Source of the DNA: a virus | Taxonomy: Duplodnaviria; Heunggongvirae; Uroviricota; Caudoviricetes | Length of the DNA: 40,315 nt | Strand: one strand, 5' to 3' | IMG/VR virus record: IMGVR_UViG_2541047797_000007 | Shown here: positions 1 to 40,315 of the stretch, piece after piece | How the letters are laid out: each line of letters begins with the position of its first letter | Numbering within the stretch: position 1 is the stretch's first letter | The notes under the pieces: generated by a model | What the model was told of the DNA's origin: nothing | Database searches by the model: none | What the model saw: only the letters and a program-made list of their open reading frames with translations | Position numbers and translations under genes: made by a program

Positions 1-516
1 ATGAAATTTAAAAAATGTCTTCTGCCTGTGGCAATGTTAGCGTCATTCACTCTGGCAGGATGCCAGTCAAATGCTGATGATCATGCCGCCGATGTTTATC
101 AAACCGATCAACTGAATACCAAACAAGAAACTAAAACCGTTAATATTATTTCCATTCTTCCCGCAAAAGTTGCCGTAGACAACGCCCAAAATAAACGGAA
201 CGCACAAGCCTTCGGCGCGCTTATTGGCGCTGTCGCTGGCGGTGTTATCGGCCACAACGTCGGGTCTGGCAGCAATTCCGGAACGACGGCAGGTGCAGTT
301 GGCGGCGGAGCTGTAGGCGCGGCAGCGGGTTCTATGGTGAATGATAAAACCTTAGTGGAAGGTGTTTCTTTAACATATAAGGAAGGCACCAAAGTGTATA
401 CCTCCACCCAAGTGGGTAAAGAGTGCCAGTTTACGACAGGTTTAGCCGTTGTTATTACCACGACGTATAACGAAACGCGTATTCAGCCAAATACCAAATG
501 TCCTGAAAAGAGCTAA
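1..516 (+). CDS. Putative outer-membrane lipoprotein with Gly-rich glycine-zipper segment; likely host flank
   Basis: Complete ORF starting ATG at 1. Signal peptide plus lipobox (LAGC) at the N-terminus, then a Gly/Ala-rich hydrophobic stretch (GALIGAVAGGVIGHNVG...GGGAVGAAAG) typical of small glycine-zipper lipoproteins. No phage-like features. Confidence 0.7.
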   Translation: MKFKKCLLPVAMLASFTLAGCQSNADDHAADVYQTDQLNTKQETKTVNIISILPAKVAVDNAQNKRNAQAFGALIGAVAGGVIGHNVGSGSNSGTTAGAVGGGAVGAAAGSMVNDKTLVEGVSLTYKEGTKVYTSTQVGKECQFTTGLAVVITTTYNETRIQPNTKCPEKS

Positions 517-531
517 TAATCAGGAGGAGTC

Positions 532-1071
532 ATGAAGAAAGTTTTTCTTTGCGCCATCTTAGCCTCCTTAAGCTATCCGGCTATCGCCTCATCATTGCAG
601 GATCAACTCTCGGCTGTCGCAGAAGCGGAACAGCAAGGTAAAAATGAAGAGCAAAGGCAGCATGACGAATGGGTCGCGGAGCGCAACAGGGAAATCCAGC
701 AAGAGAAGCAACGTCGCGCAAACGCCCAGGCCGCGGCTAATAAAAGAGCGGCAACGGCAGCAGCGAATAAGAAAGCTCGTCAGGATAAACTGGACGCCGA
801 AGCCACTGCGGACAAAAAACGCGATCAAAGTTATGAAGATGAGCTACGTAGCTTAGAGATTCAGAAACAAAAACTGGCGCTGGCGAAAGAAGAAGCCCGC
901 GTTAAGCGCGAAAACGAATTTATCGATCAGGAACTGAAGCACAAAGCTGCGCAAACCGATGTGGTGCAATCTGAAGCTGACGCAAACAGAAATATGACTG
1001 AAGGCGGTCGCGATCTGATGAAAAGCGTGGGTAAAGCAGAAGAGAATAAATCAGATAGCTGGTTTAACTAA
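532..1071 (+). CDS. Secreted charged coiled-coil protein (signal peptide), function unknown; likely host flank
   Basis: SD AGGAGG 7 nt upstream of the ATG; N-terminal signal peptide (MKKVFLCAILASLSYPAIA); remainder highly charged K/E/R/A-rich; followed by an intrinsic terminator. Confidence 0.65.
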   Translation: MKKVFLCAILASLSYPAIASSLQDQLSAVAEAEQQGKNEEQRQHDEWVAERNREIQQEKQRRANAQAAANKRAATAAANKKARQDKLDAEATADKKRDQSYEDELRSLEIQKQKLALAKEEARVKRENEFIDQELKHKAAQTDVVQSEADANRNMTEGGRDLMKSVGKAEENKSDSWFN

Positions 1072-1110
1072 ACGATGTTAGTAACTTCAAACCTATAATT
1101 CTTTAGGATA

Positions 1111-1143
1111 AAAAACCCTCTGTAGTAACAGAGGGTTTTGTTC
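1111..1143 (+). terminator. Rho-independent terminator downstream of the 532..1071 gene
   Basis: Hairpin AAACCCTCTG / CAGAGGGTTT with loop TAGTAA followed by a T-rich run; flanked by an A-run upstream so it could act in both directions. Confidence 0.65.
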
Positions 1144-1170
1144 ATTCATAGTGCAGGGTCAAATCATTCC

Positions 1171-1207
1171 CACTCAATTATTTACGGACACCATAACTAA
1201 TTGAGTG
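1171..1207. repeat. Perfect 10-bp inverted repeat (CACTCAATTA / TAATTGAGTG) with 17-bp spacer in the host-prophage junction
   Basis: Read directly from the sequence between the host terminator and the Rz stop; candidate att-arm or recombinase/IHF-binding element, function unproven. Confidence 0.35.
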
Positions 1208-1288
1208 ATAACATTTTTCCAAAGATGAATTTTTCTCGTACCGTTTTATATACCGTCACCGGAAATCAGTACCATGAAAAATGCCATG

Positions 1289-1771
1289 CTATCTGGTCAG
1301 TGTGTCGTACTGTTTTTCGCAGACTCTTCCGGCTTCGGCTGCCCGGTCAGCATACTCTGCCAGTTGTCTGTTTCTCTCGAGAGATTTGCTGAGCACGTCG
1401 GCAAGCAAAACTCCGGTGTCTGCGGCTGACGTCCCAGCGCCGACAATGGCGTTATACTGCCTGAGCTGCTCACGGATGGCAAAGAGTTGTTGCTGCAACC
1501 GGCCAGCGCGAGCGGCAGCATCAAGAGCATCATTGCGCGCCTGGTCGATCCTCTGCTGAGCTTCACGTTCATTGGCCACTTTCTCCTGTTCGTAGTACTG
1601 ACGAACTTTGTCTTCTTCGGCTTTGCGGTCTTCTTCCGCCTGCGCATACCCGGCACCGTACTGGCGACTGCCGTGTATATTCCAGGAAACCACTCCGACG
1701 ATGAACAGAGCAGCAAGCATCAACACAATAAGCATCTGTTTCCAATATGCTTTTACGAATGCCCAGATCAT
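1289..1771 (-). CDS. Rz-like i-spanin (lysis protein)
   Basis: N-terminal transmembrane segment followed by a charged coiled-coil region; 4-nt overlap (ATGA) with the upstream endolysin gene; an Rz1-like lipoprotein ORF is embedded in another frame. Confidence 0.75.
   Translation of the reverse strand: MIWAFVKAYWKQMLIVLMLAALFIVGVVSWNIHGSRQYGAGYAQAEEDRKAEEDKVRQYYEQEKVANEREAQQRIDQARNDALDAAARAGRLQQQLFAIREQLRQYNAIVGAGTSAADTGVLLADVLSKSLERNRQLAEYADRAAEAGRVCEKQYDTLTR
1297..1533 (-). CDS. Rz1-like o-spanin lipoprotein, embedded out of frame inside the Rz gene
   Basis: Internal Met of ORF 1297..1716 gives MMLLMLPLALAGCSNN... : signal peptide plus lipobox Cys, short Pro-rich mature part, wholly contained in Rz. 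Start position inferred. Confidence 0.6.
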   Translation of the reverse strand: MMLLMLPLALAGCSNNSLPSVSSSGSITPLSALGRQPQTPEFCLPTCSANLSRETDNWQSMLTGQPKPEESAKNSTTH

Positions 1772-2397
1772 ATAGCCAGCACCTTACTGGCAGTGACGTA
1801 CCGCGCGCGCCGGTCGTCGATGCCGTTCCGGCCACCATTGATAATCAGAGTTACACGTGCAATATCGCCGGTATACTTCATGCATCCTTTGCTGGCAAAG
1901 AACCACGCCGCGCTACGAGCCGCGTATTCGTCCTGCGCCAGCAGTTCAGGACTCTCCAGCAGGTCAACCTTAAGACCGTTTCCACAGTCACGATAGTTAT
2001 TCAAACCGGTAATCTGGATAAGTCCGCGACCACGGTAATTCCAGCCATCACCAGAGGCATTGTTACCCATGCGTTTGCTGTACACCAGATTTGCGATCGC
2101 GCGCTGGCGCTCGAGTGGCAATGGTGGCTCACCAGCACGGCGGCCCAGTGCGTTAGCCTGTCCCTGGGTGAGACGCCCAGCCCGAACGAAGTTAGCCAGT
2201 CCGGTGACGCTGTAGTTGAAATTTTCCTGCAACCGGTTGAAGCCACCAGACTCATGCCCGACCTGAGCAATAAACATTGCCTGATCTTCGGGTTTGCTGA
2301 TACCAAACTCTTTCATCGCAGAAGTTATATGCGAGAACCAGCGTGCGGCCAGCGCCTCGCTAATACCAGCAGCTCGCTGGAATTGTTTAATCTCCAT
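1768..2397 (-). CDS. Endolysin, glycoside hydrolase family 19 (chitinase-like lysozyme)
   Basis: Protein from MEIKQFQRAAG...: motifs FIAQVGHESGGF and NYRGRGLIQITG are typical of GH19 phage lysozymes. The ORF-track N-terminal extension (to 2628) is rejected; ATG at 2395-2397 gives 209 aa. Confidence 0.8.
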   Translation of the reverse strand: MEIKQFQRAAGISEALAARWFSHITSAMKEFGISKPEDQAMFIAQVGHESGGFNRLQENFNYSVTGLANFVRAGRLTQGQANALGRRAGEPPLPLERQRAIANLVYSKRMGNNASGDGWNYRGRGLIQITGLNNYRDCGNGLKVDLLESPELLAQDEYAARSAAWFFASKGCMKYTGDIARVTLIINGGRNGIDDRRARYVTASKVLAI

Positions 2398-2695
2398 GTT
2401 TAGACCTCGATATTTTGAAAATATGAACAACGTTACCGCGTGTTTTAATAACCGCGGCAAGCATGACAGCGTTGATAATGACCTCAGATAAATCCACAGC
2501 CATTGGCGTGCGTAACCAGATTGCATAGACGACACGAACAGGAATACTTGCCGCAGCAACAATAAGGAAATAAGCAAGCCACCCTCCCCATCTTCGATGT
2601 TGAGAGCCGTTACGCCGGAATGTGACAACGCGAATTGCTATGCCAGTACAAATAACTGCATTGGTGATAAGCAAAAAAAACTCATGCGTTACCAT
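2387..2695 (-). CDS. Small membrane protein in the lysis cassette (holin or antiholin candidate)
   Basis: 102 aa with 2-3 predicted hydrophobic helices; overlaps the endolysin start and the upstream membrane gene. Confidence 0.5.
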   Translation of the reverse strand: MVTHEFFLLITNAVICTGIAIRVVTFRRNGSQHRRWGGWLAYFLIVAAASIPVRVVYAIWLRTPMAVDLSEVIINAVMLAAVIKTRGNVVHIFKISRSKHGD

Positions 2696-3086
2696 CGTCT
2701 TTTCTCCCCGGAATTAACTCGCGTGGATTATCGGAACGGTGATAGAGCCAGATGCCAATACGCACGGCGACAATTGCTGACACGAATGCGCCTGCAGAGA
2801 AAACAATCCCTTTTTCAAAAGAGTCCTGCGTGATGGTAGGGATCAGGCTGGCTATGCCGATAAGAATTGATGCTGCTGGTTTGTAAAAGAGAAGGCCGCA
2901 AAGAAAGCTGAGCATCGACAGGAGCACCCGGCGACGGATGGGGTACTCTACTGCAGAGGTAACAAAAATTACCGCCCCAGCCAAAGCCCCTAAAGCAACC
3001 TCCGGAGGGACACCTGCAATAACCGCAGCAAGAGAACTAACACTAAGCCACTGATTTGAAGTTTCATTGGTTAGTTGGAATGACAT
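2682..3086 (-). CDS. Holin-like membrane protein
   Basis: 134 aa with several hydrophobic helices and a charged C-terminus, immediately upstream of the second membrane protein and endolysin. Confidence 0.55.
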   Translation of the reverse strand: MSFQLTNETSNQWLSVSSLAAVIAGVPPEVALGALAGAVIFVTSAVEYPIRRRVLLSMLSFLCGLLFYKPAASILIGIASLIPTITQDSFEKGIVFSAGAFVSAIVAVRIGIWLYHRSDNPRELIPGRKDDGNA

Positions 3087-3158
3087 AACGAAACCCGTTT
3101 ATTTGCAAACACCCTGCTTCAGGAAAAGTATACCGCGCAACAACACACCATTTACGGT

Positions 3159-5621
3159 TCAATTCCCTGTTAATTGCAAAACTTGCTCTTCCAGCTTTTT
3201 AACCCTGCGTCTCATCATCGCAGATTCCAGAATCAGAGCCTCTTCATAACGGATACCGTAACATTCACCAGCCTCGACGGCTTCGCGTACCAGAACCTTT
3301 GTCTGTATAAGTGGGTAAACTCCTGCAGAATGCTCTTCTTCCGTCACATCCCTGTATTCTGCCGGGGTCTCATTCCACTTGTCATAACAGATAAATGCCA
3401 GTCGTGACACATCTATGCCTTCATTCTGAAATACACTGATAACATGCTGCGCAACTGCACCAAAGTGCCATCTTGCTCCGTCTTTACCTTTCACTTCGAT
3501 CCTGTCAAGGTACTGGTATGAAACCCATTCCACTCTTTCCCATGCGTCCAGTATTTTCTCATCAATAACCTCTGGAGCAGTCTTGAAACGCGCATCGGAC
3601 AGCACCGTAAACGCTGACTGGGTAAATCCCCCCGACCATGCACGACCAGCCAACCCAAGAGAATAAGTATTCGTTGTCGATGGTGTCATGGCTGAATCAG
3701 AAAACTGTATATATTCTGAATTTCCAGTAGATATTCGAATATTTCCATTTATTAGCGACATAGTGCCTTTAGTATTATCACTATTGAATAATTTCAATTG
3801 CGAACTTATACCGCCTCCCACAGCCAGAGATACATCGCCTTCAGCAAGCATTCTGAATTTATCTGCAGAAACAAGCGTCTGGTTAGCAAGGTTAAAATAT
3901 TTAACCCACCATTCAAAACGCCCTGACATAGTCCCAACGTACTGACCAAGCGCAGGGACGTGAACAACATTGCTATTTGTAGTGCCGTCTATACTGGAAA
4001 TACCAGTCACCGCTGATGCAGAACTCAGAATATTATTTCTGTCACCCGGATGTTTAATTTCAACAAAGTTCCTGATACACCCTTCCTCGAAGGTAACCAC
4101 GCCGGAAGAACTATACATGGGGAATATTGACGCATAATTACTGCGTGCAGCATCTAAGAAACGAATGGTTGTAGATGTCTGCAGATCTCCTGATTCATTT
4201 TTCCCATCACACCCAGTCATTAGAATATTACTGGCAATATTATTATTTCCCTGAACGGTGACGCCGTGCGCCTGCTTTGCGTCCGATTCAGAGTAATCAA
4301 CCAGCACATCCGAAATCAGGTTACCAGTCCCCTTGCCAACAACTACTGCGGCGTATTTTGGGTTGTTAGCCATTACACTGCTAATGATATTATTCGTTGG
4401 GGCAGTTTCCGTCTCAGTTCCATTGTAAACAACGTGCTGACACTCTTCACCAATAACATTGCTGACAATGTTATATTTTGCTGCTGTTTTAAGTTCCACT
4501 GCACCAAACTGAGGATAATTTCTGGCTATCACACCATCAATTAGCGTATTTTGCGATGAATCAAAAAGCACACAACCTGCTTTTTTATTATTTGCGAACC
4601 CTAAATACTCTCCTCTTATATCTCTAACAATGTAACCTGACGGAATACCATTATCCGGATAAGCGATCAAGCTAAATCCTGGTCCTCGCGTATTTGTAAA
4701 TCTGATATTTTTAACCGATACATCATGGCCACCTGAAAATGACACCTGGTGTCCCTGCACACTATCATCTGATTTATTTCCCATAATTGTTAGCGTACTA
4801 AGCATGCCACCATCGGGCATGTTAAAAACCAGATGATTACCATCTCTGTCATACTGTTTTATCGTTCCCCCACCTGTTCCGTACAAGCCACAACGTGAAA
4901 GAGAAACTAAAGATGTATTGAATACCCCTTCCGGAACAAAAACACTGCTAAACGAATGTAATGATTTTGTAAAAGCATCCTTGTTATCATTTAAGATTCC
5001 ATTTTGAGCTCCAAAATCCTTAATGCTGACACCATCACGCATCTTATCCTGGAACGTTCTGTATACCGCTCCAGAACCATACTGAATAAACCAACCAAAA
5101 CCACCAATAACTCCGGCGATTGCAGCATCGACATAATTACGCATTGAGCGATTATTTACAGCGTCCTGCTCAAGTGATGGATCGGCAAGGTTAGATATTC
5201 TGTTTTGCTTTGCATCGTAATATTTTGCAAGCAAAGATGGTTTCATCAATGCACGTCTGAACCACCCAAAACATCGCTGGATCAGCATCGTCAGGTAGTC
5301 AAATGCATCCTCATGAACTTCGGGGAAAAATTTTCCCTGATTGCGAAGATCAGTCTCCTGCACCACATCAAGCACACGCTCTATCGTGATTCGCCAGCCA
5401 GCAGCAAGCGGCGACGGAAGAACCACTGCACCGCCACTATAAGTTCCCGCCCCTGTTACCGTATAACCAGCATCCAGCACTAGTTTTGTAACGTTACCGT
5501 TAAGGTCAGACACCTGAACAACCAGGTCGGATTTTTTGAAAATACGGAAGGTATACGGAAATGATGTCGTAACGCCGTTACCTGTGTATTCGTTGTGGTC
5601 AACTTCGGTTGAGACCGTCAT
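3159..5621 (-). CDS. Tailspike / tail fiber with conserved N-terminal particle-binding domain, central beta-helix-like region and C-terminal intramolecular chaperone (peptidase S74-like) domain
   Basis: N-terminus MTVSTEVDHNEYTGNGVTTSFPYTF is a conserved phage tailspike anchor motif; Gly/Asn/Ser/Thr-rich central region; C-terminal roughly 150 aa (..LSDARFKT...GARWHFGAVAQ..) resembles the auto-cleaving chaperone domain. SD GGAG upstream of the ATG at 5621. Confidence 0.85.
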   Translation of the reverse strand: MTVSTEVDHNEYTGNGVTTSFPYTFRIFKKSDLVVQVSDLNGNVTKLVLDAGYTVTGAGTYSGGAVVLPSPLAAGWRITIERVLDVVQETDLRNQGKFFPEVHEDAFDYLTMLIQRCFGWFRRALMKPSLLAKYYDAKQNRISNLADPSLEQDAVNNRSMRNYVDAAIAGVIGGFGWFIQYGSGAVYRTFQDKMRDGVSIKDFGAQNGILNDNKDAFTKSLHSFSSVFVPEGVFNTSLVSLSRCGLYGTGGGTIKQYDRDGNHLVFNMPDGGMLSTLTIMGNKSDDSVQGHQVSFSGGHDVSVKNIRFTNTRGPGFSLIAYPDNGIPSGYIVRDIRGEYLGFANNKKAGCVLFDSSQNTLIDGVIARNYPQFGAVELKTAAKYNIVSNVIGEECQHVVYNGTETETAPTNNIISSVMANNPKYAAVVVGKGTGNLISDVLVDYSESDAKQAHGVTVQGNNNIASNILMTGCDGKNESGDLQTSTTIRFLDAARSNYASIFPMYSSSGVVTFEEGCIRNFVEIKHPGDRNNILSSASAVTGISSIDGTTNSNVVHVPALGQYVGTMSGRFEWWVKYFNLANQTLVSADKFRMLAEGDVSLAVGGGISSQLKLFNSDNTKGTMSLINGNIRISTGNSEYIQFSDSAMTPSTTNTYSLGLAGRAWSGGFTQSAFTVLSDARFKTAPEVIDEKILDAWERVEWVSYQYLDRIEVKGKDGARWHFGAVAQHVISVFQNEGIDVSRLAFICYDKWNETPAEYRDVTEEEHSAGVYPLIQTKVLVREAVEAGECYGIRYEEALILESAMMRRRVKKLEEQVLQLTGN

Positions 5622-5725
5622 GTTAAATCTCCAGATAGTCGCAGCACCCGTTGCGCCGCATATCTGGTTATTCTATTACCTGAAAAACCACATATGGATA
5701 GAAAGAGTATGAATACGAATAGATA

Positions 5726-5740
5726 TTACCTTTCGGGTAA
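5726..5740. promoter_or_regulatory. Operator-like site TTACCTTTCGGGTAA (TTACC-N5-GGTAA family)
   Basis: Perfect inverted-repeat half-sites, intergenic between the tailspike start and the plus-strand moron island. Confidence 0.6.
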
Positions 5741-5817
5741 TTTGCAAAACGTGCTGGATAGCAAACAAATTATTTGATACTGTATAAATATACAGTTATT
5801 GCATGGAGAAGATTAAG

Positions 5818-6075
5818 ATGCAGCAGTATCACTATCCACTGGAAGAGGGATTTACCGAAAGGATTCACACGCCGGGAGGCGTCAGGTCACTGGTGGAGGG
5901 ATCGCACTTGATGAAATTACTCCGGGATCTCGATAAGGATGGATTTAATGTCGATGGCCCACTTGCCGAACTGACTGCACTGATTAACTACGTCACCAGC
6001 TCACAGATGTCTATGCAGGATCTGCAAACACATCTCGACTATTGTGCCGAACAATTACGAAAACAAACCAGATAA
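5818..6075 (+). CDS. Small protein homologous to the C-terminal domain of the downstream antirepressor
   Basis: Residues RIHTPGGVRSLVEGSHLMKLLRDL...ELTALINYV...QTHLDY align with Ant C-terminus [24 protein letters not shown]...ELTTMFCYI...QTHAEY. Start chosen at the second ATG (5818), which has SD GGAGAAG; the ORF track starts at 5803. Confidence 0.55.
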   Translation: MQQYHYPLEEGFTERIHTPGGVRSLVEGSHLMKLLRDLDKDGFNVDGPLAELTALINYVTSSQMSMQDLQTHLDYCAEQLRKQTR

Positions 6076-6106
6076 GGTTTGCAATTACCAAATGGAGTGC
6101 TTATAT

Positions 6107-6121
6107 TTACCTTTGCGGTAA
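6107..6121. promoter_or_regulatory. Operator-like site TTACCTTTGCGGTAA
   Basis: Perfect TTACC-N5-GGTAA, extended dyad ATTTACC...GGTAAAT, in the leader between the Ant-domain paralog and ant. Confidence 0.6.
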
Positions 6122-6210
6122 ATTTACATCGCACTCCTCTTGTGCCATAGTAATCGGGCACTGGCAAAATCCAGTGCCGGGATTGGTCTCCCGGATTACT
6201 AAGTGGCGCA

Positions 6211-6236
6211 TACCACGCCAGACGTGGTTTTTTTAT
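6211..6236 (+). terminator. Intrinsic terminator / attenuator in the ant leader
   Basis: Hairpin ACCACG-CCAGA-CGTGGT followed by TTTTTTTA; preceded by further stem-loops at 6140-6200. Confidence 0.5.
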
Positions 6237-6392
6237 GCGTATAGCACAGTCATGCCAGAATTATGGTGGGCTGAATGGGGGTCCGAAAGGACGCCGGTAC
6301 CACTTAGGCCGGTAAGACCAACTCCGTTCAGTTCACCACCATCTGATTGGTCTCAGCGGTGGTGATGTAATTCGCTAAGTGGAGACGCCATC

Positions 6393-7049
6393 ATGAACGC
6401 TCAACTCATCCCCGTATTCAACGGCACTATATCTAACGAAACAGCCCTACTTTGTAATGCCCGCGATCTGCACGCTTTTTTAGGTGTTAAAAAGGTGTTT
6501 GCAGCATGGATTACAAATCGCATATCAGAATACGAATTCATTGAAAATCAAGACTATATTTTGCTTTCCAATTTGGGAAAGCAAACATCTGGTAGAGGCG
6601 GCCACAACCGCAAAGAGTACCACCTCACCCTTGATACAGCCAAAGAGCTGGCGATGGTCGAGCGTAACGAAAAAGGTCGTCAGGTACGACGCTACTTCAT
6701 TGAATGCGAGAAACGTTTAAGACAACAAGAAACAAAAGTGGAGAAGGTCTTGTCAGGCTTCATGCCCGCCATTATGGAGGCGATCAAGCTGGAAGACAAA
6801 AAAGAATACAGTGCCCCGCTGAAGCCCGGCTACCGCAGCCTGATTCATTCGCCGTCTGGTGTTCTCGGCCTGACGGAGAACTCACTGCTGATGAATCTGC
6901 TGAACCAGTTACAGGAAGACGGGCACGACGTATCGGGCGCGGCGGCGGAACTGACCACCATGTTCTGCTACATCGTCGGTGTGAGCAAATGCCTGCGTGA
7001 TATCCAGACCCACGCGGAGTACATCAACGACAAGGCAGGGTTCTTCTGA
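6393..7049 (+). CDS. Phage antirepressor (AntA/AntB-type N-terminal domain)
   Basis: N-terminal region [36 protein letters not shown] matches the AntA antirepressor signature as I recall it; SD GGAG upstream; opposite strand to the surrounding late genes. Confidence 0.75.
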
Positions 7050-7174
7050 CAGAACGGCGGCACAGGGATGTGCCTTTAAATAATTCTGTACGATTGCAGA
7101 CAGGGGGGTGAATAGAGTACTATTACCTTACGGGTGATCCATAGCGATTAGGCACCGATACAGGAGGAGCCCAC

Positions 7175-7207
7175 ATGAGAAAATTTGACGAGTACGAAGG
7201 CGTTTAA
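7175..7207 (+). CDS. Possible 10-codon leader mini-ORF (MRKFDEYEGV) with strong SD
   Basis: AGGAGG at 7162-7167, 7 nt upstream of the ATG at 7175; lies between two operator-like sites upstream of the 211-aa gene. Speculative. Confidence 0.25.
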   Translation: MRKFDEYEGV

Positions 7208-7223
7208 CATTCGGATAGTTCAT

Positions 7224-7238
7224 TTACCCTAATGGTAA
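7224..7238. promoter_or_regulatory. Operator-like site TTACCCTAATGGTAA
   Basis: Perfect TTACC-N5-GGTAA, extended ATTTACC...GGTAAAT, 41 bp upstream of the 7279 start; a one-mismatch copy at 7124-7138. Confidence 0.6.
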
Positions 7239-7278
7239 ATCCCGCTTAAAGAAGCATCTATATATTATGAGGTGATGT

Positions 7279-7914
7279 ATGCCACAACAACTGCTGAATC
7301 CGGCAAAGGTAACTGAGGTTTTCGCTCATCTGAACGAAACTCCAGACAACCGCGCCCTGTATTCAGAGTTAGTGAACGGCAACGATGTCACATCTGATGT
7401 CAAAGGCGTTTCTCTGGCTCCTGGATACCGCGTTGTCCGTGTAGACGATCGTAAGAAAGGCGAGATTCCACAGGCGCACTTTGAACTGTCATTGATAAAT
7501 GACCTCACCGAAGAGGTAGTGTATTACAATCGTGTCATTATCCAGCCTGACAGCTATCTTAACTGCCGTCCTGTCACGCAGATATTGGTATGGAGAACCC
7601 AGAAGCCTAAGCATCGTGCTGTGCTTCATGATTTCGCCGGCATCATCTTCATGAACTACCTCTTGGAACGGTACGATATCATCGTGTCAGATCGCAACCA
7701 GACTCATGAAGGCATGTCGTTCTGGCAGGCTCGCATGTATGACGCACTGGAACTTGGCCTCCACCTCTATGGTTACGACATGATGACATGCGAGCTGATA
7801 GAGATGAATAACGAGGAAGAGCTTGAGAAAGGTGAAACCTGGTTGTGGGGTGATGCGGAAAACTTCCAAAACAGATTGGCCATAATTTCAAAGCATAAGC
7901 TGCCAATAAAATAG
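7279..7914 (+). CDS. Hypothetical protein (211 aa), moron with its own terminator
   Basis: SD GAGGTGA upstream; no motif I recognise; followed by an intrinsic terminator; embedded antisense in the late operon. Confidence 0.6.
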   Translation: MPQQLLNPAKVTEVFAHLNETPDNRALYSELVNGNDVTSDVKGVSLAPGYRVVRVDDRKKGEIPQAHFELSLINDLTEEVVYYNRVIIQPDSYLNCRPVTQILVWRTQKPKHRAVLHDFAGIIFMNYLLERYDIIVSDRNQTHEGMSFWQARMYDALELGLHLYGYDMMTCELIEMNNEEELEKGETWLWGDAENFQNRLAIISKHKLPIK

Positions 7915-7920
7915 TTCTTT

Positions 7921-7945
7921 AAGCCCGCGACGCGGGCTTTTTTGT
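7921..7945 (+). terminator. Rho-independent terminator after the 211-aa gene
   Basis: GC-rich hairpin GCCCG-CGACG-CGGGC followed by TTTTTTG. Confidence 0.75.
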
Positions 7946-7981
7946 GTCTGCGGATTCCCGCCCTGGCGGCGGTGGCATTCG

Positions 7982-8007
7982 TTAAAAACAAGGCCGCGAA
8001 AGCGGCC
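7982..8007 (-). terminator. Rho-independent terminator (minus strand) directly downstream of palindrome copy 1
   Basis: On the minus strand: GGCCGC-TTTC-GCGGCC hairpin followed by TTGTTTTTAAC; convergent with the plus-strand terminator at 7921. Confidence 0.7.
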
Positions 8008-8008
8008 T

Positions 8009-8020
8009 GTGACATGTCAC
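8009..8020. repeat. Perfect 12-bp palindrome GTGACATGTCAC, copy 1 of 3
   Basis: Exact match read from the sequence; overlaps the stop of the 8017..8313 gene and abuts the terminator hairpin. Confidence 0.9.
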
Positions 8021-8313
8021 GCTCTTTTTCTGAATGATAGCCATTCGAAAAATGATGACATTCCACCGCAGACAATAGCAAAGATGATCCCACCAAAGAA
8101 GAGAAGGCCAGCCTGCCACCACTCCCACCGCCATACATCCACAGCGCCAACCATACCAACAATCGCTCCAACAAATGGAATATAGCTCACGATGAAAGCA
8201 ATGGGGGCTGCAATTATCCAGTGCAATCCCCACCATGATTCAAGCCCAGCCATAATTGCTGCCAACTGAAAAAGACCAACGACGATATAAACAATGAATC
8301 CTATAGCTTGCAT
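8017..8313 (-). CDS. Small integral membrane protein (98 aa), possible superinfection-exclusion/immunity-type moron
   Basis: Three hydrophobic helices, Trp-rich; sits alone between the ejection-protein genes and the antirepressor island. Function is inference only. Confidence 0.55.
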   Translation of the reverse strand: MQAIGFIVYIVVGLFQLAAIMAGLESWWGLHWIIAAPIAFIVSYIPFVGAIVGMVGAVDVWRWEWWQAGLLFFGGIIFAIVCGGMSSFFEWLSFRKRA

Positions 8314-8508
8314 GTAGTCACCTATTTACCCAGTAAAAATCAGAGGCCTCCCCTCAATAAGGCTTGCAACAAGAACTATTCCCTGCACAACAAAGATGAA
8401 CCAGCAAATAGCTTGAGTCTGAGGGTTAAGAAAATATTTGTAGCGGTCAATAAATAACAACCCACCAAAAATTATCACACTCAAAATAATTAAAAACACA
8501 ACACTTCC

Positions 8509-10983
8509 TTATTGCGGAGTGACATCCTGAGGTCGCCACCAGTATGTCTGGTTAAACTCTTTCTTCGAACGTTGCTCCATTTTACGCAAATAGCCTGGTG
8601 AAAAATACTCCTGCATCTGGTTAAAAATCATGTGATCGAGAGCCGCCTTCAAGTACCAGAGATTCGCACCTGGCATCAAACCTTTCCCCAGCTTCACCAA
8701 ATCACCACCAGTCTGCTCACTCTTCCCTTCCACAGCATTTAACGGTATGCCCTGAGCAATCTTCACTACGTCATCAACCAGACCAGCTACCGGGCCAAGC
8801 ATCGACGCCAGCGCGCCGCTTCCGTACCTAGTGTGATCTGACAATAAAAAGTCACCGTAAAGGCCAAGACCACCACCTTTCAGTAGAGCACCAAGCCAAA
8901 ATTTAGCAGCATCTTCTCCTGTCATCTCGCGAGGATTACGACCAGACGCAAGGTCGTTAAGTTGCTGCGACAAAGCGCCAAGAATGGTCGTACTGGCAAT
9001 AAACGTCGCAATATATGCCGCACGCCCACCAGCAGACGGCATACCCATAGCGCGTGACCAGTGACGCATAACCACCGAGATAGGGAACGATTTAAACAGG
9101 AAAACACTTCTCGTTAATTCACCTTTCCATGTTCCACGCTGAATACCAGAACCGGTTATCAGTTGCTCACGTGCTCCCGGTGTAATAACAGCCATATCAA
9201 CTTCTTCAGTTACGGCACCGAGCAGTTTACGCATTGCCTCAAATTTCACGCGTTCAGGCTCACCAAGATGTTTAACTGCTGAATCAGGGATACGCATAAT
9301 GCTTTCCGGTGTCAGCATCGTATTATTGCCGTTCCCCCAGTCCTCCTGTTGCGCCAGCTTCCATACGCTCCAGTCTGTGTCAGTAATCCCTTTGCTTTTC
9401 AGGATACGAAAATCAGAATCATCGAGGCTACGAAGGTCTGGTGTCCGTGACACTACTTCTCCCAGGCTTCCCATCATGGTTACGCCATAGGCGCGCTTGT
9501 GCGCATCTGACCATGCTGTAAGCCCACTGGCACGCATTACCGCCGTTGCAGCCCAACGAGACACAGACGGCCCCATATTATCCATCGCCCAGCGGTTAAC
9601 GCTGCCAAGTAGAGATTCCATCGCCAGACCAGCGCGGCGCGCCCGCGCAAGTTCTGTACGGTTCGTTGGGTCCATAGCTTCAAGCTGGTTGCGGAATAAC
9701 TGGTTCATTGGAAGGTTGGTAACCTTCGCAGACAGATACATGGTTCCAAGATCAGAGAACGATGACAGCAACGCGGATCCGAGTCTGCTGGCAACCAGCC
9801 AGTTGCGGATATTGTCAGACCATCGCGCGATGTGCGGATTCGCTACAGGCTGTGTCTTTCCGGAAATAAAGTTGTACAGATTCTCTGTGTTGTTCGCCAG
9901 CCGCTCGACTTTACCGGTTTTACTCGGGTTAGCTGTTGCCGTTTCTGCCTTAACCTGATCAAGAAGGGAGCGGAAAACATGATCGGGGTTTGGACCATAT
10001 GTTTCCACCAGAGCAATATCTTTACTGATACCTTCCAGGTGACCGACCATGATTTCCCATAGAGAGCGATCGCCATAAAGTTGTTGATATTGGAGATAGG
10101 AATCAGCATCTTTGAAATGTATCTGTCGTGATGCATTACCACGGTTAGCACGTGCGCCGGAAATTCGCATTCCGGTATCAGTAAGCTTATTCAGCCCACC
10201 AGTAGCGATCGTGTTATAAGCCTCTCCAAGAAATGCAGACAACTCGGCATCGTTCATCAGTTGTCCATCGGCTCGGGTATAATATTTGCGATCCAGCTTA
10301 CCTATAACATCGTTAACCCACTTATCCTTTGATACCGCCCCAACCTTTTCCATAGAATGATGTTGAGGGATCCCCCAGTTTTCGAGATAGCCAATGTCCC
10401 CACCAGCATCATTAAACCGGCGGCGCAGCAGCTCTGTAACTTCTCTCCACGCCTTAGCACCTTTTCTTGCTTTAGCATTGCCAGTATTTTGCCCCCGCAT
10501 TTCATATACCAGGTCACGTACGCCCGCTTCATCTTCAAACAGACCAAAAAAGCGAGGATCAACTGCTTCGAATGCCTCCTGCAATTGACTCAATGCATAA
10601 TCACGGGTGGCTTTTGTTCTGGATTCAACAGAGAGGAAATTAGATTTACCGTCTGCATTAAAAGCTATAGTACGGTTAAGAGCGCCAAGTTTCCCATCAG
10701 CCCCTTGATAGCTATTGATAAATTTATCCAATCTCTGACGCGCGGCTATAGTGAGAGCCACACGACGTTTCTTTAATGCCGCTTCTCGCTGTAATTCTTC
10801 AGATGCCAATTGTGCTGCTCGATATAGCCGCTCTGATTCGGAAAGTTGTCGCCACGACATCGGGTCATCACGAGCAATGGAGCGCATATTTCGATAAATG
10901 CGGTCTTCAATGTTCTGTATTTCTCGCGCCGTTAACATGCGCTGCGCCGCCTGCTGAACCGCCTGTATACATTCCTGTCTCAT
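8509..10983 (-). CDS. Large internal virion / ejection protein (824 aa)
   Basis: Last of three large consecutive, translationally coupled genes downstream of the nozzle genes; the position resembles podovirus internal core/ejection proteins. No specific motif recognised. Confidence 0.55.
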   Translation of the reverse strand: MRQECIQAVQQAAQRMLTAREIQNIEDRIYRNMRSIARDDPMSWRQLSESERLYRAAQLASEELQREAALKKRRVALTIAARQRLDKFINSYQGADGKLGALNRTIAFNADGKSNFLSVESRTKATRDYALSQLQEAFEAVDPRFFGLFEDEAGVRDLVYEMRGQNTGNAKARKGAKAWREVTELLRRRFNDAGGDIGYLENWGIPQHHSMEKVGAVSKDKWVNDVIGKLDRKYYTRADGQLMNDAELSAFLGEAYNTIATGGLNKLTDTGMRISGARANRGNASRQIHFKDADSYLQYQQLYGDRSLWEIMVGHLEGISKDIALVETYGPNPDHVFRSLLDQVKAETATANPSKTGKVERLANNTENLYNFISGKTQPVANPHIARWSDNIRNWLVASRLGSALLSSFSDLGTMYLSAKVTNLPMNQLFRNQLEAMDPTNRTELARARRAGLAMESLLGSVNRWAMDNMGPSVSRWAATAVMRASGLTAWSDAHKRAYGVTMMGSLGEVVSRTPDLRSLDDSDFRILKSKGITDTDWSVWKLAQQEDWGNGNNTMLTPESIMRIPDSAVKHLGEPERVKFEAMRKLLGAVTEEVDMAVITPGAREQLITGSGIQRGTWKGELTRSVFLFKSFPISVVMRHWSRAMGMPSAGGRAAYIATFIASTTILGALSQQLNDLASGRNPREMTGEDAAKFWLGALLKGGGLGLYGDFLLSDHTRYGSGALASMLGPVAGLVDDVVKIAQGIPLNAVEGKSEQTGGDLVKLGKGLMPGANLWYLKAALDHMIFNQMQEYFSPGYLRKMEQRSKKEFNQTYWWRPQDVTPQ

Positions 10984-10988
10984 TTAAT

Positions 10989-12791
10989 TTAACCTCTCAA
11001 GAAACACGCCACAGCGACATCAAACAGGCTGGAATCCTGTATTGCCTGCTCACTTTCCCTGTTCGCTTCATCCAGTACTTCACGCGCACTGCGCGATTGT
11101 GGATTACCATCATCATCCAGCACGGTGATTATCATGTCAGGTGATTCAAGCAGCGAGTCTTCAGCTATACGCAGATCAATATCTCCTGCCGGATCTGCCA
11201 TCATTTTTTGTTCTGTCTGTTGCAATATCTTACCGGGCTCAAAAGGAGCTACTTCGTCTGGCGTCCTGACCTCTGCTGTTTTATAGAATGAAACAGCCTG
11301 AGCATTAAGTTCACTTTCTGCCTGCTGTCGTCGTGCCAGTTCTGCTCGAGCTTCAAAAAACTGACCGCCAGGCTCATGCGGTGCCAACGCGTTACGGGAA
11401 AATTCCAGGCGCTCTTGTGCCTGCCGGATTCGTTGGTCAATATCGCGAAGTCTGACCTGTTTATCTGATCGAGCACGAGACAAAGCTTTACCGCTACCGG
11501 TTGGCTCTTCTGCAAGAATTTGTGCGCGCTGTTCAGTGAGATTTTCAATAATTCGTTGGCTATTAGCGATTTCAGACTGGTAAACCTGTCTATCGCCACG
11601 CGGCAAAAGCTGCGCGGCCTGTTCTTCAAGCAACCGATTTTCTATAGCGCGCGCCGTTACTCCATCATCTACAGATGACAGAGCCTCATTAACTGCCTGA
11701 GACAACAGACTCTTGCGCCCAGGAATTTCACTGAAAGATGCAGACTCAACAATGCTGGCAACGTCTACAGGTCTCCCCTGGCTAACATCAGACATAGCTT
11801 TTCGCAGAGCCTGAATGTGAGAATTGCGCGAAAGCACGTTGATCGGCACGCCGGGCGCAATATCAATTTCAGCATGATGAGCGGCATTCGCCGCCAGTGC
11901 AGCATCAACATCAACTGGTGAAAAATTTGGTGCGCTTGTAGACTCGCCGCGAGAGTTCATAAATCTGCCGACACCACCAAACGCCACCCCAAGAACAGCA
12001 TCAATAGCAATTGCCTGTCGATCCAACACATCATACTGGTTAGCCATTTCGCTATAGCCACCATCACGAAGCGTTTTTGCAGTAAGCCCACGCTGTGCCA
12101 TACCGAACGCAATATTTGTACCTGCGGCATAGGCAATATCTGGCGTTGCACGTACTGCTGTTGCTGCGGCGCGTCGCACTGAACTTTCACCCGTCCGCGC
12201 AAGCTGGGCCGCCACACCTTCCGCCAGCGCACCACCAGCACGTAACCCGAGGCTCATAGGGATCAGTGTTCCGGCACCAGCAGTAATACCCTGCACTAAT
12301 CCCGCTTCCTGCGCCGTCCTGAAATCAACACCCTGTGCTGTCAGCCGTTCAAACTCAGAAAAACCCTGTAGAGAAGTTACCGCCGCAGCACCTCCGACCG
12401 GACCACCGAGCGTTGTACCGACAACAGCCTGCCCTCCCATATCGAACAACCCATAAAGGACCTGCCCGGCGGTTCCGGTTGTCGCGGCATCAGGCGTCAG
12501 CCGCTTAACCTGCTGCTCTGCTAGTTTTCTCTGCTCGGCAATGTATGAAACTGAAGTGTCATTGAGCGAGGTGTTTTCGTTAACAAACTGAGCAATCGGG
12601 GATACGATTTTATCCATCCCTGCCCATAGCAACTGATCTGGCTTTGCCACCAGCCCGGAGTACAAACCAGACAATGCCGCTCCTACAGCATTGTCGAAAA
12701 AACCAACATCGCTGTTAAAGCCAGCTGGATTTGATGCTGCTTCGTCAAGCTGCTGATTCTGGTTTACTGGATTAAGGCCAAAGTAACTCAT
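10989..12791 (-). CDS. Internal virion / ejection protein (600 aa)
   Basis: Ala/Gly-rich protein; start overlaps the stop of the upstream gene (ATGA). Confidence 0.5.
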   Translation of the reverse strand: MSYFGLNPVNQNQQLDEAASNPAGFNSDVGFFDNAVGAALSGLYSGLVAKPDQLLWAGMDKIVSPIAQFVNENTSLNDTSVSYIAEQRKLAEQQVKRLTPDAATTGTAGQVLYGLFDMGGQAVVGTTLGGPVGGAAAVTSLQGFSEFERLTAQGVDFRTAQEAGLVQGITAGAGTLIPMSLGLRAGGALAEGVAAQLARTGESSVRRAAATAVRATPDIAYAAGTNIAFGMAQRGLTAKTLRDGGYSEMANQYDVLDRQAIAIDAVLGVAFGGVGRFMNSRGESTSAPNFSPVDVDAALAANAAHHAEIDIAPGVPINVLSRNSHIQALRKAMSDVSQGRPVDVASIVESASFSEIPGRKSLLSQAVNEALSSVDDGVTARAIENRLLEEQAAQLLPRGDRQVYQSEIANSQRIIENLTEQRAQILAEEPTGSGKALSRARSDKQVRLRDIDQRIRQAQERLEFSRNALAPHEPGGQFFEARAELARRQQAESELNAQAVSFYKTAEVRTPDEVAPFEPGKILQQTEQKMMADPAGDIDLRIAEDSLLESPDMIITVLDDDGNPQSRSAREVLDEANRESEQAIQDSSLFDVAVACFLRG

Positions 12792-15301
12792 TGCGGAATA
12801 TCTCCGGAGAATCTCTGACGCTTCTGTGTCAGATTAAGAACAACGGGAGAACCATCATCTTTCAGCAGATAACCAGTACCAAGTTTCACCAGGTACTGAC
12901 TATCGCCGTAACTTTGCAAACCATACTGACCAGGCGGTGTTTTTATCCCGGAGCCGACAACTTGTTCATTCCAAGCCTGATTAACCTGCTTATCGAATTG
13001 CTCCGCAGACATTCCCCACGGCAAAAGGACATTCCCCATTCCGTTATAGTCATGCACGCCACCTGTAGCTACGTTAACAGCCTGTTTCCAGACATCATTG
13101 TCAATTTCGCCTGATACCACGCCTTTTTTCGCCATCACACCAGCGTAATAATCCTTTGCGATCTCGTATGCCATTGATGCCCCCTGAGCGTCACCAGCAA
13201 ATGCATCCTTCACCATGTCAGAAAACTCAAGGCGAAGATCAGCATCTTTAGGCATCGGAATACCTTTCGCATCATCAGTACCTTTACGAGCCGCCGCGCC
13301 AGCAAGAATTGTCTGCGCAGCGGTTTCAGGAGACACGGAAACATCCGGATTAAACCAGTTTTTTTCTGCCAAAATACCACCTGGCTTATCCATCAGTATC
13401 CCGGCAACGGCAGCAGATGGAGCGTTGGCACTGATCTGCTGTAGTGCTGACATATACACCTGCCCACCACCAGTGCTCTGCCTGATGGTATCGAGATATG
13501 CTGCCTGTTGGGAAACTGGAGCATCACGAAAGAAAACACCGATCTGATTGGCCTCGTCTTTGGAAAAGAACGTCAGTGGAGTGCCATATGACTTAGCAAG
13601 GTCACTGACCTGAGCGGCACGCAAGGCAACGCTCTGTCCAAAGTTATCCTTATTGCTCATGTCGATAGGCTTTGCCTGTCCGGCGGCAAGAGAGAACTGC
13701 ACAGGATCCGATTGCCGCTGCTTTATCACCTGATTTGCAGCCGAAACAACGTTGTCATAAAGAGCTGCGCGTGCCGCATACCCCTCCCCTGTCTCACCAG
13801 TATCCGGGCGTAATTGCTCAACATATGCTGTAATGCTGCTTGTCGGCATGTTGCGGAAAGAGCCTATATACTGTCCGGCGATTTGCGTATTTCTGAACTC
13901 GGTATATCGCAGGTTTCCTTCTCTGACTCCATAAGCTGCAATAAAATCAGCCTCACCAGGTGGGTTAGGAAATTCAACGCCACGCATATACGCAGATGTC
14001 GCATCGCGAACTTGGCTGTCAATCATCGTTTTATATTCAGCCTGCTGCTGCCGACGCAGTTGATCCGCCTGTCGCATAAAACTTGCCTGCGCCTCAGGAG
14101 ATGCCGCATCGAATGCTGCATTACCGGTATAGCGTTTGGTGTTGGTTGGAATTGTTGATAAACCAAGTGCTGCACTGACACCAGCAGTTAACTGCTGATC
14201 ACTGTATGGCTGGCTACCGTTCTCATGATGGATAATGGCTGCACAAAGCGCCTTCAGGGTATCAGGATTAGATGCATCGAGAGGCTCATCAGCAGAAACG
14301 CCAAGTTGTTCGCACACTGCTTTGATATACGACATAGTGTCATTTTTATCAGTAGGCGGTGCCCAGCGATTAATTATCTCGCTGACGGTATCGATACCCT
14401 GCCGCTGATACGACATCAGGTTACGCCCTAATGCACGAATCCCGTGCTCAGGTGTTTCGAATTTAGCAAATCGACCATCATCACCGGTCTGGCCTACCCA
14501 CGGATTAGTTTTGCTGTATTCGAGATTTCCTGGGTTATTGTTGCGTATGCCACGGGCACGCTCGGAAGAGTCATTATCTGCTACAGCACGGCGAGCTCCA
14601 GCAGCAGTATCACTTAACTCGCCATTACTTTGGATGAATGCGGTCGCATTGTTTGCCGACCACTGGGACAATGCGGCATCAGCAACCTTCTCTTTAAACT
14701 CGATTTTCTTGGCCTGTATTTGCTCGTCGCTCCAGCCATGCGCAACGCCGTAATCCTCAATTTGCTGGAAAGTTTGCTTATTAGCCAATACGTATGCGGC
14801 GTTGTCGCCATACAATGCTGCGGCATTTTTACCATTGTTCAGCAGCGTCGCCTGAAACTGGCCTTCTTCGTAGGCATTTATTTGCCCTATCTCGTGCCGC
14901 CCGGCCTGCGTAGTGAACTGAATGCGCTGCTGCTGCGCCTGCTGCATGAAAGCATTACGAGCCTGTTCATCCGGCAGCGACATAGCCAGTTGCTCGACCT
15001 GGGCATCAAACTGCTGCGTATACTCCTGACCTTTTCCAATAGCATTTTTCCCTTTCAGGTTAAGCAATCCTGTTTCAGGATTATTCAGCAGATCACTGCT
15101 TATCTGACTGAGGTTAAGAGATGCCTCCTGAGCCAGAGCGATATTGGCACGCTGTTTTGCCTGCCCCAAAACATCAATTGCCTCTGTCCCTGCCCGAACA
15201 AAAGCATCACTAATACCTGGCTGAGAAAACGTCTGCAAGCCTGCTGACTGAACTCCACGACTCTCAACCTGACGTCCGGATACTGTTGGTACGACTGGCA
15301 T
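12788..15301 (-). CDS. Large internal virion protein, possibly with a cell-wall-degrading region
   Basis: Start taken at the internal Met whose ATG overlaps the upstream stop (TAATG) rather than the track start at 15376. Contains segment RNNNPGNLEY...HGIRALGRNL; a cell-wall hydrolase role is a weak inference. Confidence 0.5.
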   Translation of the reverse strand: MPVVPTVSGRQVESRGVQSAGLQTFSQPGISDAFVRAGTEAIDVLGQAKQRANIALAQEASLNLSQISSDLLNNPETGLLNLKGKNAIGKGQEYTQQFDAQVEQLAMSLPDEQARNAFMQQAQQQRIQFTTQAGRHEIGQINAYEEGQFQATLLNNGKNAAALYGDNAAYVLANKQTFQQIEDYGVAHGWSDEQIQAKKIEFKEKVADAALSQWSANNATAFIQSNGELSDTAAGARRAVADNDSSERARGIRNNNPGNLEYSKTNPWVGQTGDDGRFAKFETPEHGIRALGRNLMSYQRQGIDTVSEIINRWAPPTDKNDTMSYIKAVCEQLGVSADEPLDASNPDTLKALCAAIIHHENGSQPYSDQQLTAGVSAALGLSTIPTNTKRYTGNAAFDAASPEAQASFMRQADQLRRQQQAEYKTMIDSQVRDATSAYMRGVEFPNPPGEADFIAAYGVREGNLRYTEFRNTQIAGQYIGSFRNMPTSSITAYVEQLRPDTGETGEGYAARAALYDNVVSAANQVIKQRQSDPVQFSLAAGQAKPIDMSNKDNFGQSVALRAAQVSDLAKSYGTPLTFFSKDEANQIGVFFRDAPVSQQAAYLDTIRQSTGGGQVYMSALQQISANAPSAAVAGILMDKPGGILAEKNWFNPDVSVSPETAAQTILAGAAARKGTDDAKGIPMPKDADLRLEFSDMVKDAFAGDAQGASMAYEIAKDYYAGVMAKKGVVSGEIDNDVWKQAVNVATGGVHDYNGMGNVLLPWGMSAEQFDKQVNQAWNEQVVGSGIKTPPGQYGLQSYGDSQYLVKLGTGYLLKDDGSPVVLNLTQKRQRFSGDIPQ

Positions 15302-15846
15302 TATAATCCTCCGGGTAATCTGGTTCCTGCTGCCGCCCCGATTGGCGCAGGGGTGCTTTGAGTAAACGGACTCCACGTCCCACCAAACATCTGGTACGCA
15401 CCGTATGCCTTCAGAGGCGCAGTGAGCAATGTTGTTGCTGCTCCCACATTCCCCTGTTTACGGGCTGAACTGGCTTCTGCTTTATAGTTGGCAGCCTGAA
15501 CCTGATAACCGTAAGCCTCGCGTTGCGCGTTATTCACCGTCGTTAGCGAATCAAGAGCGCCAAACTGAGCAGTGTCACCAAATATATCCAGCGCGTTACC
15601 TGTAGATAAATCAGCGCCGGTCGCCCCCATTGTCGCCGCCTGTGTACCAAGCCGCTGTCGGGTCTCTCTGCGCCGTTGCTCAGCTTCAGCGTTACCTCTG
15701 TTTATTGCATCATTTGCCTGAGCTGTGGCTATATCTGCGTTCGCTTCTGCAACCTTCGAGGCATACTTTCCCTGTTGGTACTGGGTGTATGCCTGAATGC
15801 CACTCATGGCGAGCATTGCGCCACCAGCAATAACCGGATCGCACAT
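15301..15846 (-). CDS. Internal virion protein (181 aa, Ala/Gly-rich)
   Basis: Coupled within the structural operon; low-complexity A/G/Q-rich sequence as seen in podovirus core proteins. Confidence 0.45.
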   Translation of the reverse strand: MCDPVIAGGAMLAMSGIQAYTQYQQGKYASKVAEANADIATAQANDAINRGNAEAEQRRRETRQRLGTQAATMGATGADLSTGNALDIFGDTAQFGALDSLTTVNNAQREAYGYQVQAANYKAEASSARKQGNVGAATTLLTAPLKAYGAYQMFGGTWSPFTQSTPAPIGAAAGTRLPGGL

Positions 15847-16310
15847 TATTTTCTCTCCATGTGAAATCTGTGGAAATTAAGACCAAGAGCACCATAAGGC
15901 GCGGCTTCTTCAAGCCTGAATCCAAGCCAGTGCAGCCATGCTTTGGCAACATGGTTTCGCTCGTCGACGTAGTTTTCCAGGCGCGGATAAACTGCCAGCA
16001 TCTGCTGCAATACAGGGCGGCAGTGGCGCAGAAATGTCTTCTGATATTTTTCAATACGGCTGGTTCCGACCAGCCAGGGCGTACCATTGCCACCGATCAT
16101 TGACGCCGGAGATACACCAAACATGGTTACCAGTTCTCCGTTCGCGAACCCTGACCAAGCCATAGTCGCAGTGCGAAGACCAACACGCAGCGCATCTTCG
16201 GTAGTCATCAGCGATACCGCATACAGTTCGTCAATATCAGCCTGACGAACATCCGGCAAAATCATCTGAAGATGCTCTTCGGTAGCGGGAATAATTTGAA
16301 CATCAATCAT
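15846..16310 (-). CDS. Structural-module hypothetical protein (154 aa)
   Basis: Translationally coupled (1-nt overlaps on both sides) between the nozzle protein and the internal proteins. Confidence 0.45.
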   Translation of the reverse strand: MIDVQIIPATEEHLQMILPDVRQADIDELYAVSLMTTEDALRVGLRTATMAWSGFANGELVTMFGVSPASMIGGNGTPWLVGTSRIEKYQKTFLRHCRPVLQQMLAVYPRLENYVDERNHVAKAWLHWLGFRLEEAAPYGALGLNFHRFHMERK

Positions 16311-18772
16311 CAGAATCCCCCAACAGTAAGGCGAGGAATAACGGCAAGAACAGACAGCGGCAACGGGTCAAGCTGACGGATTCTTACACGTCCGTTTTTG
16401 CCCCAGTTACTGTCCAGTTTCACTTCTACTTTTCCGGTAGCGTCATCAACAGGATCATCGTAGAACTCGAATTCACGCTGTGGATATTCGTACCATTTAC
16501 CGCCGGGCGTAGTCGCCCAGATGCCGCGGCTGGCATTCACAACCAGAGTAACGGATGGGATCACCTGTTTTTTGTCCAGCAGCGTTTCCTGTCCGTTAAT
16601 GTTGATATCCAGTGTTTCGAATTCAGCAGTTATTGGCAGGCCGATGTGCACTACAGCCCCCGGTGATTCCAGCGTGACGGCACCTCCGGAAACTACTTTC
16701 TGTGGTTCCACGTTCGCATCAGAGAGGATGTTTACGGTCTGACCTTCAAGATGAGACAAGCCGCCAAATGCCCGGCGCGCCATCTGCCAGTTCGTGGTGG
16801 CCACATTCCTGAGGGATGGCGGGACGTTCCTGTTAGCACGAACCACTACAGCGGTGTTGCTGGTTACAGAAATAATGTCGCAACGTAATTCTTTTGCGCC
16901 AGTATCAGGATCAGTTCCGGTATAAGGGAACTGTAGTTGCGCACCGACATCACTACTGGTGAAGTACGCACCACCAGAAATACTGATTGTATATTCCGCG
17001 CGGTAATCCCATTCGCCAGAACCACCAGTGATGGTCATCGTTCTGTCAGACGTATTTCTTCCATCATAGCTAAGGCCAGAATCAACAAAGAAAGCATCTT
17101 CATCGCTGGTAAATAAACGGCTGGACAGTCGCTCGATGTATCTCACTGTTTGCCCGTTAACGGTTCGGTTAACGACGAAATACACCGCATCTTCATTGCC
17201 TTCGCTGATACTGCATGTGCTTTCATATTTTCCGGTACTGGATTGTGGTGCCCATGCAAAAACCTGCTGATCACGCAAATAGGTCATCACCAGTAATTTA
17301 CCGTCATCACGAATGCAGAAGGCGCTGGAGTAAGGGACAATCGAGAAGCACCAGTCAACAATGCTGTGCTTCTGAAAAAGATGATTGGCAAGGATAGTCA
17401 GGTCGTTCCCCTGATAGCCGTCAACATCGAATGAGTAGGCCAGATCACGGACAACACTGCCTTTCTCCTGGACGAACAGAGCAATATTCGCTACGGCAAT
17501 TGGTGGGACATTACTCGAGCCATTTGATCCCTGAGAGCTGAATGCAAATGATGATGGGGTTAACACTTTGTTCTGGTCGCCGGTGATGACGTACTCACCT
17601 CCGGAAGTCAGCGCCACCAGAGAACCAACATCAATCAGGTGACGGATCTCATTAACCTGACGCCCGGCATAGGTGTAGATAATTCTGTCGTCATCCTGCG
17701 TAGGATTGCTTTTGCCAAAATCCTTATAATCACCGGTACGGCTGGCCCAGATAGTCTGAGGGAACGCAGTCGATGCGGCGAAGTAAAGACGTTGTTGATA
17801 ATAAACAACAGTGCCAGGATAACCATTAACACTGTTCCAGGCATATTTAGCCCATTTATAGCTGGCATTATCCTCGCCCACGACCTGCGAAGGGATATAG
17901 GAAATCACCTCGGCAGTTGCAGTAGTTCCATTTGCAGCAGTGATACGGGCAATGCCAAAACCACTGTGCAGATATTCCCACTCAATGCCAGTATCATCAT
18001 CACCGGATCCGCCCCAGCCATCCCATGATGTGCCTTCTGTATGCGAAGGGCGCAAAGTACCTGTTTTGCCTGCTGTAACGGCGCGATAGTAGTTACTGTC
18101 TGCACGGCGAATATCGCCAATCGACGTACTCTTACTGGTTTCCCATACCGGCACAGAATCCACTGCAGGCTGTTCCAGATAGAACAATTTGCCTGCCTGC
18201 TCCGCGCCAAAAATAGAGGCGCTTGCCGTTAACGTAATTGTCCCGGTGCTGGCGCTGGCATAAACCGTCACTGACTCATCAATATTGATATCTTCAAATG
18301 GCCCGTTCTTCGTTACCACATCAACCAGTTGCCAGTTGTCATGCGCATAGCGGCGCAGCTCTTTCGGCGGGTATGCCGGGTGAACCAGCGTAAGCACGTC
18401 GGCGCTTTGCGTGAATTTAATTCGGAACAGATCGGCTTCAGTATATGGCGTGGCAATTTCATAAATAACATTGCTGCTGTTCAGCACCAACGCACCATCT
18501 TTGATAACGCGCATGTACTGGTGTCCGAACTCCAGAGCATAGGTCTGAACCGTCGAGAACTGGAACGGGATCAGGCGGCATTTCCGATTTGGGTATTTGG
18601 CGGCACCAACAAAACGCGTACCAGGTCGATTCTCAACGCCGCCATACTGTCGCACGATAAAGTTATCGCACTTGCGCAATGCCACCTGATACTTCGCCAT
18701 GTCGATACGACCGTACAACGACGGTCCAATCTCACCACCGGCAAAGCTGGGCTGGATCCAACTGATAGCCAT
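16310..18772 (-). CDS. Tail tubular protein B-like (nozzle) protein, 820 aa
   Basis: A roughly 200-aa protein followed by a roughly 800-aa protein, as with T7 gp11/gp12; N-terminus MAISWIQPSFAGGEIGP. Assignment by architecture, not a measured match. Confidence 0.5.
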   Translation of the reverse strand: MAISWIQPSFAGGEIGPSLYGRIDMAKYQVALRKCDNFIVRQYGGVENRPGTRFVGAAKYPNRKCRLIPFQFSTVQTYALEFGHQYMRVIKDGALVLNSSNVIYEIATPYTEADLFRIKFTQSADVLTLVHPAYPPKELRRYAHDNWQLVDVVTKNGPFEDINIDESVTVYASASTGTITLTASASIFGAEQAGKLFYLEQPAVDSVPVWETSKSTSIGDIRRADSNYYRAVTAGKTGTLRPSHTEGTSWDGWGGSGDDDTGIEWEYLHSGFGIARITAANGTTATAEVISYIPSQVVGEDNASYKWAKYAWNSVNGYPGTVVYYQQRLYFAASTAFPQTIWASRTGDYKDFGKSNPTQDDDRIIYTYAGRQVNEIRHLIDVGSLVALTSGGEYVITGDQNKVLTPSSFAFSSQGSNGSSNVPPIAVANIALFVQEKGSVVRDLAYSFDVDGYQGNDLTILANHLFQKHSIVDWCFSIVPYSSAFCIRDDGKLLVMTYLRDQQVFAWAPQSSTGKYESTCSISEGNEDAVYFVVNRTVNGQTVRYIERLSSRLFTSDEDAFFVDSGLSYDGRNTSDRTMTITGGSGEWDYRAEYTISISGGAYFTSSDVGAQLQFPYTGTDPDTGAKELRCDIISVTSNTAVVVRANRNVPPSLRNVATTNWQMARRAFGGLSHLEGQTVNILSDANVEPQKVVSGGAVTLESPGAVVHIGLPITAEFETLDININGQETLLDKKQVIPSVTLVVNASRGIWATTPGGKWYEYPQREFEFYDDPVDDATGKVEVKLDSNWGKNGRVRIRQLDPLPLSVLAVIPRLTVGGF

Positions 18773-19380
18773 CAGGACAACCTCGCAATGGTAAACTCGT
18801 CAACCGGTGGCTGTGGTTCCTGTGATTCATTCTGGCTATGCGAGCCAGCACTAAGAATCACGCGATTGTACATATTGAGGGCAAACGTACCGAGGTCTGC
18901 ATTCCCAGTCAGCGCCATGTTAATAGCTGCCGCAAGACGCCAGGCCAACGCCTCCATAAAAATGGCATCAAACATGTTCACATCTGAAACGCGAGAGACA
19001 TACTTGAGCCATGCCTGAGGCTGGTCTGTGTAGATCAACTTTCCTGTTCCGTTGGTGTCTGCACCAACTTCGTACTGAACGCGCATTGCTGCTGTTGGAT
19101 TGCGTACACCAGGAAGCATAATTTCAGTAATGCGCAGACAATCGGACGGGTACTGGTACGCATATTCCCAGTCAGGCGGTGGATTGCTCGTATCTGCAAG
19201 CGCCACGCGTTTGGTAGCAAAGTTCCAGTCAAAATCAGAAAGAACGGCATCACGGCAGGCCTCAAAGTGCAGCGAACATTCCCCCGCTTCCTTGCTGGCT
19301 TCCGTCAGGCTGTTAATACTGCGGCTGTTGCCAATATTGGACAGCGCACGATTACAGATCTCTACTACAGAGGCCATCAC
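18772..19380 (-). CDS. Tail tubular protein A-like (adaptor/nozzle) protein, 202 aa
   Basis: Position and size immediately upstream of the 820-aa protein; coupled overlaps. Confidence 0.45.
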   Translation of the reverse strand: MMASVVEICNRALSNIGNSRSINSLTEASKEAGECSLHFEACRDAVLSDFDWNFATKRVALADTSNPPPDWEYAYQYPSDCLRITEIMLPGVRNPTAAMRVQYEVGADTNGTGKLIYTDQPQAWLKYVSRVSDVNMFDAIFMEALAWRLAAAINMALTGNADLGTFALNMYNRVILSAGSHSQNESQEPQPPVDEFTIARLS

Positions 19381-19706
19381 TCACCTCCGTTACCGTACAG
19401 AGTTTCAGCCGCTGATTTTTCTACATCCCTGGAAACAGGAGCGATCGCCATATCAGTGATCTGCAGATCGGCGCTGCGATTAACACCATCGTCAGTTTCT
19501 CTGGCAGACAGGCCTCGAATAACAGCCTTTGCAGTTATCATCACTTCTGTTCCGACGCCCTGAGGTTGCGCCTTCAGCTTATTCAATGTGTCGTTATTCA
19601 GCGTGATGCACAGCCCCCACGGGTATTCATCGCGAGTTCTGGTTTCTCCGCTCTCATCCTGGTAGCTGTCAGTGCCGGTTTTGAGGTTTACGAGTTCCAT
19701 ATACAC
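19377..19706 (-). CDS. Structural-module hypothetical protein (109 aa)
   Basis: Coupled ORF in the head-tail region. Confidence 0.45.
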   Translation of the reverse strand: MYMELVNLKTGTDSYQDESGETRTRDEYPWGLCITLNNDTLNKLKAQPQGVGTEVMITAKAVIRGLSARETDDGVNRSADLQITDMAIAPVSRDVEKSAAETLYGNGGE

Positions 19707-19750
19707 TCCTGCAATAAAGGGGCCGAAGCCCCTTGTCTCATCCGCGAGGC

Positions 19751-20095
19751 TTACACGCCCAGTTCTTTACGCTTATCTGCGATCTTCTCGCGTAGCGTTT
19801 CTGCTTTGGCGTTATGGTGTGGCTTCTCGTTAAAGAGCAATTCGTACTCTTCACGGAGCTTATCCAGTTCACCATCATCTGACACATCGTTGATGATTTT
19901 GGTGCTGGTTGCTGCCATAGACACCTTTCCTGCTACCTTTTCTTTTGCCTGTCTGGCTGCATCGTTAACAGGTTCCAGTGCGCTACCAGGCTCACCTTCG
20001 TATTCGATTTCTGCCCCCTCCGGCCACAGAGTGTTATGGATATGAGAGAGGCGCAGAACGCGGTATCTTGGTTTCTCACCTGACATAAATATCAC
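19751..20095 (-). CDS. Structural-module hypothetical protein (114 aa)
   Basis: ORF in the head module with a charged C-terminus; the true start may be an internal Met. Confidence 0.4.
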   Translation of the reverse strand: MIFMSGEKPRYRVLRLSHIHNTLWPEGAEIEYEGEPGSALEPVNDAARQAKEKVAGKVSMAATSTKIINDVSDDGELDKLREEYELLFNEKPHHNAKAETLREKIADKRKELGV

Positions 20096-20096
20096 C

Positions 20097-20534
20097 TTAA
20101 CCAGTTACTTTTGAGCGGATCGGATACGGCGTATTGGCATCAACATCAAGATTGATACCCGCAGTGAATTTGCCAGCCGTTAGTGGGCCAGTTGCGACGG
20201 AGTAGTTAACACGCAGATATCGCTGAACACCGGCAGGCACCTTTGCAGAAACAACTCGTTTACCTGCTGTCAGGGTAGCCTTTGCCAGTGCGCCACTATC
20301 ATAAATAGTGGACCATGAGCTGTTATTCTCACTCGTCTGCAACTGGATGTTTACAGTTGCCTCACCACTTGCCGTGGCGGCTTCGTTAACCAGCACCCAA
20401 AACTCAAGCGGATAACCCACGCCGATATCACGACGTTTTCCGTCAATTGGACCGAGATCGATTACGTCAGTAGAAGCCGCGGTATTCGTAACCGCCTGAG
20501 CTTCGGAGAACATCAACAGTTTGTCGGTGATCAT
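20097..20534 (-). CDS. Capsid decoration / accessory head protein candidate (145 aa)
   Basis: Immediately downstream of the major capsid gene; Ser/Thr/Ala/Gly-rich, beta-rich-looking sequence. Confidence 0.45.
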   Translation of the reverse strand: MITDKLLMFSEAQAVTNTAASTDVIDLGPIDGKRRDIGVGYPLEFWVLVNEAATASGEATVNIQLQTSENNSSWSTIYDSGALAKATLTAGKRVVSAKVPAGVQRYLRVNYSVATGPLTAGKFTAGINLDVDANTPYPIRSKVTG

Positions 20535-20585
20535 CTTCTTTCTCCATTAGTGGGTCTGTTACGACCCACAGGTTAATAACAGGCG

Positions 20586-21578
20586 TTACACCACGCGGGC
20601 TTCTGTTTCCAGAAGCGCATCAGTTTCACGGATTGGTACACCACGGAATGAAGTCCACCACTCGCCTTCTGTCTCTTTTACGCTGATCGCCAGAGATGTT
20701 TTCTCCAGAGATTGCAGATCAAGAGCCTGGCCTACAGTGCGGTTCATGTAGAACACCGGGCGACCCATGCCACGATTTGGAATGCGATGCAGTGCTTTAA
20801 CCATCAACTTCGCAATATTTGCGGCAGAGGAAGGTTCTGAAAGATTGCTGACATCGATGTTTGCAATGCGAACAACATAACGCCAGTCACGCAGAGCAAG
20901 TCCGTTGTCCCATTTGTAATGGGTACGGTAGCCTTCGTACTTGCCGCCATTCGCATCTTCCAGTGTCACCTGGCCTTTATCTTCCATCTGGATGCCAGCC
21001 TTCTGCCCTTTCGGGAAGATGCCATGCACGGTGTTTTCGCCCCACACCACTAACCAGATTGAGGTGTTATCTGTACCCGTGCCACCAGCATCAATGATGT
21101 TCTGAGCATTACCCGCAGACAGGCTGGAATAGCGGGAGGACAGTCCCATAAACTGCTGAGGGTTAACGCTGGAATCACCATAAAACAGTGTCTGCGCCAT
21201 CTGCTGATTCATCGCTTCAATAAATGCGCGGTCTTCAGACAGGCGGAATTCGGCAGTATTACCGTTCAGATCAGCCAGTGACTTATCGACTTCAGCATAG
21301 GTTTCCAGCATGCCAACGGAATCGGTTACCTGCACTGTGGTTGATTTGCTTGGCTGTACGCCATAGTTCAGCAAACGCCAGGTAGCTGAAGGTAAACCAG
21401 AACGAATGGTGGTTCGGTGTCCGGTAGGAAGGTTCCCTTCGACAAAAGGCATATCCTGAAGGATCGGGTTTGTTTGACCGAGAAGCTCGATAATCTTATC
21501 GACTTTCCCGTTTGGATCGACGCGCTTACCCCAGTCAGCCAGCGTTAGCGCAGTTAAGCCTTTAACAGCCATTGTCAT
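20586..21578 (-). CDS. Major capsid protein (330 aa)
   Basis: Follows the scaffold gene; SD AGAGAGGA upstream of the ATG at 21578; size and position fit a podovirus major capsid protein. Confidence 0.75.
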   Translation of the reverse strand: MTMAVKGLTALTLADWGKRVDPNGKVDKIIELLGQTNPILQDMPFVEGNLPTGHRTTIRSGLPSATWRLLNYGVQPSKSTTVQVTDSVGMLETYAEVDKSLADLNGNTAEFRLSEDRAFIEAMNQQMAQTLFYGDSSVNPQQFMGLSSRYSSLSAGNAQNIIDAGGTGTDNTSIWLVVWGENTVHGIFPKGQKAGIQMEDKGQVTLEDANGGKYEGYRTHYKWDNGLALRDWRYVVRIANIDVSNLSEPSSAANIAKLMVKALHRIPNRGMGRPVFYMNRTVGQALDLQSLEKTSLAISVKETEGEWWTSFRGVPIRETDALLETEARVV

Positions 21579-21586
21579 TTCCTCTC

Positions 21587-22288
21587 TTATTTGCCATAGA
21601 GCACTTCGGCCGCACTACGCTGGCCTTCATTACCACCGGTGACCATGCCATCTTCAGACATCGCCTTTCCGATTCTCACGAACGTTTTGACCAGATCAGG
21701 GTGATTACCCAGCCCGGTGGTGTTCAGATATTCTTTGAGTTCAGGTGTCCCGAACTGGTCAAGCGCACGCTGTGCGACGCTAAGGTTAGAAATCAACTTG
21801 CCGCCACCGATTTCTTTGTCAGCTTTTACATCCGCAGCCCACTGCTCGGTTGTTTTCTGCCAGGCTTCTGCCTGGCGCTGCTGAACACCTGCCAGAATCT
21901 TCGGATAAGCATCAACCAGCTTTTGCGCTTGCTCGTTGGTCAGGTTAAGTTCTCGCGCCACCGGCTCGAATTCCTTCAACGCTTCTGTATCCAGCTCTAC
22001 GCCTTCGGCAGCCTGAAACTCGTACTTCTCAGGCGCACCCTCTGGTTTATCGCCGTCCTTTTTTTCACCCTGCTTATCGTTTTCAGGCTTTTTGTCATCA
22101 GCAGGTTTATCGCCATCAGCAACAGGTTGTGGCTTATCACCTTCCGGTTGTGATGGATCACCAACTGGAGCAGGGTTATCACCTGCAGGCGCTGACGGTT
22201 CTGACGCAGCCGGAGCTGCTCCACCATCGACTGGTTGCTCATTGCAAAGACGGCGATACAGCAAACGCTCAAATAAATTCATGATCAC
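21587..22288 (-). CDS. Scaffolding protein
   Basis: Acidic, Pro/Ala/Asp/Lys-rich low-complexity N-terminal half and helical C-terminal half, located between portal and capsid genes. Confidence 0.65.
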   Translation of the reverse strand: MIMNLFERLLYRRLCNEQPVDGGAAPAASEPSAPAGDNPAPVGDPSQPEGDKPQPVADGDKPADDKKPENDKQGEKKDGDKPEGAPEKYEFQAAEGVELDTEALKEFEPVARELNLTNEQAQKLVDAYPKILAGVQQRQAEAWQKTTEQWAADVKADKEIGGGKLISNLSVAQRALDQFGTPELKEYLNTTGLGNHPDLVKTFVRIGKAMSEDGMVTGGNEGQRSAAEVLYGK

Positions 22289-22581
22289 TCCTGTTCACTG
22301 GCCTCTTTGGCCATCTTCAAATACTGTTCAGGGCAATGCGCCATAACGCGCTGAAACAGTTCCAGCGCCAGATTGCGTTGCCCCTCATTAAATGCCATTG
22401 CCATAGCGTCCATCGGTGAGATAGCGGAAAACACACGGCCTTTCTCCAGCACCGACCAGACAACGCGACGCCCCTGTTCACTGCTCATGACAAAGCGAAT
22501 GTCATCAATTTCACGCTGCGCCATGTCACGTTGCTTACGGGCGTTTTCTTCTTTCAGTTGATCGTCTTCGTAATCTGTCAT
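22285..22581 (-). CDS. Head-module hypothetical protein (98 aa)
   Basis: Coupled between portal and scaffold genes (ATGA overlaps on both sides). Confidence 0.5.
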   Translation of the reverse strand: MTDYEDDQLKEENARKQRDMAQREIDDIRFVMSSEQGRRVVWSVLEKGRVFSAISPMDAMAMAFNEGQRNLALELFQRVMAHCPEQYLKMAKEASEQE

Positions 22582-24257
22582 TGTGATTGCCCACCCTGAC
22601 CACTAACTGCATTCGCCATAGATGACAAAACACTCGGATCCGAAGTTTTAGCTTCGCTTAGCGTCTTGGCACCCTGTGCCGCCGCCATCCCCATCGCCAT
22701 CATTTGTTGCTGCTGTTGTTGCTGTGCCCGTTGCTGGCGAGCCTGCTCAACCTGTTCCTGCGGAACAATGACGGTTGGAGACACTCCGGACATATCAGCG
22801 AATGCATCGATCGCCTGATCAACGTTGAGTTTGTCGAGAGCTTCTGGTTTCGCTTGCGCAAGTTGACCAATGAAGTTAACCGTGGACGCCAGACTGGACA
22901 GGCCGATAGACTTCTGCGCCTGAGCCATGACGGAAATGTATTCGACCTTCAGGGGCATACCTTCCATCACGTCTGGCGGTGGCGGCAGCATGTTTTTACG
23001 CACCATCATCGAGAAAGCGCGGTCAATGAGAGGATTAAGACATTCGTCGTTCAGACGCTCCAGAACCGGACCCAACATCAGAAGTTTTTCTTCTTTCATT
23101 TCGATCACCGCTTCAACAGGCATCGAGCGGGTATTGATGTTCTGCAACATCATGAACAGATCGACAAAGTAGGCGCTGTTAATGATTTGACGAGTGTCCT
23201 GAATGTCTGCTACCAGATCTGCTGTACTGGGGTTAACCAGATAAGCAGGCCTGAAACCATCCTGACCAGTAATCTGATCGATATACGTGATGTCGCCAGG
23301 AAGAAGGGAGGCGCGCTGATTCTTGAGGGAAGTCGGAGCAACCATCGGCGGATTGGTGGCTTTATCAATCAACTGCGACTTGCGCTTCTGGAGAAGCTGC
23401 AATGCCTTAACAGGTCCAAGCGCCAGCATACCCGGGCATGATGATCCATAAACATCTTCGCCGTTAACTTCCCAGCGCGGAGCCATAATTGGAAACTCAT
23501 CGAATCCGGACTCACGCAACAACTTGTCGTTATCACCGCCAACCTCGTAATAAACCGATTTGAATGGCTTGTTCTTGCTATCCAGCTTCGATGTATCGCG
23601 GTCAATGTTCGGGTAAACCGAATGCATCACTTCAATCCACTTCTCGTAGGTGCCGCTTTCCCACATGCTTTTTACGGATTCGCTGACGTTATTTAGCCCG
23701 AACTCCTGAACAAGCTGACGAACAGTCATAGAGAACTTGCGAAAACAGGTGTCCACACTGCCACGAGGTGAGTTAGCCAGGTAGTAACTGCCTATCGGGA
23801 ATGGCATTGTGCGAATGATGTCCTCGTCATCCTCCAGTACCGCCATTGCACCGGTGCTGTATGTGCCGAGGCTTCCGTATAACTGCGGCAGCGACTGATA
23901 GAGATTCGACTTATTGAACATATCGTTCATGCGGTTCTGCACCGCCTCAAGCCACAACTTAACAGGGCCATAATCCATCATTTCAGGATCTGGCGTAGCC
24001 AGGCGAAACCACGGACGCGCGGGGCTTGTGATGCCTGACATCATGCCGCTGGCGAGAGTGCGCGCCGCCATAGTCCCGGTCGAATCAATAATGCGTGTAT
24101 TGCGTCGATCGTTACGGTTGACCTCAGAAGTCAGAAAGCGGGAACCACGCGGGTTGATGTAATCACTCAACTCGCGCCAGTGCGGCTCGAACGACTGACG
24201 CTCGCTTTCAAGTTGTGCGAACTGTTTGTTCAATCGCTCTTTAGTTGTTTCCGCCAT
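22578..24257 (-). CDS. Portal protein (559 aa)
   Basis: Size, position after terminase, and Q/A-rich acidic C-terminal tail; SD GGAG upstream of the ATG at 24257. Confidence 0.75.
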   Translation of the reverse strand: MAETTKERLNKQFAQLESERQSFEPHWRELSDYINPRGSRFLTSEVNRNDRRNTRIIDSTGTMAARTLASGMMSGITSPARPWFRLATPDPEMMDYGPVKLWLEAVQNRMNDMFNKSNLYQSLPQLYGSLGTYSTGAMAVLEDDEDIIRTMPFPIGSYYLANSPRGSVDTCFRKFSMTVRQLVQEFGLNNVSESVKSMWESGTYEKWIEVMHSVYPNIDRDTSKLDSKNKPFKSVYYEVGGDNDKLLRESGFDEFPIMAPRWEVNGEDVYGSSCPGMLALGPVKALQLLQKRKSQLIDKATNPPMVAPTSLKNQRASLLPGDITYIDQITGQDGFRPAYLVNPSTADLVADIQDTRQIINSAYFVDLFMMLQNINTRSMPVEAVIEMKEEKLLMLGPVLERLNDECLNPLIDRAFSMMVRKNMLPPPPDVMEGMPLKVEYISVMAQAQKSIGLSSLASTVNFIGQLAQAKPEALDKLNVDQAIDAFADMSGVSPTVIVPQEQVEQARQQRAQQQQQQQMMAMGMAAAQGAKTLSEAKTSDPSVLSSMANAVSGQGGQSQ

Positions 24258-24271
24258 TTCAATGACTCCGG

Positions 24272-24478
24272 TTACTGACCAAGCAGCGTTTTACCGCTGG
24301 TATTAGCGGTTGATGTGTCGCCCTGAGAACCGGTAAGCAGCGTAGAACTACGACCAGCAGCAGCGCGACGGCGACGTGTTTCTTCGTCGCGGGCATCAAC
24401 AACGGCGGCATCCTGCTCCTGTGGTGCTGCCTGAACTTCTGGTGTTGCAGGCACTGATGGTGAGCTACCCATGCACAT
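24272..24478 (-). CDS. Small hypothetical protein (68 aa) upstream of portal
   Basis: ATG with SD GGAG; its initiation region CGGAGTCATTGATATG is a near copy of the portal initiation region CGGAGTCATTGAAATG. Confidence 0.45.
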   Translation of the reverse strand: MCMGSSPSVPATPEVQAAPQEQDAAVVDARDEETRRRRAAAGRSSTLLTGSQGDTSTANTSGKTLLGQ

Positions 24479-24568
24479 ATCAATGACTCCGTACGCAATT
24501 AAATTATTACCAATTTAACCACATATGATTTATTTATCGTAGATAGTTGACATTTAACGCACGAATTA

Positions 24569-24583
24569 TTACCTTTCAGGTAA
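24569..24583. promoter_or_regulatory. Operator-like site TTACCTTTCAGGTAA in the terminase-portal gap
   Basis: Perfect TTACC-N5-GGTAA preceded by AATTAT as at the early promoter; a TTGACA hexamer lies at 24547-24552. Confidence 0.55.
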
Positions 24584-25052
24584 GCAAAGAGTTCATTCCG
24601 GTTATTAACCTGACTGGCTTGTCGTTAAATTGAACAGGTGGAGTGAGCTTTTATTTTGAGCAGTACGGCGTATGGCACATGCGCCGATAGCGGTCTGGAT
24701 ACGTTTAAGGGGCACCCTCACTTGCTCGAGCAAACGAACCAGGTAGCCGGAATGTGCAAGTCGAGCGGTTTTATTCCGCGCACGGGGATTCACCATCCCG
24801 GCGATTCGGTGTGACGCATCGGAAGAGACGAGGGTACAACGATGAGAGCATTTATGGAGCCGCGACAAAGTGTGGCGCCTTAACAGGCTAAGTGCTCTCA
24901 GCGTTGTGGCATTAGCTCAGTTGGACACTTATACAACATGAAGTTACAATGCCTGCATGCGGCGCTTATTCAGAATGGGCACTTCGATAAAACAAGTGCC
25001 ATCAATATTGCGGAAGCCATCAACGCTGGATTTAATGCCATTAAATAACACC

Positions 25053-25064
25053 GTGACATGTCAC
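25053..25064. repeat. Perfect 12-bp palindrome GTGACATGTCAC, copy 2 of 3
   Basis: Exact match; followed on the plus strand by the hairpin and T-run at 25069..25096, i.e. the same module as copies 1 and 3 but in the opposite orientation. Confidence 0.9.
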
Positions 25065-25068
25065 AAAC

Positions 25069-25096
25069 AGCCAGCCGATGAGCTGGCTTTGTTTTA
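25069..25096 (+). terminator. Intrinsic terminator on the plus strand (antisense to the late operon)
   Basis: Hairpin AGCCAGC-CGATGA-GCTGGCT followed by TTGTTTTAT. Confidence 0.6.
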
Positions 25097-25138
25097 TCCT
25101 CATCAGAGGATATCAACGACATTATCCCCACCAGCGGA

Positions 25139-26614
25139 TTAAGCATAGGGATCGTAATCTGTGATGGCCTTGCCTTGCTGGTTCTGCTGCCCGGGAATTC
25201 GCAGACGCTTCGACACAGGAAAAGCAAACGTCAGCAGTAGCGCATCGCCTTTACCCGGCGAACGCCCAAGCCGCTCCTTGATATCTTCCTTCGGTTCGAT
25301 AACGATTTTACCGTCCACGCGAACTTTGTACTCTGCCGCCGACAGGTCGTCTGCAGTTTCCTGGTCATCCAGCATGCCGCCCAGCCTCAGCCATGTCTTA
25401 CATGAGTTGAACATCTCCCCACGCTTGTTGAGCATCTGCGGGTCAGTAGACGCGCCACCGAACGGAACAAGTTGCCATGTACGACCCCAGCCGTCACCGA
25501 TTGACTTCAGACCAGTTCCGTAACCGAAGTCGATGAACACTGCGTCAGCCTGGTACTGGTCTTCAAAGTCAGCGATACGCTTCGCCATAATCAGATCGTC
25601 AGTGGTCTTGTTGCCAGTCCACAGCACCTTACTGTGCAGCCCCTGCCGCAGGTATATCACAGCGTCATCAACGCCTGAGTATGCCGGGTCAACGCCGATT
25701 ATCACCGGAGCATGTGCAACCTGCGCAGCGGTGACCACCCGTTTCATTGCCTCGTCAGTAAGTCCGGTAGGGATAAACTGCAATTCAGATGCATCCGGGA
25801 ATATGCCGCGCACACGGATTTTAACGAAGTCGCTGTCTTCCCCGTAGTCATCAACCCATTTCTGCAACTGCTGTTTGTTGGTGCCTTCCACCGTCCGGCT
25901 GTCAATCTGCGCAGTTTTCCAGCGGTGTTTATATTTGCGGAAACATTCGCGGAAACGTCCGGTATTACGCGTCGGGTTTCCGAACGCCACCCAGATAATC
26001 TCAGTGTCTTCGTCCGTTAGCGCACCCTCGGCAACTTCCCACACCAGATCCGCAATGTTCGACGCTTCATCGAATACCACGATGATGCGTTTGCGCTCGT
26101 TGTGTAGTCCGGCGAATGCCTCAGTGTTGTGCTCAGACCAGGGTATTGCGTCAGCTCGCCACCGCTTGTCGTGTCCAGGATCATTGCTGTACATCGCGGT
26201 AGCGGTACAGGTAAACCAGTCTTTCGTGATAGCAAGGTTCGACCACTTGATAATTTCCGGCCAGGTCTTCGTTCGTAGCTGGTTGTCGGTGTTGGCGGTC
26301 ACCACGACCTTACAATCCTCGCAAGTGGACATGCCCCAGTTGATCAGCATTGAGATGAATGCGGATTTACCAATACCGTGACCCGAAGCACGTGCCAGCA
26401 TAAGCGGCTGATAGCGCGTCTCTGGATTCTGCAGGTGATCACGTATCTCTCGGAACGCATCAGCCTGCCACTTACGTGGGCCGGTAGCATGTGCCAGTTC
26501 AGTCCCCTCTTCCCCCCACGGGAACGCATAGAGGGCATAGCCAAGCGGATCGTGAGTGAACCCTGCAATATCCTCGATCAACTGCTCTTCAGGAGATAAC
26601 GCTGTATCTGTCAC
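25139..26614 (-). CDS. Terminase large subunit
   Basis: Walker A-like motif (LARASGHGIGKSA) near the N-terminus and an acidic-residue nuclease-like C-terminal half; GTG start overlapping the terS stop. Confidence 0.85.
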   Translation of the reverse strand: MTDTALSPEEQLIEDIAGFTHDPLGYALYAFPWGEEGTELAHATGPRKWQADAFREIRDHLQNPETRYQPLMLARASGHGIGKSAFISMLINWGMSTCEDCKVVVTANTDNQLRTKTWPEIIKWSNLAITKDWFTCTATAMYSNDPGHDKRWRADAIPWSEHNTEAFAGLHNERKRIIVVFDEASNIADLVWEVAEGALTDEDTEIIWVAFGNPTRNTGRFRECFRKYKHRWKTAQIDSRTVEGTNKQQLQKWVDDYGEDSDFVKIRVRGIFPDASELQFIPTGLTDEAMKRVVTAAQVAHAPVIIGVDPAYSGVDDAVIYLRQGLHSKVLWTGNKTTDDLIMAKRIADFEDQYQADAVFIDFGYGTGLKSIGDGWGRTWQLVPFGGASTDPQMLNKRGEMFNSCKTWLRLGGMLDDQETADDLSAAEYKVRVDGKIVIEPKEDIKERLGRSPGKGDALLLTFAFPVSKRLRIPGQQNQQGKAITDYDPYA

Positions 26615-27207
26615 TGATTACCATCCTGACGTTCTTTGAGTCGCTTCCTGGCTGCTGCTATGCGATCAGCAATTGTCACATTCACATTAACATCCAGACG
26701 TTCTTTGAACGCGTTGACATCAACATGCTTACCAATCAGCTCAAGGTTCTTCACCTTGTCAGGCCATTTAATTTTTTTGAGGATTGTCTCTATCGAATCC
26801 TCGTTCATGTTCATGATGGTCGATGACAGATCAAAGCCACTAAGCGTAGTGCGCCAGATTTTCGGCCACTCACGGATTGGTTTAAGGCTCCCATCGTCGT
26901 TGAGGATGTCGATCACGTCCATCTGGTCGATCTCCACCAGGCGCATGAGAACGTAATCAGCACTGACGCGCATTCGTTTGTTGCGCTCCTCCATCAACTC
27001 GGCAATCCGTTTTTGAATGCGTTCATCGCGCATCATGACGCTGGCTTTAACTGCCGCTGTATTTGGGGAGAATCCTGCGTTAATCGCTGCCTGAGTCTGG
27101 TTTTCAGGCGTTTTGATGTATGACTGGCAATAAGCCTCCTGCATTGCTGTTAGTGGCTTAAATTGCGTTGATTTGCGTTTATAGGTTTTAGGTTCAGCAG
27201 GCATCAT
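26611..27207 (-). CDS. Terminase small subunit
   Basis: Directly upstream of and overlapping the large subunit gene. Start placed at the tandem internal ATG codons (27207) because the track N-terminal extension runs through the upstream terminator hairpin. Confidence 0.7.
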   Translation of the reverse strand: MMPAEPKTYKRKSTQFKPLTAMQEAYCQSYIKTPENQTQAAINAGFSPNTAAVKASVMMRDERIQKRIAELMEERNKRMRVSADYVLMRLVEIDQMDVIDILNDDGSLKPIREWPKIWRTTLSGFDLSSTIMNMNEDSIETILKKIKWPDKVKNLELIGKHVDVNAFKERLDVNVNVTIADRIAAARKRLKERQDGNQ

Positions 27208-27249
27208 AACCACCGTGGTAATAGTTACCGTTGTGGTAATAGTACCATG

Positions 27250-27276
27250 CAAAATAAAGCCGCCATAGTTGGCGGC
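27250..27276 (-). terminator. Intrinsic terminator immediately upstream of the packaging/late operon
   Basis: Minus strand: GCCGCC-AACTAT-GGCGGC hairpin followed by TTTATTTTG, about 40 nt upstream of the terS start. Confidence 0.65.
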
Positions 27277-27316
27277 AGTATCCAAAACCGTCAAATTCAT
27301 CATGCATAATCTACTC

Positions 27317-27328
27317 GTGACATGTCAC
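27317..27328. repeat. Perfect 12-bp palindrome GTGACATGTCAC, copy 3 of 3
   Basis: Exact match; overlaps the stop of the 27325..27672 gene and lies 40 nt upstream (minus strand) of the terminator at 27250..27276. Confidence 0.9.
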
Positions 27329-27672
27329 ACTATTAATTTCGTTTCATGCCAGCCTTTAGTCACCCAGCATTGCGAGTCACCATTACACGGGCATGAATTA
27401 ACTGGAACTCTCTCGCCGCACTTACCGCAACGTTTTCTGCTGATCGATTTTATACGCCCGCGCACACGTGCATCATCCTGGCGGATCAGCAGCGCGATGT
27501 ACTCGGCCATTTCATAGGGATCGCGACCAGGGCGCCGGGCGGCGCAGTTCCGCGCCAGCATTTCCTGCTCCTGCTTATCCAGCACCAGTTCAATTTTGCG
27601 CTCACCGGCGGCGGACTGCCGAGCGCGCTGCGCGGCTTTGCGTTCTGCGGGGGATTTAGCCACGAATCGCAC
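27325..27672 (-). CDS. Candidate late-gene regulator: basic N-terminal region plus C-terminal Cys-rich zinc-ribbon-like motif
   Basis: C-terminus CGKCGERVPVNSCPCNGDSQC; basic N-terminus (RFVAKSPAERKAAQRARQ) loosely resembles small RHH/CopB-like DNA-binding proteins. Occupies the position held by Q in lambdoid phages. GTG start; start uncertain. Confidence 0.45.
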   Translation of the reverse strand: MRFVAKSPAERKAAQRARQSAAGERKIELVLDKQEQEMLARNCAARRPGRDPYEMAEYIALLIRQDDARVRGRIKSISRKRCGKCGERVPVNSCPCNGDSQCWVTKGWHETKLIV

Positions 27673-27778
27673 TCCACGCCAGATTGATTAATGACTCCCA
27701 GGTAATATAAACCCGGATACCAGCAGCCAGGCCGAAACCAATCACCATGGCATAAAGCAGAGCGTTGCACTTGTTCAT
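27656..27778 (-). CDS. Possible 40-aa single-pass membrane peptide (MNKCNALLYAMVIGFGLAAGIRVYITWESLINLAWSAIRG)
   Basis: ATG overlaps the stop of the DUF551 gene by one nucleotide (TGATG), and a GGAGG SD sits 6 nt upstream. Not in the ORF track (below the length cutoff); translated by hand. Confidence 0.4.
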   Translation of the reverse strand: MNKCNALLYAMVIGFGLAAGIRVYITWESLINLAWSAIRG

Positions 27779-28320
27779 CACTTCACCTCCTGCTGCTGTG
27801 CTGCTGGCATTTCACGCCAGTGCGTAACTGAGTGCGGATCCGGATATTCGGTGCCATCATCCCAGCGATTGCCATTCCACATTGCAGACCACATCTCACC
27901 GTCTTCATACATGACCATTACCGGAATTAACTTATCCGGCATTCTCTCACTACAGCTTATCCAACCATCCGGAATTACCGGAGTTGGTCCATCGAATTCG
28001 GGCATGTCAGGACCTTTTCTGATAGCTTTAGCCAGCTCCAGCGGGTCATCGTAAAGCCAGTCGCCAGTTTGTGGGTGATTTGCTTCTGCAAGCTGCGCAG
28101 CCCATTCAAGACCATCTTTTTGACCTTGGAGATAATCAAGCGGCAACTCTTCATGATTACTTGCAGGTTCGGCACTATCAGCTTCGCGCCGCTTCTGTAG
28201 CTCTGCTGCCATTGCTCTCACGACTTCAACTGGTGCCCTTGCAGCAAACTCTATGTTGGTGATCAGCTCATTAAGATATTGCTCGCTGGGATACTGTTTC
28301 TTATTGGTAATAGTGGTCAT
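27778..28320 (-). CDS. DUF551-type phage protein
   Basis: C-terminal segment WISCSERMPDKLIPVMVMYEDGEMW...VTHWREMP matches the DUF551 pattern (W..SERLP...THWMPLP) as I recall it. Confidence 0.6.
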   Translation of the reverse strand: MTTITNKKQYPSEQYLNELITNIEFAARAPVEVVRAMAAELQKRREADSAEPASNHEELPLDYLQGQKDGLEWAAQLAEANHPQTGDWLYDDPLELAKAIRKGPDMPEFDGPTPVIPDGWISCSERMPDKLIPVMVMYEDGEMWSAMWNGNRWDDGTEYPDPHSVTHWREMPAAQQQEVK

Positions 28321-28330
28321 GGGTTAGTCC

Positions 28331-29341
28331 TTATTCGCAAACGCCAGCATAAACGCTGCTGCAAACTGATTTGTCATTTGACTCTGCCAGCAGGTCAAAT
28401 TGAGCACCGCCTCTGGTGGTCATGGCCCAGTCACGGTAAGACTCAATACCGTATGCATCGACAGTAACGACGTCGATTCGTTTTTCTGCTCTGCGCGGGT
28501 CGTGCGTTGACGGAAAGAACGTTGAATTTCCACGGCGTGAGCAGGCAGCGACAAATCGCTCCCACTCTGCTACCCGTTTAATTTCTTCCGGCCAGCGAGT
28601 GAAAATTTCTGCCAGTTCTGATTTTCTGGCATGGATACATGGCATGCATCCAACCCGACTACAGCCCTGCTGGTAAAGTGGATTTGGCTTAATGCCATGG
28701 CGTTTGGCCAAGGAAAATACCTCTTCGTGCGTCCATTTCAATATTGGGCGGTACACATGCAGACCAGGGGTATTATCAGCATCTTCTTCCCACTCAGGCA
28801 GGCCAGCGCGGGCTGGGGATTCTTGGGCGCGAACTCCCTGCCAAAGAATAACTTCATCGTATTTTTCTAGCGCGGGGAGAACTATCTGATCGCGTACCGG
28901 ATCGTGCTTAAGTTCCAGAGAGCAGAAACGTGCTTTTGTACTCGGGAACCTGCCCTTCCACATGCACAAATCAAGGAATGGGTTTCCTGTTGGCTTGAGG
29001 ATATTCAGCGCCTGGGTGATACGTTCTGCGGCCTCCTCGTTAGACATGCCACATTCTTCAACCAGAGATATAGGCCATTTCTCAGCAATGAATTTCCGCT
29101 TACCTTCAATCTTTCGATTAAAATCAGCCTTCACTCGGGTTACCGGGCCGAGCAAAGATTCAAGATAGTCCAGGTATTCCATTGTCTGCGGGTGCTCATG
29201 TCCGGTATCCGCGAAAACAGTTATATGAGGGACACTGTTTTCAACGGCAAGGATCCATTGAGCAAGGCTGTCTTTCCCGCCAGATACGGAAATAACGTTG
29301 ATTGTGCTGGTTGCTTTGCAGCGTTTGTCGATGTTGCTCAC
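28331..29341 (-). CDS. Phosphoadenosine phosphosulfate (PAPS) reductase-family protein (PP-loop ATP pyrophosphatase fold)
   Basis: PP-loop motif SGGKDS near the N-terminus (VISVSGGKDSLA) and Cys-rich C-terminal region (CSRVGCMPC). Confidence 0.75.
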   Translation of the reverse strand: MSNIDKRCKATSTINVISVSGGKDSLAQWILAVENSVPHITVFADTGHEHPQTMEYLDYLESLLGPVTRVKADFNRKIEGKRKFIAEKWPISLVEECGMSNEEAAERITQALNILKPTGNPFLDLCMWKGRFPSTKARFCSLELKHDPVRDQIVLPALEKYDEVILWQGVRAQESPARAGLPEWEEDADNTPGLHVYRPILKWTHEEVFSLAKRHGIKPNPLYQQGCSRVGCMPCIHARKSELAEIFTRWPEEIKRVAEWERFVAACSRRGNSTFFPSTHDPRRAEKRIDVVTVDAYGIESYRDWAMTTRGGAQFDLLAESNDKSVCSSVYAGVCE

Positions 29342-29562
29342 TCTTCATCCTCCAAGTCGGCAACGGCGTCCATCACATCAGAACCGCGAATAACCTCAAA
29401 AGCACGGCAGGCCATTTGAAATACCAGTTGCTCTTGCGGATGCGGTGATTCCCAATATTTGAATCCAGGGCGATGCTCGTACCCCATCATTGAATAAAAA
29501 TCACCAGCAAGCTTAATCGCGGCATCGACAAGCTCTCTGTTAGTCATTCTTTTTCCGCTCAC
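29338..29562 (-). CDS. Hypothetical protein (74 aa)
   Basis: Coupled (ATGA overlaps) between two early-operon genes. Confidence 0.45.
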   Translation of the reverse strand: MSGKRMTNRELVDAAIKLAGDFYSMMGYEHRPGFKYWESPHPQEQLVFQMACRAFEVIRGSDVMDAVADLEDEE

Positions 29563-30041
29563 TGGTTGCCTCCTTTGCGAAGCTGGTCGGCGAACAAACG
29601 TACACCAGACGCTTCACTGCGTAGAAACTTAACGGCATCATCAAAACCACCTCGTTCTGCGTCGTCTGCTCCGTTGTCGAGGTTATCTGCGTACATCTCT
29701 ACCCCCTGCGCCCGTACTTCAGCCAGGAAAGCATCGGTGGCTGGCATATTTCCTGTTGCCTTCATTGCCTCCAAAATAACCAGAACGCCATCTCGCCCAA
29801 TCTCCTCGCAGATAACCTCGGTGCTGTCGCCAACAACATCGCAAAATGCCTGAACTGCTTTACGAGCCAGCGCATTCTCCGCAGCCAGCGCATTAGCACG
29901 CACCAGTTGCACTTCCAGCTGCGTTGCCAAATCGCTGATCAGCTTTGCCACACTACGCATATCAACGGCACCACATTCTGCTTTCAGTTCCGAAGCCATC
30001 TCATGCCCGGCGGCAACTAACCCTTTGATATTACTTTCCAT
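29559..30041 (-). CDS. Hypothetical protein (160 aa), acidic C-terminus
   Basis: ORF in the nin-like region; no motif recognised. Confidence 0.45.
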   Translation of the reverse strand: MESNIKGLVAAGHEMASELKAECGAVDMRSVAKLISDLATQLEVQLVRANALAAENALARKAVQAFCDVVGDSTEVICEEIGRDGVLVILEAMKATGNMPATDAFLAEVRAQGVEMYADNLDNGADDAERGGFDDAVKFLRSEASGVRLFADQLRKGGNQ

Positions 30042-30102
30042 CTTTACCCTCGCTTATCCACATAACTTATTGATTACATTGATAACTAAAAAGATCGTCG
30101 CT

Positions 30103-30447
30103 TCAGAACTCTTCGATGTTCCAGCCACCACCTGCTTTCTTTGGTTTAACCGTTACCCCGATGATTCGGAACGGATACTGATCTGCGGCGACTTTGGTTT
30201 TCACCCTGGCGTCGTCGGTCCAGAAACCTTTCACTTCGTGCAGTTCCATCTCGCCGGTGGCGAGCATCACAGCAAAATCGGGCGTATAGAACGTGTTGTC
30301 AGCTAACCGCAGCTTGATACCCTCAAATCGATACCAGACGATTTCTCCTGCACGTTTACGCAGCTCAAGGTGCTGGCAATACGCAGATTCTGTTTTGTTC
30401 ATTTGGCCTGTTTTGAGTCGACCAAGAGCCTGTATCTGTTTTCTCAT
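30103..30447 (-). CDS. DUF1064-type phage protein
   Basis: Sequence pattern (YCQHLELRKRAGEI..YRFEGIKLRLA..YTPDFAV...ELHEVKG) fits the DUF1064 family common in lambdoid nin regions. Confidence 0.6.
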   Translation of the reverse strand: MRKQIQALGRLKTGQMNKTESAYCQHLELRKRAGEIVWYRFEGIKLRLADNTFYTPDFAVMLATGEMELHEVKGFWTDDARVKTKVAADQYPFRIIGVTVKPKKAGGGWNIEEF

Positions 30448-30450
30448 GAT

Positions 30451-30465
30451 TTACCCCTTAGGTAA
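30451..30465. promoter_or_regulatory. Operator-like site TTACCCCTTAGGTAA
   Basis: Perfect TTACC-N5-GGTAA, 3 nt upstream (minus strand) of the DUF1064 start codon. Confidence 0.55.
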
Positions 30466-30512
30466 TTAAAAACCACATAAGACATGAAATCAATAGAGAT
30501 TAGAACATTTTG

Positions 30513-30527
30513 TTACCCAACAGGTAA
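30513..30527. promoter_or_regulatory. Operator-like site TTACCCAACAGGTAA
   Basis: Perfect TTACC-N5-GGTAA in the same intergenic region, 62 bp from the previous site. Confidence 0.55.
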
Positions 30528-30564
30528 TCATGTAGGCGTAAAAAAATGCGCTATCGCGCTGGTA

Positions 30565-31365
30565 TTACTTGATAAATCCTGCCGCCTTTCCCCGCCTGTA
30601 TTCCTCTATCAGCCACTGCGCCGGTGTTATTCCCCCCAGGGTGGCGGCGTTAGGCATGCACCCGAAACTTCGCCCTGGTGGATGGTAAACGTCTCTCCCA
30701 GTGTCAGGAGGCGTACTCATGGGTTCTGGCTTTGCCTGTATGCTGATCACCGGATCGGGTATCTGCTGTCCGGAAGCCACCTTTTTCGCCCAATCATCGA
30801 GCAGCCTGCGCGCGTGTTTCTCAACCTCAATCTCGCTAAGCTGGCGCTGATACATTGCACGGCGGGTATCACATACGACCCAGTACATAACCGGATGTCG
30901 CCACGGGAATCTTTCGGGACCACCAGGATATAAACTTTTTTCCTTGCTGTACCGGTGAAACTCCGCCATCACATCGTCAATGGTGACGCCAAGAACCATC
31001 TTGCTGTCTTTACACCACTTGATAAATTGCCCAGGCGACGGCCAGAACGGAGATTCACTGGCGCGGGCGTGGCGCATACCAGCAGAAACCTGTTCACGGG
31101 TTCTGATCCCCCCTTCGGCAAACGCAGCAATCCACTGCTGTTTTGCAGCAACTTCCTGCTCTGGCGTCTTCAGGTTGGTTACCACTGCCGCCGGAAACAG
31201 TTGTTTCAGCTGTTTGAAAAGGGCATCAACAAGCCTCTCTGCTGACATGTTCACCACGTTGTCATTGTTGGTGTACTGATGCTCATAACCTGACATGCGA
31301 GAAAGGGCTTCTCCGTCACGGTTTTGTATCGCGGTAAAAACGTTGTTCACAAGAAATCCTCCCAT
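30565..31365 (-). CDS. Replication protein P-like (helicase loader)
   Basis: Segment WIAAFAEGGIRTREQVSAGMRHARASESPFWPSPGQFIKWC closely parallels lambda P (WVLAFRENGITTMEQVNAGMRVARRQNRPFLPSPGQFVAWC) as I recall it. Confidence 0.8.
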   Translation of the reverse strand: MGGFLVNNVFTAIQNRDGEALSRMSGYEHQYTNNDNVVNMSAERLVDALFKQLKQLFPAAVVTNLKTPEQEVAAKQQWIAAFAEGGIRTREQVSAGMRHARASESPFWPSPGQFIKWCKDSKMVLGVTIDDVMAEFHRYSKEKSLYPGGPERFPWRHPVMYWVVCDTRRAMYQRQLSEIEVEKHARRLLDDWAKKVASGQQIPDPVISIQAKPEPMSTPPDTGRDVYHPPGRSFGCMPNAATLGGITPAQWLIEEYRRGKAAGFIK

Positions 31366-32162
31366 GCTTCAGGGCTGTTCCAGTGCGGAACGTTGTTATC
31401 AGGTAATGTTGATTGCTTCTGTCTGCTAATCTGCAGCCGCCTTGCCAGCTTCTGCTCCCACTGTGCCTGATGGTATGCCTTACCCTCAGCCATCCAGTAA
31501 ATTCTGAACTCTGCAAGTTCCTGTGCCGTTGGCAGACTGTCCAGGTAGATCCCCTGCAATGAGCTTTTCCGAAGAAAGTCATCTGATGGTTGCCATTGTT
31601 CATGCATGACAAATTTGCCTAATTGCCCTGGCCCACCAGGAGGAACAAAGTTATTCATCACGGCGTTGTTTGCGCCGGGGTCATGAGGCACAGAATCCCC
31701 GGTTTTTGTCCTGCTCTCCCTCTCTTGGTTAAATGACTGGTTATATGACTGGTTCTGGATCCCGTTTTTGGGATCATTCAACATCCCGTTTTTGGGATCA
31801 TTCAACATCCCGTTTTTGGGTATATTCCCGTTTTCGGGAACATTACCGTTTTCGGGTTCATTACAGCCTTCTAGGTTGCCTTTAATGTTCCCGTTTTTGG
31901 TTATATTAAGAGAGAAAACCCGCACTCTTTTTGTCGCTCCCTTTCTCTCTCCGGTATCTGAAATAAGCCCCATTTTCATGAGCGATATAAGTCCGGCCTG
32001 CACGGTTTTTTTATTCAGGCAAGTGTCTTTAACGAGGCGTTCTATGCTGGGGTAGCAGAGGTTATATTCATCGGCTCTGTCAGCCATCGAGAGCAGTATG
32101 AGCTTTAATGACGAGCTACCTGGATCTGTCTCCCAGGCCCAATCTGTTGCATGTCTGCTCAT
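31347..32162 (-). CDS. Replication initiator O-like protein with internal iterons
   Basis: N-terminal HTH-type replication-protein domain; the central part is encoded by tandem DNA repeats (protein repeats NGNVPENGNIPKNGMLNDPKNGMLNDPKNG); overlaps the P-like gene. Confidence 0.75.
   Translation of the reverse strand: MSRHATDWAWETDPGSSSLKLILLSMADRADEYNLCYPSIERLVKDTCLNKKTVQAGLISLMKMGLISDTGERKGATKRVRVFSLNITKNGNIKGNLEGCNEPENGNVPENGNIPKNGMLNDPKNGMLNDPKNGIQNQSYNQSFNQERESRTKTGDSVPHDPGANNAVMNNFVPPGGPGQLGKFVMHEQWQPSDDFLRKSSLQGIYLDSLPTAQELAEFRIYWMAEGKAYHQAQWEQKLARRLQISRQKQSTLPDNNVPHWNSPEAWEDFL
31755..31910. other. Candidate origin of replication: about 6 iterons with core CCCGTTTTTGGGA inside the O-like gene
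   Basis: Direct repeats at about 31761, 31785, 31809, 31827, 31846 and 31890 with 18-24 bp spacing, each containing a small dyad (TCCCG..GGGA). Confidence 0.7.
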
Positions 32163-32177
32163 GATTAATCTCCGCTA

Positions 32178-32378
32178 TCAGCTTGAATGTTGTGGGGAGG
32201 AATTAATCATGATCTGCTTAATCTCTGCCCTGATGCGACGGTTTGATTCCATGGTGCACTCAACACAGTGTCCGTTGTAAACCCAGCGTTCACTGTCATG
32301 TCCGTGCTTACATGGTTTTCCGGTGTAGTAGCGTTTAAGTCCGCGCTTTGCGGCATCAATACGTGTAATGATTTCCAT
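32178..32378 (-). CDS. Small Cys/His-rich (zinc-finger-like) early protein
   Basis: Start placed at the internal ATG (MEIITRIDAAKRGL...); motif CKHGH...NGHCVEC; located between the Cro-like gene and the O-like gene. Confidence 0.45.
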   Translation of the reverse strand: MEIITRIDAAKRGLKRYYTGKPCKHGHDSERWVYNGHCVECTMESNRRIRAEIKQIMINSSPQHSS

Positions 32379-32528
32379 GGTAAGCCCTGTTATTAGTATT
32401 GGGATTACGGTTATTTTGTGCTGACACAAAAAAAAGATCAACCAGATTTGGTTTTTTATTACCTTTGAGGTGCGAATAGATATGAAAAGACCGCCGGATG
32501 GCGGTCTACAGAGGGTTGTGGCTGGATA

Positions 32529-32759
32529 TCATGAGTAGAAGAAGTATGCCAGTTCTGCTTTTGAGCGCAGCCATTGTCTTGTTTTACAGGCTTTAAAAAG
32601 CCCATTCATCAATACCTTACCTGGCATTTTGCGCTTACCTGTTAAGTGAGTCTGGATATAGTGACTCGTCGTTCCGGCTTCCTGTGCGAAGGCTTCACGC
32701 TCATCCGGAGTAAGTGCAAGCCAGTGCTTTTTGAAATCGAAATGTCCGTTATCGCTCAT
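32529..32759 (-). CDS. Cro-like small HTH regulator (first gene of the early replication operon)
   Basis: 76 aa; segment LTPDEREAFAQEAGTTSHYIQTHLTG resembles an HTH; divergent from the CI-like gene across an operator-rich region. Confidence 0.55.
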   Translation of the reverse strand: MSDNGHFDFKKHWLALTPDEREAFAQEAGTTSHYIQTHLTGKRKMPGKVLMNGLFKACKTRQWLRSKAELAYFFYS

Positions 32760-32791
32760 AGCTATTGCCTGATATTTATTTCAGATAATAA

Positions 32792-32820
32792 ATATTCACC
32801 CATAAGGTAACAAAAATCAA
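32792..32820 (-). promoter_or_regulatory. Candidate early promoter driving the Cro-like/O/P operon
   Basis: On the minus strand: TTGATT, 17-bp spacer, GAATAT. The spacer contains operator site TCACC-CATAA-GGTAA (32796..32810). Confidence 0.5.
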
Positions 32821-32858
32821 GGATAGTTACCTATGGGGTGCATTTACCTATTGGGTAA
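32796..32858. promoter_or_regulatory. Operator cluster in the immunity intergenic region (three TTACC-N5-GGTAA-type sites)
   Basis: Sites at 32796-32810 (TCACC..GGTAA), 32827-32841 (TTACC..GGTGC) and 32844-32858 (perfect), plus an AT-rich dyad ATATTTATT / AATAAATAT at 32772-32795. Confidence 0.65.
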
Positions 32859-32913
32859 TATTGCTTTAAATTGAATCATCTACTGATTCATATATGAGGC
32901 GATTTTCCAGAAA

Positions 32914-33498
32914 ATGAAAAGTATCCAGGACGTCCGCAGGCAAAATCTCAACGACTTGATCGACCGTGAATTCAATGGTGTTCAGACGCGGATGGCAGAA
33001 AAACTTGGAACTCAGGCAAATCTGGTAAACCGCTGGGCTCTTGGCAAGAAGGTTATCGGCGACCAGGTTGCGCGAAAAATTGAAGCTGCCGCCAATAAAC
33101 CCCGTAACTGGCTTGATATCGATCGCTCGCTTTCTCAGGAAGGTTTTCAGCCTGTCGGCCCAAGCGACATTGGTCAGCTGGCGGCTCACAACCTAGAACG
33201 CTGGATGAGCGAAAGCCGCGACCTTTCAACGCAGGGAAAACTTCACCGCGCATCCGGCGTCGCCCAGGTGACAATCAGCCGCCTGTTAAACAATGAGGTC
33301 AGTGTTTCCATTTCCACCCTGGAGAATGTTGCATCCGCATTCGGGCGTCACGGCTATGAATTACTGATTCACCCGCACGACCCTGCGACCATCAACTATG
33401 ACCGCTCGCGCTACGCATTGTTACCTGAAACAGAGAAGGCAAAGATCGAAAGTTACATTGAATTTGTCATCAGCCAGAACGAAAAAAACAAACAATAA
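32914..33498 (+). CDS. CI-like repressor candidate with two HTH domains and no S24 peptidase domain
   Basis: Two HTH-like segments (MAEKLGTQANLVNRWALGKK and ASGVAQVTISRLLNNEVSVSISTLENVA); divergent from the Cro-like gene; followed by an intrinsic terminator; no Ala-Gly/Ser-Lys autocleavage module visible. Confidence 0.6.
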   Translation: MKSIQDVRRQNLNDLIDREFNGVQTRMAEKLGTQANLVNRWALGKKVIGDQVARKIEAAANKPRNWLDIDRSLSQEGFQPVGPSDIGQLAAHNLERWMSESRDLSTQGKLHRASGVAQVTISRLLNNEVSVSISTLENVASAFGRHGYELLIHPHDPATINYDRSRYALLPETEKAKIESYIEFVISQNEKNKQ

Positions 33499-33518
33499 AA
33501 CCATATTTTTCAGTAAGT

Positions 33519-33545
33519 AAGCCGCCTCATGGCGGCTTTTTTATT
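33519..33545 (+). terminator. Rho-independent terminator after the CI-like gene
   Basis: Hairpin GCCGCC-TCAT-GGCGGC followed by TTTTTTATTG. Confidence 0.75.
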
Positions 33546-33555
33546 GCCTGTGCGA

Positions 33556-33570
33556 TTACCTGATGGGTAA
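33556..33570. promoter_or_regulatory. Operator-like site TTACCTGATGGGTAA upstream of the early-left promoter
   Basis: Perfect TTACC-N5-GGTAA, 20 bp upstream of the -35 hexamer. Confidence 0.6.
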
Positions 33571-33589
33571 TTTTTTTAACTCATATCTA

Positions 33590-33617
33590 TTGACATCAAA
33601 CCAGATACGCATAATTA
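33590..33617 (+). promoter_or_regulatory. Candidate sigma-70 early-left promoter
   Basis: TTGACA at 33590-33595 and TAATTA/ATAATT at 33611-33617 (15-16 bp spacer), with an operator site overlapping the -10 and start region. Confidence 0.55.
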
Positions 33618-33632
33618 TTACCTCAACGGTAA
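33618..33632. promoter_or_regulatory. Operator-like site TTACCTCAACGGTAA overlapping the early-left promoter
   Basis: Perfect TTACC-N5-GGTAA directly abutting the -10 element. Confidence 0.6.
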
Positions 33633-33651
33633 CAGACCGAGGTAACAAGTT

Positions 33652-33801
33652 ATGCAGTGGAAAATCATCAACGGTTGGTACTGCGTTACTGCATGCGGAT
33701 TCATGAGCTGGAAGTTCCGCACCTTACAGGAAGGCATTAAGTGGGCTTTCGTCAGCAAAGAAGCTCGCGATGTGGCCAACGATAACGAGATATGGGAGTA
33801 G
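33652..33801 (+). CDS. Possible small protein (49 aa), first gene of the early-left operon
   Basis: Hand-translated MQWKIINGWYCVTACGFMSWKFRTLQEGIKWAFVSKEARDVANDNEIWE; SD GAGGT upstream; below the ORF-track cutoff. Confidence 0.4.
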   Translation: MQWKIINGWYCVTACGFMSWKFRTLQEGIKWAFVSKEARDVANDNEIWE

Positions 33802-33809
33802 GTTAGCAA

Positions 33810-34844
33810 ATGAGTGAATTATCAATCATCGAAATCACACCAGATATGGCACCAAGAATTTACGTTGAAAAAGGACTGGAAAAGTTTCTCGAGCAGATCC
33901 GTGAAGGTGTTAATGAAGTGCCTGACATTAGCACAGACAAAGGCAGAAAGCGCATTGCATCTCTGGCTGCGAAGGTTTCAAGAAGTAAAACAGCGGTAGA
34001 AAAACCAGGACGTGATTATCTGAAACGCCTGAAAGAACAGCCGAAAGTAGTTGAAGCAGAGTTACGACGCTTCGTAACCGAATGCGATCGGCTTCGTGAT
34101 GAAGTACGCCGCCCACTCACCGAGTGGGAAAATGCTGAGAAATTACGCACTGAAGCACTGCAACAACGCCTGACAAATTTGCGAGCACTGGCTGACGTGA
34201 TCGATCTCTCCGGAAACTACTTGCCATCAACTGATATTCAGGAACGAATTCAAGAGGCTAAATCAGTAGCACTTGATGAGAGTTGGCAGGAGTACGCAGC
34301 AGAAGCTGGAGTAGCCAAGGATTCAACCATCCAGAAACTGGAAGAATCACTCGCAGTAGCTCAAAAACGCGAGCATGAAGCCGCTGAGCTGGAGAGACTT
34401 CGCAAAGAAGCGGAGGAAAAAGCGCGCATTGAGCGAGAAGAGAATATCCGCCGGGAAGCTGCTGAACAGGCCAGGCTCGAAGCTGAACAAAAAGCGAAAG
34501 CTGAAATTGATGCTGCGGCACGCCTAGCGGCGGAAGAGAAAGCACGTGCTGAAGTAGCAGAACGTCAGCGAATTGAAGCAGAGCAGCGTGCACGACGCGA
34601 AAAAGAAGAAGCCGTTGCCGAGGAACGCCGACGCCAAGAGGAGGCAGAAAAAGCCCGCATTGAAGAACAGAAGCGTATCGCCGACGAAGAAGCGCGCCGA
34701 GCTGCGGATAAAGAGCATCGCCGTACCGTTAACCGCAGAGTAATCGCAGATCTGATAGCCCAAGGCATTCCCGAAGAATTCGCGCAGAAAGCAATGTTGG
34801 CTATCGCTGGCGGCAAAGTGCAGGACGCGTATATCAAATATTGA
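33810..34844 (+). CDS. Hypothetical protein with long charged coiled-coil repeat region (E/A/R/K-rich)
   Basis: SD GGGAG upstream; C-terminal half consists of AEEKARxE-like heptad repeats; function unknown. Confidence 0.55.
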   Translation: MSELSIIEITPDMAPRIYVEKGLEKFLEQIREGVNEVPDISTDKGRKRIASLAAKVSRSKTAVEKPGRDYLKRLKEQPKVVEAELRRFVTECDRLRDEVRRPLTEWENAEKLRTEALQQRLTNLRALADVIDLSGNYLPSTDIQERIQEAKSVALDESWQEYAAEAGVAKDSTIQKLEESLAVAQKREHEAAELERLRKEAEEKARIEREENIRREAAEQARLEAEQKAKAEIDAAARLAAEEKARAEVAERQRIEAEQRARREKEEAVAEERRRQEEAEKARIEEQKRIADEEARRAADKEHRRTVNRRVIADLIAQGIPEEFAQKAMLAIAGGKVQDAYIKY

Positions 34845-34845
34845 G

Positions 34846-35151
34846 GTGGGTATGAACGTTAATCAGCAGAAAAATCTTCAAAAAATCATGCTGGCATTCG
34901 ACAAGGACTACCGCCTGTCAGAACAGCTATATGACCGACAAGTTGAACTGATTGAGAGTATCCGGCTTCATCAACTGGCATCAACTTTCGACGTTGTAAC
35001 AGTTAAAGGCGTTCGCCAGGAAGTACTGGAGGCCGCTAAAGACAGCCCTGAGTTCGAAGAACTAATGGATGCCTACCGGCGCGAGGCAATGGCTATTATC
35101 GCCCGCTGGGATCTGGCTGATCAGCTTGATGGGCAGAGGGACGCGGCATGA
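34846..35151 (+). CDS. Hypothetical protein (101 aa)
   Basis: Coupled ORF between the coiled-coil protein and the small HTH protein. Confidence 0.45.
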   Translation: MGMNVNQQKNLQKIMLAFDKDYRLSEQLYDRQVELIESIRLHQLASTFDVVTVKGVRQEVLEAAKDSPEFEELMDAYRREAMAIIARWDLADQLDGQRDAA

Positions 35152-35354
35152 AACCAACACTCCTCTCATTGCTGCGAGGTGGAAAACACAGCATCCGAGA
35201 TATGGCAAAGATTCTTGGTATCTCAAGATCGAAGGTTTCTTGGTTCATCGCTGAGCTTGAACGTCGCAAATGGGTAGAGGTAACCAGGAGCGCAATATAT
35301 TTCCACGATGGAACCCGTTCCAACAAGCAGAACGAATACAAGGTTAAGTTATGA
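35148..35354 (+). CDS. Small winged-helix/HTH-like DNA-binding protein
   Basis: Segment SIRDMAKILGISRSKVSWFIAELERRKWVEV resembles a winged-helix HTH; ATGA overlaps on both sides. Confidence 0.45.
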   Translation: MKPTLLSLLRGGKHSIRDMAKILGISRSKVSWFIAELERRKWVEVTRSAIYFHDGTRSNKQNEYKVKL

Positions 35355-36172
35355 ATACTGGCATCTATTTCGACATCAGCAATGAGGACTACCACGCCGG
35401 TGACGGCGTGAGTAAGTCGCAACTGGACATGGTTGCCAAGAATCCGGCGCTTCTTAAATGGGTTCAGGCAGCACCAGAAGACGAAGAGAAAAAGTCTGCA
35501 CTGGATATGGGAACCGCATTGCACTGCCTGCTTCTGGAACCTGGAGAATTCGACAAACGCTTCATCGTTTCACCGAAATTCGATCGTCGGACAAAACAAG
35601 GTAAAGCTGACGAAGAAGCATTTCTTCGTGATGTGGCGGATATGGGTATTACGGTACTTGATGTCGAGCAGTGGCGAAAACTGGAGCTGATGCGTGATAG
35701 CGCAATGGCTCATCCGGCGGCACGCTGGATGTTGGAAGCACCTGGTTACTGCGAAGCATCAATGTACTGGAACGATGAAGATACGGGTGAGTTGTGCCGA
35801 ATTCGTCCAGACAAATGGCTGAACGAGCACAACGTGATCGTCGACGTGAAAAAGGTTACAGATATGGACCGTTTTGCACGTCACATCGAGGAATTCCGCT
35901 ACCACGTGCAGGACGCAATGTACCGCGAAGGCGCAATGAGAGTTACTGGTCAGCCGCATGGTTTTTTCTTTCTTGCCGTGAGCGAAAGCATTGATTGTGG
36001 TCGGTATCCGGTACGCGTGTTCGAGCTGGATGCGCCGGATGTCGATGCCGGGCACGCTCTGTTCCGCCGGGATCTGAATACCTATCACGAATGCCGCATC
36101 AACGATGAGTGGGGCGGAGTGGAAATTATTAAACGCCCTGACTGGGCACGTAAACAGGATATGTACGTATGA
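35351..36172 (+). CDS. PD-(D/E)XK-family exonuclease (recombination exonuclease partner of the annealase)
   Basis: Immediately upstream of and overlapping the Bet-like gene; acidic/Lys motif region (..IRPDKWLNEHNVIVDVKK..) consistent with a PD-(D/E)XK nuclease. Confidence 0.6.
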   Translation: MNTGIYFDISNEDYHAGDGVSKSQLDMVAKNPALLKWVQAAPEDEEKKSALDMGTALHCLLLEPGEFDKRFIVSPKFDRRTKQGKADEEAFLRDVADMGITVLDVEQWRKLELMRDSAMAHPAARWMLEAPGYCEASMYWNDEDTGELCRIRPDKWLNEHNVIVDVKKVTDMDRFARHIEEFRYHVQDAMYREGAMRVTGQPHGFFFLAVSESIDCGRYPVRVFELDAPDVDAGHALFRRDLNTYHECRINDEWGGVEIIKRPDWARKQDMYV

Positions 36173-37050
36173 GCAATGATATCGCAATCACATCACAACC
36201 AGGCGCAACTGTAGGTACTGCTGCGGCAATCTTCAGCCCGGAGGGCATGAATCAACTGGTGCGTTTCGCGGAGTTGATGTCACAAAGCAAAGCGACTGTA
36301 CCGAAACATCTTAAAGGCGAACCTGCCGATTGTCTGGCGGTGACCATGCAGGCGGCACAGTGGGGAATGAATCCTTTCGCCGTGGCGCAGAAAACGCATG
36401 TGGTAAACGGAACGTTAGGCTACGAAGCACAGTTGGTAAACGCGGTCGTATCCTCTTCCAGCCTGCTAGCGACACGCCTGAATTATCGCTGGAGCGGTGA
36501 CTGGTCGAATGTTAACGGCAAAACAGATAAATCACCGAATCTGACGGTAACTGTGTCAGCAGTTCTTAAAGGAGAAGCAGAACCCCGTGAGCTTACCATC
36601 AGTATGGCGCAAGCCGGAGTGCGTAACTCTCCATTGTGGGAACAGGATCCGCGCCAGCAGCTTGCCTATCTTTGCACGAAACGATGGGCTCGCCTGCACG
36701 CTCCTGATGTACTTCTCGGTGTTTACACCCCTGACGAATTACAGGAAACGGCACCGCGCGTTGAGCGAGACATTACTCCGCAAACGACCACTGCTGCGGG
36801 AATGAACAGTCTGATCAACGCTAAACCAGCGAAAAAGCCTGATGAGCAAACGCGTAAAGCGGATAGCCGTGATCCAGAAGAAATGCTGATGGCCTTTACC
36901 AGCGCAGCGATGAATTACAGCACTGTCTCCGAACTGGATAAGGCTTACAAATACATTGCACAAAAACTTTCAGATGATGACGAACTGCTGGCAAAAGCAA
37001 CCGACGTTTACAGCGTTCGTCGGGAAGAATTAAACGAAACATCTATGTAA
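36169..37050 (+). CDS. Bet/Red-beta-like single-strand annealing protein
   Basis: Segment NSPLWEQDPRQQLAYLCTKRWARLHAPDVLLGVYTPDE parallels lambda Bet (TGPWQSHPKRMLRHKAMIQCARLAFGFAGIYDKDE) as I recall it. Confidence 0.7.
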   Translation: MSNDIAITSQPGATVGTAAAIFSPEGMNQLVRFAELMSQSKATVPKHLKGEPADCLAVTMQAAQWGMNPFAVAQKTHVVNGTLGYEAQLVNAVVSSSSLLATRLNYRWSGDWSNVNGKTDKSPNLTVTVSAVLKGEAEPRELTISMAQAGVRNSPLWEQDPRQQLAYLCTKRWARLHAPDVLLGVYTPDELQETAPRVERDITPQTTTAAGMNSLINAKPAKKPDEQTRKADSRDPEEMLMAFTSAAMNYSTVSELDKAYKYIAQKLSDDDELLAKATDVYSVRREELNETSM

Positions 37051-37099
37051 CCACCACCGCGGCGCCACGTGCGCCGCACTGCAACCAAGAGAGGTATTC

Positions 37100-37348
37100 A
37101 TGAAAGGTGCATTAGGTAAGAAAGAACTCCTGGCGGTGGTGCCACTGTCATGGAGCACTATCGACCGTATGGAGCGCGCAGGGGAATTTCCTAAACGCTG
37201 GTATATCACCGATAAACGCTGCGCATGGAACCGTGATGAAGTTGAGCGTTGGCTTGATGAACGTCAGGCAGCAAGCCCGGCAGAGTTCCAGGGTAAAAAG
37301 CCTCCTGTTCAGCAACGTGTATATCGTCCCGTGAGCAACGCTGCATGA
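37100..37348 (+). CDS. AlpA-family regulator / excisionase-like protein
   Basis: Pattern LLAVVPLSWSTIDRMERAGEFPK...WNRDEVERWL matches the AlpA/Xis-type MerR-like HTH family. Confidence 0.65.
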   Translation: MKGALGKKELLAVVPLSWSTIDRMERAGEFPKRWYITDKRCAWNRDEVERWLDERQAASPAEFQGKKPPVQQRVYRPVSNAA

Positions 37349-37457
37349 GTGCGCTGCTAAGGCACTGGAGCAAATGGTCAGGATGGTACTTATTCCTGGC
37401 CTCTGTTTCAGCATGGCTTTATCTGCTGGCATTAATTTTCAGAGAGGGTTGGATTAA

Positions 37458-37757
37458 GTGAGAAAGTTAAGCCGACTTGAAAAATATCACATGAATAAGG
37501 TTTCAATGCGCAGTCCGTCAAAGATTGTCGCCGTTACTCCTGCGGCGATAGAGATCGAAAAACGCGCGATTGAAAGAGAGAAAAAAGGGCAATTCCGCAT
37601 TGCCGCTCACCTTTGGCTTCAGTGTATGGATGTTGCTTCTGGTGATGTTGAACGTGCAAGGATCGCGGTTCGCAGGGGCCAATGTATCACAAAAGGTAAC
37701 GGCCTTCGCCGTGGCGACTATAGCGGCATAGGATGTTGTGTGGTGGTTTATGACTAA
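37458..37757 (+). CDS. PerC/ANR-like transcriptional regulator candidate
   Basis: Segment GQFRIAAHLWLQCMDVASGDVERARIAVRRGQC resembles the PerC family signature; GTG start in the track, true start uncertain. Confidence 0.45.
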   Translation: MRKLSRLEKYHMNKVSMRSPSKIVAVTPAAIEIEKRAIEREKKGQFRIAAHLWLQCMDVASGDVERARIAVRRGQCITKGNGLRRGDYSGIGCCVVVYD

Positions 37758-38400
37758 GAAATACACACTAATCTATGCAGATCCACCCTGGGTATACCGG
37801 GACAAAGCCGCAGATGGTAATCGCGGTGCCGGTTTTAAATATCCGGTTATGAGTGTGCTGGATATCTGCCGCCTTCCTGTGTGGGATTTGGCCGATGAAA
37901 ACTGTCTGTTGGCCATGTGGTGGGTGCCAACACAACCACTCGAAGCACTAAAAGTTGTTGAAGCCTGGGGATTCCGTCTGATGACGATGAAGGGCTTCAC
38001 GTGGATAAAATGTGGTAGTCGACAACCAGATAAACTGGTTATGGGTATGGGACACATGACTCGCGCCAATAGTGAAGATTGCCTGTTTGCGGTAAAGGGA
38101 AAACTACCTACGCGCATTAATGCAGGGATCGTTCAGTCATTTACCGCACCGCGGCTTGAGCATTCAAGAAAGCCAGATATCGTTCGTGAAAAACTTGTGC
38201 AATTATTAGGCGATGTTTCTCGCATTGAACTGTTCGCCCGCCAGACGTCTCATGGCTTCGATGTTTGGGGTAATCAGTGCGAAGACCCGGCAGTGCAACT
38301 ACACCCTGGATACGCGTTGGATATCGGCGGATTAACAAATGCATTCAGCAATGCTCCGCTGTCACCAACAGACAACCAGGGGCGGGAGCGTGCAGCATGA
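37750..38400 (+). CDS. DNA N6-adenine methyltransferase, MT-A70 family (DPPW motif)
   Basis: Motif LIYADPPW near the N-terminus; start placed at the ATG at 37750 ([14 protein letters not shown]); stop overlaps the next gene start (ATGA). Confidence 0.8.
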
Positions 38401-39056
38401 ACCTATATCAACGCATCAATGGCGCTGACTGGTGCAATATCTTCGTCGTCGGCGATCTGCATGGGTGCTACACGCTGCTGATGAACGAACTCGACAAAGT
38501 TTCATTCGACCCGGCGCGCGATTTGCTTATTTCCGTTGGTGACCTTGTTGACCGCGGCGCTGAAAACGTCGAATGCCTGGATTTGATTACTATGCCGTGG
38601 TTCCGAGCTGTTCGTGGCAACCATGAGCAGATGATGCTGGATGCACTGGTCAACGGCGGAAGTTTCGGACATTGGATGTCAAACGGCGGTGGATGGTGGC
38701 ACCAACTTGATTCTGAGCAGGATGTGCAACTCAAATACCTTCTGCCAAAGGTTACCAACCTCCCGATGATTATCGAACTGGTTACCGGCAATAAGAAGGT
38801 CGTCATCTGCCACGCAGACTACCCGCACAACGAATACGCATTCGATAAGCCAGTACCGGAAGAAATGGTGATATGGAATCGTGAGCGGGTTAGCGACGCG
38901 CAGGACGGTATTGTCTCGGAGATAACCGGTGCCGATTTGTTCATCTTCGGTCATACGCCAGCACATCACCCACTGGTGTATGCAAACCAAATGTACATCG
39001 ACACCGGCGCAGTGTTCTGCGGAAATCTGACGCTTACCAAAGTCCAGGAAGGATAG
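38397..39056 (+). CDS. Serine/threonine protein phosphatase (calcineurin-like metallophosphoesterase)
   Basis: Metallophosphatase motifs GDLHG, GDLVDRG and GNHE; start placed at the internal ATG ([12 protein letters not shown]), not at the track start. Confidence 0.8.
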
Positions 39057-39058
39057 AA

Positions 39059-40315
39059 TTATTTATTACTGTCTTCCATCCACTTCTCAAACTTCGACGG
39101 GGAGAACGGAATCAGATCCGTATGCTCCCCGTTAATCCAGGAATCAATCATATCGGCCCACTGCTGCAACATGTAGGCGCGCTGTCTGGCGTATTCCGCT
39201 TTGTTATATACGGCGCGCACACCTTTCTGCTCGTGTGCCAGAGCCTTTTCAATCCAGTCTGAAGGATAACCAGCCTCATGCAACAATGTACTGGCTGTAC
39301 GGCGCATATCATGTACAGTAAAATCCTGAATATGCTCACCATCTTCATTTATTATTTTCACCGTTCTGTCGATCAGAGAGTTCAGCGCGGCATTAGATAA
39401 TGGCTTCCGGAAATTGTAACGACCAGGAACCAGATATTCACTTCCACCAGCGCACATCTGCAACCCGACTAATATATCCTGTGCCTGTTTAGGCAGGTAA
39501 ATAACGTGCGCCCGACTTCCCTTCATGCGGTCTGAAGGAATTGTCCATGTCCATTTTTTAAAATCTATTTCATCCCACGTTGCATTGGTGAATTCTCCCT
39601 TACGAACCATGGTGATAAGCACCAGCTTTAAAGCCATTTTCATAGTGCCCATAGCACCAATGGCATCCAGCGTGCGGAAGAACAGGCCAATTTCTTCTGG
39701 TGTCAGTGTTCGCTCTCGTGGTTTAAATATGGCGATAGACGAAGGTTTAATGTCAGCCGCAGGATTAAACAAACCATGACCACGGTCATTGGCGTGACGG
39801 TATACGCTGCTGATGATCTCCCTGGCCTGTACTGCTGTTGCCCGACCACCGCGTTCGACAATCCGGTCACACAAATCACGAACCATTGATGTGGTAATTT
39901 CAGCCATCATTTTGTTGCCAAGAACCGGAAGTATGTCACGGTCGATCACCGCCTGCTTCATTGCGCGGGTACTGTCAGCCAGGATGACGTGTTTCATATA
40001 ACTGTCGGTATGTACCGCAAACGTCTCGGCACCACGAATCTTTTTAATACCGTCACGTTTAGCCGCAGCCGGTGACTGGCCTGCTTTAAGCAGCTTCTTT
40101 GCAGCAATCAGTTCTTCTCGCGCTTCTGCCAGGCTGATACCGTCACGCCCATACTGCCCGATTACCAGTGTTTCGCGGCGACCGTTGATACGGTAGTCAT
40201 AGCGAAACGAGACCGTGCCTGACGTAAGCACAGCTACATACAGCCCGTCACGATCGGAGACCTTGTACAGTTTGTCCTGCGGCTTGAGGTTTTTTAATTT
40301 TGTATCGGTAAGCAC
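39059..40315 (-). CDS. int: Tyrosine integrase (P4-type), 5' end cut by the window edge
   Basis: N-terminal LTDTKLKNLKP motif typical of P4-like integrases; C-terminal catalytic region with HDMRRT..LLHEAGY..HE..VRAVY. The window ends at or just after the first codons, so the true start and att site are not visible. Confidence 0.85.
   Translation of the reverse strand: MLTDTKLKNLKPQDKLYKVSDRDGLYVAVLTSGTVSFRYDYRINGRRETLVIGQYGRDGISLAEAREELIAAKKLLKAGQSPAAAKRDGIKKIRGAETFAVHTDSYMKHVILADSTRAMKQAVIDRDILPVLGNKMMAEITTSMVRDLCDRIVERGGRATAVQAREIISSVYRHANDRGHGLFNPAADIKPSSIAIFKPRERTLTPEEIGLFFRTLDAIGAMGTMKMALKLVLITMVRKGEFTNATWDEIDFKKWTWTIPSDRMKGSRAHVIYLPKQAQDILVGLQMCAGGSEYLVPGRYNFRKPLSNAALNSLIDRTVKIINEDGEHIQDFTVHDMRRTASTLLHEAGYPSDWIEKALAHEQKGVRAVYNKAEYARQRAYMLQQWADMIDSWINGEHTDLIPFSPSKFEKWMEDSNK

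Follow-up and report, generated by a model that had tools for sequence, protein, structure and literature searches.

A predicted ribbon-helix-helix and zinc-finger protein of epsilon15-type phages is paired with a matS-like palindrome at the early/packaging boundary

Introduction

In the lambda Q system, with its qut and PR'-tR' elements (and likewise for Q21 and Q82), the regulator is the last early gene, and the site that follows right after its stop codon is succeeded by a terminator and then by the late genes. Q-lambda also contains a zinc-binding motif. Lambda N, a protein with an arginine-rich N-terminal helix, works through nutR, which lies between cro and tR1, in the short gap that separates a stop codon from a terminator inside a transcription unit; here the nut element acts as an RNA hairpin (boxB). 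P2-like phages have a third type of late regulator, the Ogr, Delta and B proteins of about 72 aa, with the cysteine pattern C-X2-C-X22-C-X4-C and a TGT-N12-ACA site near -55.

Several other proteins are also relevant for comparison. Ribbon-helix-helix (RHH) repressors, such as Arc and Mnt of P22, CopG, TacA and ParD, recognise palindromic DNA and bind promoter operators, usually upstream of their own gene. In TraR/DksA C4 proteins, a long helix is followed by the motif CxxCGxxIP...G...C, the finger as a whole reading CxxC-X17-CxxC, and the proteins bind the secondary channel of RNA polymerase; TraR-type proteins are common in phages and plasmids. MatP, the organiser of the E. coli Ter macrodomain, has an RHH core preceded by a basic helix, together with a four-helix bundle and a coiled coil. 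Its 13-bp site, matS, has the consensus GTGAC[AG]N[TC]GTCAC (PMC3603311).

The stretch of DNA analysed here, called the window throughout, is the complete 40,315-nt virus record IMGVR_UViG_2541047797_000007. Megablast and comparison with annotated relatives identify it as an epsilon15/phiV10-type temperate podophage of the genus Uetakevirus. The literature searched gives no account of how late genes are switched on in epsilon15/phiV10-type phages, and it contains nothing on the protein family, the 12-mer or late control in epsilon15-like phages that are described below. What appears to be new is the pairing of a gene with a palindrome, the matS-like half-sites of that palindrome, the coupling of all three window copies to terminators, and a predicted fold for the protein family that combines RHH and zinc-finger parts with a weak TraR/DksA likeness. 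The family now has a predicted fold, its candidate DNA target is precise, and its sites form a defined set.

Gene order at the border of early and packaging genes

The region is the border between the early-right (replication and nin-like) operon and the packaging genes. The window runs opposite to the reference records, which places the genes of interest on the minus strand. There they run from a PAPS-reductase-like gene through a DUF551 gene, which forms the penultimate block of the early-right (nin-like) operon, to a 40-aa peptide gene, a Cys-rich open reading frame (ORF), a palindrome, a terminator, a TTACC-N5-GGTAA site, terS and terL (Table 1). An earlier sequence-only reading had proposed the order regulator, palindrome copy 3, terminator and terS, and every one of these elements is present on the minus strand. 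The same reading had placed the lysis genes at the far end of the late operon. Homology to phiV10 bears this out, with holin, endolysin and Rz at about 3074..1162, on the same strand as the tailspike gene (5621..3159) and directly after it; all late genes, from terS through to the lysis cassette, share one direction.

Table 1. Coordinates of the features discussed, numbered along the window
Feature	Position	Strand	Remarks
DUF551-domain gene, 180 aa	27778..28320	-	Pfam PF04448, E 8e-17
Gene for 40-aa single-pass membrane peptide	27656..27778	-	phrog_5525, E 8e-30 over 40/40 positions; CDS in EC.W1-9
Cys-rich gene, 112-aa predicted RHH and zinc-finger protein	27325..27663	-	115-aa form from GTG 27672 is an alternative start
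Palindrome copy 3, GTGACATGTCAC, putative cognate site	27317..27328		Contains TGA stop of the 112-aa gene
Intrinsic terminator	27251..27276	-	7-bp GC-rich stem, 4-nt loop, TTTATTTT tail; stem-loop 27276..27259
TTACC-N5-GGTAA operator-like site	27225..27239		Between terminator and terS
Small terminase subunit gene terS, about 198 aa from ATGATG start	26611..27207	-	PF03592 Terminase_2, E 1.6e-29; phrog_51
Large terminase subunit gene terL, 491 aa	25139..26614	-	Homology to phiV10 gp2 and epsilon15 gp2
Palindrome copy 2	25053..25064		4 nt from hairpin 25069-25088
Palindrome copy 1	8009..8020		Contains TGA stop of the last structural-operon gene
PerC-family activator gene, early-left operon	37458..37757		Protein scan

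The two small genes of this region are tightly packed. A 40-aa membrane peptide coupled to the DUF551 gene had been suspected earlier, and the suspicion is confirmed by a full-length phrog_5525 match, by an ATG that overlaps the DUF551 stop codon (TGATG) and by a GGAGGT sequence 6 nt upstream of that ATG. Translational coupling extends to both sides, through the TGATG junction with DUF551 and through an 8-nt overlap with the Cys-rich gene. The Cys-rich ORF was originally read as a 115-aa frame (27325..27672) from the first GTG; the frame is present, but its true start is probably the GTG at 27663, which gives 112 aa, because a GGAG lies 8 nt upstream, the start makes the 8-nt overlap with the end of the peptide gene, and nearly all listed homologues are 112 aa long. 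For terS, the ORF extends to 27303, but the true start is at about 27207/27204, as annotated in TL-2011b, EC.W1-9 and epsilon15.

Ten TTACC-N5-GGTAA sites occur in the window, and the matching sites of epsilon15 are annotated as repressor sites in its record. Such operator-like sites, accompanied by weak promoter-like hexamers, precede the terS, structural and tailspike units, and the late units may have promoters of their own.

Epsilon15, phiV10 and many prophages share the arrangement of regulator, palindrome, terminator and terS. The Cys-rich gene closes the early-right operon, with terS as the next gene downstream, in epsilon15-like, Klebsiella and Proteus/Providencia prophages. E. coli strain 4/1-1 has the studied region in its chromosome with 100% identity, and 663 of the 5,426 complete E. 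coli genomes (about 12%) have copies that bear the gene, annotated only as "hypothetical protein". The last early gene before terS is also the usual place for late regulators.

The protein family and its predicted fold

The Cys-rich ORF encodes a member of the family of epsilon15 gp49, phiV10 gp55 and N15 gp46, which corresponds to PHROG 536. The profile match is full-length (E 5.5e-54; residues 5-114 on profile positions 3-114 of 115), and the 112-aa protein shares 83-88% identity with the epsilon15, phiV10-type and TL-2011b proteins; the epsilon15 record itself notes the similarity of gp49 to N15 gp46. Clustering of the family at 90% gives 738 members and clustering at 50% gives 151 representatives; the annotation is restricted to "hypothetical" or "transcriptional regulator". 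Searches of Pfam (E <= 0.1), NCBIfam and PDB returned no sequence match to the 112-aa protein, and a search with one distant family protein (P0220) gave 3 loci only.

Structural modelling is more informative. The AF2 model of the 112-aa protein is confident (pLDDT 91), and its best fold matches are the MatP-matS complex at the top, together with RHH repressors and antitoxins. A Foldseek search of PDB with the model gave nothing significant, a BFVD fold search returned only a fragment of the same PHROG 536 family, and a few family members give weak RHH matches in Pfam. An alignment of 53 diverse members shows four conserved elements: an N-terminal basic helix, ERKxxQRxR, in which R8 is invariant and R13 nearly so; an alternating hydrophobic strand, vEvxL; two helices with the motif PYxxxEYxxLI; and a zinc motif, CxKCGxxLPxxCxG...GDxxCW. 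On the model, the N-terminal half is a probable RHH DNA-binding domain preceded by a basic helix, and the C-terminal half is predicted to form a long helix followed by a Cys4-type zinc finger. The fold class, the small size and the putative palindromic target all recall the RHH repressors described above, yet the phage family carries a conserved zinc finger appended to the fold, and its site lies at the 3' end of the gene, near terminators, rather than at a promoter operator.

The zinc motif resembles that of TraR/DksA proteins in having a long helix before the finger and in giving marginal matches to TraR and YbiI (E 0.04; hhalign probability 77%). A TraR/DksA-like assignment is held to be only possible, because these matches are marginal, the distal cysteines are spaced differently and no family member matches the Pfam TraR model PF01258. 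In the 112-aa protein the cysteines follow the pattern C-X2-C-X6-C-X-C-X7-C, so that the third and fourth are placed otherwise than in the DksA/TraR finger. Unlike the helix of TraR and DksA, that of the phage protein could not enter the secondary channel of RNA polymerase, because it is part of the predicted RHH dimer core.

A palindrome that accompanies the gene

The window holds three exact copies of the 12-mer GTGACATGTCAC (Table 1), compared with a chance expectation of 0.002 for the exact 12-mer and of about 0.04 for matches to GTGACNNGTCAC. The same 12-mer occurs at the same three positions in epsilon15 and phiV10 despite diverged flanks; the counterparts of copy 1 are at 19517 in epsilon15 and at 19493 in phiV10. 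Copy 3 covers the stop codon of the Cys-rich gene itself, and copy 1 covers that of a 98-aa membrane protein (8313..8017) that ends the structural operon.

This pairing extends far beyond close relatives. A survey covered 34 bacterial-genome loci from different species, with protein identities of 52-88%. In 22 of the 34, GTGAC-N2-GTCAC lies no more than 10 nt from the gene end, with the TGA inside the palindrome in 10 of these, and 8 further loci have a site 1-4 kb upstream in the same operon. Homologues at about 30-45% identity keep the gene-end site as well: it reads GTGACTGGTCAC in N15 gene 46 and phiKO2 gp45, TTGTGACGCGTCACAA in a P2-like Yersinia phage and GTGACAGGTCAC in IMG/VR contigs. 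When the search started instead from the 14-mer GTGTGACATGTCAC, it gave 80 IMG/VR loci, of which 39 encode a family member, and the stop codon falls inside the palindrome in all but one of these (38/39). Site and gene therefore travel together in phages of Enterobacterales and Vibrio and in metagenomic phages, even where protein identity falls to about 30%. Vibrio phage K233 has its sites elsewhere, two of them 19 nt upstream of start codons, one of which is that of terS.

The form of the site points to its mode of recognition. Its half-sites are invariant, and the central dinucleotide varies (AT, AC, GC, TG, AG, CT), a pattern that fits a symmetric DNA-binding dimer and not an RNA hairpin. 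An RNA-hairpin reading was rejected, except as a minor possibility: the arms are invariant without compensatory changes, a 2-nt loop is impossible, and the predicted RNA fold at the palindrome is just a 5-bp stem with a 4-nt loop. A reading as a pac or cos site was likewise set aside, since there are three copies per genome and the N15 sites lie far from cos. From these patterns of co-occurrence and conservation, GTGAC-N2-GTCAC is very likely the cognate site of the 112-aa protein, and the gene-palindrome pairing can be regarded with high confidence as a conserved, real control module at the early/packaging boundary, as judged by comparative sequence analysis. As a side observation, the phiV10 record begins inside the palindrome, a point that is simply the base after the gp55 stop codon.

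Comparison with known late regulators

The sequence-only reading took this region for a candidate late-control region and saw in its Cys-rich protein no resemblance to lambda Q. The second point agrees with the Pfam scan, in which no lambda Q family is matched; the Q families Antiterm, Phage_antitermQ and Phage_antiter_Q gave no match in Pfam (E <= 0.1), NCBIfam or PDB. The first holds for the anatomy, the DNA-binding type of the protein and its position, but not for a Q-type promoter or a general late switch. The phage protein has less than half the size of Q, its site is a perfect palindrome with neither a conserved promoter nor a sigma-dependent pause element, and there are several sites per genome, at operon 3' ends. 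Across the 34 loci, no conserved -10 or pause element follows the palindrome, and a promoter model of the Q/qut type was rejected on this ground. Between the terminator and terS, no good sigma-70 promoter was found.

Other late regulators fit no better. An Ogr/Delta/B-type activator was rejected because there is no Pfam match and both the cysteine spacing and the form of the site differ. No Q- or Ogr-type regulator is annotated in the phiV10 and epsilon15 records, and none was found among the proteins scanned. The PerC-family activator of the early-left operon is a rival candidate for a late activator. Moreover, N15 and phiKO2 encode a lambda-Q-like protein in addition to their family member, and the P2-like Yersinia phage carries both a family member (gp13) and a 72-aa regulator at the Ogr position (gp51). 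The family is therefore not a general late switch, and the Q-like late-switch reading is only partly supported. Its surroundings also vary: in P2-like Xenorhabdus prophages the gene-site-terminator module is convergent with the portal and terminase genes, and in other prophages the module is followed by ninB, DUF1367, an HNH endonuclease or an integrase.

Sites at transcription-unit boundaries and a proposed control of read-through

All three window copies lie just upstream of a terminator, in its direction, at a transcription-unit boundary. The stem-loop that follows copy 3, GCCGCCA-ACTA-TGGCGGC, starts 40 nt downstream of the palindrome. Copy 1 abuts a minus-strand terminator (8008..7991), and the hairpin by copy 2 has its U-tract on the plus strand, where the reverse gene p03 (truncated in the window) also lies; the copy 2 arrangement recurs in phiV10, epsilon15 and prophage loci. 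Under a strict rule applied to 56 sites across all loci, 25 have a nearby terminator, and for 23 of them it comes 0-41 nt after the palindrome, read in the terminator's own direction. There are exceptions to the coupling: Proteus, Providencia, Vibrio and N15-like sites lie just before a ribosome-binding site, and a few sites are intragenic. One N15 site, which comes at the end of the repA operon, is followed 24 nt later by a TTGACG hexamer, and after that by the antirepressor unit.

Site-dependent control of terminator read-through is our preferred guess for the function of the module, held tentatively. As suggested by co-occurrence, the 112-aa protein would bind the 12-bp GTGAC-N2-GTCAC as a symmetric dimer. 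One copy of this putative target covers the stop codon of the protein's own gene, with the terminator of the early operon 40 nt further on, and the two others would serve the terminators that they abut, at the ends of the terminase unit and the structural operon. Once accumulated, the protein may act on RNA polymerase passing these sites, which would then read through the adjacent terminators and link early transcription to terS-terL and later units. Such a portable delay switch of regulator, site and terminator would follow a logic like that of lambda Q/qut-tR' or N/nutR-tR1, unrelated to them in sequence and operating from a palindrome in duplex DNA. The likeness to N includes the place of the element, in a short gap between stop codon and terminator, and the arginine-rich helix at the N-terminus. 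In contrast to nut, the invariant arms of the phage site and the predicted RHH fold point to duplex DNA, and no boxA-like element was seen near the palindrome.

Read-through is favoured because a conserved strong terminator with an adjacent site fits conditional read-through more economically than redundancy. Several observations count against it. In the convergent arrangement of the P2-like Xenorhabdus prophages, read-through would be antisense; some Proteus, Vibrio and N15-like sites are not accompanied by a terminator; and, followed in the late direction, the hairpin at the terL end precedes the palindrome. In addition, RHH proteins are most often repressors, and units with operator-like sites may have their own promoters.

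The repressor habit of RHH proteins, also seen in the fold matches, would suit a roadblock or insulator, in which a dimer bound to the palindrome physically halts RNA polymerase at unit boundaries from either direction. Terminators could be reinforced in this way, convergent junctions kept free of collisions and antisense read-in and, as the site covers the gene's own stop codon, negative feedback exerted on its own complete mRNA. A palindromic site acts symmetrically, and convergent junctions do carry sites, both in epsilon15-like phages (copies 1 and 2) and in P2-like prophages, as does the end of the N15 repA operon before the antirepressor unit. Transcripts stalled at a site that overlaps the stop codon so tightly would be non-stop, and the family coexists with Q, whose modified polymerase ignores terminators. 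However, polymerase mostly meets the site before the terminator, which would leave the conserved strong terminator redundant, and a pure roadblock has no need of the conserved zinc-finger domain. A block before terS in Vibrio phages, or upstream of the family's own gene in Proteus prophages, would also shut off packaging genes. On balance, the roadblock is rather unlikely.

A different explanation regards the palindrome as an operator or activator site of a nearby promoter, either its own or a neighbour's, with the closeness to terminators incidental; late genes would then be read from their own repressor-controlled promoters, possibly with help from the PerC-like protein. GTGACA resembles a -35 hexamer, and the window has a weak match, GTGACA-18-CATGAT, with GTGACA-17-TAAATT at the same place in epsilon15. 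Operator-like sites precede every unit, a PerC-family gene is present (Table 1), the N15 site lies 24 nt upstream of its TTGACG -35, and the Vibrio and Proteus phage sites lie in short leaders just before genes. The 9/12 promoter-like match by the palindrome is no better than chance (4 found, 3.5 expected), and across loci no -10 lies at a fixed distance downstream. Any transcript from there would have its 5' end within the terminator or shortly before it, and about 110 bp separate the palindrome centre from any terS start downstream of it. Copies 1 and 2, which lie at 3' ends, have no co-directional gene close downstream. These features make a promoter-proximal role unlikely.

Should the preferred reading be correct, and the protein control passage through terminators from a DNA palindrome, a compact and portable timing module would be added to the known antitermination systems, and it could offer a part for synthetic biology.

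Resemblance to MatP and matS

The half-sites of the 12-bp phage palindrome, GTGAC and GTCAC, are identical to those of matS, with a spacer of 2 bp instead of 3 bp. Together with the predicted RHH core and its preceding basic helix, and with the top structural match of the model, this makes a striking resemblance, judged from the sites, but not one of family membership. hhalign gave no homology between MatP and the 112-aa protein (probability 0.3%), and there is no match to Pfam PF06303 or PF17414; a MatP homologue search returned near-identical E. coli proteins only and yielded no diverse MatP profile. Whereas MatP has a four-helix bundle and a coiled coil, the phage protein has a zinc finger instead. 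Membership of the MatP family was accordingly rejected for lack of homology and because 112 aa is too short for the four-helix bundle.

The identical half-sites nevertheless invite an architectural explanation, in which the protein, like MatP, organises DNA: it would bridge its sites so that the terminase and structural units each form a loop, which might, for example, aid packaging or keep supercoiling confined. The terS-terL pair fits exactly between copies 2 and 3, the structural operon is enclosed by copies 1 and 2, and the gene is often beside terminase genes. The hosts in which the family is seen, Enterobacterales, Vibrio and Aeromonas, are groups that have MatP. A variant of this explanation holds that the phage protein interferes with the host MatP-matS system during lytic growth,; in either form, transcription is not its direct target. 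Against these proposals stand the missing hhalign homology, four-helix bundle and coiled coil, the 2-bp spacer, and the window itself, which contains no 13-bp matS (GTGACRNYGTCAC). Many phages also have a single gene-end site only, and bridging therefore cannot be the core function. A MatP-type organiser or mimic is improbable.

With read-through control retained as the preferred reading, a bolder version of it draws both likenesses together, although it too is doubtful. The protein would be a new transcription-boundary factor in which an RHH domain specific for matS-type half-sites loads it from a duplex-DNA palindrome just upstream of intrinsic terminators and a TraR-like finger touches RNA polymerase, so deciding whether the polymerase passes. 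Such a factor might be a DNA-site-dependent antiterminator unrelated to N, Q, RfaH and put RNA, and might engage in cross-talk with host MatP/matS. The half-site identity raises the question whether phages borrow, or interfere with, the recognition code of the host Ter macrodomain. The 13-bp matS was absent from 500 prophages surveyed (PMC3603311), and phage sites so like matS are notable although true matS is reported to be excluded from prophages.

Operator-like repeats and possible transcriptional control

The window holds ten copies of the inverted repeat TTACC-N5-GGTAA, against about 0.04 expected by our own rough estimate, and these match the sites annotated as "repressor" in the epsilon15 record. 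Besides the immunity region, they also precede the nin-like, terminase, structural, antirepressor and tailspike units; direct silencing of each unit by the prophage repressor is therefore possible.

One of these operator-like sites adjoins a LexA-box-like sequence, CTGTATAAATATACAG, downstream of which lie a 90-aa ORF and a gene for an AntA-type antirepressor. This arrangement suggests, from its sequence features, that the antirepressor could be under SOS control. Four comparison loci (L010, L011, L015 and L047) carry a umuD-like gene with a similar LexA-box promoter, inserted between the GTGAC-N2-GTCAC palindrome and terS. For late-gene activation in the epsilon15/phiV10 phage group, a PerC-family protein encoded in the early-left operon is an alternative candidate.

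Features of the window
Feature	Position	Strand	Remarks
TTACC-N5-GGTAA sites	5726, 6107, 7224, 24569, 27225, 30451, 30513, 32844, 33556, 33618		
LexA-box-like sequence	5780-5795		upstream of 90-aa ORF
90-aa ORF	5803..6075	+	
AntA-type antirepressor gene	6393..7049		PF08346
Promoter-like site TGGACA-17-TACAAT	24922-24950	+	10/12 match
Two tandem 24-bp copies	31769-31812		replication-gene region; hairpin in each
PerC-family transcriptional activator gene	37458..37757	+	PF06069, 29.6 bits

The palindrome in other phages

Phage N15, like the window, has exactly three GTGAC-N2-GTCAC sites (28550, 33237 and 39269). They occupy the stop codon of gene 46, the interior of repA, and the interval separating the repA operon from the antirepressor (gene 32-30) unit, the last with a TTGACG hexamer 24 nt downstream. 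The 12-mer also turns up in several further phage contexts that are conserved, among IMG/VR loci whose fetched stretch lacks the PHROG 536 family gene (L051, L055, L065, L083, L084, L105 and others), and some of these occurrences can be read as a Shine-Dalgarno sequence plus ATG (GAGGTGTGACATGTCAC). Judged by sequence, such recurrence may reflect further uses of the motif; alternatively, some occurrences may be coding coincidences.

The terminator and the start of terS

In the predicted minus-strand RNA fold of window 27200-27335, GAGUAGAUUAUGCAUGAUGAAU, upstream of the terminator, pairs with the U-tract and the sequence beyond it, enclosing the terminator hairpin within a longer stem (z -3.1 versus shuffles). 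This stem might modulate termination, or it might be mere pairing of an A-tract with a U-tract. The phiV10 record (L003, 41..715; compared with window 27303..26611) gives terS an upstream start and 225 aa, so that the coding region takes in part of the terminator. The downstream start of epsilon15, TL-2011b and EC.W1-9, yielding about 198 aa, is more plausible than that of phiV10.

Other candidate elements

In the window, a 116-bp remnant (24928-25043) stands in place of the phiV10 reverse gene p03 and gene p04, a replacement that has nevertheless spared the palindrome and terminator at 25053-25088. A promoter-like site is directed toward them and could, on sequence grounds, give rise to a short, terminated transcript with no obvious antisense target. 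The tandem 24-bp copies in the replication-gene region, each with the hairpin TGGGATCATTCAACATCCCG, could be origin iterons.

Follow-up and report, generated by a model that had tools for sequence, protein, structure and literature searches.

Why a phage should carry a protein of the PAPS reductase family is the question raised by this locus. Virome studies count phage genes labelled 'PAPS reductase / cysH' as auxiliary genes of sulfur metabolism (e.g. PMC13369170). One gene of this type lies in the window, meaning the whole 40,315-nucleotide stretch of phage DNA that was analysed (IMG/VR record IMGVR_UViG_2541047797_000007). Its features and those of the surrounding locus are collected in Table 1.

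Table 1. Features of the PAPS-reductase-like gene and its surroundings (coordinates are those of the window)
Feature	Coordinates	Strand	Basis
PAPS-reductase-like PP-loop protein gene, 336 aa (phage 186 Orf84 family, PHROG 424)	28331..29341	-	ORF
PP-loop SGGKDS, residues 20-25, ATP pyrophosphatase signature	29267..29284	-	sequence reading
Cys140 in R-F-C-x4-K motif, candidate Fe-S ligand	28922..28924	-	conservation
C232-M-P-C235, CxxC motif	28637..28648	-	conservation + alignment
C-terminal tail C327-S-S-V-Y-A-G-V-C335-E336	28334..28363	-	conservation
74-aa ORF upstream, phrog_4132, translationally coupled (GTGA overlap)	29338..29562	-	ORF + PHROG match
DUF551 gene, 10 nt past PAPS-like stop, same operon	27778..28320	-	Pfam DUF551 E 8e-17
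Regulator gene, phrog_536	27325..27672	-	PHROG match
Mosaic accessory segment, 2.1 kb	27797..29883	.	blastn vs phiv142-3, TL-2011b
DNA methyltransferase gene (MT-A70) elsewhere in this phage	37738..38400	+	Pfam MT-A70 E 2.8e-22; phrog_359 E 1.2e-120

The preliminary description had called the product a PP-loop enzyme of the PAPS reductase family and had proposed a Pfam search as a check. The search matched PF01507 PAPS_reduct (E 1.2e-38) at 133.3 bits, above the curated threshold of 22.5, and with the canonical SGGKDS loop this confirms that the protein belongs to the PAPS_reduct / PP-loop ATP pyrophosphatase superfamily. The protein also matches PHROG 424 (E 7.8e-85) and is 88.6% identical to Orf84 of phage 186 across 333 residues (4-336); an identical protein is already held by NCBI (P0001). 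The gene is a further member of a known family, 186 Orf84 / PHROG 424. Megablast of the gene returned nothing from phage records or from 5,426 complete E. coli genomes, and relatives were reached only by protein-level or distant blastn searches, the latter finding the family in 68 of those 5,426 genomes. At 50% identity the family falls into about 2,600 clusters. Genomes were scanned for relatives with an 11-sequence alignment as the query, and just two peptide patterns gave 402 matches among 185,579 species genomes. With a GC content of 0.50 against 0.495 in the window, the gene is unremarkable in base composition, which gives no sign of a recent foreign origin.

The Rossmann-like alpha/beta fold common to solved members of the superfamily is present in the protein, and its nearest solved structures are APS/PAPS reductases. 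About 185 of the 336 residues align to solved structures; about 150 match none. A structure search of BFVD found nothing that matched over the full length; its only hits were QueC and viral PAPS-like proteins of shorter length. Among the profile-search matches was a PDB entry called 'PptA' (21fy). The domain scan recognised no DNA-binding domain in the protein, and no RNA-binding domain of the THUMP, PUA or TtuA zinc-finger type.

The reading frame begins with a GTG that overlaps the stop codon of the gene upstream, and its neighbours are the DUF551 gene, the 74-aa gene, a 160-aa Ea-like gene, DUF1064, and replication and regulator genes. The 74-aa ORF accompanies the identical PAPS-like gene in two other loci (L087 and L088). 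As a family-wide partner it was rejected, since no other locus that was fetched has it beside a homologue. Homology to phiv142-3 and TL-2011b (93-97%, blastn) stops near 27796 and restarts at 29884. The segment in between holds the DUF551, PAPS-like and 74-aa genes together with the last two-thirds (3' part) of the 160-aa gene, and the matches inside it are limited to three, each 36-62 bp long (27933-27983, 29683-29744); phiv142-3 and TL-2011b carry other accessory genes in the same slot. The PAPS-like gene is thus located in a swappable accessory segment. The phage is of the Uetakevirus type, with siblings that differ in this segment. In a sibling prophage the restriction-alleviation gene Lar is found two genes downstream of the PAPS-like gene. 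A terminator-like hairpin (27259-27276) follows the regulator gene, and the two likely mark the early/late boundary, downstream of the PAPS-like gene. The position of the gene suggests early expression.

Conservation was counted over 59 relatives, down to about 38% identity. The preliminary description had singled out the SGGKDS loop and a Cys-rich C-terminus, and both hold up across the family. Each position of the loop, which sits directly after strand 13-18 of the predicted model, is kept in 54-58 of the 59. At the C-terminus, where the family consensus reads C-x-S-x-Y-G-L-C-E, C327 is kept in 57/59, C335 in 59/59 and E336 in 57/59, nearly always as the final residues. The pLDDT of this tail is lower (65-77), consistent with a flexible segment in the model. 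C140 and K145 are each present in all 59 relatives, and C232 and C235 in 59/59 and 58/59. Five cysteines are therefore essentially invariant (57-59 of 59), and conservation alone picks out a triad (C140, C232, C235) and a dyad (C327, C335). C232 and C235 align with the [4Fe-4S] ligand motif of two APS reductases, 2goy and 7lhr (GCEPC / GCAPC), at a position where the CysH of E. coli and that of Vibrio lack cysteine. Judging from motif spacing, in a stretch that HMMER left unaligned, C140 may be the counterpart of the Cys-Cys pair of APS reductases.

Comparison with CysH itself points away from sulfate assimilation. CysH and APS reductases carry a C-terminal catalytic E-C-G-L-H motif. It is absent from the PAPS-like protein, which ends in CSSVYAGVCE. 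At the aligned loop position, CysH and APS reductase read SSSFGIQA and SFSGAEDV in place of SGGKDS, a degenerate loop that binds (P)APS and does not hydrolyse ATP. All of the CysH/APS-reductase models scored far under their cut-offs: NF002537 (66.4 vs 154 bits), TIGR02055 (49.9 vs 235), TIGR00434 (40 vs 165) and TIGR02057 (36.9 vs 254). Because of these scores, the intact PP-loop and the replaced ECGLH tail, the protein is, as judged from its sequence, not a true sulfate-assimilation CysH.

The strongest functional clue is the methyltransferase context. Two independent sets of loci were analysed, 79 viral loci and 76 loci from species-representative genomes, and a DNA methyltransferase was found within 4 kb in at least 35/79 and in 36/76, respectively. 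Among the loci with a methyltransferase of 150 aa or more, that gene directly adjoins the PAPS-like gene in 17 of 35 and 24 of 34; random placement predicts 6.3 and 6.6, and the observed value was reached in none of 20,000 permutations. Many of the adjacent cases come from related P2/186-like prophages. The linked enzymes include the D12 Dam, C5, N4/N6 and MT-A70 classes, in hosts as far apart as Enterobacteria, Pseudomonas and Paenibacillus. Gene overlaps of 4 bp occur in Rivra (order MT-A70 / PAPS-like / MTase), in phiE125 (MTase / PAPS-like) and in 186-like prophages (Dam / PAPS-like / A), while in Parlo dam lies two genes downstream. The adjacency could mirror shared regulation of early accessory genes instead of shared chemistry. 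In this window, the preliminary description had paired the PAPS-like gene with an MT-A70 methyltransferase. The methyltransferase gene is confirmed by its Pfam match, but it lies 8.4 kb away on the opposite strand and so differs from the adjoining partners of other loci.

At slightly less than an even chance, the protein is a stand-alone phage PP-loop ATP pyrophosphatase of the DndC/SspD/BrxP kind that sulfur-marks phage DNA as a counter-defence. The DNA-modification part of this reading is supported by the PAPS_reduct fold with a canonical PP-loop, which is degenerate in true CysH/APR, by invariant cysteines that resemble the parts list of DndC, and by the SspD/BrxP/DndC profile matches and the methyltransferase linkage. 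DndC is described as having a PP-loop, a 4Fe-4S centre held by three Cys and a sulfur-relay Cys dyad (PMC10853773). By analogy of motifs, the PAPS-like protein may also contain an Fe-S cluster and a sulfur relay. We infer ATP hydrolysis, the cluster, the transfer of sulfur, its placement on DNA and an advantage against host defences.

Under the proposed mechanism, the early rightward operon would supply the enzyme in the lytic cycle. The intact SGGKDS loop would bind ATP and adenylate an oxygen on nucleic acid, most likely phage DNA. An iron-sulfur cluster would be held by C140, C232 and C235, and the mobile tail (C327, C335) would bring persulfide sulfur from host IscS to the active site. This sulfur would displace AMP and leave a sulfur-containing mark on the substrate. 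By itself or in combination with methylation by a phage methyltransferase, this mark may then shield replicating phage DNA from restriction-type defences.

The counter-defence part draws on work in other phages. In Vibrio, a region with a PAPS-Dam fusion turns a Dnd-sensitive phage Dnd-resistant, in an experiment that moved two genes together and in a preprint that reports no DNA chemistry (bioRxiv 10.1101/2021.05.05.442762). Aca-regulated PAPS reductases are among candidate anti-defence genes (PMC13551039). One Vibrio phage homologue, perhaps not the fusion protein p0018, shares about 26% identity over residues 16-236. These precedents support a counter-defence role, as do the swappable accessory location, Lar in the sibling prophage and the non-essential Orf84. 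The sole functional remark found for Orf84 is 'not essential', in the 186 record. The role in DNA modification or counter-defence that the preliminary description had called plausible has gained support from the sub-threshold CysH scores, the SspD/BrxP/DndC similarity, the methyltransferase adjacency and the PAPS-Dam precedent, and we continue to infer it.

Several observations count against this reading. No DndD (ABC ATPase) or DndE was detected among the scanned neighbours, nor SspB/SspC, a DUF4007 fusion, PglZ or BrxL in the protein or those neighbours. Among the annotated recurrent neighbour clusters of the 79 + 76 related loci, where most singletons are unannotated, no ABC ATPase was found. 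The lack of a recognised DNA-binding domain, the roughly 150 residues that match no solved structure and the non-adjacent methyltransferase in this window count in the same direction. A further version, considered unlikely, is a self-sufficient enzyme installing an undescribed DNA mark, which could be base thiolation or phosphorothioation that needs no DndDE/SspBC. Its site recognition would come from a partner methyltransferase or from its own insert and C-terminal domain, and it would represent a widespread counter-defence modification system in Proteobacteria and Firmicutes, concealed by the 'cysH AMG' label.

Among the other explanations, the one that survives best, although improbable, is a DndC/SspD surrogate that acts only through the phosphorothioation machine of the host (DndDE or SspBC, IscS). 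Phage DNA would then be phosphorothioated quickly, and the benefit would be limited to Dnd, Ssp or BREX-4 hosts. The best matches in the PADLOC defence library were SspD (76 bits) and BrxP (56 bits), in models that lack a curated cut-off and cover only residues 125-264; SspD and BrxP models matched 59/59 relatives and DndC 44/59. These matches favour a surrogate, as do the absence of ATPase and DNA-binding partners from the phage and the fact that the sole genetic evidence on a phage PAPS-like domain is anti-Dnd. However, the DndC equivalog TIGR03183 scored just 22.9 bits against a cut-off of 290.4, with a match spanning residues 133-211 only. The family is also common in phages where host Dnd/Ssp is rare (186 of E. 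coli K-12; 68/5426 E. coli), and its recurrent partner is a DNA methyltransferase and no Dnd/Ssp gene.

An RNA-modifying enzyme, namely a tRNA/rRNA thiolase resembling TtuA, TtcA, NcsA or ThiI that tunes translation in the host or the phage, is less probable again. The RNA-binding domains listed above were not detected, and the way in which the gene recurs next to DNA methyltransferases and replication genes, and is coupled to them, points to DNA.

It is very improbable that the protein is an IbrA-like regulator, a PAPS-reductase-like co-activator of prophage expression working with the ParB-like IbrB. E. coli IbrA has a C-terminal DUF3440 domain and an adjacent ParB-like partner, IbrB. A homologue in phage phi458 (34% identity) is annotated 'putative transcriptional regulator' and has the same kind of tail, CSSRYGLCE, and in phiE125 a ParB-like gene lies immediately downstream. 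However, DUF3440 was found neither in the PAPS-like protein nor in phi458 Orf4, no ParB-like gene is among the seven neighbours that were scanned (27328-32162), and the strictly conserved catalytic-looking residues favour an enzyme. The regulator reading was rejected on the domain and partner results.

Weakest of all, and hardly credible, is a true auxiliary metabolic gene whose product, a PAPS/APS reductase of the CysH type, would raise sulfate assimilation by the host. The name of the Pfam family, the annotations of the source, the sulfur-AMG usage of the literature (PMC13369170) and the nearest solved structures speak for it. It was rejected on the scores, the missing ECGLH and the intact loop, and it also fits poorly with an insert and C-terminal region foreign to CysH, with neighbours that include no sulfur-assimilation genes and with a place in an early lytic operon beside replication genes and methylases.

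The consequences extend beyond this phage. At least the Orf84-type subfamily falls outside CysH by scores and motifs, is built like a nucleic-acid sulfurtransferase and shows tight linkage to DNA methylases. If the preferred reading of a DNA-marking enzyme is true, many AMG interpretations are mislabelled, and a widespread phage DNA-modification or counter-defence activity awaits characterisation. Phage 186 with its non-essential orf84 offers an immediate genetic test system.

Compared with known systems, the protein shares with SspD, BrxP and DndC the superfamily and an intact PP-loop, and its Cys triad and extra Cys pair may correspond to theirs, a likeness drawn by parts list. It differs from them in lying in a phage lytic operon, whereas theirs is a host defence island, and in having a helical insert of its own plus a C-terminal domain that terminates in CxSxYGLCE. 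Assimilatory APS reductases (P. aeruginosa 2goy, M. tuberculosis 7lhr) and CysH (1sur, 6vpu) have a degenerate PP-loop, while that of the PAPS-like protein is intact; it has a two-Cys tail instead of ECGLH and, relative to CysH, adds a helical insert of ~50 residues and a C-terminal region of ~100 (about 150 extra). In Vibrio p0018 of 44E38.1, a PAPS-like domain is fused to a DNA adenine methylase, mirroring the Dam / PAPS-like gene pairs, but the domain is much shorter (aa 4-175 of 479) and not a separate protein. PHROG 424 is labelled 'phosphoadenosine phosphosulfate reductase'. PhiE125 gp57 belongs to the same family, and the phiE125 record already notes its similarity to 186 Orf84. In 186 and P2-like phages the gene immediately precedes replication gene A and often follows Dam, whereas here it occupies the nin-like accessory slot of a podophage resembling phiV10/epsilon15, where no methylase adjoins it. 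The closest known counterpart is 186 Orf84 (CP84) itself: both genes are non-structural and belong to the early operon, and the two proteins agree in length, PP-loop, Cys set and C-terminal tail.

The PAPS-like gene, which the preliminary description had placed at 28331-29341, is a minus-strand ORF of 336 codons plus a stop. Its assignment to the PAPS-reductase family was borne out by Pfam PAPS_reduct (E 1.2e-38; 133 bits against a cut-off of 22.5), and the SGGKDS PP-loop read from the translation is present at residues 20-25. The protein matches PHROG 424 (E 7.8e-85) and its AlphaFold2 model, based on an alignment of 59 diverse relatives, is confident (mean pLDDT 94.4, pTM 0.91). The family is already known and annotated (phage 186 Orf84, phiE125 gp57, PHROG 424), and NCBI lists the identical protein as 'phosphoadenosine phosphosulfate reductase family protein [Escherichia coli]'. 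What is new here is the phage context of this member. No megablast-level match to the gene was found among phage records or complete E. coli genomes. The best protein-level match, at 88.6% identity, is phage 186 Orf84, annotated there as 'unknown function; not essential' and encoded directly upstream of replication gene A.

The family comprises 6,094 proteins in the 90%-clustered collection (E<=1e-5) and 2,643 representatives at 50% clustering (E<=0.001). Confirmed matches in species-representative genomes number 402 (~45-50% identity), spread over Enterobacteria, Pseudomonas, Burkholderiales, Rhizobiales, Paenibacillus, Lysinibacillus and Alicyclobacillus. Firmicutes loci (L131, L143, L146, L151-L160, L166, L171, L172; hosts Paenibacillus, Lysinibacillus, Alicyclobacillus and Metabacillus) encode Orf84-type proteins that share the motifs and are ~45-52% identical to the enterobacterial phage protein, an unusually high value for such distant hosts. 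Distant homologs (25-32% identity) occur on 1,764 plasmid records, two-thirds of these conjugative; on IncC plasmids, hypothetical genes surround the homolog and repA is ~2.6 kb away (e.g. L173 3494-4609, NZ_OQ821021.1).

The gene is embedded in an operon, because its GTG start and the TGA of the upstream 74-codon ORF share nucleotides (GTGA) and the DUF551 gene starts 10 nt past its stop. A Shine-Dalgarno GGAGG lies 7 nt upstream of the GTG. Between the P-like gene and the PAPS-like ORF, no promoter- or terminator-like site was found save one weak 5-pair hairpin (29798-29783, within the 160-aa ORF). A promoter-like match (9/12) lies inside the PAPS-like ORF at 28741-28714, and a good, G+C-rich terminator-like hairpin (27276-27259) is located 3' of the phrog_536 regulator gene. 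Given the gene order and this promoter and terminator picture, the 'early, nin-like' placement proposed earlier is therefore a fair positional inference.

Neighboring genes in listed order, and conserved residues of the PAPS-like protein with counts among 59 relatives (down to ~38% identity)
Feature	Position	Strand	Remark
O-like replication gene	31347..32162	-	First in order; HTH_36 + DnaT domains
Lambda-P-like gene	30565..31365	-	Second in order
DUF1064 gene	30103..30447	-	After lambda-P-like gene
160-aa Ea-like protein gene		-	Between DUF1064 gene and 74-aa ORF
74-aa ORF		-	Directly upstream of PAPS-like gene
PAPS-like gene	28331..29341	-	Between 74-aa ORF and DUF551 gene
DUF551 gene		-	Directly downstream of PAPS-like gene
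41-aa ORF		-	Between DUF551 and phrog_536 regulator genes
phrog_536 regulator gene	27325-27672	-	115 aa; after 41-aa ORF
Small and large terminase genes		-	Last in order, after phrog_536 regulator
PP-loop	residues 20-25		54-58/59
D-T-G	D45-T46-G47		57-58/59
E	E49		59/59
C	C140		59/59
K	K145		59/59
GxRxxE	G169-x-R171-x-x-E174		59/59 each
NPLY	N220-P-L-Y223		N220 and Y223 59/59
RVGCxPC	R229-V-G-C232-x-P-C235		C232 59/59, C235 58/59
K	K240		59/59
C	C327		57/59
C	C335		59/59
E	E336		57/59

As listed, the small-terminase ORF (26611-27303) encodes 230 aa, versus 197 aa in sibling phages, and the hairpin at 27259-27276 falls within its 5' end. Translation of this ORF probably begins 3' of the listed start, and the early/late boundary may lie at the hairpin. 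Homologs of the phrog_536 regulator (34-57% identity) recur in P2/186-like prophages (L023, L026, L102, L104, L106, L118), downstream of replication gene A and ~3.5 kb past the PAPS-like gene.

The window represents a temperate podophage of phiV10/epsilon15-like (Uetakevirus) type. Its homology to the sibling phages phiv142-3 and TL-2011b (93-97% at the nucleotide level) ends near 27796 and restarts at 29884, with only three short matches (36-62 bp) in between, and the siblings hold other accessory genes in this slot (Eaa, Ea22-like, DUF2591, DUF551). The PAPS-like gene is therefore cargo of a 2.1-kb swappable accessory segment. In a sibling prophage (L087, GCA_013183035.1) the same slot carries the restriction-alleviation gene Lar (7885-8181) two genes downstream of an identical PAPS-like gene; unlike that prophage, the window contains no Lar. 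Inside the O-like replication gene, three abutting tandem-repeat arrays (31726-31864; 12 bp x2.4, 24 bp x2.6 with 100% identity, 18 bp x3.1) encode the repeated peptide PENGN/PKNGMLND and look like the iterons of a lambda-type origin within an initiator gene.

The MT-A70 methyltransferase gene reported in the preliminary description is real (37738..38400, plus strand; Pfam MT-A70 E 2.8e-22) and lies 8.4 kb from the PAPS-like gene on the opposite strand. As listed, it overlaps the next ORF, a calcineurin-like phosphoesterase (38277-39056), by 124 nt; a later codon is probably the true start of the phosphoesterase gene.

DNA methyltransferases are linked to the family. Genes were called in 79 viral loci and the neighbors were clustered. 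P2/186-like loci, which encode a replication endonuclease downstream, made up 27 of the 79. A Dam cluster of the D12 class was present in 21 loci and lay directly upstream in 14 of them; a C5-methylase cluster occurred in 9, and further N6, N4/N6, C5 and MT-A70 methylases were Pfam-verified. In all, a DNA methyltransferase lay no more than 4 kb away in at least 35/79. Of 76 species-representative genome loci in an independent set, 36 had one, adjacent in 24; among these, C5 methylases occur in loci from Pseudomonas, Marinomonas and Paenibacillus. For loci with a methylase of >=150 aa in the 8-kb neighborhood, placement was randomized among gene slots. The methylase was adjacent in 24/34 genome loci (expected 6.6 +/- 2.2) and 17/35 viral loci (expected 6.3 +/- 2.2), values reached in 0/20,000 permutations for either set, in a control that ignores relatedness of loci. 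Arrangements include MT-A70 / PAPS-like / methyltransferase with 4-bp overlaps (Agrobacterium phage Rivra), N4/N6 methylase / PAPS-like / ParB-like (Burkholderia phiE125), dam two genes downstream (Serratia Parlo) and Dam / PAPS-like / A (186-like E. coli prophages). Of 59 family members, 8 match one type II methyltransferase model of PADLOC, which suggests that fusions exist.

The tail C327-x-S-x-Y-G-L-C335-E336 is the literal C-terminus in nearly all relatives. The remaining five cysteines are not invariant (C126 51/59; C8, C97, C227 and C267 not conserved). In the alignment, C232 and C235 fall on the Fe-S ligand motifs (GCEPC, GCAPC) of the APS reductases 2goy and 7lhr; E. coli CysH has no cysteines there. 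Judged by spacing, in a stretch outside the HMMER alignment, C140-x4-K145-x2-P presumably resembles the Cys-Cys-x-x-R-K-x-x-P that supplies the other Fe-S ligands in APS reductases. The solved 270-residue 'PptA' (PDB 21fy chain C) matches the family profile weakly (E 1.6e-5, profile positions 182-246) and may be the closest relative of known structure for the part of the protein surrounding CxxC. Among models in the defense-system library, SspD and BrxP are matched by 59/59 relatives and DndC by 44/59; the PAPS-like protein does not approach the DndC equivalog cut-off (22.9 vs 290 bits), and its gene has no Dnd or Ssp partners nearby.

The likeliest reading, held at a little under an even chance, is an early-acting, ATP-dependent transferase. 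The protein would hydrolyze ATP, carry an Fe-S cluster and, through a cysteine relay, pass a group, probably sulfur, to DNA, and phage DNA would thereby be helped to evade restriction-type defenses. The conserved CxSxYGLCE tail and cross-phylum methylase adjacency turn this into a specific hypothesis that can be tested directly with phage 186.

Alternatively, the protein could be a surrogate functional only with host Dnd/Ssp machinery, which is unlikely. A tRNA or rRNA thiolase is rather less probable still, and an IbrA-like regulator is very improbable. The 414-aa homolog Orf4 of Escherichia phage phi458 (L092 2884-4128) is annotated 'putative transcriptional regulator'. Its PP-loop is SAGKDS, it retains RVGCxxC and the C-terminal CSSRYGLCE, and no DUF3440 domain was found in it; the label was therefore probably inherited and not taken from experiment.

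A true PAPS reductase (CysH) acting as an auxiliary metabolic gene is the least credible reading and was rejected: all curated CysH/APS-reductase models stayed far under cut-off (66 vs 154, 50 vs 235, 40 vs 165 and 37 vs 254 bits) and the ECGLH catalytic tail is absent. When the profile was aligned with solved enzymes, SGGKDS fell opposite SSSFGIQA (E. coli and Vibrio CysH) or SFSGAEDV (P. aeruginosa APS reductase); the PAPS-like protein keeps an ATP-pyrophosphatase loop that is lost from true reductases. The common 'cysH AMG' label appears wrong for the Orf84-type subfamily.

Among known systems, transfer of a Vibrio phage PAPS-Dam fusion gene along with one neighbor turned a Dnd-sensitive phage Dnd-resistant (10.1101/2021.05.05.442762). 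The PAPS domain of that fusion protein is shorter than in the PAPS-like protein; the one Vibrio phage homolog matched (~26% identical over residues 16-236) may differ from the fusion protein. Aca-regulated phage PAPS reductases appear among the candidate anti-defense genes of a 2026 survey (PMC13551039). DndC is described as a PP-loop ATP pyrophosphatase with a 4Fe-4S cluster on three cysteines and a sulfur-receiving cysteine dyad (PMC10853773). With its intact PP-loop, conserved three-cysteine set and mobile two-cysteine tail, the PAPS-like protein appears to have the same list of parts.

Follow-up and report, generated by a model that had tools for sequence, protein, structure and literature searches.

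A probable SPC32H-type Rep–Ant immunity switch in a phiV10/epsilon15-like prophage of Escherichia coli

Introduction

How does a prophage leave lysogeny when its repressor carries no recognisable autocleavage domain? The question is raised by positions 32529–33632 of the phage DNA analyzed here, a stretch of 40,315 nucleotides (the window). The original prediction, made from the letters alone, described this region as an immunity switch and named an AntA-type antirepressor as the likely route of induction. Our analysis makes it very likely that these positions hold the immunity switch of a Uetakevirus resembling phiV10 and epsilon15, and that this switch works like the Rep–Ant switch of phage SPC32H. 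Homologies, motif statistics, synteny, RNA-family matches and covariation were established directly.

Results

The phage belongs to a common prophage type

Sequence comparison indicated that the window was 98% identical to phages phiV10 and phiv142-3, and the rep region was 97.8–98.5% identical. By this comparison, the phage is a phiV10/epsilon15-like temperate podophage of the genus Uetakevirus and an E. coli prophage of a common type. Of the complete E. coli genomes, about 10% carry its immunity region at an identity of at least 95%.

Rep resembles the SPC32H repressor and is not expected to be cleaved

The rep gene (32914..33498, + strand) encodes a 194-aa protein, a predicted repressor of the non-cleavable type. 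It is followed by an intrinsic terminator (33519..33538, + strand) that was found by a terminator scan and is annotated in phiV10 too. Pfam analysis gave an HTH_3 match at aa 106–147 (1e-9); aa 21–61 gave a weak match of the YdaS/HTH-like kind. Rep matched SPC32H Rep in the PDB (5D50_A) with an E value of 4e-42 over aa 1–190, and its match to 5d4z_A spanned aa 89–190. BLASTP with SPC32H Rep gave 42% identity (E 2e-53). The SPC32H Rep–Ant system was reportedly described by Kim & Ryu 2013 (J Virol 87:11775) and Kim et al. 2016 (PNAS 113:E2480), with the structures 5D4Z and 5D50.

In two reviews, the SPC32H repressor is described as being inactivated by a LexA-controlled antirepressor via protein–protein contact (PMC7380047, PMC9638917). 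According to the latter, Rep occupies palindromic sites in tetrameric form; Ant, itself a tetramer, takes hold of two Rep dimers and breaks up the Rep tetramer (PMC9638917). The C-terminal domain of SPC32H-type Rep is assigned to both tetramerisation and Ant binding in PMC9986798. We aligned Rep to the solved repressor and took the domain names from the same paper (PMC9986798). The predicted parts are an N-terminal DNA-binding domain (about aa 1–70), a middle HTH_3-like dimerisation domain (about aa 89–152) and a C-terminal tetramerisation/Ant-binding domain (about aa 153–190). The C-terminal half aligned to the dimerisation and tetramerisation domains, without an S24-type Ser-Lys peptidase domain.

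It is very improbable that Rep is cleaved after all, either at a cryptic autocleavage site or by a separate IrrE/ImmA-type protease. Nothing was found in favor of cleavage; the 42% identity to SPC32H Rep leaves only the general possibility of a different fate. Peptidase_S24 was absent from the Pfam matches of Rep even at E ≤ 0.1, and an S24 domain would have no room, because the second HTH leaves about 45 aa after it. When the 194-aa sequence was read directly, an Ala-Gly or Cys-Gly dipeptide was found nowhere. The entire protein aligns to a solved DNA-binding/dimerisation/tetramerisation repressor. The records of epsilon15, SPC32H, Tyrion and phiV10 annotate no protease beyond the head protease. 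Rep, lacking a protease domain, is thus not expected to be cleaved. Because the experimentally tested SPC32H Rep is only 42% identical, non-cleavage and Ant binding of Rep are argued here from homology. The earlier description of the repressor, with two HTH-like domains and no autocleavage domain, was borne out by the Pfam search. The preference for antirepressor-mediated induction over RecA-stimulated cleavage gained support from the full-length homology to SPC32H Rep, which suggests a mechanism that is already published for the genus.

Operators cover the predicted lytic promoters

The operator is a 15-bp palindrome, TTACC-N5-GGTAA. The window contains 10 perfect and 4 one-mismatch sites; 0.62 were expected by chance, and none of 100 shuffles reached 14. 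A spacer of N6 was also considered and rejected: its matches were off register, and N5 is the correct spacing. Operator positions were syntenic in phiV10, SPC32H, epsilon15 and Tyrion, and the epsilon15 RefSeq record labels syntenic operators as repressor sites.

The gene in the cro position (32529..32759, – strand) encodes a 76-aa HTH protein and is the first gene of the replication/late-direction transcript. Its product matched phrog_35 'transcriptional repressor' (5.6e-13), with phiV10p41 and epsilon15 gp39 as counterparts. A promoter scan found a P_R-like promoter (TTGTTA-17-TATTAT, 32785..32813, – strand) that would drive this gene. By motif scan, three operators lie between rep and the cro-position gene, at 32796-32810 (1 mismatch), 32827-32841 (2 mismatches) and 32844-32858 (perfect). 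The one at 32796-32810 sits between the two hexamers of the P_R-like promoter. Across phiV10, SPC32H, epsilon15 and Tyrion, the half-sites of these operators were conserved and their flanks were divergent.

Downstream of rep, the promoter scan found a P_L-like early-left promoter (TTGACA-17-AATTAT, 33590..33618, + strand). Motif scanning placed perfect operators on both sides of it (33556-33570 and 33618-33632), 62 bp apart, a spacing kept in all five genomes examined. A third candidate lytic promoter (TTGATT-17-TTTAAT, 30451..30527, – strand) also lies between two perfect operators 62 bp apart; it was read by eye, and the consensus scan made no call there. It adjoins the DUF1064 gene on the upstream side and points in the late direction. 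Syntenic 62-bp operator pairs were present in phiV10, SPC32H, epsilon15 and Tyrion.

Operator-like sites were also found elsewhere in the window. A pair at 27207..27239 (starting at 27207 and 27225, 18 bp apart) lies close to where the small terminase gene begins, and its syntenic site is an annotated repressor site in epsilon15. A perfect site at 24569..24583 lies in the terminase–portal gap and is syntenic with the epsilon15 repressor site 2931-2947. Between the tailspike gene start and ant there is a perfect operator (5726..5740) that is conserved in five genomes; the syntenic site is a 'protein_bind repressor' in the epsilon15 RefSeq record. The promoter scans found no confident sigma-70 promoter near 24569 or 27207/27225, or for the tailspike gene. 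Further operators of the ant region start at 6107, 7123 and 7224 (motif scan).

A small ant gene lies behind a LexA box

The ant gene (5818..6075, + strand) encodes an 85-aa antirepressor of the SPC32H type. Its product matched 5d50_E 'Anti-repressor protein' (E 1.7e-47), was 88% identical to SPC32H Ant, and gave PHROG matches to phrog_450, phrog_15539 and phrog_1760. We chose ATG 5818 as its start over ATG 5803 because GGAG is located 8 nt upstream and relatives align from 5818. A LexA (SOS) box, TACTGTATAAATATACAGTT (5778..5797, + strand), lies 21 bp upstream of the start codon. In a CTGT-N8-ACAG scan of the window, it was the sole intergenic match. The box occurs at the same place in SPC32H, epsilon15 and Tyrion (by scan) and in phiV10 (by alignment). 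A promoter scan upstream of ant found no convincing –10 and no confident sigma-70 promoter. These data suggest that small Ant is a probable SOS-triggered inactivator of Rep. The original prediction routed any SOS input through the AntA gene; it did not list this separate ant, which carries the LexA box instead.

The records of nearly all relatives label small ant 'hypothetical protein', and the Tyrion gene call is too short. Comparison of Ant, AntA, the cro-position protein and a 211-aa ORF with NCBIfam and PADLOC gave no useful match. The ant region sits among the late genes, beside the tailspike gene and on the opposite strand. Because of this orientation, it is not in the late operon itself, and the earlier placement of ant inside that operon was right as to neighborhood only.

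The antA leader carries an operator, isrK and C4

The promoter scan found a promoter for antA (TTGCAA-17-TATATT, 6079..6107, + strand) 286 bp upstream of the gene. A perfect operator (6107-6121, motif scan) abuts the –10 and covers the start-site region. In phiV10 and Tyrion, the half-sites of this operator are invariant and its 5-bp core is variable. In the same CTGT-N8-ACAG scan of the window, no LexA box was found before antA.

Two Rfam families matched the leader. An isrK-family RNA (RF01394, 6158..6234, + strand) scored 67.7 bits against a gathering score of 50, and a terminator scan placed its terminator at 6212-6228 (+ strand). A C4 antisense RNA (RF01695, 6259..6343, + strand) scored 61.2 bits against a gathering score of 45. 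For both families, the window, phiv142-3, phiV10, Tyrion and ZX5 gave matches above the gathering score; SPC32H and epsilon15 lack both. The unpaired segments of C4, found with the inverted repeats I1, I4, I7 and I8, are b' (CCACTTAG, 6300-6307) and a' (AGACCAA, 6315-6321). By complementarity, upstream targets lie in isrK (a1 TTGGTCT, 6183-6189; b1 CTAAGTGG, 6199-6206). Downstream targets lie at 6347..6382 on the + strand (a2 TTGGTCT, 6347-6353; b2 CTAAGTGG, 6375-6382), and b2 overlaps the antA Shine-Dalgarno sequence. All three repeat copies change together in phiV10 (TTGGCGT/ACGCCAA and CTAAAAGG/CCTTTTAG), and three copies also change together in Tyrion (CTACAAAGG/CCTTTGTAG).

The gap between C4 and the antA ATG is only 49 nt. 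A 37-codon ATG ORF (6252..6365) has a start that is not conserved in phiV10 or Tyrion; ZX5 has a 38-aa 'ash family protein' there. We do not count the ORF at 6042..6365 (107 aa, TTG start) as a gene, since it covers the isrK and C4 RNAs.

The AntA C-terminus is an Ant-domain paralogue

The antA gene (6393..7049, + strand) encodes 218 aa and lies about 26 kb from rep. Pfam identified an AntA domain at aa 22-92 (4e-26). That an AntA gene sits this far away under the same operator motif, as originally predicted, was therefore confirmed by the Pfam match and by the site at 6107-6121. At aa 137-213, AntA has an SPC32H-Ant-like domain that matched phrog_450 (3.9e-36). Its C-terminal 80 aa were 42% identical to small Ant (E 3e-16) and matched 5d50_E (E 4.6e-14). 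These alignments make the AntA C-terminus and small Ant paralogues. ORF4 of vB_EcoP_ZX5, a phage with the same repressor as the window phage, has a C-terminus identical to that of AntA. ORF4 overexpression in ZX5 reduced lysogens about 1000-fold, from 10^9 to 10^6 (PMC9782041). AntA is thus a probable second antirepressor of Rep, as judged from sequence and from its ZX5 counterpart.

The N-terminal domain has been exchanged among relatives (AntA versus Bro-N) while the Ant-like C-terminus stays. The N-terminal 100 codons of AntA are about 91% identical at the DNA level to Stx-phage antirepressor genes, so AntA may have other targets. Since the large antirepressor of phiV10 is truncated within the Ant-like domain and SPC32H is without such a protein, the second module is dispensable. 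All 35 phage records with the Ant-like domain also carry a homologue of the Rep C-terminus, and no more than 36 of the 50,697 phage records contain such a homologue at ≥80% coverage; these records come mostly from one genus and are phylogenetically non-independent.

Two other roles for AntA are less probable

One alternative makes the AntA-type protein (6393..7049) the induction antirepressor, with SOS acting through antA expression. Its promoter is covered by an operator, the protein bears the Ant-like C-terminal domain, and the overexpressed ZX5 counterpart counteracts lysogeny. Nevertheless, we consider this role improbable. No LexA box is near antA, and the window's only intergenic CTGT-N8-ACAG precedes small ant. 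Because the Rep operator covers the antA promoter, that promoter should be silent until Rep is already failing, and translation of antA is predicted to be gated by C4 RNA in addition. SPC32H and epsilon15 have the LexA-box ant without a large antirepressor, and the phiV10 large antirepressor is a truncated one.

It is somewhat less improbable, though still unlikely, that AntA belongs to a mobile accessory isrK–C4–antirepressor module, as in Gifsy-1 and Stx prophages, and acts on repressors of co-resident prophages or has a host-directed role. The 91% identity of its N-terminal 100 codons to Stx-phage antirepressor genes at the DNA level fits such a module. An unrelated lambdoid prophage is known to carry the isrK/anrP cassette (PMC4825925), and cross-talk by trans-acting antirepressors is documented in Salmonella (PMC7380047). 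The module is missing in SPC32H and epsilon15. The rep–cro region was carried by 540 E. coli genomes, whereas the exact second-module configuration was found in only 74. On the other side, the C-terminal domain of AntA is an Ant paralogue, found only in genomes of the phage database that encode a Rep homologue. It was kept while the N-terminal domain was exchanged. The promoter bears the phage's own operator with conserved half-sites, and ZX5 ORF4 alters the lysogeny of its own phage. The idea that the AntA gene is an unrelated accessory was given up because its C-terminus matched Ant in PHROG, PDB and BLASTP comparisons and is identical to that of ZX5 ORF4.

Discussion

Proposed mechanism

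We propose that Rep holds lysogeny and that small Ant, rather than AntA, receives the SOS signal. Rep would bind the TTACC-N5-GGTAA operators and keep off the cro-direction promoter, the early-left promoter and the third promoter behind the replication genes, with further sites genome-wide. Host LexA, bound to the SOS box (5778-5797), would silence small ant during lysogeny. DNA damage would remove LexA, and Ant would be made. By homology with the 5D50 complex, Ant would then bind the C-terminal region of Rep, turn the DNA-binding tetramer into dimers and free the operators.

The Rep-controlled promoter at 6079-6107 would transcribe isrK, the C4 antisense RNA and antA. C4 may pair with a2/b2 over the antA ribosome-binding site and block translation, and the a1/b1 copies in isrK could serve as a C4 decoy. 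Once Rep begins to fail, or at an early stage of infection, antirepressor would be supplied a second time by AntA, in a self-reinforcing way. Genus members in E. coli and Enterobacter may carry an undescribed two-stage circuit, in which a LexA-gated Ant leads to a second antirepressor that is headed by AntA or Bro-N, is gated by the Rep operator and C4, and gives positive feedback to lysis. We put this circuit forward tentatively, as a serious possibility that we hold with slightly more doubt than belief. Non-cleavage of Rep, Ant–Rep binding, AntA–Rep binding and the feedback logic are what we infer from the comparisons above.

Comparison with known systems

The window phage and SPC32H share their genus and a gene order in which ant and the tailspike gene diverge, as do rep and the cro-position gene. 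They also share a full-length homologous Rep, an Ant that is 88% identical, the LexA box before ant, TTACC/GGTAA half-sites at syntenic positions and the 62-bp pairing. They differ in that the two Rep proteins are only 42% identical, and SPC32H as well as epsilon15 lack the window's extra 1.9 kb after ant (isrK, C4, the fused second antirepressor and the 211-aa ORF).

For this extra part, the closest analogue is immI of P1/P7. In both, a C4-family RNA (RF01695) precedes the antirepressor gene and shares its strand, target copies flank C4, the downstream copy lies over the antirepressor ribosome-binding site, and loop and target sequences covary between phages. Such loop/target covariation is reportedly the basis of P1/P7 immI heteroimmunity (Citron & Schuster 1990). 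As in P1, operators of the main repressor are scattered genome-wide, with one at the immI-type promoter. In P1, 22 operators of C1 are dispersed, and the synthesis of Ant is repressed by c4 (PMC8546580). Unlike P1/P7, the window has no icd-like ORF, and antA directly follows C4; its antirepressor is an AntA/Ant-like fusion; its Rep is unrelated to P1 C1; and a second, LexA-controlled antirepressor lies immediately upstream.

The isrK-orf45-anrP region of Gifsy-1 is also similar. There, an isrK-family RNA that has a terminator of its own is followed by a region of processed RNA and then by an antirepressor-like gene, and the window has matches to both isrK and C4. Read-through transcripts of Gifsy-1 are translationally inactive and are activated in trans by the short IsrK; AnrP is the inducer of the prophage (Hershko-Shalev et al. 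2016, PMC4825925). The window phage differs in being a podovirus with a different repressor. The orf45 position holds the 37-codon ORF 6252..6365, whose start codon is not conserved in phiV10/Tyrion. The window promoter carries a Rep operator, and there is no AntQ link.

In P22, immI (mnt-arc-ant with the sar antisense RNA) lies beside the tailspike gene, and the c2 repressor is RecA-cleavable. The window resembles P22 in that the antirepressor region is apart from the main immunity region and beside the tailspike gene, and in that an antisense RNA is involved. It differs in that its repressor is without a cleavage domain, its ant points away from the tailspike gene, and regulation falls to LexA, the Rep operator and C4. 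The P22 ant mutant is still SOS-inducible (PMC7380047). No ORF in 5803-7914 had a Pfam match to P22-type Arc/Mnt ribbon-helix-helix repressors. The likeness to P22 immI drawn in the original prediction is therefore better transferred to P1/P7, while its remark that the regulators differ was correct. Tum of phage 186, the Gifsy/Fels-2 antirepressors and AntC of N15 share the combination of a non-cleavable repressor, a LexA-box antirepressor gene and inactivation by protein contact (PMC7380047). Judged by the PHROG matches of small Ant alone, they are apparently unrelated to it.

Significance

In the form stated, the finding is only a small addition: for this phage genus, a mechanism that pairs a non-cleavable repressor with an antirepressor under LexA control has already been published. 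The kind of switch is already known; the layout with two antirepressors is apparently a modest, undescribed variation. There is value for annotation, since small ant is a 'hypothetical protein' in nearly all relatives. The ZX5 experiments can be reread: the large antirepressor was tested, and the small LexA-controlled one went unnoticed. The phiV10 lineage may combine an SPC32H-type SOS trigger with a P1-type second antirepressor that is gated by an antisense RNA, the two sharing a repressor-binding domain. If the two-stage circuit is true, the covarying C4 loops and targets would define a second immunity specificity, like that of P1 versus P7, and the SPC32H Ant fold would be a portable repressor-binding module joined to different N-terminal domains.

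Results

The region around the repressor gene rep (32300-34000) shared 97.8% identity with Escherichia phage phiv142-3 and 98.5% with phiV10, in which 88% of the region aligned. Enterobacter phage Tyrion and Salmonella phages of the genus Uetakevirus, the epsilon15-like podophages, gave weaker matches. The gene layout fits an identification as Uetakevirus (epsilon15-like). The minus strand carries the replication and late genes, which extend from about 32760 to the tailspike gene (3159..5621), and the plus strand carries the early-left recombination genes, which begin at 33650. An integrase gene occupies the right end of the window. Of the 5,426 complete E. coli genomes, 540 contained the rep-cro segment with an identity of 95% or more, and it is a very common prophage immunity region.

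The rep gene (32914..33498, plus strand) encodes a protein of 194 aa. Pfam placed HTH_3 at residues 106-147 and, more weakly, another HTH-like segment at residues 21-61; it gave no Peptidase_S24 match, even at a permissive threshold. These results bore out the original observation of a CI-like protein with two HTH-like segments and no recognisable S24 domain. Rep aligned over its full length with the solved structure of the Salmonella phage SPC32H repressor (5d50_A, E = 4e-42; 42% identity), and the C-terminal fragment 5d4z aligned to residues 89-190. The SPC32H repressor is described as binding DNA through its N-terminal domain and dimerising through a middle one; its C-terminal domain serves both tetramerisation and antirepressor contact (PMC9986798). 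Of the two HTH-like segments of Rep, one is the DNA-binding domain and the other the dimerisation domain. The divergent gene at the cro position (32529..32759, minus strand) encodes 76 aa and matched a PHROG transcriptional-repressor family.

Just past the start of the tailspike gene, ant (5818..6075, plus strand) encodes a small protein of 85 aa. Small Ant matched 5d50_E, the antirepressor chain of the SPC32H Rep–Ant complex (E = 1.7e-47), and was 88% identical to SPC32H Ant. In most relatives the gene is labelled "hypothetical protein". In Tyrion the ant homologue was annotated too short, as gp21 (21439..21603, 54 aa); its full ORF (21439..21717, minus strand) starts farther upstream and has the conserved N-terminus. 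A LexA box, TACTGTATAAATATACAGTT, was located at 5778-5797, 21 bases upstream of the ant start codon; 18 of its 20 bases agree with the LexA consensus. When the window was scanned for CTGT-N8-ACAG, this site was the only intergenic match; SPC32H, epsilon15, and Tyrion each gave a match at the equivalent position before their ant homologue, and alignment revealed one in phiV10. Kim and Ryu reportedly showed in 2013 that SPC32H Rep stays uncleaved in the SOS response, and that a point mutation in the LexA site gave a constitutively lytic sister phage, SPC32N. According to reviews of the SPC32H work, LexA self-cleavage allows the antirepressor to be made, which inhibits the repressor through protein–protein contact (PMC7380047), and Rep is a tetramer on palindromic sites that is broken when tetrameric Ant binds two Rep dimers (PMC9638917). 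From the homology, we infer that small Ant contacts Rep in the same way and that Rep is not cleaved. Between an operator at 5726 and the LexA box, a block, GTGCTGGATAG, at 5750-5762 was invariant in all five genomes (the window, phiV10, SPC32H, epsilon15, and Tyrion). The epsilon15 record annotates an IHF site near it, and the block could be part of the ant or tailspike promoter.

The operator is a 15-bp palindrome, TTACC-N5-GGTAA, with 10 perfect and four one-mismatch sites in the window versus 0.62 expected. An N6 spacer was off register; N5 is the correct spacing. The sites were syntenic in the five genomes. Three fall in the intergenic region of rep and cro, and two or three surround the promoter that lies downstream of rep. 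Another two follow the replication genes, and a single site lies between the tailspike gene and ant. The small terminase gene has one or two sites upstream of it, and the portal-region genes have one. In alignments, the half-sites were invariant, whereas the central five bases and the flanks varied. Dispersed operators are not new, since several of these sites, excluding the rep-cro intergenic ones, already carry a repressor-binding annotation in the epsilon15 RefSeq record.

The operator at 32796-32810 lies between the hexamers of a minus-strand promoter, TTGTTA-17-TATTAT. At two loci, a pair of perfect sites with a start-to-start spacing of exactly 62 bp brackets a sigma-70-like promoter, with the downstream operator abutting the -10 element. 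They are the early-left promoter TTGACA-17-AATTAT (operators 33556/33618) and, read by eye on the minus strand, TTGATT-17-TTTAAT after the replication genes (operators 30513/30451). The spacing was identical in five of five genomes, which suggests that one Rep tetramer holds both operators. Operator-like sites in front of the portal-region genes (24569-24583) and at the start of the small terminase gene (27207-27239) are syntenic with epsilon15 "repressor" annotations. By analogy with P1 C1, the repressor may act directly on late and packaging genes; no convincing promoter was found near either location.

The large antirepressor gene antA (6393..7049, plus strand) encodes 218 aa and matched Pfam AntA (4e-26). 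Its residues 137-213 matched phrog_450 (3.9e-36), the PHROG family that small Ant also matched. The AntA C-terminus was 42% identical to the small Ant of the window (E = 3e-16) and also matched the SPC32H Ant chain (E = 4.6e-14). Judged by these alignments, AntA carries a fused Ant-like domain. In Tyrion and in vB_EcoP_ZX5 (ZX5), a Bro-N head replaces the AntA head on the same C-terminal domain. Compared with these, the Bro-N "anti-immunity" protein of phiV10 (phiV10p23, 2266..2850) ends early inside the Ant-like domain, and the second antirepressor of this type phage may be defective. ZX5 ORF4 and AntA are identical over their C-terminal 80 residues, and the ZX5 repressor is reportedly identical to that of phiV10. 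Overexpression of ZX5 ORF4 lowered lysogens from 10^9 to 10^6 per mL, and overexpression of the ZX5 repressor abolished free phage (PMC9782041). That study mentions neither SPC32H, LexA, nor the small ant gene.

The Ant-like domain was found in 35 of 50,697 phage records, and all 35 are among the 36 with a full Rep C-terminal homologue; this co-occurrence is suggestive and, as the records are mostly one genus, not independent evidence. The sole full Rep carrier without an Ant homologue is Escherichia phage BP9 (PP488543, 138 kb). Its rep region is 98% identical, and the record may be a chimeric or contaminated assembly. Phages TL-2011b (JQ011317) and HEMP4 (OR424387) gave three separate tblastn Ant-domain matches, the window two, and the Salmonella phages one. 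In two much larger prophage-derived Klebsiella phage records, ST512-KPC3phi13.3 and ST11-OXA245phi3.2 (60-63 kb), an Ant homologue of about 64% identity was likewise accompanied by a Rep C-terminal homologue of about 45%. The two genes therefore seem to move as a pair beyond the 39-kb podophage backbone.

Between ant and antA, Rfam identified isrK (6158-6234, 67.7 bits) and a C4 antisense RNA (6259-6343, 61.2 bits), both above the curated threshold. As noted originally, antA is under the same operator motif: a perfect site (6107-6121) abuts the predicted promoter TTGCAA-17-TATATT (6079-6107). The C4 RNA has two unpaired segments, CCACTTAG (6300-6307) and AGACCAA (6315-6321), each complementary to two copies of a short target. 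One set lies inside isrK (TTGGTCT, 6183-6189; CTAAGTGG, 6199-6206) and the other just upstream of antA (TTGGTCT, 6347-6353; CTAAGTGG, 6375-6382), where CTAAGTGG overlaps the Shine-Dalgarno sequence of the antA ATG at 6393. In the P1/P7 nomenclature reportedly due to Citron and Schuster, upstream targets, C4 segments, and downstream targets are a1/b1, a'/b', and a2/b2. Covariation supports the pairing: phiV10 shows joint changes in the three "a" elements (TTGGCGT / ACGCCAA) and likewise in the three "b" elements (CTAAAAGG / CCTTTTAG), and a third "b" type (CTACAAAGG / CCTTTGTAG) occurs in Tyrion. The cassette was present in phiv142-3, phiV10, Tyrion, and ZX5, and absent from SPC32H and epsilon15. 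P1/P7 immI, where c4 RNA represses Ant protein synthesis (PMC8546580), has the same design. The experimentally studied relative of the cassette is the Gifsy-1 isrK-orf45-anrP locus. Its read-through transcripts are not translated by themselves but are activated in trans by short IsrK, and AnrP, an antirepressor-like protein, induces the prophage (PMC4825925). A 37-codon ATG ORF (6252..6365, plus strand) that overlaps the C4 RNA sits where Gifsy-1 has orf45 and where a 38-aa "ash family protein" is annotated in ZX5; phiV10 and Tyrion do not conserve the start codon of this ORF.

A 211-aa ORF (7279..7914, plus strand) follows antA. It matched phrog_1349 (3e-78) and had no Pfam, NCBIfam, or PADLOC match. 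Because operator-like sites precede it (7123-7137 and 7224-7238) and phiv142-3 and phiV10 have different small ORFs in its place, it looks like a Rep-controlled accessory gene.

Discussion

In lysogeny, Rep would occupy the dispersed operators. Upon induction, LexA cleavage would release small Ant, which would take Rep off the DNA without proteolysis. Loss of Rep would also open the isrK-C4-antA promoter in this lineage. C4 would limit antA translation, the target copies in isrK could titrate C4, and AntA would then add a further dose of the same Rep-binding domain.

The predicted induction by an antirepressor, without repressor cleavage, is supported by homology as the published SPC32H mechanism, but its SOS route through antA is probably wrong. 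The ant region was placed inside the late operon; it does lie among late genes, but on the opposite strand. An SOS-responsive AntA is unlikely, as the LexA box precedes small ant, none is near antA, and the antA promoter is predicted to be Rep-controlled. A possible alternative is that AntA is a cross-talk or accessory module, as its N-terminal half is common to Stx phages. Cryptic cleavage of Rep is very unlikely; Ala-Gly and Cys-Gly dipeptides are absent from its sequence.

The core finding is ordinary: it is the SPC32H mechanism, already published, in a phage group with many sequenced members. In the searchable literature, we found no description of a LexA-controlled small Ant beside a P1-type, C4-gated large antirepressor, of homology between the Rep-binding domains of Ant and AntA, or of covarying C4 specificities in Uetakevirus. 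The two-antirepressor layout is a modest variation built from known parts.

Follow-up and report, generated by a model that had tools for sequence, protein, structure and literature searches.

Organization of the integrase-proximal block

The block at 37100-39056 was placed at the integrase-proximal end of the early-left operon in a phiV10/epsilon15-type prophage (Uetakevirus, following the taxonomy given in the matching phage records), where four of its five genes belong to the genus core and the fifth, a lambda-type phosphatase gene, occupies an exchangeable slot. The window, that is the whole analysed stretch of 40,315 nt, comes from virus record IMGVR_UViG_2541047797_000007; tRNA genes were searched for in the window and Rfam families in the block, with no match in either case. 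In the RefSeq chromosome context the prophage adjoins guaA. The block is an already annotated region of a common E. coli prophage type and the finding is an ordinary one: the same gene names stand in phiV10, PAS61 and RefSeq E. coli records, and the block was matched, partly or entirely, in 641 of 5426 complete E. coli genomes. Phage vB_EcoP_PAS61 (PAS61, OQ921333) shared 98.2% nucleotide identity across the entire block, phosphatase included, and phiV10-type phage records shared 95.6-99.1% with its first 67%.

Direct reading of the sequence gave five + strand genes with consecutive overlaps of 4-8 nt, in order ATGA (AlpA-like stop and start of the 38-aa gene), GTGA (stop of the 38-aa gene and GTG start of the PerC-like gene), 8 nt (PerC-like and MT-A70 genes) and ATGA (methyltransferase stop and phosphatase start), and all five converge on a P4-type integrase. 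The AlpA-like, PerC-like, MT-A70 and Ser/Thr phosphatase genes named in the preliminary description were all recovered on the + strand at the positions given below, with family matches far above chance, and its gene list had to be extended by a 38-aa membrane peptide at 37345-37461. Minus-strand open reading frames (e.g. 37148-37432 and 37773-38117) lie wholly inside strongly supported + strand genes.

The order AlpA-like, 38-aa, PerC-like, MT-A70 was the same in phiV10, epsilon15, Tyrion and BUCT711, with 62-100% amino-acid identity, and the phages sharing it infect four genera (Escherichia, Salmonella, Enterobacter and Klebsiella). The AlpA-like, PerC-like, MT-A70 and phosphatase genes had been called cargo. 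The term suits the phosphatase, which sits in a variable slot, and does not suit the AlpA-like, PerC-like and MT-A70 genes, nor the 38-aa gene between them, given their genus-conserved order.

Transcription signals and predicted expression

Directly upstream of a terminator-like hairpin with a T-run (33519-33538, +; 8-bp stem with 6 GC pairs, then TTTTATTG) lies the repressor gene (32914-33498), and in phiV10 a terminator is annotated at the equivalent place. A candidate early-left promoter with two repressor-operator palindromes was identified at 33555-33633 (+) by consensus scan and direct reading. It consists of TTGACA at 33590, a 17-nt spacer and AATTAT ending at 33618 (10/12 consensus matches), flanked by the palindromes ATTACC-N5-GGTAA(T/C) at 33555-33571 and 33617-33633. 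Ten such palindromic sites were counted in the window against 0.2 expected, and the same motif is annotated as repressor binding sites in the epsilon15 RefSeq record. Upstream of the block, the genes at 33810-34844 and 35148-35354 are extra here and absent from phiV10 and strain AZ146.

A simple consensus scan, by which an internal promoter driving some of the genes in the lysogen could be missed, revealed no + strand promoter-like site after 33590-33618, and the same kind of scan showed nothing terminator-like on the + strand from 33538 to 40081, so that the distal position in a long same-strand early operon assigned to these genes in the preliminary description was borne out. A conserved GC-rich hairpin without U-tract follows the recT stop and precedes the start of the AlpA-like gene (37059-37077, +). 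It is composed of GCGGCGC, a 5-nt loop and GCGCCGC, with -17 kcal/mol and a z-score of only -1.4. It is kept in 5/5 phages; in epsilon15 the stem is preserved via changes in both arms (GTGGCGC/GCGCCAC), and the RefSeq record labels it 'stem-loop; transcriptional pausing'.

The integrase-proximal end of a repressor-controlled early-left operon in a Uetakevirus prophage is the best explanation of the block as a whole, and probably the right one. Transcription would start at the promoter-like site at about 33590-33618, which in the lysogen would be blocked by the phage repressor at both flanking ATTACC-N5-GGTAA(T/C) operators. During induction or infection the transcript would pass recE/recT and the conserved hairpin, then the five translationally coupled genes, and would finally read antisense into int. 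Because the sole candidate promoter is flanked by repressor operators, the block genes should be silent in the lysogen; as internal promoter-like or terminator-like sites were likewise missing from the scan, expression is expected on induction or infection, which had been proposed before and is the natural reading. With silence expected in the lysogen, the methylome comparison of lysogen and cured strain suggested earlier would probably be uninformative, and a negative outcome would refute nothing.

The block could instead be lysogenic-conversion cargo, through which the lysogen would gain a new host (virulence) transcription programme from the PerC-like protein, altered host Ser/Thr signalling from the phosphatase and a changed host epigenome from the methyltransferase. 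The homology of the PerC-like protein to PerC is genuine, Pch/PerC homologues on horizontally transferred regions of EHEC regulate LEE, flagella and curli (PMC7369912), and the int-proximal slot of epsilon15 holds a serotype-conversion gene, a precedent for expression of a slot gene in the lysogen. Yet this reading is improbable, as the block holds no promoter-like site of its own beyond the operator-flanked upstream candidate, translational coupling ties its genes to the recombination genes of the lytic phase, its PerC match is limited in length, and lysogens do not express two other methyltransferases of prophages, M.EcoGI and M.EcoGII (PMC5778455). The host range of the conserved genes, considered with the PerC-like protein below, also speaks against it.

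AlpA-like protein, integrase and membrane peptide

The first gene (37100-37348, +) encodes an AlpA-family small DNA-binding protein of 82 aa, as indicated by Pfam Phage_AlpA (PF05930, 24.2 bits versus a cutoff of 21), PHROG 66 'excisionase and transcriptional regulator' (E 2e-16) and PDB 8c3t, an AlpA-family protein (E 1.8e-11, residues 2-59), on which a literature search found no paper. Identity across the genus is 78-100%, and gp33, its homologue in epsilon15, carries the annotation 'excisionase and transcriptional regulator'. The search against PDB gave no match to any experimentally validated excisionase.

A P4/IntA-type tyrosine integrase with Arm-DNA-bind_3, Phage_int_M and Phage_integrase domains was identified at 39059-40315 (-), convergent with the operon, with 2 nt between the stop codons and 29% identity to CP4-57 IntA over the full length (E 5e-48). 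From its membership in PF05930 and PHROG 66 and its IntA-like integrase partner, and by analogy with AlpA/IntA of CP4-57, the AlpA-like protein is rather likely to serve as the recombination directionality factor of the P4-type integrase, possibly as an activator too. Its gene, earlier taken for a cargo regulator, more likely belongs to the integration/excision module. An AlpA protein of P. aeruginosa works by transcription antitermination, and so a purely regulatory role is possible as well.

The 38-aa peptide (37345-37461, +) matched PHROG 17484 (E 2.6e-27) and is annotated as a one-helix membrane protein, the phiV10 annotation giving one predicted C-terminal transmembrane helix. With 68-100% identity in five phages, this putative membrane peptide is a core gene product of Uetakeviruses, and its gene was left without annotation in one RefSeq (PGAP) chromosome inspected.

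PerC-like protein

The third gene (37458-37757, +; GTG start) encodes a PerC-family protein of 99 aa, identified by Pfam, BLASTP and hhalign. It scored 29.6 bits against Pfam PerC (PF06069, cutoff 22.6), 25/25 family members matched as well, and the comparison with EPEC PerC gave 40% identity over 60 aa in BLASTP and a probability of 95.9% in hhalign. The protein covers profile positions 5-50 of 90, which is less than the full-length PerC architecture of about 90 aa. EAF-plasmid perC was not recovered when all plasmids were searched by tblastn with the PerC-like protein at E<=1, and the homology appeared only in the direct comparison. Within the genus the first 33 aa are conserved, unlike the internal Met codons chosen as starts in other annotations, so the 83-aa PGAP and 88-aa phiV10 forms look truncated.

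Three helices and no predicted HTH were present in the AlphaFold2 model, for which nothing significant was found among PDB folds (best E 0.29, to MIT/TPR-like three-helix bundles). Against the ANR model NF033650 the protein scored 22.2 bits, under the NCBIfam cutoff of 32, while 25/25 of its relatives matched the model with a best E of 9e-7, the one member shown in full being under the cutoff. EPEC PerC also matched the ANR model weakly (E 1.7e-3), and hhalign against Aar of EAEC 042 gave a probability of 0.7%. The ANR/Aar link was not adopted; at long odds, these weak but consistent matches might place the PerC-like family and EPEC PerC together in a single superfamily of small anti-regulators.

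To our knowledge, Salmonella, Klebsiella and Enterobacter lack LEE. Both the PerC-like and the MT-A70 genes are conserved in phages of these genera, which argues against lysogenic conversion, and LEE cannot be the primary target of the PerC-like protein for the same reason. The preliminary description had counted PerC-type regulators and Ser/Thr phosphatases among classic host-altering prophage genes, a label that fits poorly with a PerC homologue conserved in such phages and with a non-essential ninI in lambda. The chances are about even that the PerC-like product, a core protein with three predicted helices, influences the transcription of the phage or of the host in general and not LEE, probably by contacting other proteins. 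As it is core in all sampled Uetakeviruses and predicted to be three-helical without HTH, a phage origin of PerC and Pch may follow; that these EPEC/EHEC regulators go back to a general early protein of phages, whose binding partner would be a regulator of host or phage (e.g. a nucleoid-silencing protein) and not DNA, seems a long shot at present.

MT-A70 methyltransferase

An MT-A70 N6-adenine methyltransferase of 216 aa was found at 37750-38400 (+), its start being set at ATG 37750 in place of GTG 37738 in the open reading frame list. It matched MT-A70 (PF05063) with E 2.8e-22 over profile positions 1-172 of 172. The DPPW motif at residues 11-14 is invariant in five phages, identity in the genus is 77-98%, and a loop at residues 86-98 occurs in two allelic forms. 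A total of 516 phage records contain homologues, and the one Stx2a-type phage that was inspected likewise carries the gene near int. The gene is an orphan, with the PerC-like gene and the phosphatase gene as neighbours, no adjacent nuclease gene and no restriction-enzyme partner found nearby. Among the block genes PADLOC matched this protein alone, with generic methyltransferase models, of which the Type II model gave E 2.7e-77.

No characterised close homologue of the enzyme was found. The non-specific prophage enzymes M.EcoGI and M.EcoGII are unrelated to it, being beta-class with 349 aa and a DPPY motif, and the Drozdz enzymes, which belong to the alpha class, were likewise rejected as close relatives (PMC5778455); the non-specific adenine methyltransferases Hia5 and Hin1523 were rejected too, and M.EcoGIX, which is plasmid-borne, was set aside.

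We give an even chance to the protein being an active N6-adenine DNA methyltransferase which marks replicating phage DNA against host restriction. The enzyme might rather serve the phage's own cycle, through a mark for replication, packaging or transcription timing or through RNA methylation. In favour of this, it is conserved at 77-98% as a core gene in phages of four host genera which likely have different restriction systems, a breadth rarely shown by a gene that serves anti-restriction alone with one fixed motif, and the RNA enzyme METTL3 is among its relatives; but its closest relatives of known structure are DNA 6mA enzymes of ciliates, the PADLOC Type II match is strong, and the two loop alleles fit a diversified choice of target. 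A role in the phage's own cycle is thus held to be rather doubtful beside anti-restriction. The target may also be RNA, since JGI calls homologues 'RNA methylase IME4'.

Phosphatase and its cassette

The last gene (38397-39056, +), starting at ATG 38397 and not at GTG 38277, encodes a 219-aa orthologue of lambda protein phosphatase (NinI). It aligned with lambda protein phosphatase 1G5B over residues 1-217 (E 6.7e-100), including GDLHG, GDLVDRG, GNHE, the His of ICHADYP and the His of FGHTP, and matched PHROG 246 (E 1e-108); the gene shares 79% nucleotide identity with phi80 ppp and HK225 ninI. The protein fell short of the NCBIfam cutoffs for two Ser/Thr phosphatase equivalogs of chromosomal type, taken here to be PrpA and PrpB. 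With the catalytic motifs conserved, it is very likely to be an active Mn-dependent enzyme of the lambda-PP type.

The gene is carried on a 673-bp cassette (38403-39075), together with the last 4-5 codons of int, in place of the DUF1382 module of phiV10. The junctions are exact: identity to phiV10 stops just past GCAGCATGAAC and restarts at CCATCCACTTCTC, and the cassette junction in PAS61 is the same. The slot before int holds DUF1382 in phiV10, the phosphatase here and in PAS61 and BP9, a transacetylase repressor (lysogenic/serotype conversion) in epsilon15, and small hypothetical genes in Tyrion and BUCT711. Within the block, variable presence with sharp junctions, as expected of moron or cargo genes, was seen solely for this cassette. 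The phosphatase would have been acquired from a lambdoid nin region into the sole slot beside int that varies between phages.

We know of no in vivo role or substrate of the lambda phosphatase. Counter-defence, in which phosphorylation by host defensive kinases would be reversed, or RNA repair, in which 2',3'-cyclic phosphate ends left by defensive RNases would be processed, would explain the transfer of this cassette from one phage lineage to another. The gene is located in the nin region in phi80 and HK225 and next to int here, and its timing would be early lytic in both settings. Partial matches to Pnkp and RNA-ligase-associated phosphoesterase families were also observed, and the lambda phosphatase reportedly has 2',3'-cyclic phosphodiesterase activity in vitro (work of Keppetipola and Shuman in 2007). 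Against both roles, no defence or anti-defence model of PADLOC matched the phosphatase, its gene has neither a ligase nor a kinase gene as an adjacent partner, lambda does not need ninI on laboratory hosts, and a preprint on phage-phosphatase counter-defence deals with Macro-domain enzymes, which have another fold than the NinI type. Either role is accordingly regarded as rather unlikely.

Significance and comparison with known systems

The importance of the block is small beyond its correct annotation. Four of the five genes are genus core, and surveys of E. coli genomes should keep them out of the tally of virulence or lysogenic-conversion cargo. Annotation gaps concern the 38-aa gene, missing in one PGAP chromosome, and the PerC-like N-terminus, seemingly truncated in PGAP and phiV10 records. 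The slot between methyltransferase and int is an exchange point, and the pair of phiV10 (DUF1382) and PAS61 (phosphatase) offers a ready system for studying the phage role of the lambda-type phosphatase.

CP4-57 of E. coli K-12 likewise pairs a small PF05930 protein, AlpA, with a P4-type integrase, IntA, but the similarity of its AlpA to the AlpA-like protein is weak (32% over 28 aa), and the AlpA-like gene here stands four genes away from int on the opposite strand. A homologous core is shared with EPEC PerC (pMAR2) and EHEC Pch. Compared with EPEC PerC, the phage protein has a 33-aa N-terminal extension and is without the C-terminal third, and unlike perC and pch its gene is core in phages of Salmonella, Klebsiella and Enterobacter. 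Ciliate MTA1/AMT1 and METTL3 match the methyltransferase along the length of the catalytic domain and in the DPPW motif, whereas the phage enzyme is single-domain, about 190-216 aa, with no partner subunit gene nearby. Lambda NinI/ORF221 (PDB 1G5B) aligns with the phosphatase in full length with all metal-binding and catalytic motifs; its gene lies in the nin region of the rightward operon in a lambdoid phage, whereas the gene here ends the early-left operon beside int in a podovirus. Among the closest systems, with PAS61, is phiV10 (NC_007804, p36-p33), in which four proteins are 98-100% identical, with the same order, the same overlaps and a convergent int, and which differs in having a DUF1382 gene where the prophage here has the phosphatase.

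Gene organization and conservation of the block

Five plus strand genes were found by ORF listing and direct sequence reading between recT (36169-37050), which flanks the AlpA-like side, and the convergent integrase gene int (39059-40315, minus strand). They encode an AlpA-like protein (37100-37348, 82 aa), a membrane peptide (37345-37461, 38 aa), a PerC-like protein (37458-37757, 99 aa, GTG start), an MT-A70 methyltransferase (37750-38400, 216 aa, ATG start) and a phosphatase (38397-39056, 219 aa). The neighbouring genes overlap, in order, by ATGA, GTGA, 8 nt and ATGA, and 2 nt (39057-39058) lie between the stop codons of the phosphatase gene and int. The preliminary description had placed the block at exactly these coordinates, and the four gene identities it named were upheld by Pfam, PHROGs, NCBIfam and PDB sequence searches, while the 38-aa gene had been overlooked.

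Four Uetakeviruses, each from a different host genus, were compared for the block: phiV10 from Escherichia, epsilon15 from Salmonella, Tyrion from Enterobacter and BUCT711 from Klebsiella. All four shared the order recE, recT, AlpA-like, 38-aa, PerC-like, MT-A70, one small gene and convergent int. Across these phages, identity to the window proteins was 78-100% for the AlpA-like protein, 68-100% for the 38-aa peptide, 62-98% for the PerC-like protein and 77-98% for the MT-A70 enzyme. Such conservation of order and sequence across four host genera indicates that these four are genus-core genes and not strain-specific cargo. Most of the block, which had been described as cargo, is on this evidence core phage machinery.

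Two positions varied between the compared phages. One lies after the PerC-like gene and before the methyltransferase: nothing occupies it in the window and phiV10, epsilon15 has a 35-aa gene there, and Tyrion and BUCT711 have DUF1317, accompanied or not by a wHTH gene. Another is between the methyltransferase and int, where DUF1382 (phiV10), a serotype-conversion transacetylase repressor (epsilon15), small hypothetical genes (Tyrion and BUCT711) or the phosphatase (the window, PAS61 and BP9) were observed.

The full length of the block was 98.2% identical to Escherichia phage vB_EcoP_PAS61, and its first 67% matched phiV10-type phage records at 95.6-99.1% identity, among them TL-2011b, O157 typing phages 9 and 10 and, at 98.6%, phiV10; all matching phage records whose taxonomy was inspected belonged to genus Uetakevirus. 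Part of the block was matched in 641 of the 5426 complete E. coli genomes in RefSeq, and the whole block including the phosphatase in 143. Public records already name the products as AlpA-family regulator, membrane protein, PerC-family activator, adenine/MT-A70 methyltransferase and Ser/Thr phosphatase NinI. The earlier finding is a correct reading of a very common and already annotated gene block.

In strain AZ146 the prophage directly adjoins guaA, which is known as the target of the epsilon15 integrase cluster (PMC8138268). In the one RefSeq/PGAP E. coli chromosome inspected, that of AZ146 (L003, 6349-6507), the conserved 38-aa gene (window 37345-37461) is left unannotated, and the start given to the PerC-like gene lies 16 codons downstream of the conserved one (window 37458-37506). 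Two early-left genes of the window were extra, being absent from phiV10 and the near-identical AZ146 prophage: one (33810-34844, plus strand) encodes a highly charged, Glu/Arg/Ala/Lys-rich protein of 344 aa with no Pfam match, and another (35148-35354, plus strand) a 68-aa winged-helix protein, MarR/HTH_24-like.

AlpA-like protein and integrase

The AlpA-like protein scored above the Pfam threshold. It also matched 8c3t, an AlpA-family protein of solved structure, and PHROG 66, which is named 'excisionase and transcriptional regulator'; direct similarity to AlpA itself was weak. The window integrase is homologous to CP4-57 IntA over its full length, and in CP4-57, as Kirby, Trempy and Gottesman (1994) reportedly established, AlpA drives IntA-dependent excision. 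No other gene in the stretches inspected carried an excisionase-type annotation. Taken together, these points argue that the AlpA-like protein probably acts in recombination directionality. Its gene, which had been listed as a cargo regulator, is most likely a functional partner of the integrase gene.

PerC-like protein

By sequence, the PerC-like protein is a real PerC homologue in its core only, the Pfam PerC match covering profile positions 5-50 of 90. The N-terminal extension is conserved in the family, which shows the long GTG-initiated form to be the real one; the shorter forms annotated by PGAP (83 aa) and in phiV10 (88 aa) seem to be truncations. An AlphaFold2 model (mean pLDDT 72.8) had three helices in the conserved core; the model showed no helix-turn-helix and gave no significant match to solved folds. 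The NCBIfam ANR (AraC negative regulator) model was matched, with visible scores under the cutoff, by all 25 sampled relatives and by EPEC PerC (perC at 18487-18756 of the pMAR2 record L008; sub-threshold at E 1.7e-3, and spanning nearly the whole model, 8-52 of 54 positions). A profile comparison (hhalign) of the phage family with Aar was negative and did not back the PerC-ANR relationship at which these matches hint. Close relatives occur in phages of Salmonella, Klebsiella and Enterobacter, genera which to our knowledge lack LEE, so LEE activation cannot be the primary role.

MT-A70 methyltransferase

The MT-A70 enzyme carries DPPW and matches the domain over its full length. Among solved structures, ciliate DNA 6mA methyltransferases came closest (E 4e-13), with METTL3 behind (5e-6), and the PADLOC Type II methyltransferase model matched at E 2.7e-77. 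Hia5 and M.EcoGI/GII, initially considered as relatives, proved not to be so, and no characterised close homologue was found. Homologues were present in 516 phage records, among them >110 Stx2a-converting phages (~83% identity), and in the one inspected the gene is also near int, with DUF1382 next. No restriction-enzyme gene is adjacent to the window gene. Within the core, conservation is lowest in a 13-residue loop that occurs as two alleles, IKCGSRQxDKLVM in the window and HKTNKxKGNSAI in epsilon15 and most relatives. By comparison with METTL3 it corresponds to the interface/substrate loop, and we speculate that the alleles may differ in target choice.

Phosphatase cassette

In the phiV10 alignment, identity ends directly after GCAGCATGAAC, which consists of the methyltransferase stop codon, the ATG of the following gene that it overlaps and one more codon, and restarts at CCATCCACTTCTC within the last int codons, giving an exchanged piece of 673 bp (38403-39075). 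The phosphatase gene shares 79% nucleotide identity with phi80 ppp and HK225 ninI, both located in the nin region. The protein aligned over residues 1-217 with lambda protein phosphatase 1G5B (E 6.7e-100); the motifs GDLHG, GDLVDRG and GNHE matched up, as did the two catalytic histidines downstream of them, and the enzyme is almost certainly active. Two Ser/Thr phosphatase equivalogs of NCBIfam, taken here to be chromosomal PrpA and PrpB, fitted it best, but it fell under the cutoff of each and is classed as phage type for this reason. In lambda, ninI is dispensable (PMC10695390).

Expression of the block

The repressor gene (32914-33498) is followed by a terminator-like hairpin (33519-33538) and then by the top promoter-like site of an 8-kb scan (TTGACA, 17 nt, AATTAT; 33590-33618). 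This site is flanked by the palindromes ATTACCTGATGGGTAAT (33555) and ATTACCTCAACGGTAAC (33617), whose motif the epsilon15 RefSeq record annotates as the site of repressor binding. Chance would give 0.2 ATTACC-N5-GGTAAT palindromes of 17 bp (at most one mismatch) in the window; ten were found, spread across the entire prophage (5725, 7122, 24568, 27206, 27224, 30450, 30512, 32843, 33555 and 33617), so the repressor may bind many places beyond the early promoters. Rfam detected isrK (67.7 bits, 6158-6234, plus strand) and C4 antisense RNA (61.2 bits, 6259-6343, plus strand) above the gathering score; the pair looks like a P1/P7-type immI RNA control module, which would presumably control an antirepressor.

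A search of the whole window placed no operator palindrome inside 37100-39056, and the scan found no further plus strand promoter-like site downstream of 33590-33618 and, up to 40081, no plus strand terminator-like site. These results and the gene overlaps speak for a single early transcript under repressor control, the last stretch of which would read antisense into int. Expression would be expected only after derepression, so a lysogen-versus-cured methylome or transcriptome would probably be blank, and such a blank would refute no function.

A GC-rich hairpin without U-tract (37059-37077, plus strand) separates recT from the AlpA-like gene and is conserved in five Uetakeviruses; in epsilon15, whose record names it a pausing stem-loop, both arms are changed with the stem preserved. 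It may serve in pausing, processing or mRNA stability.

No terminator-like site was observed where the early-left operon and int (39059-40315, minus strand) converge, and with so short a gap between the stops early transcription would have to cross int antisense. In epsilon15 this junction is instead an intergenic gap that carries an annotated RNase III site.
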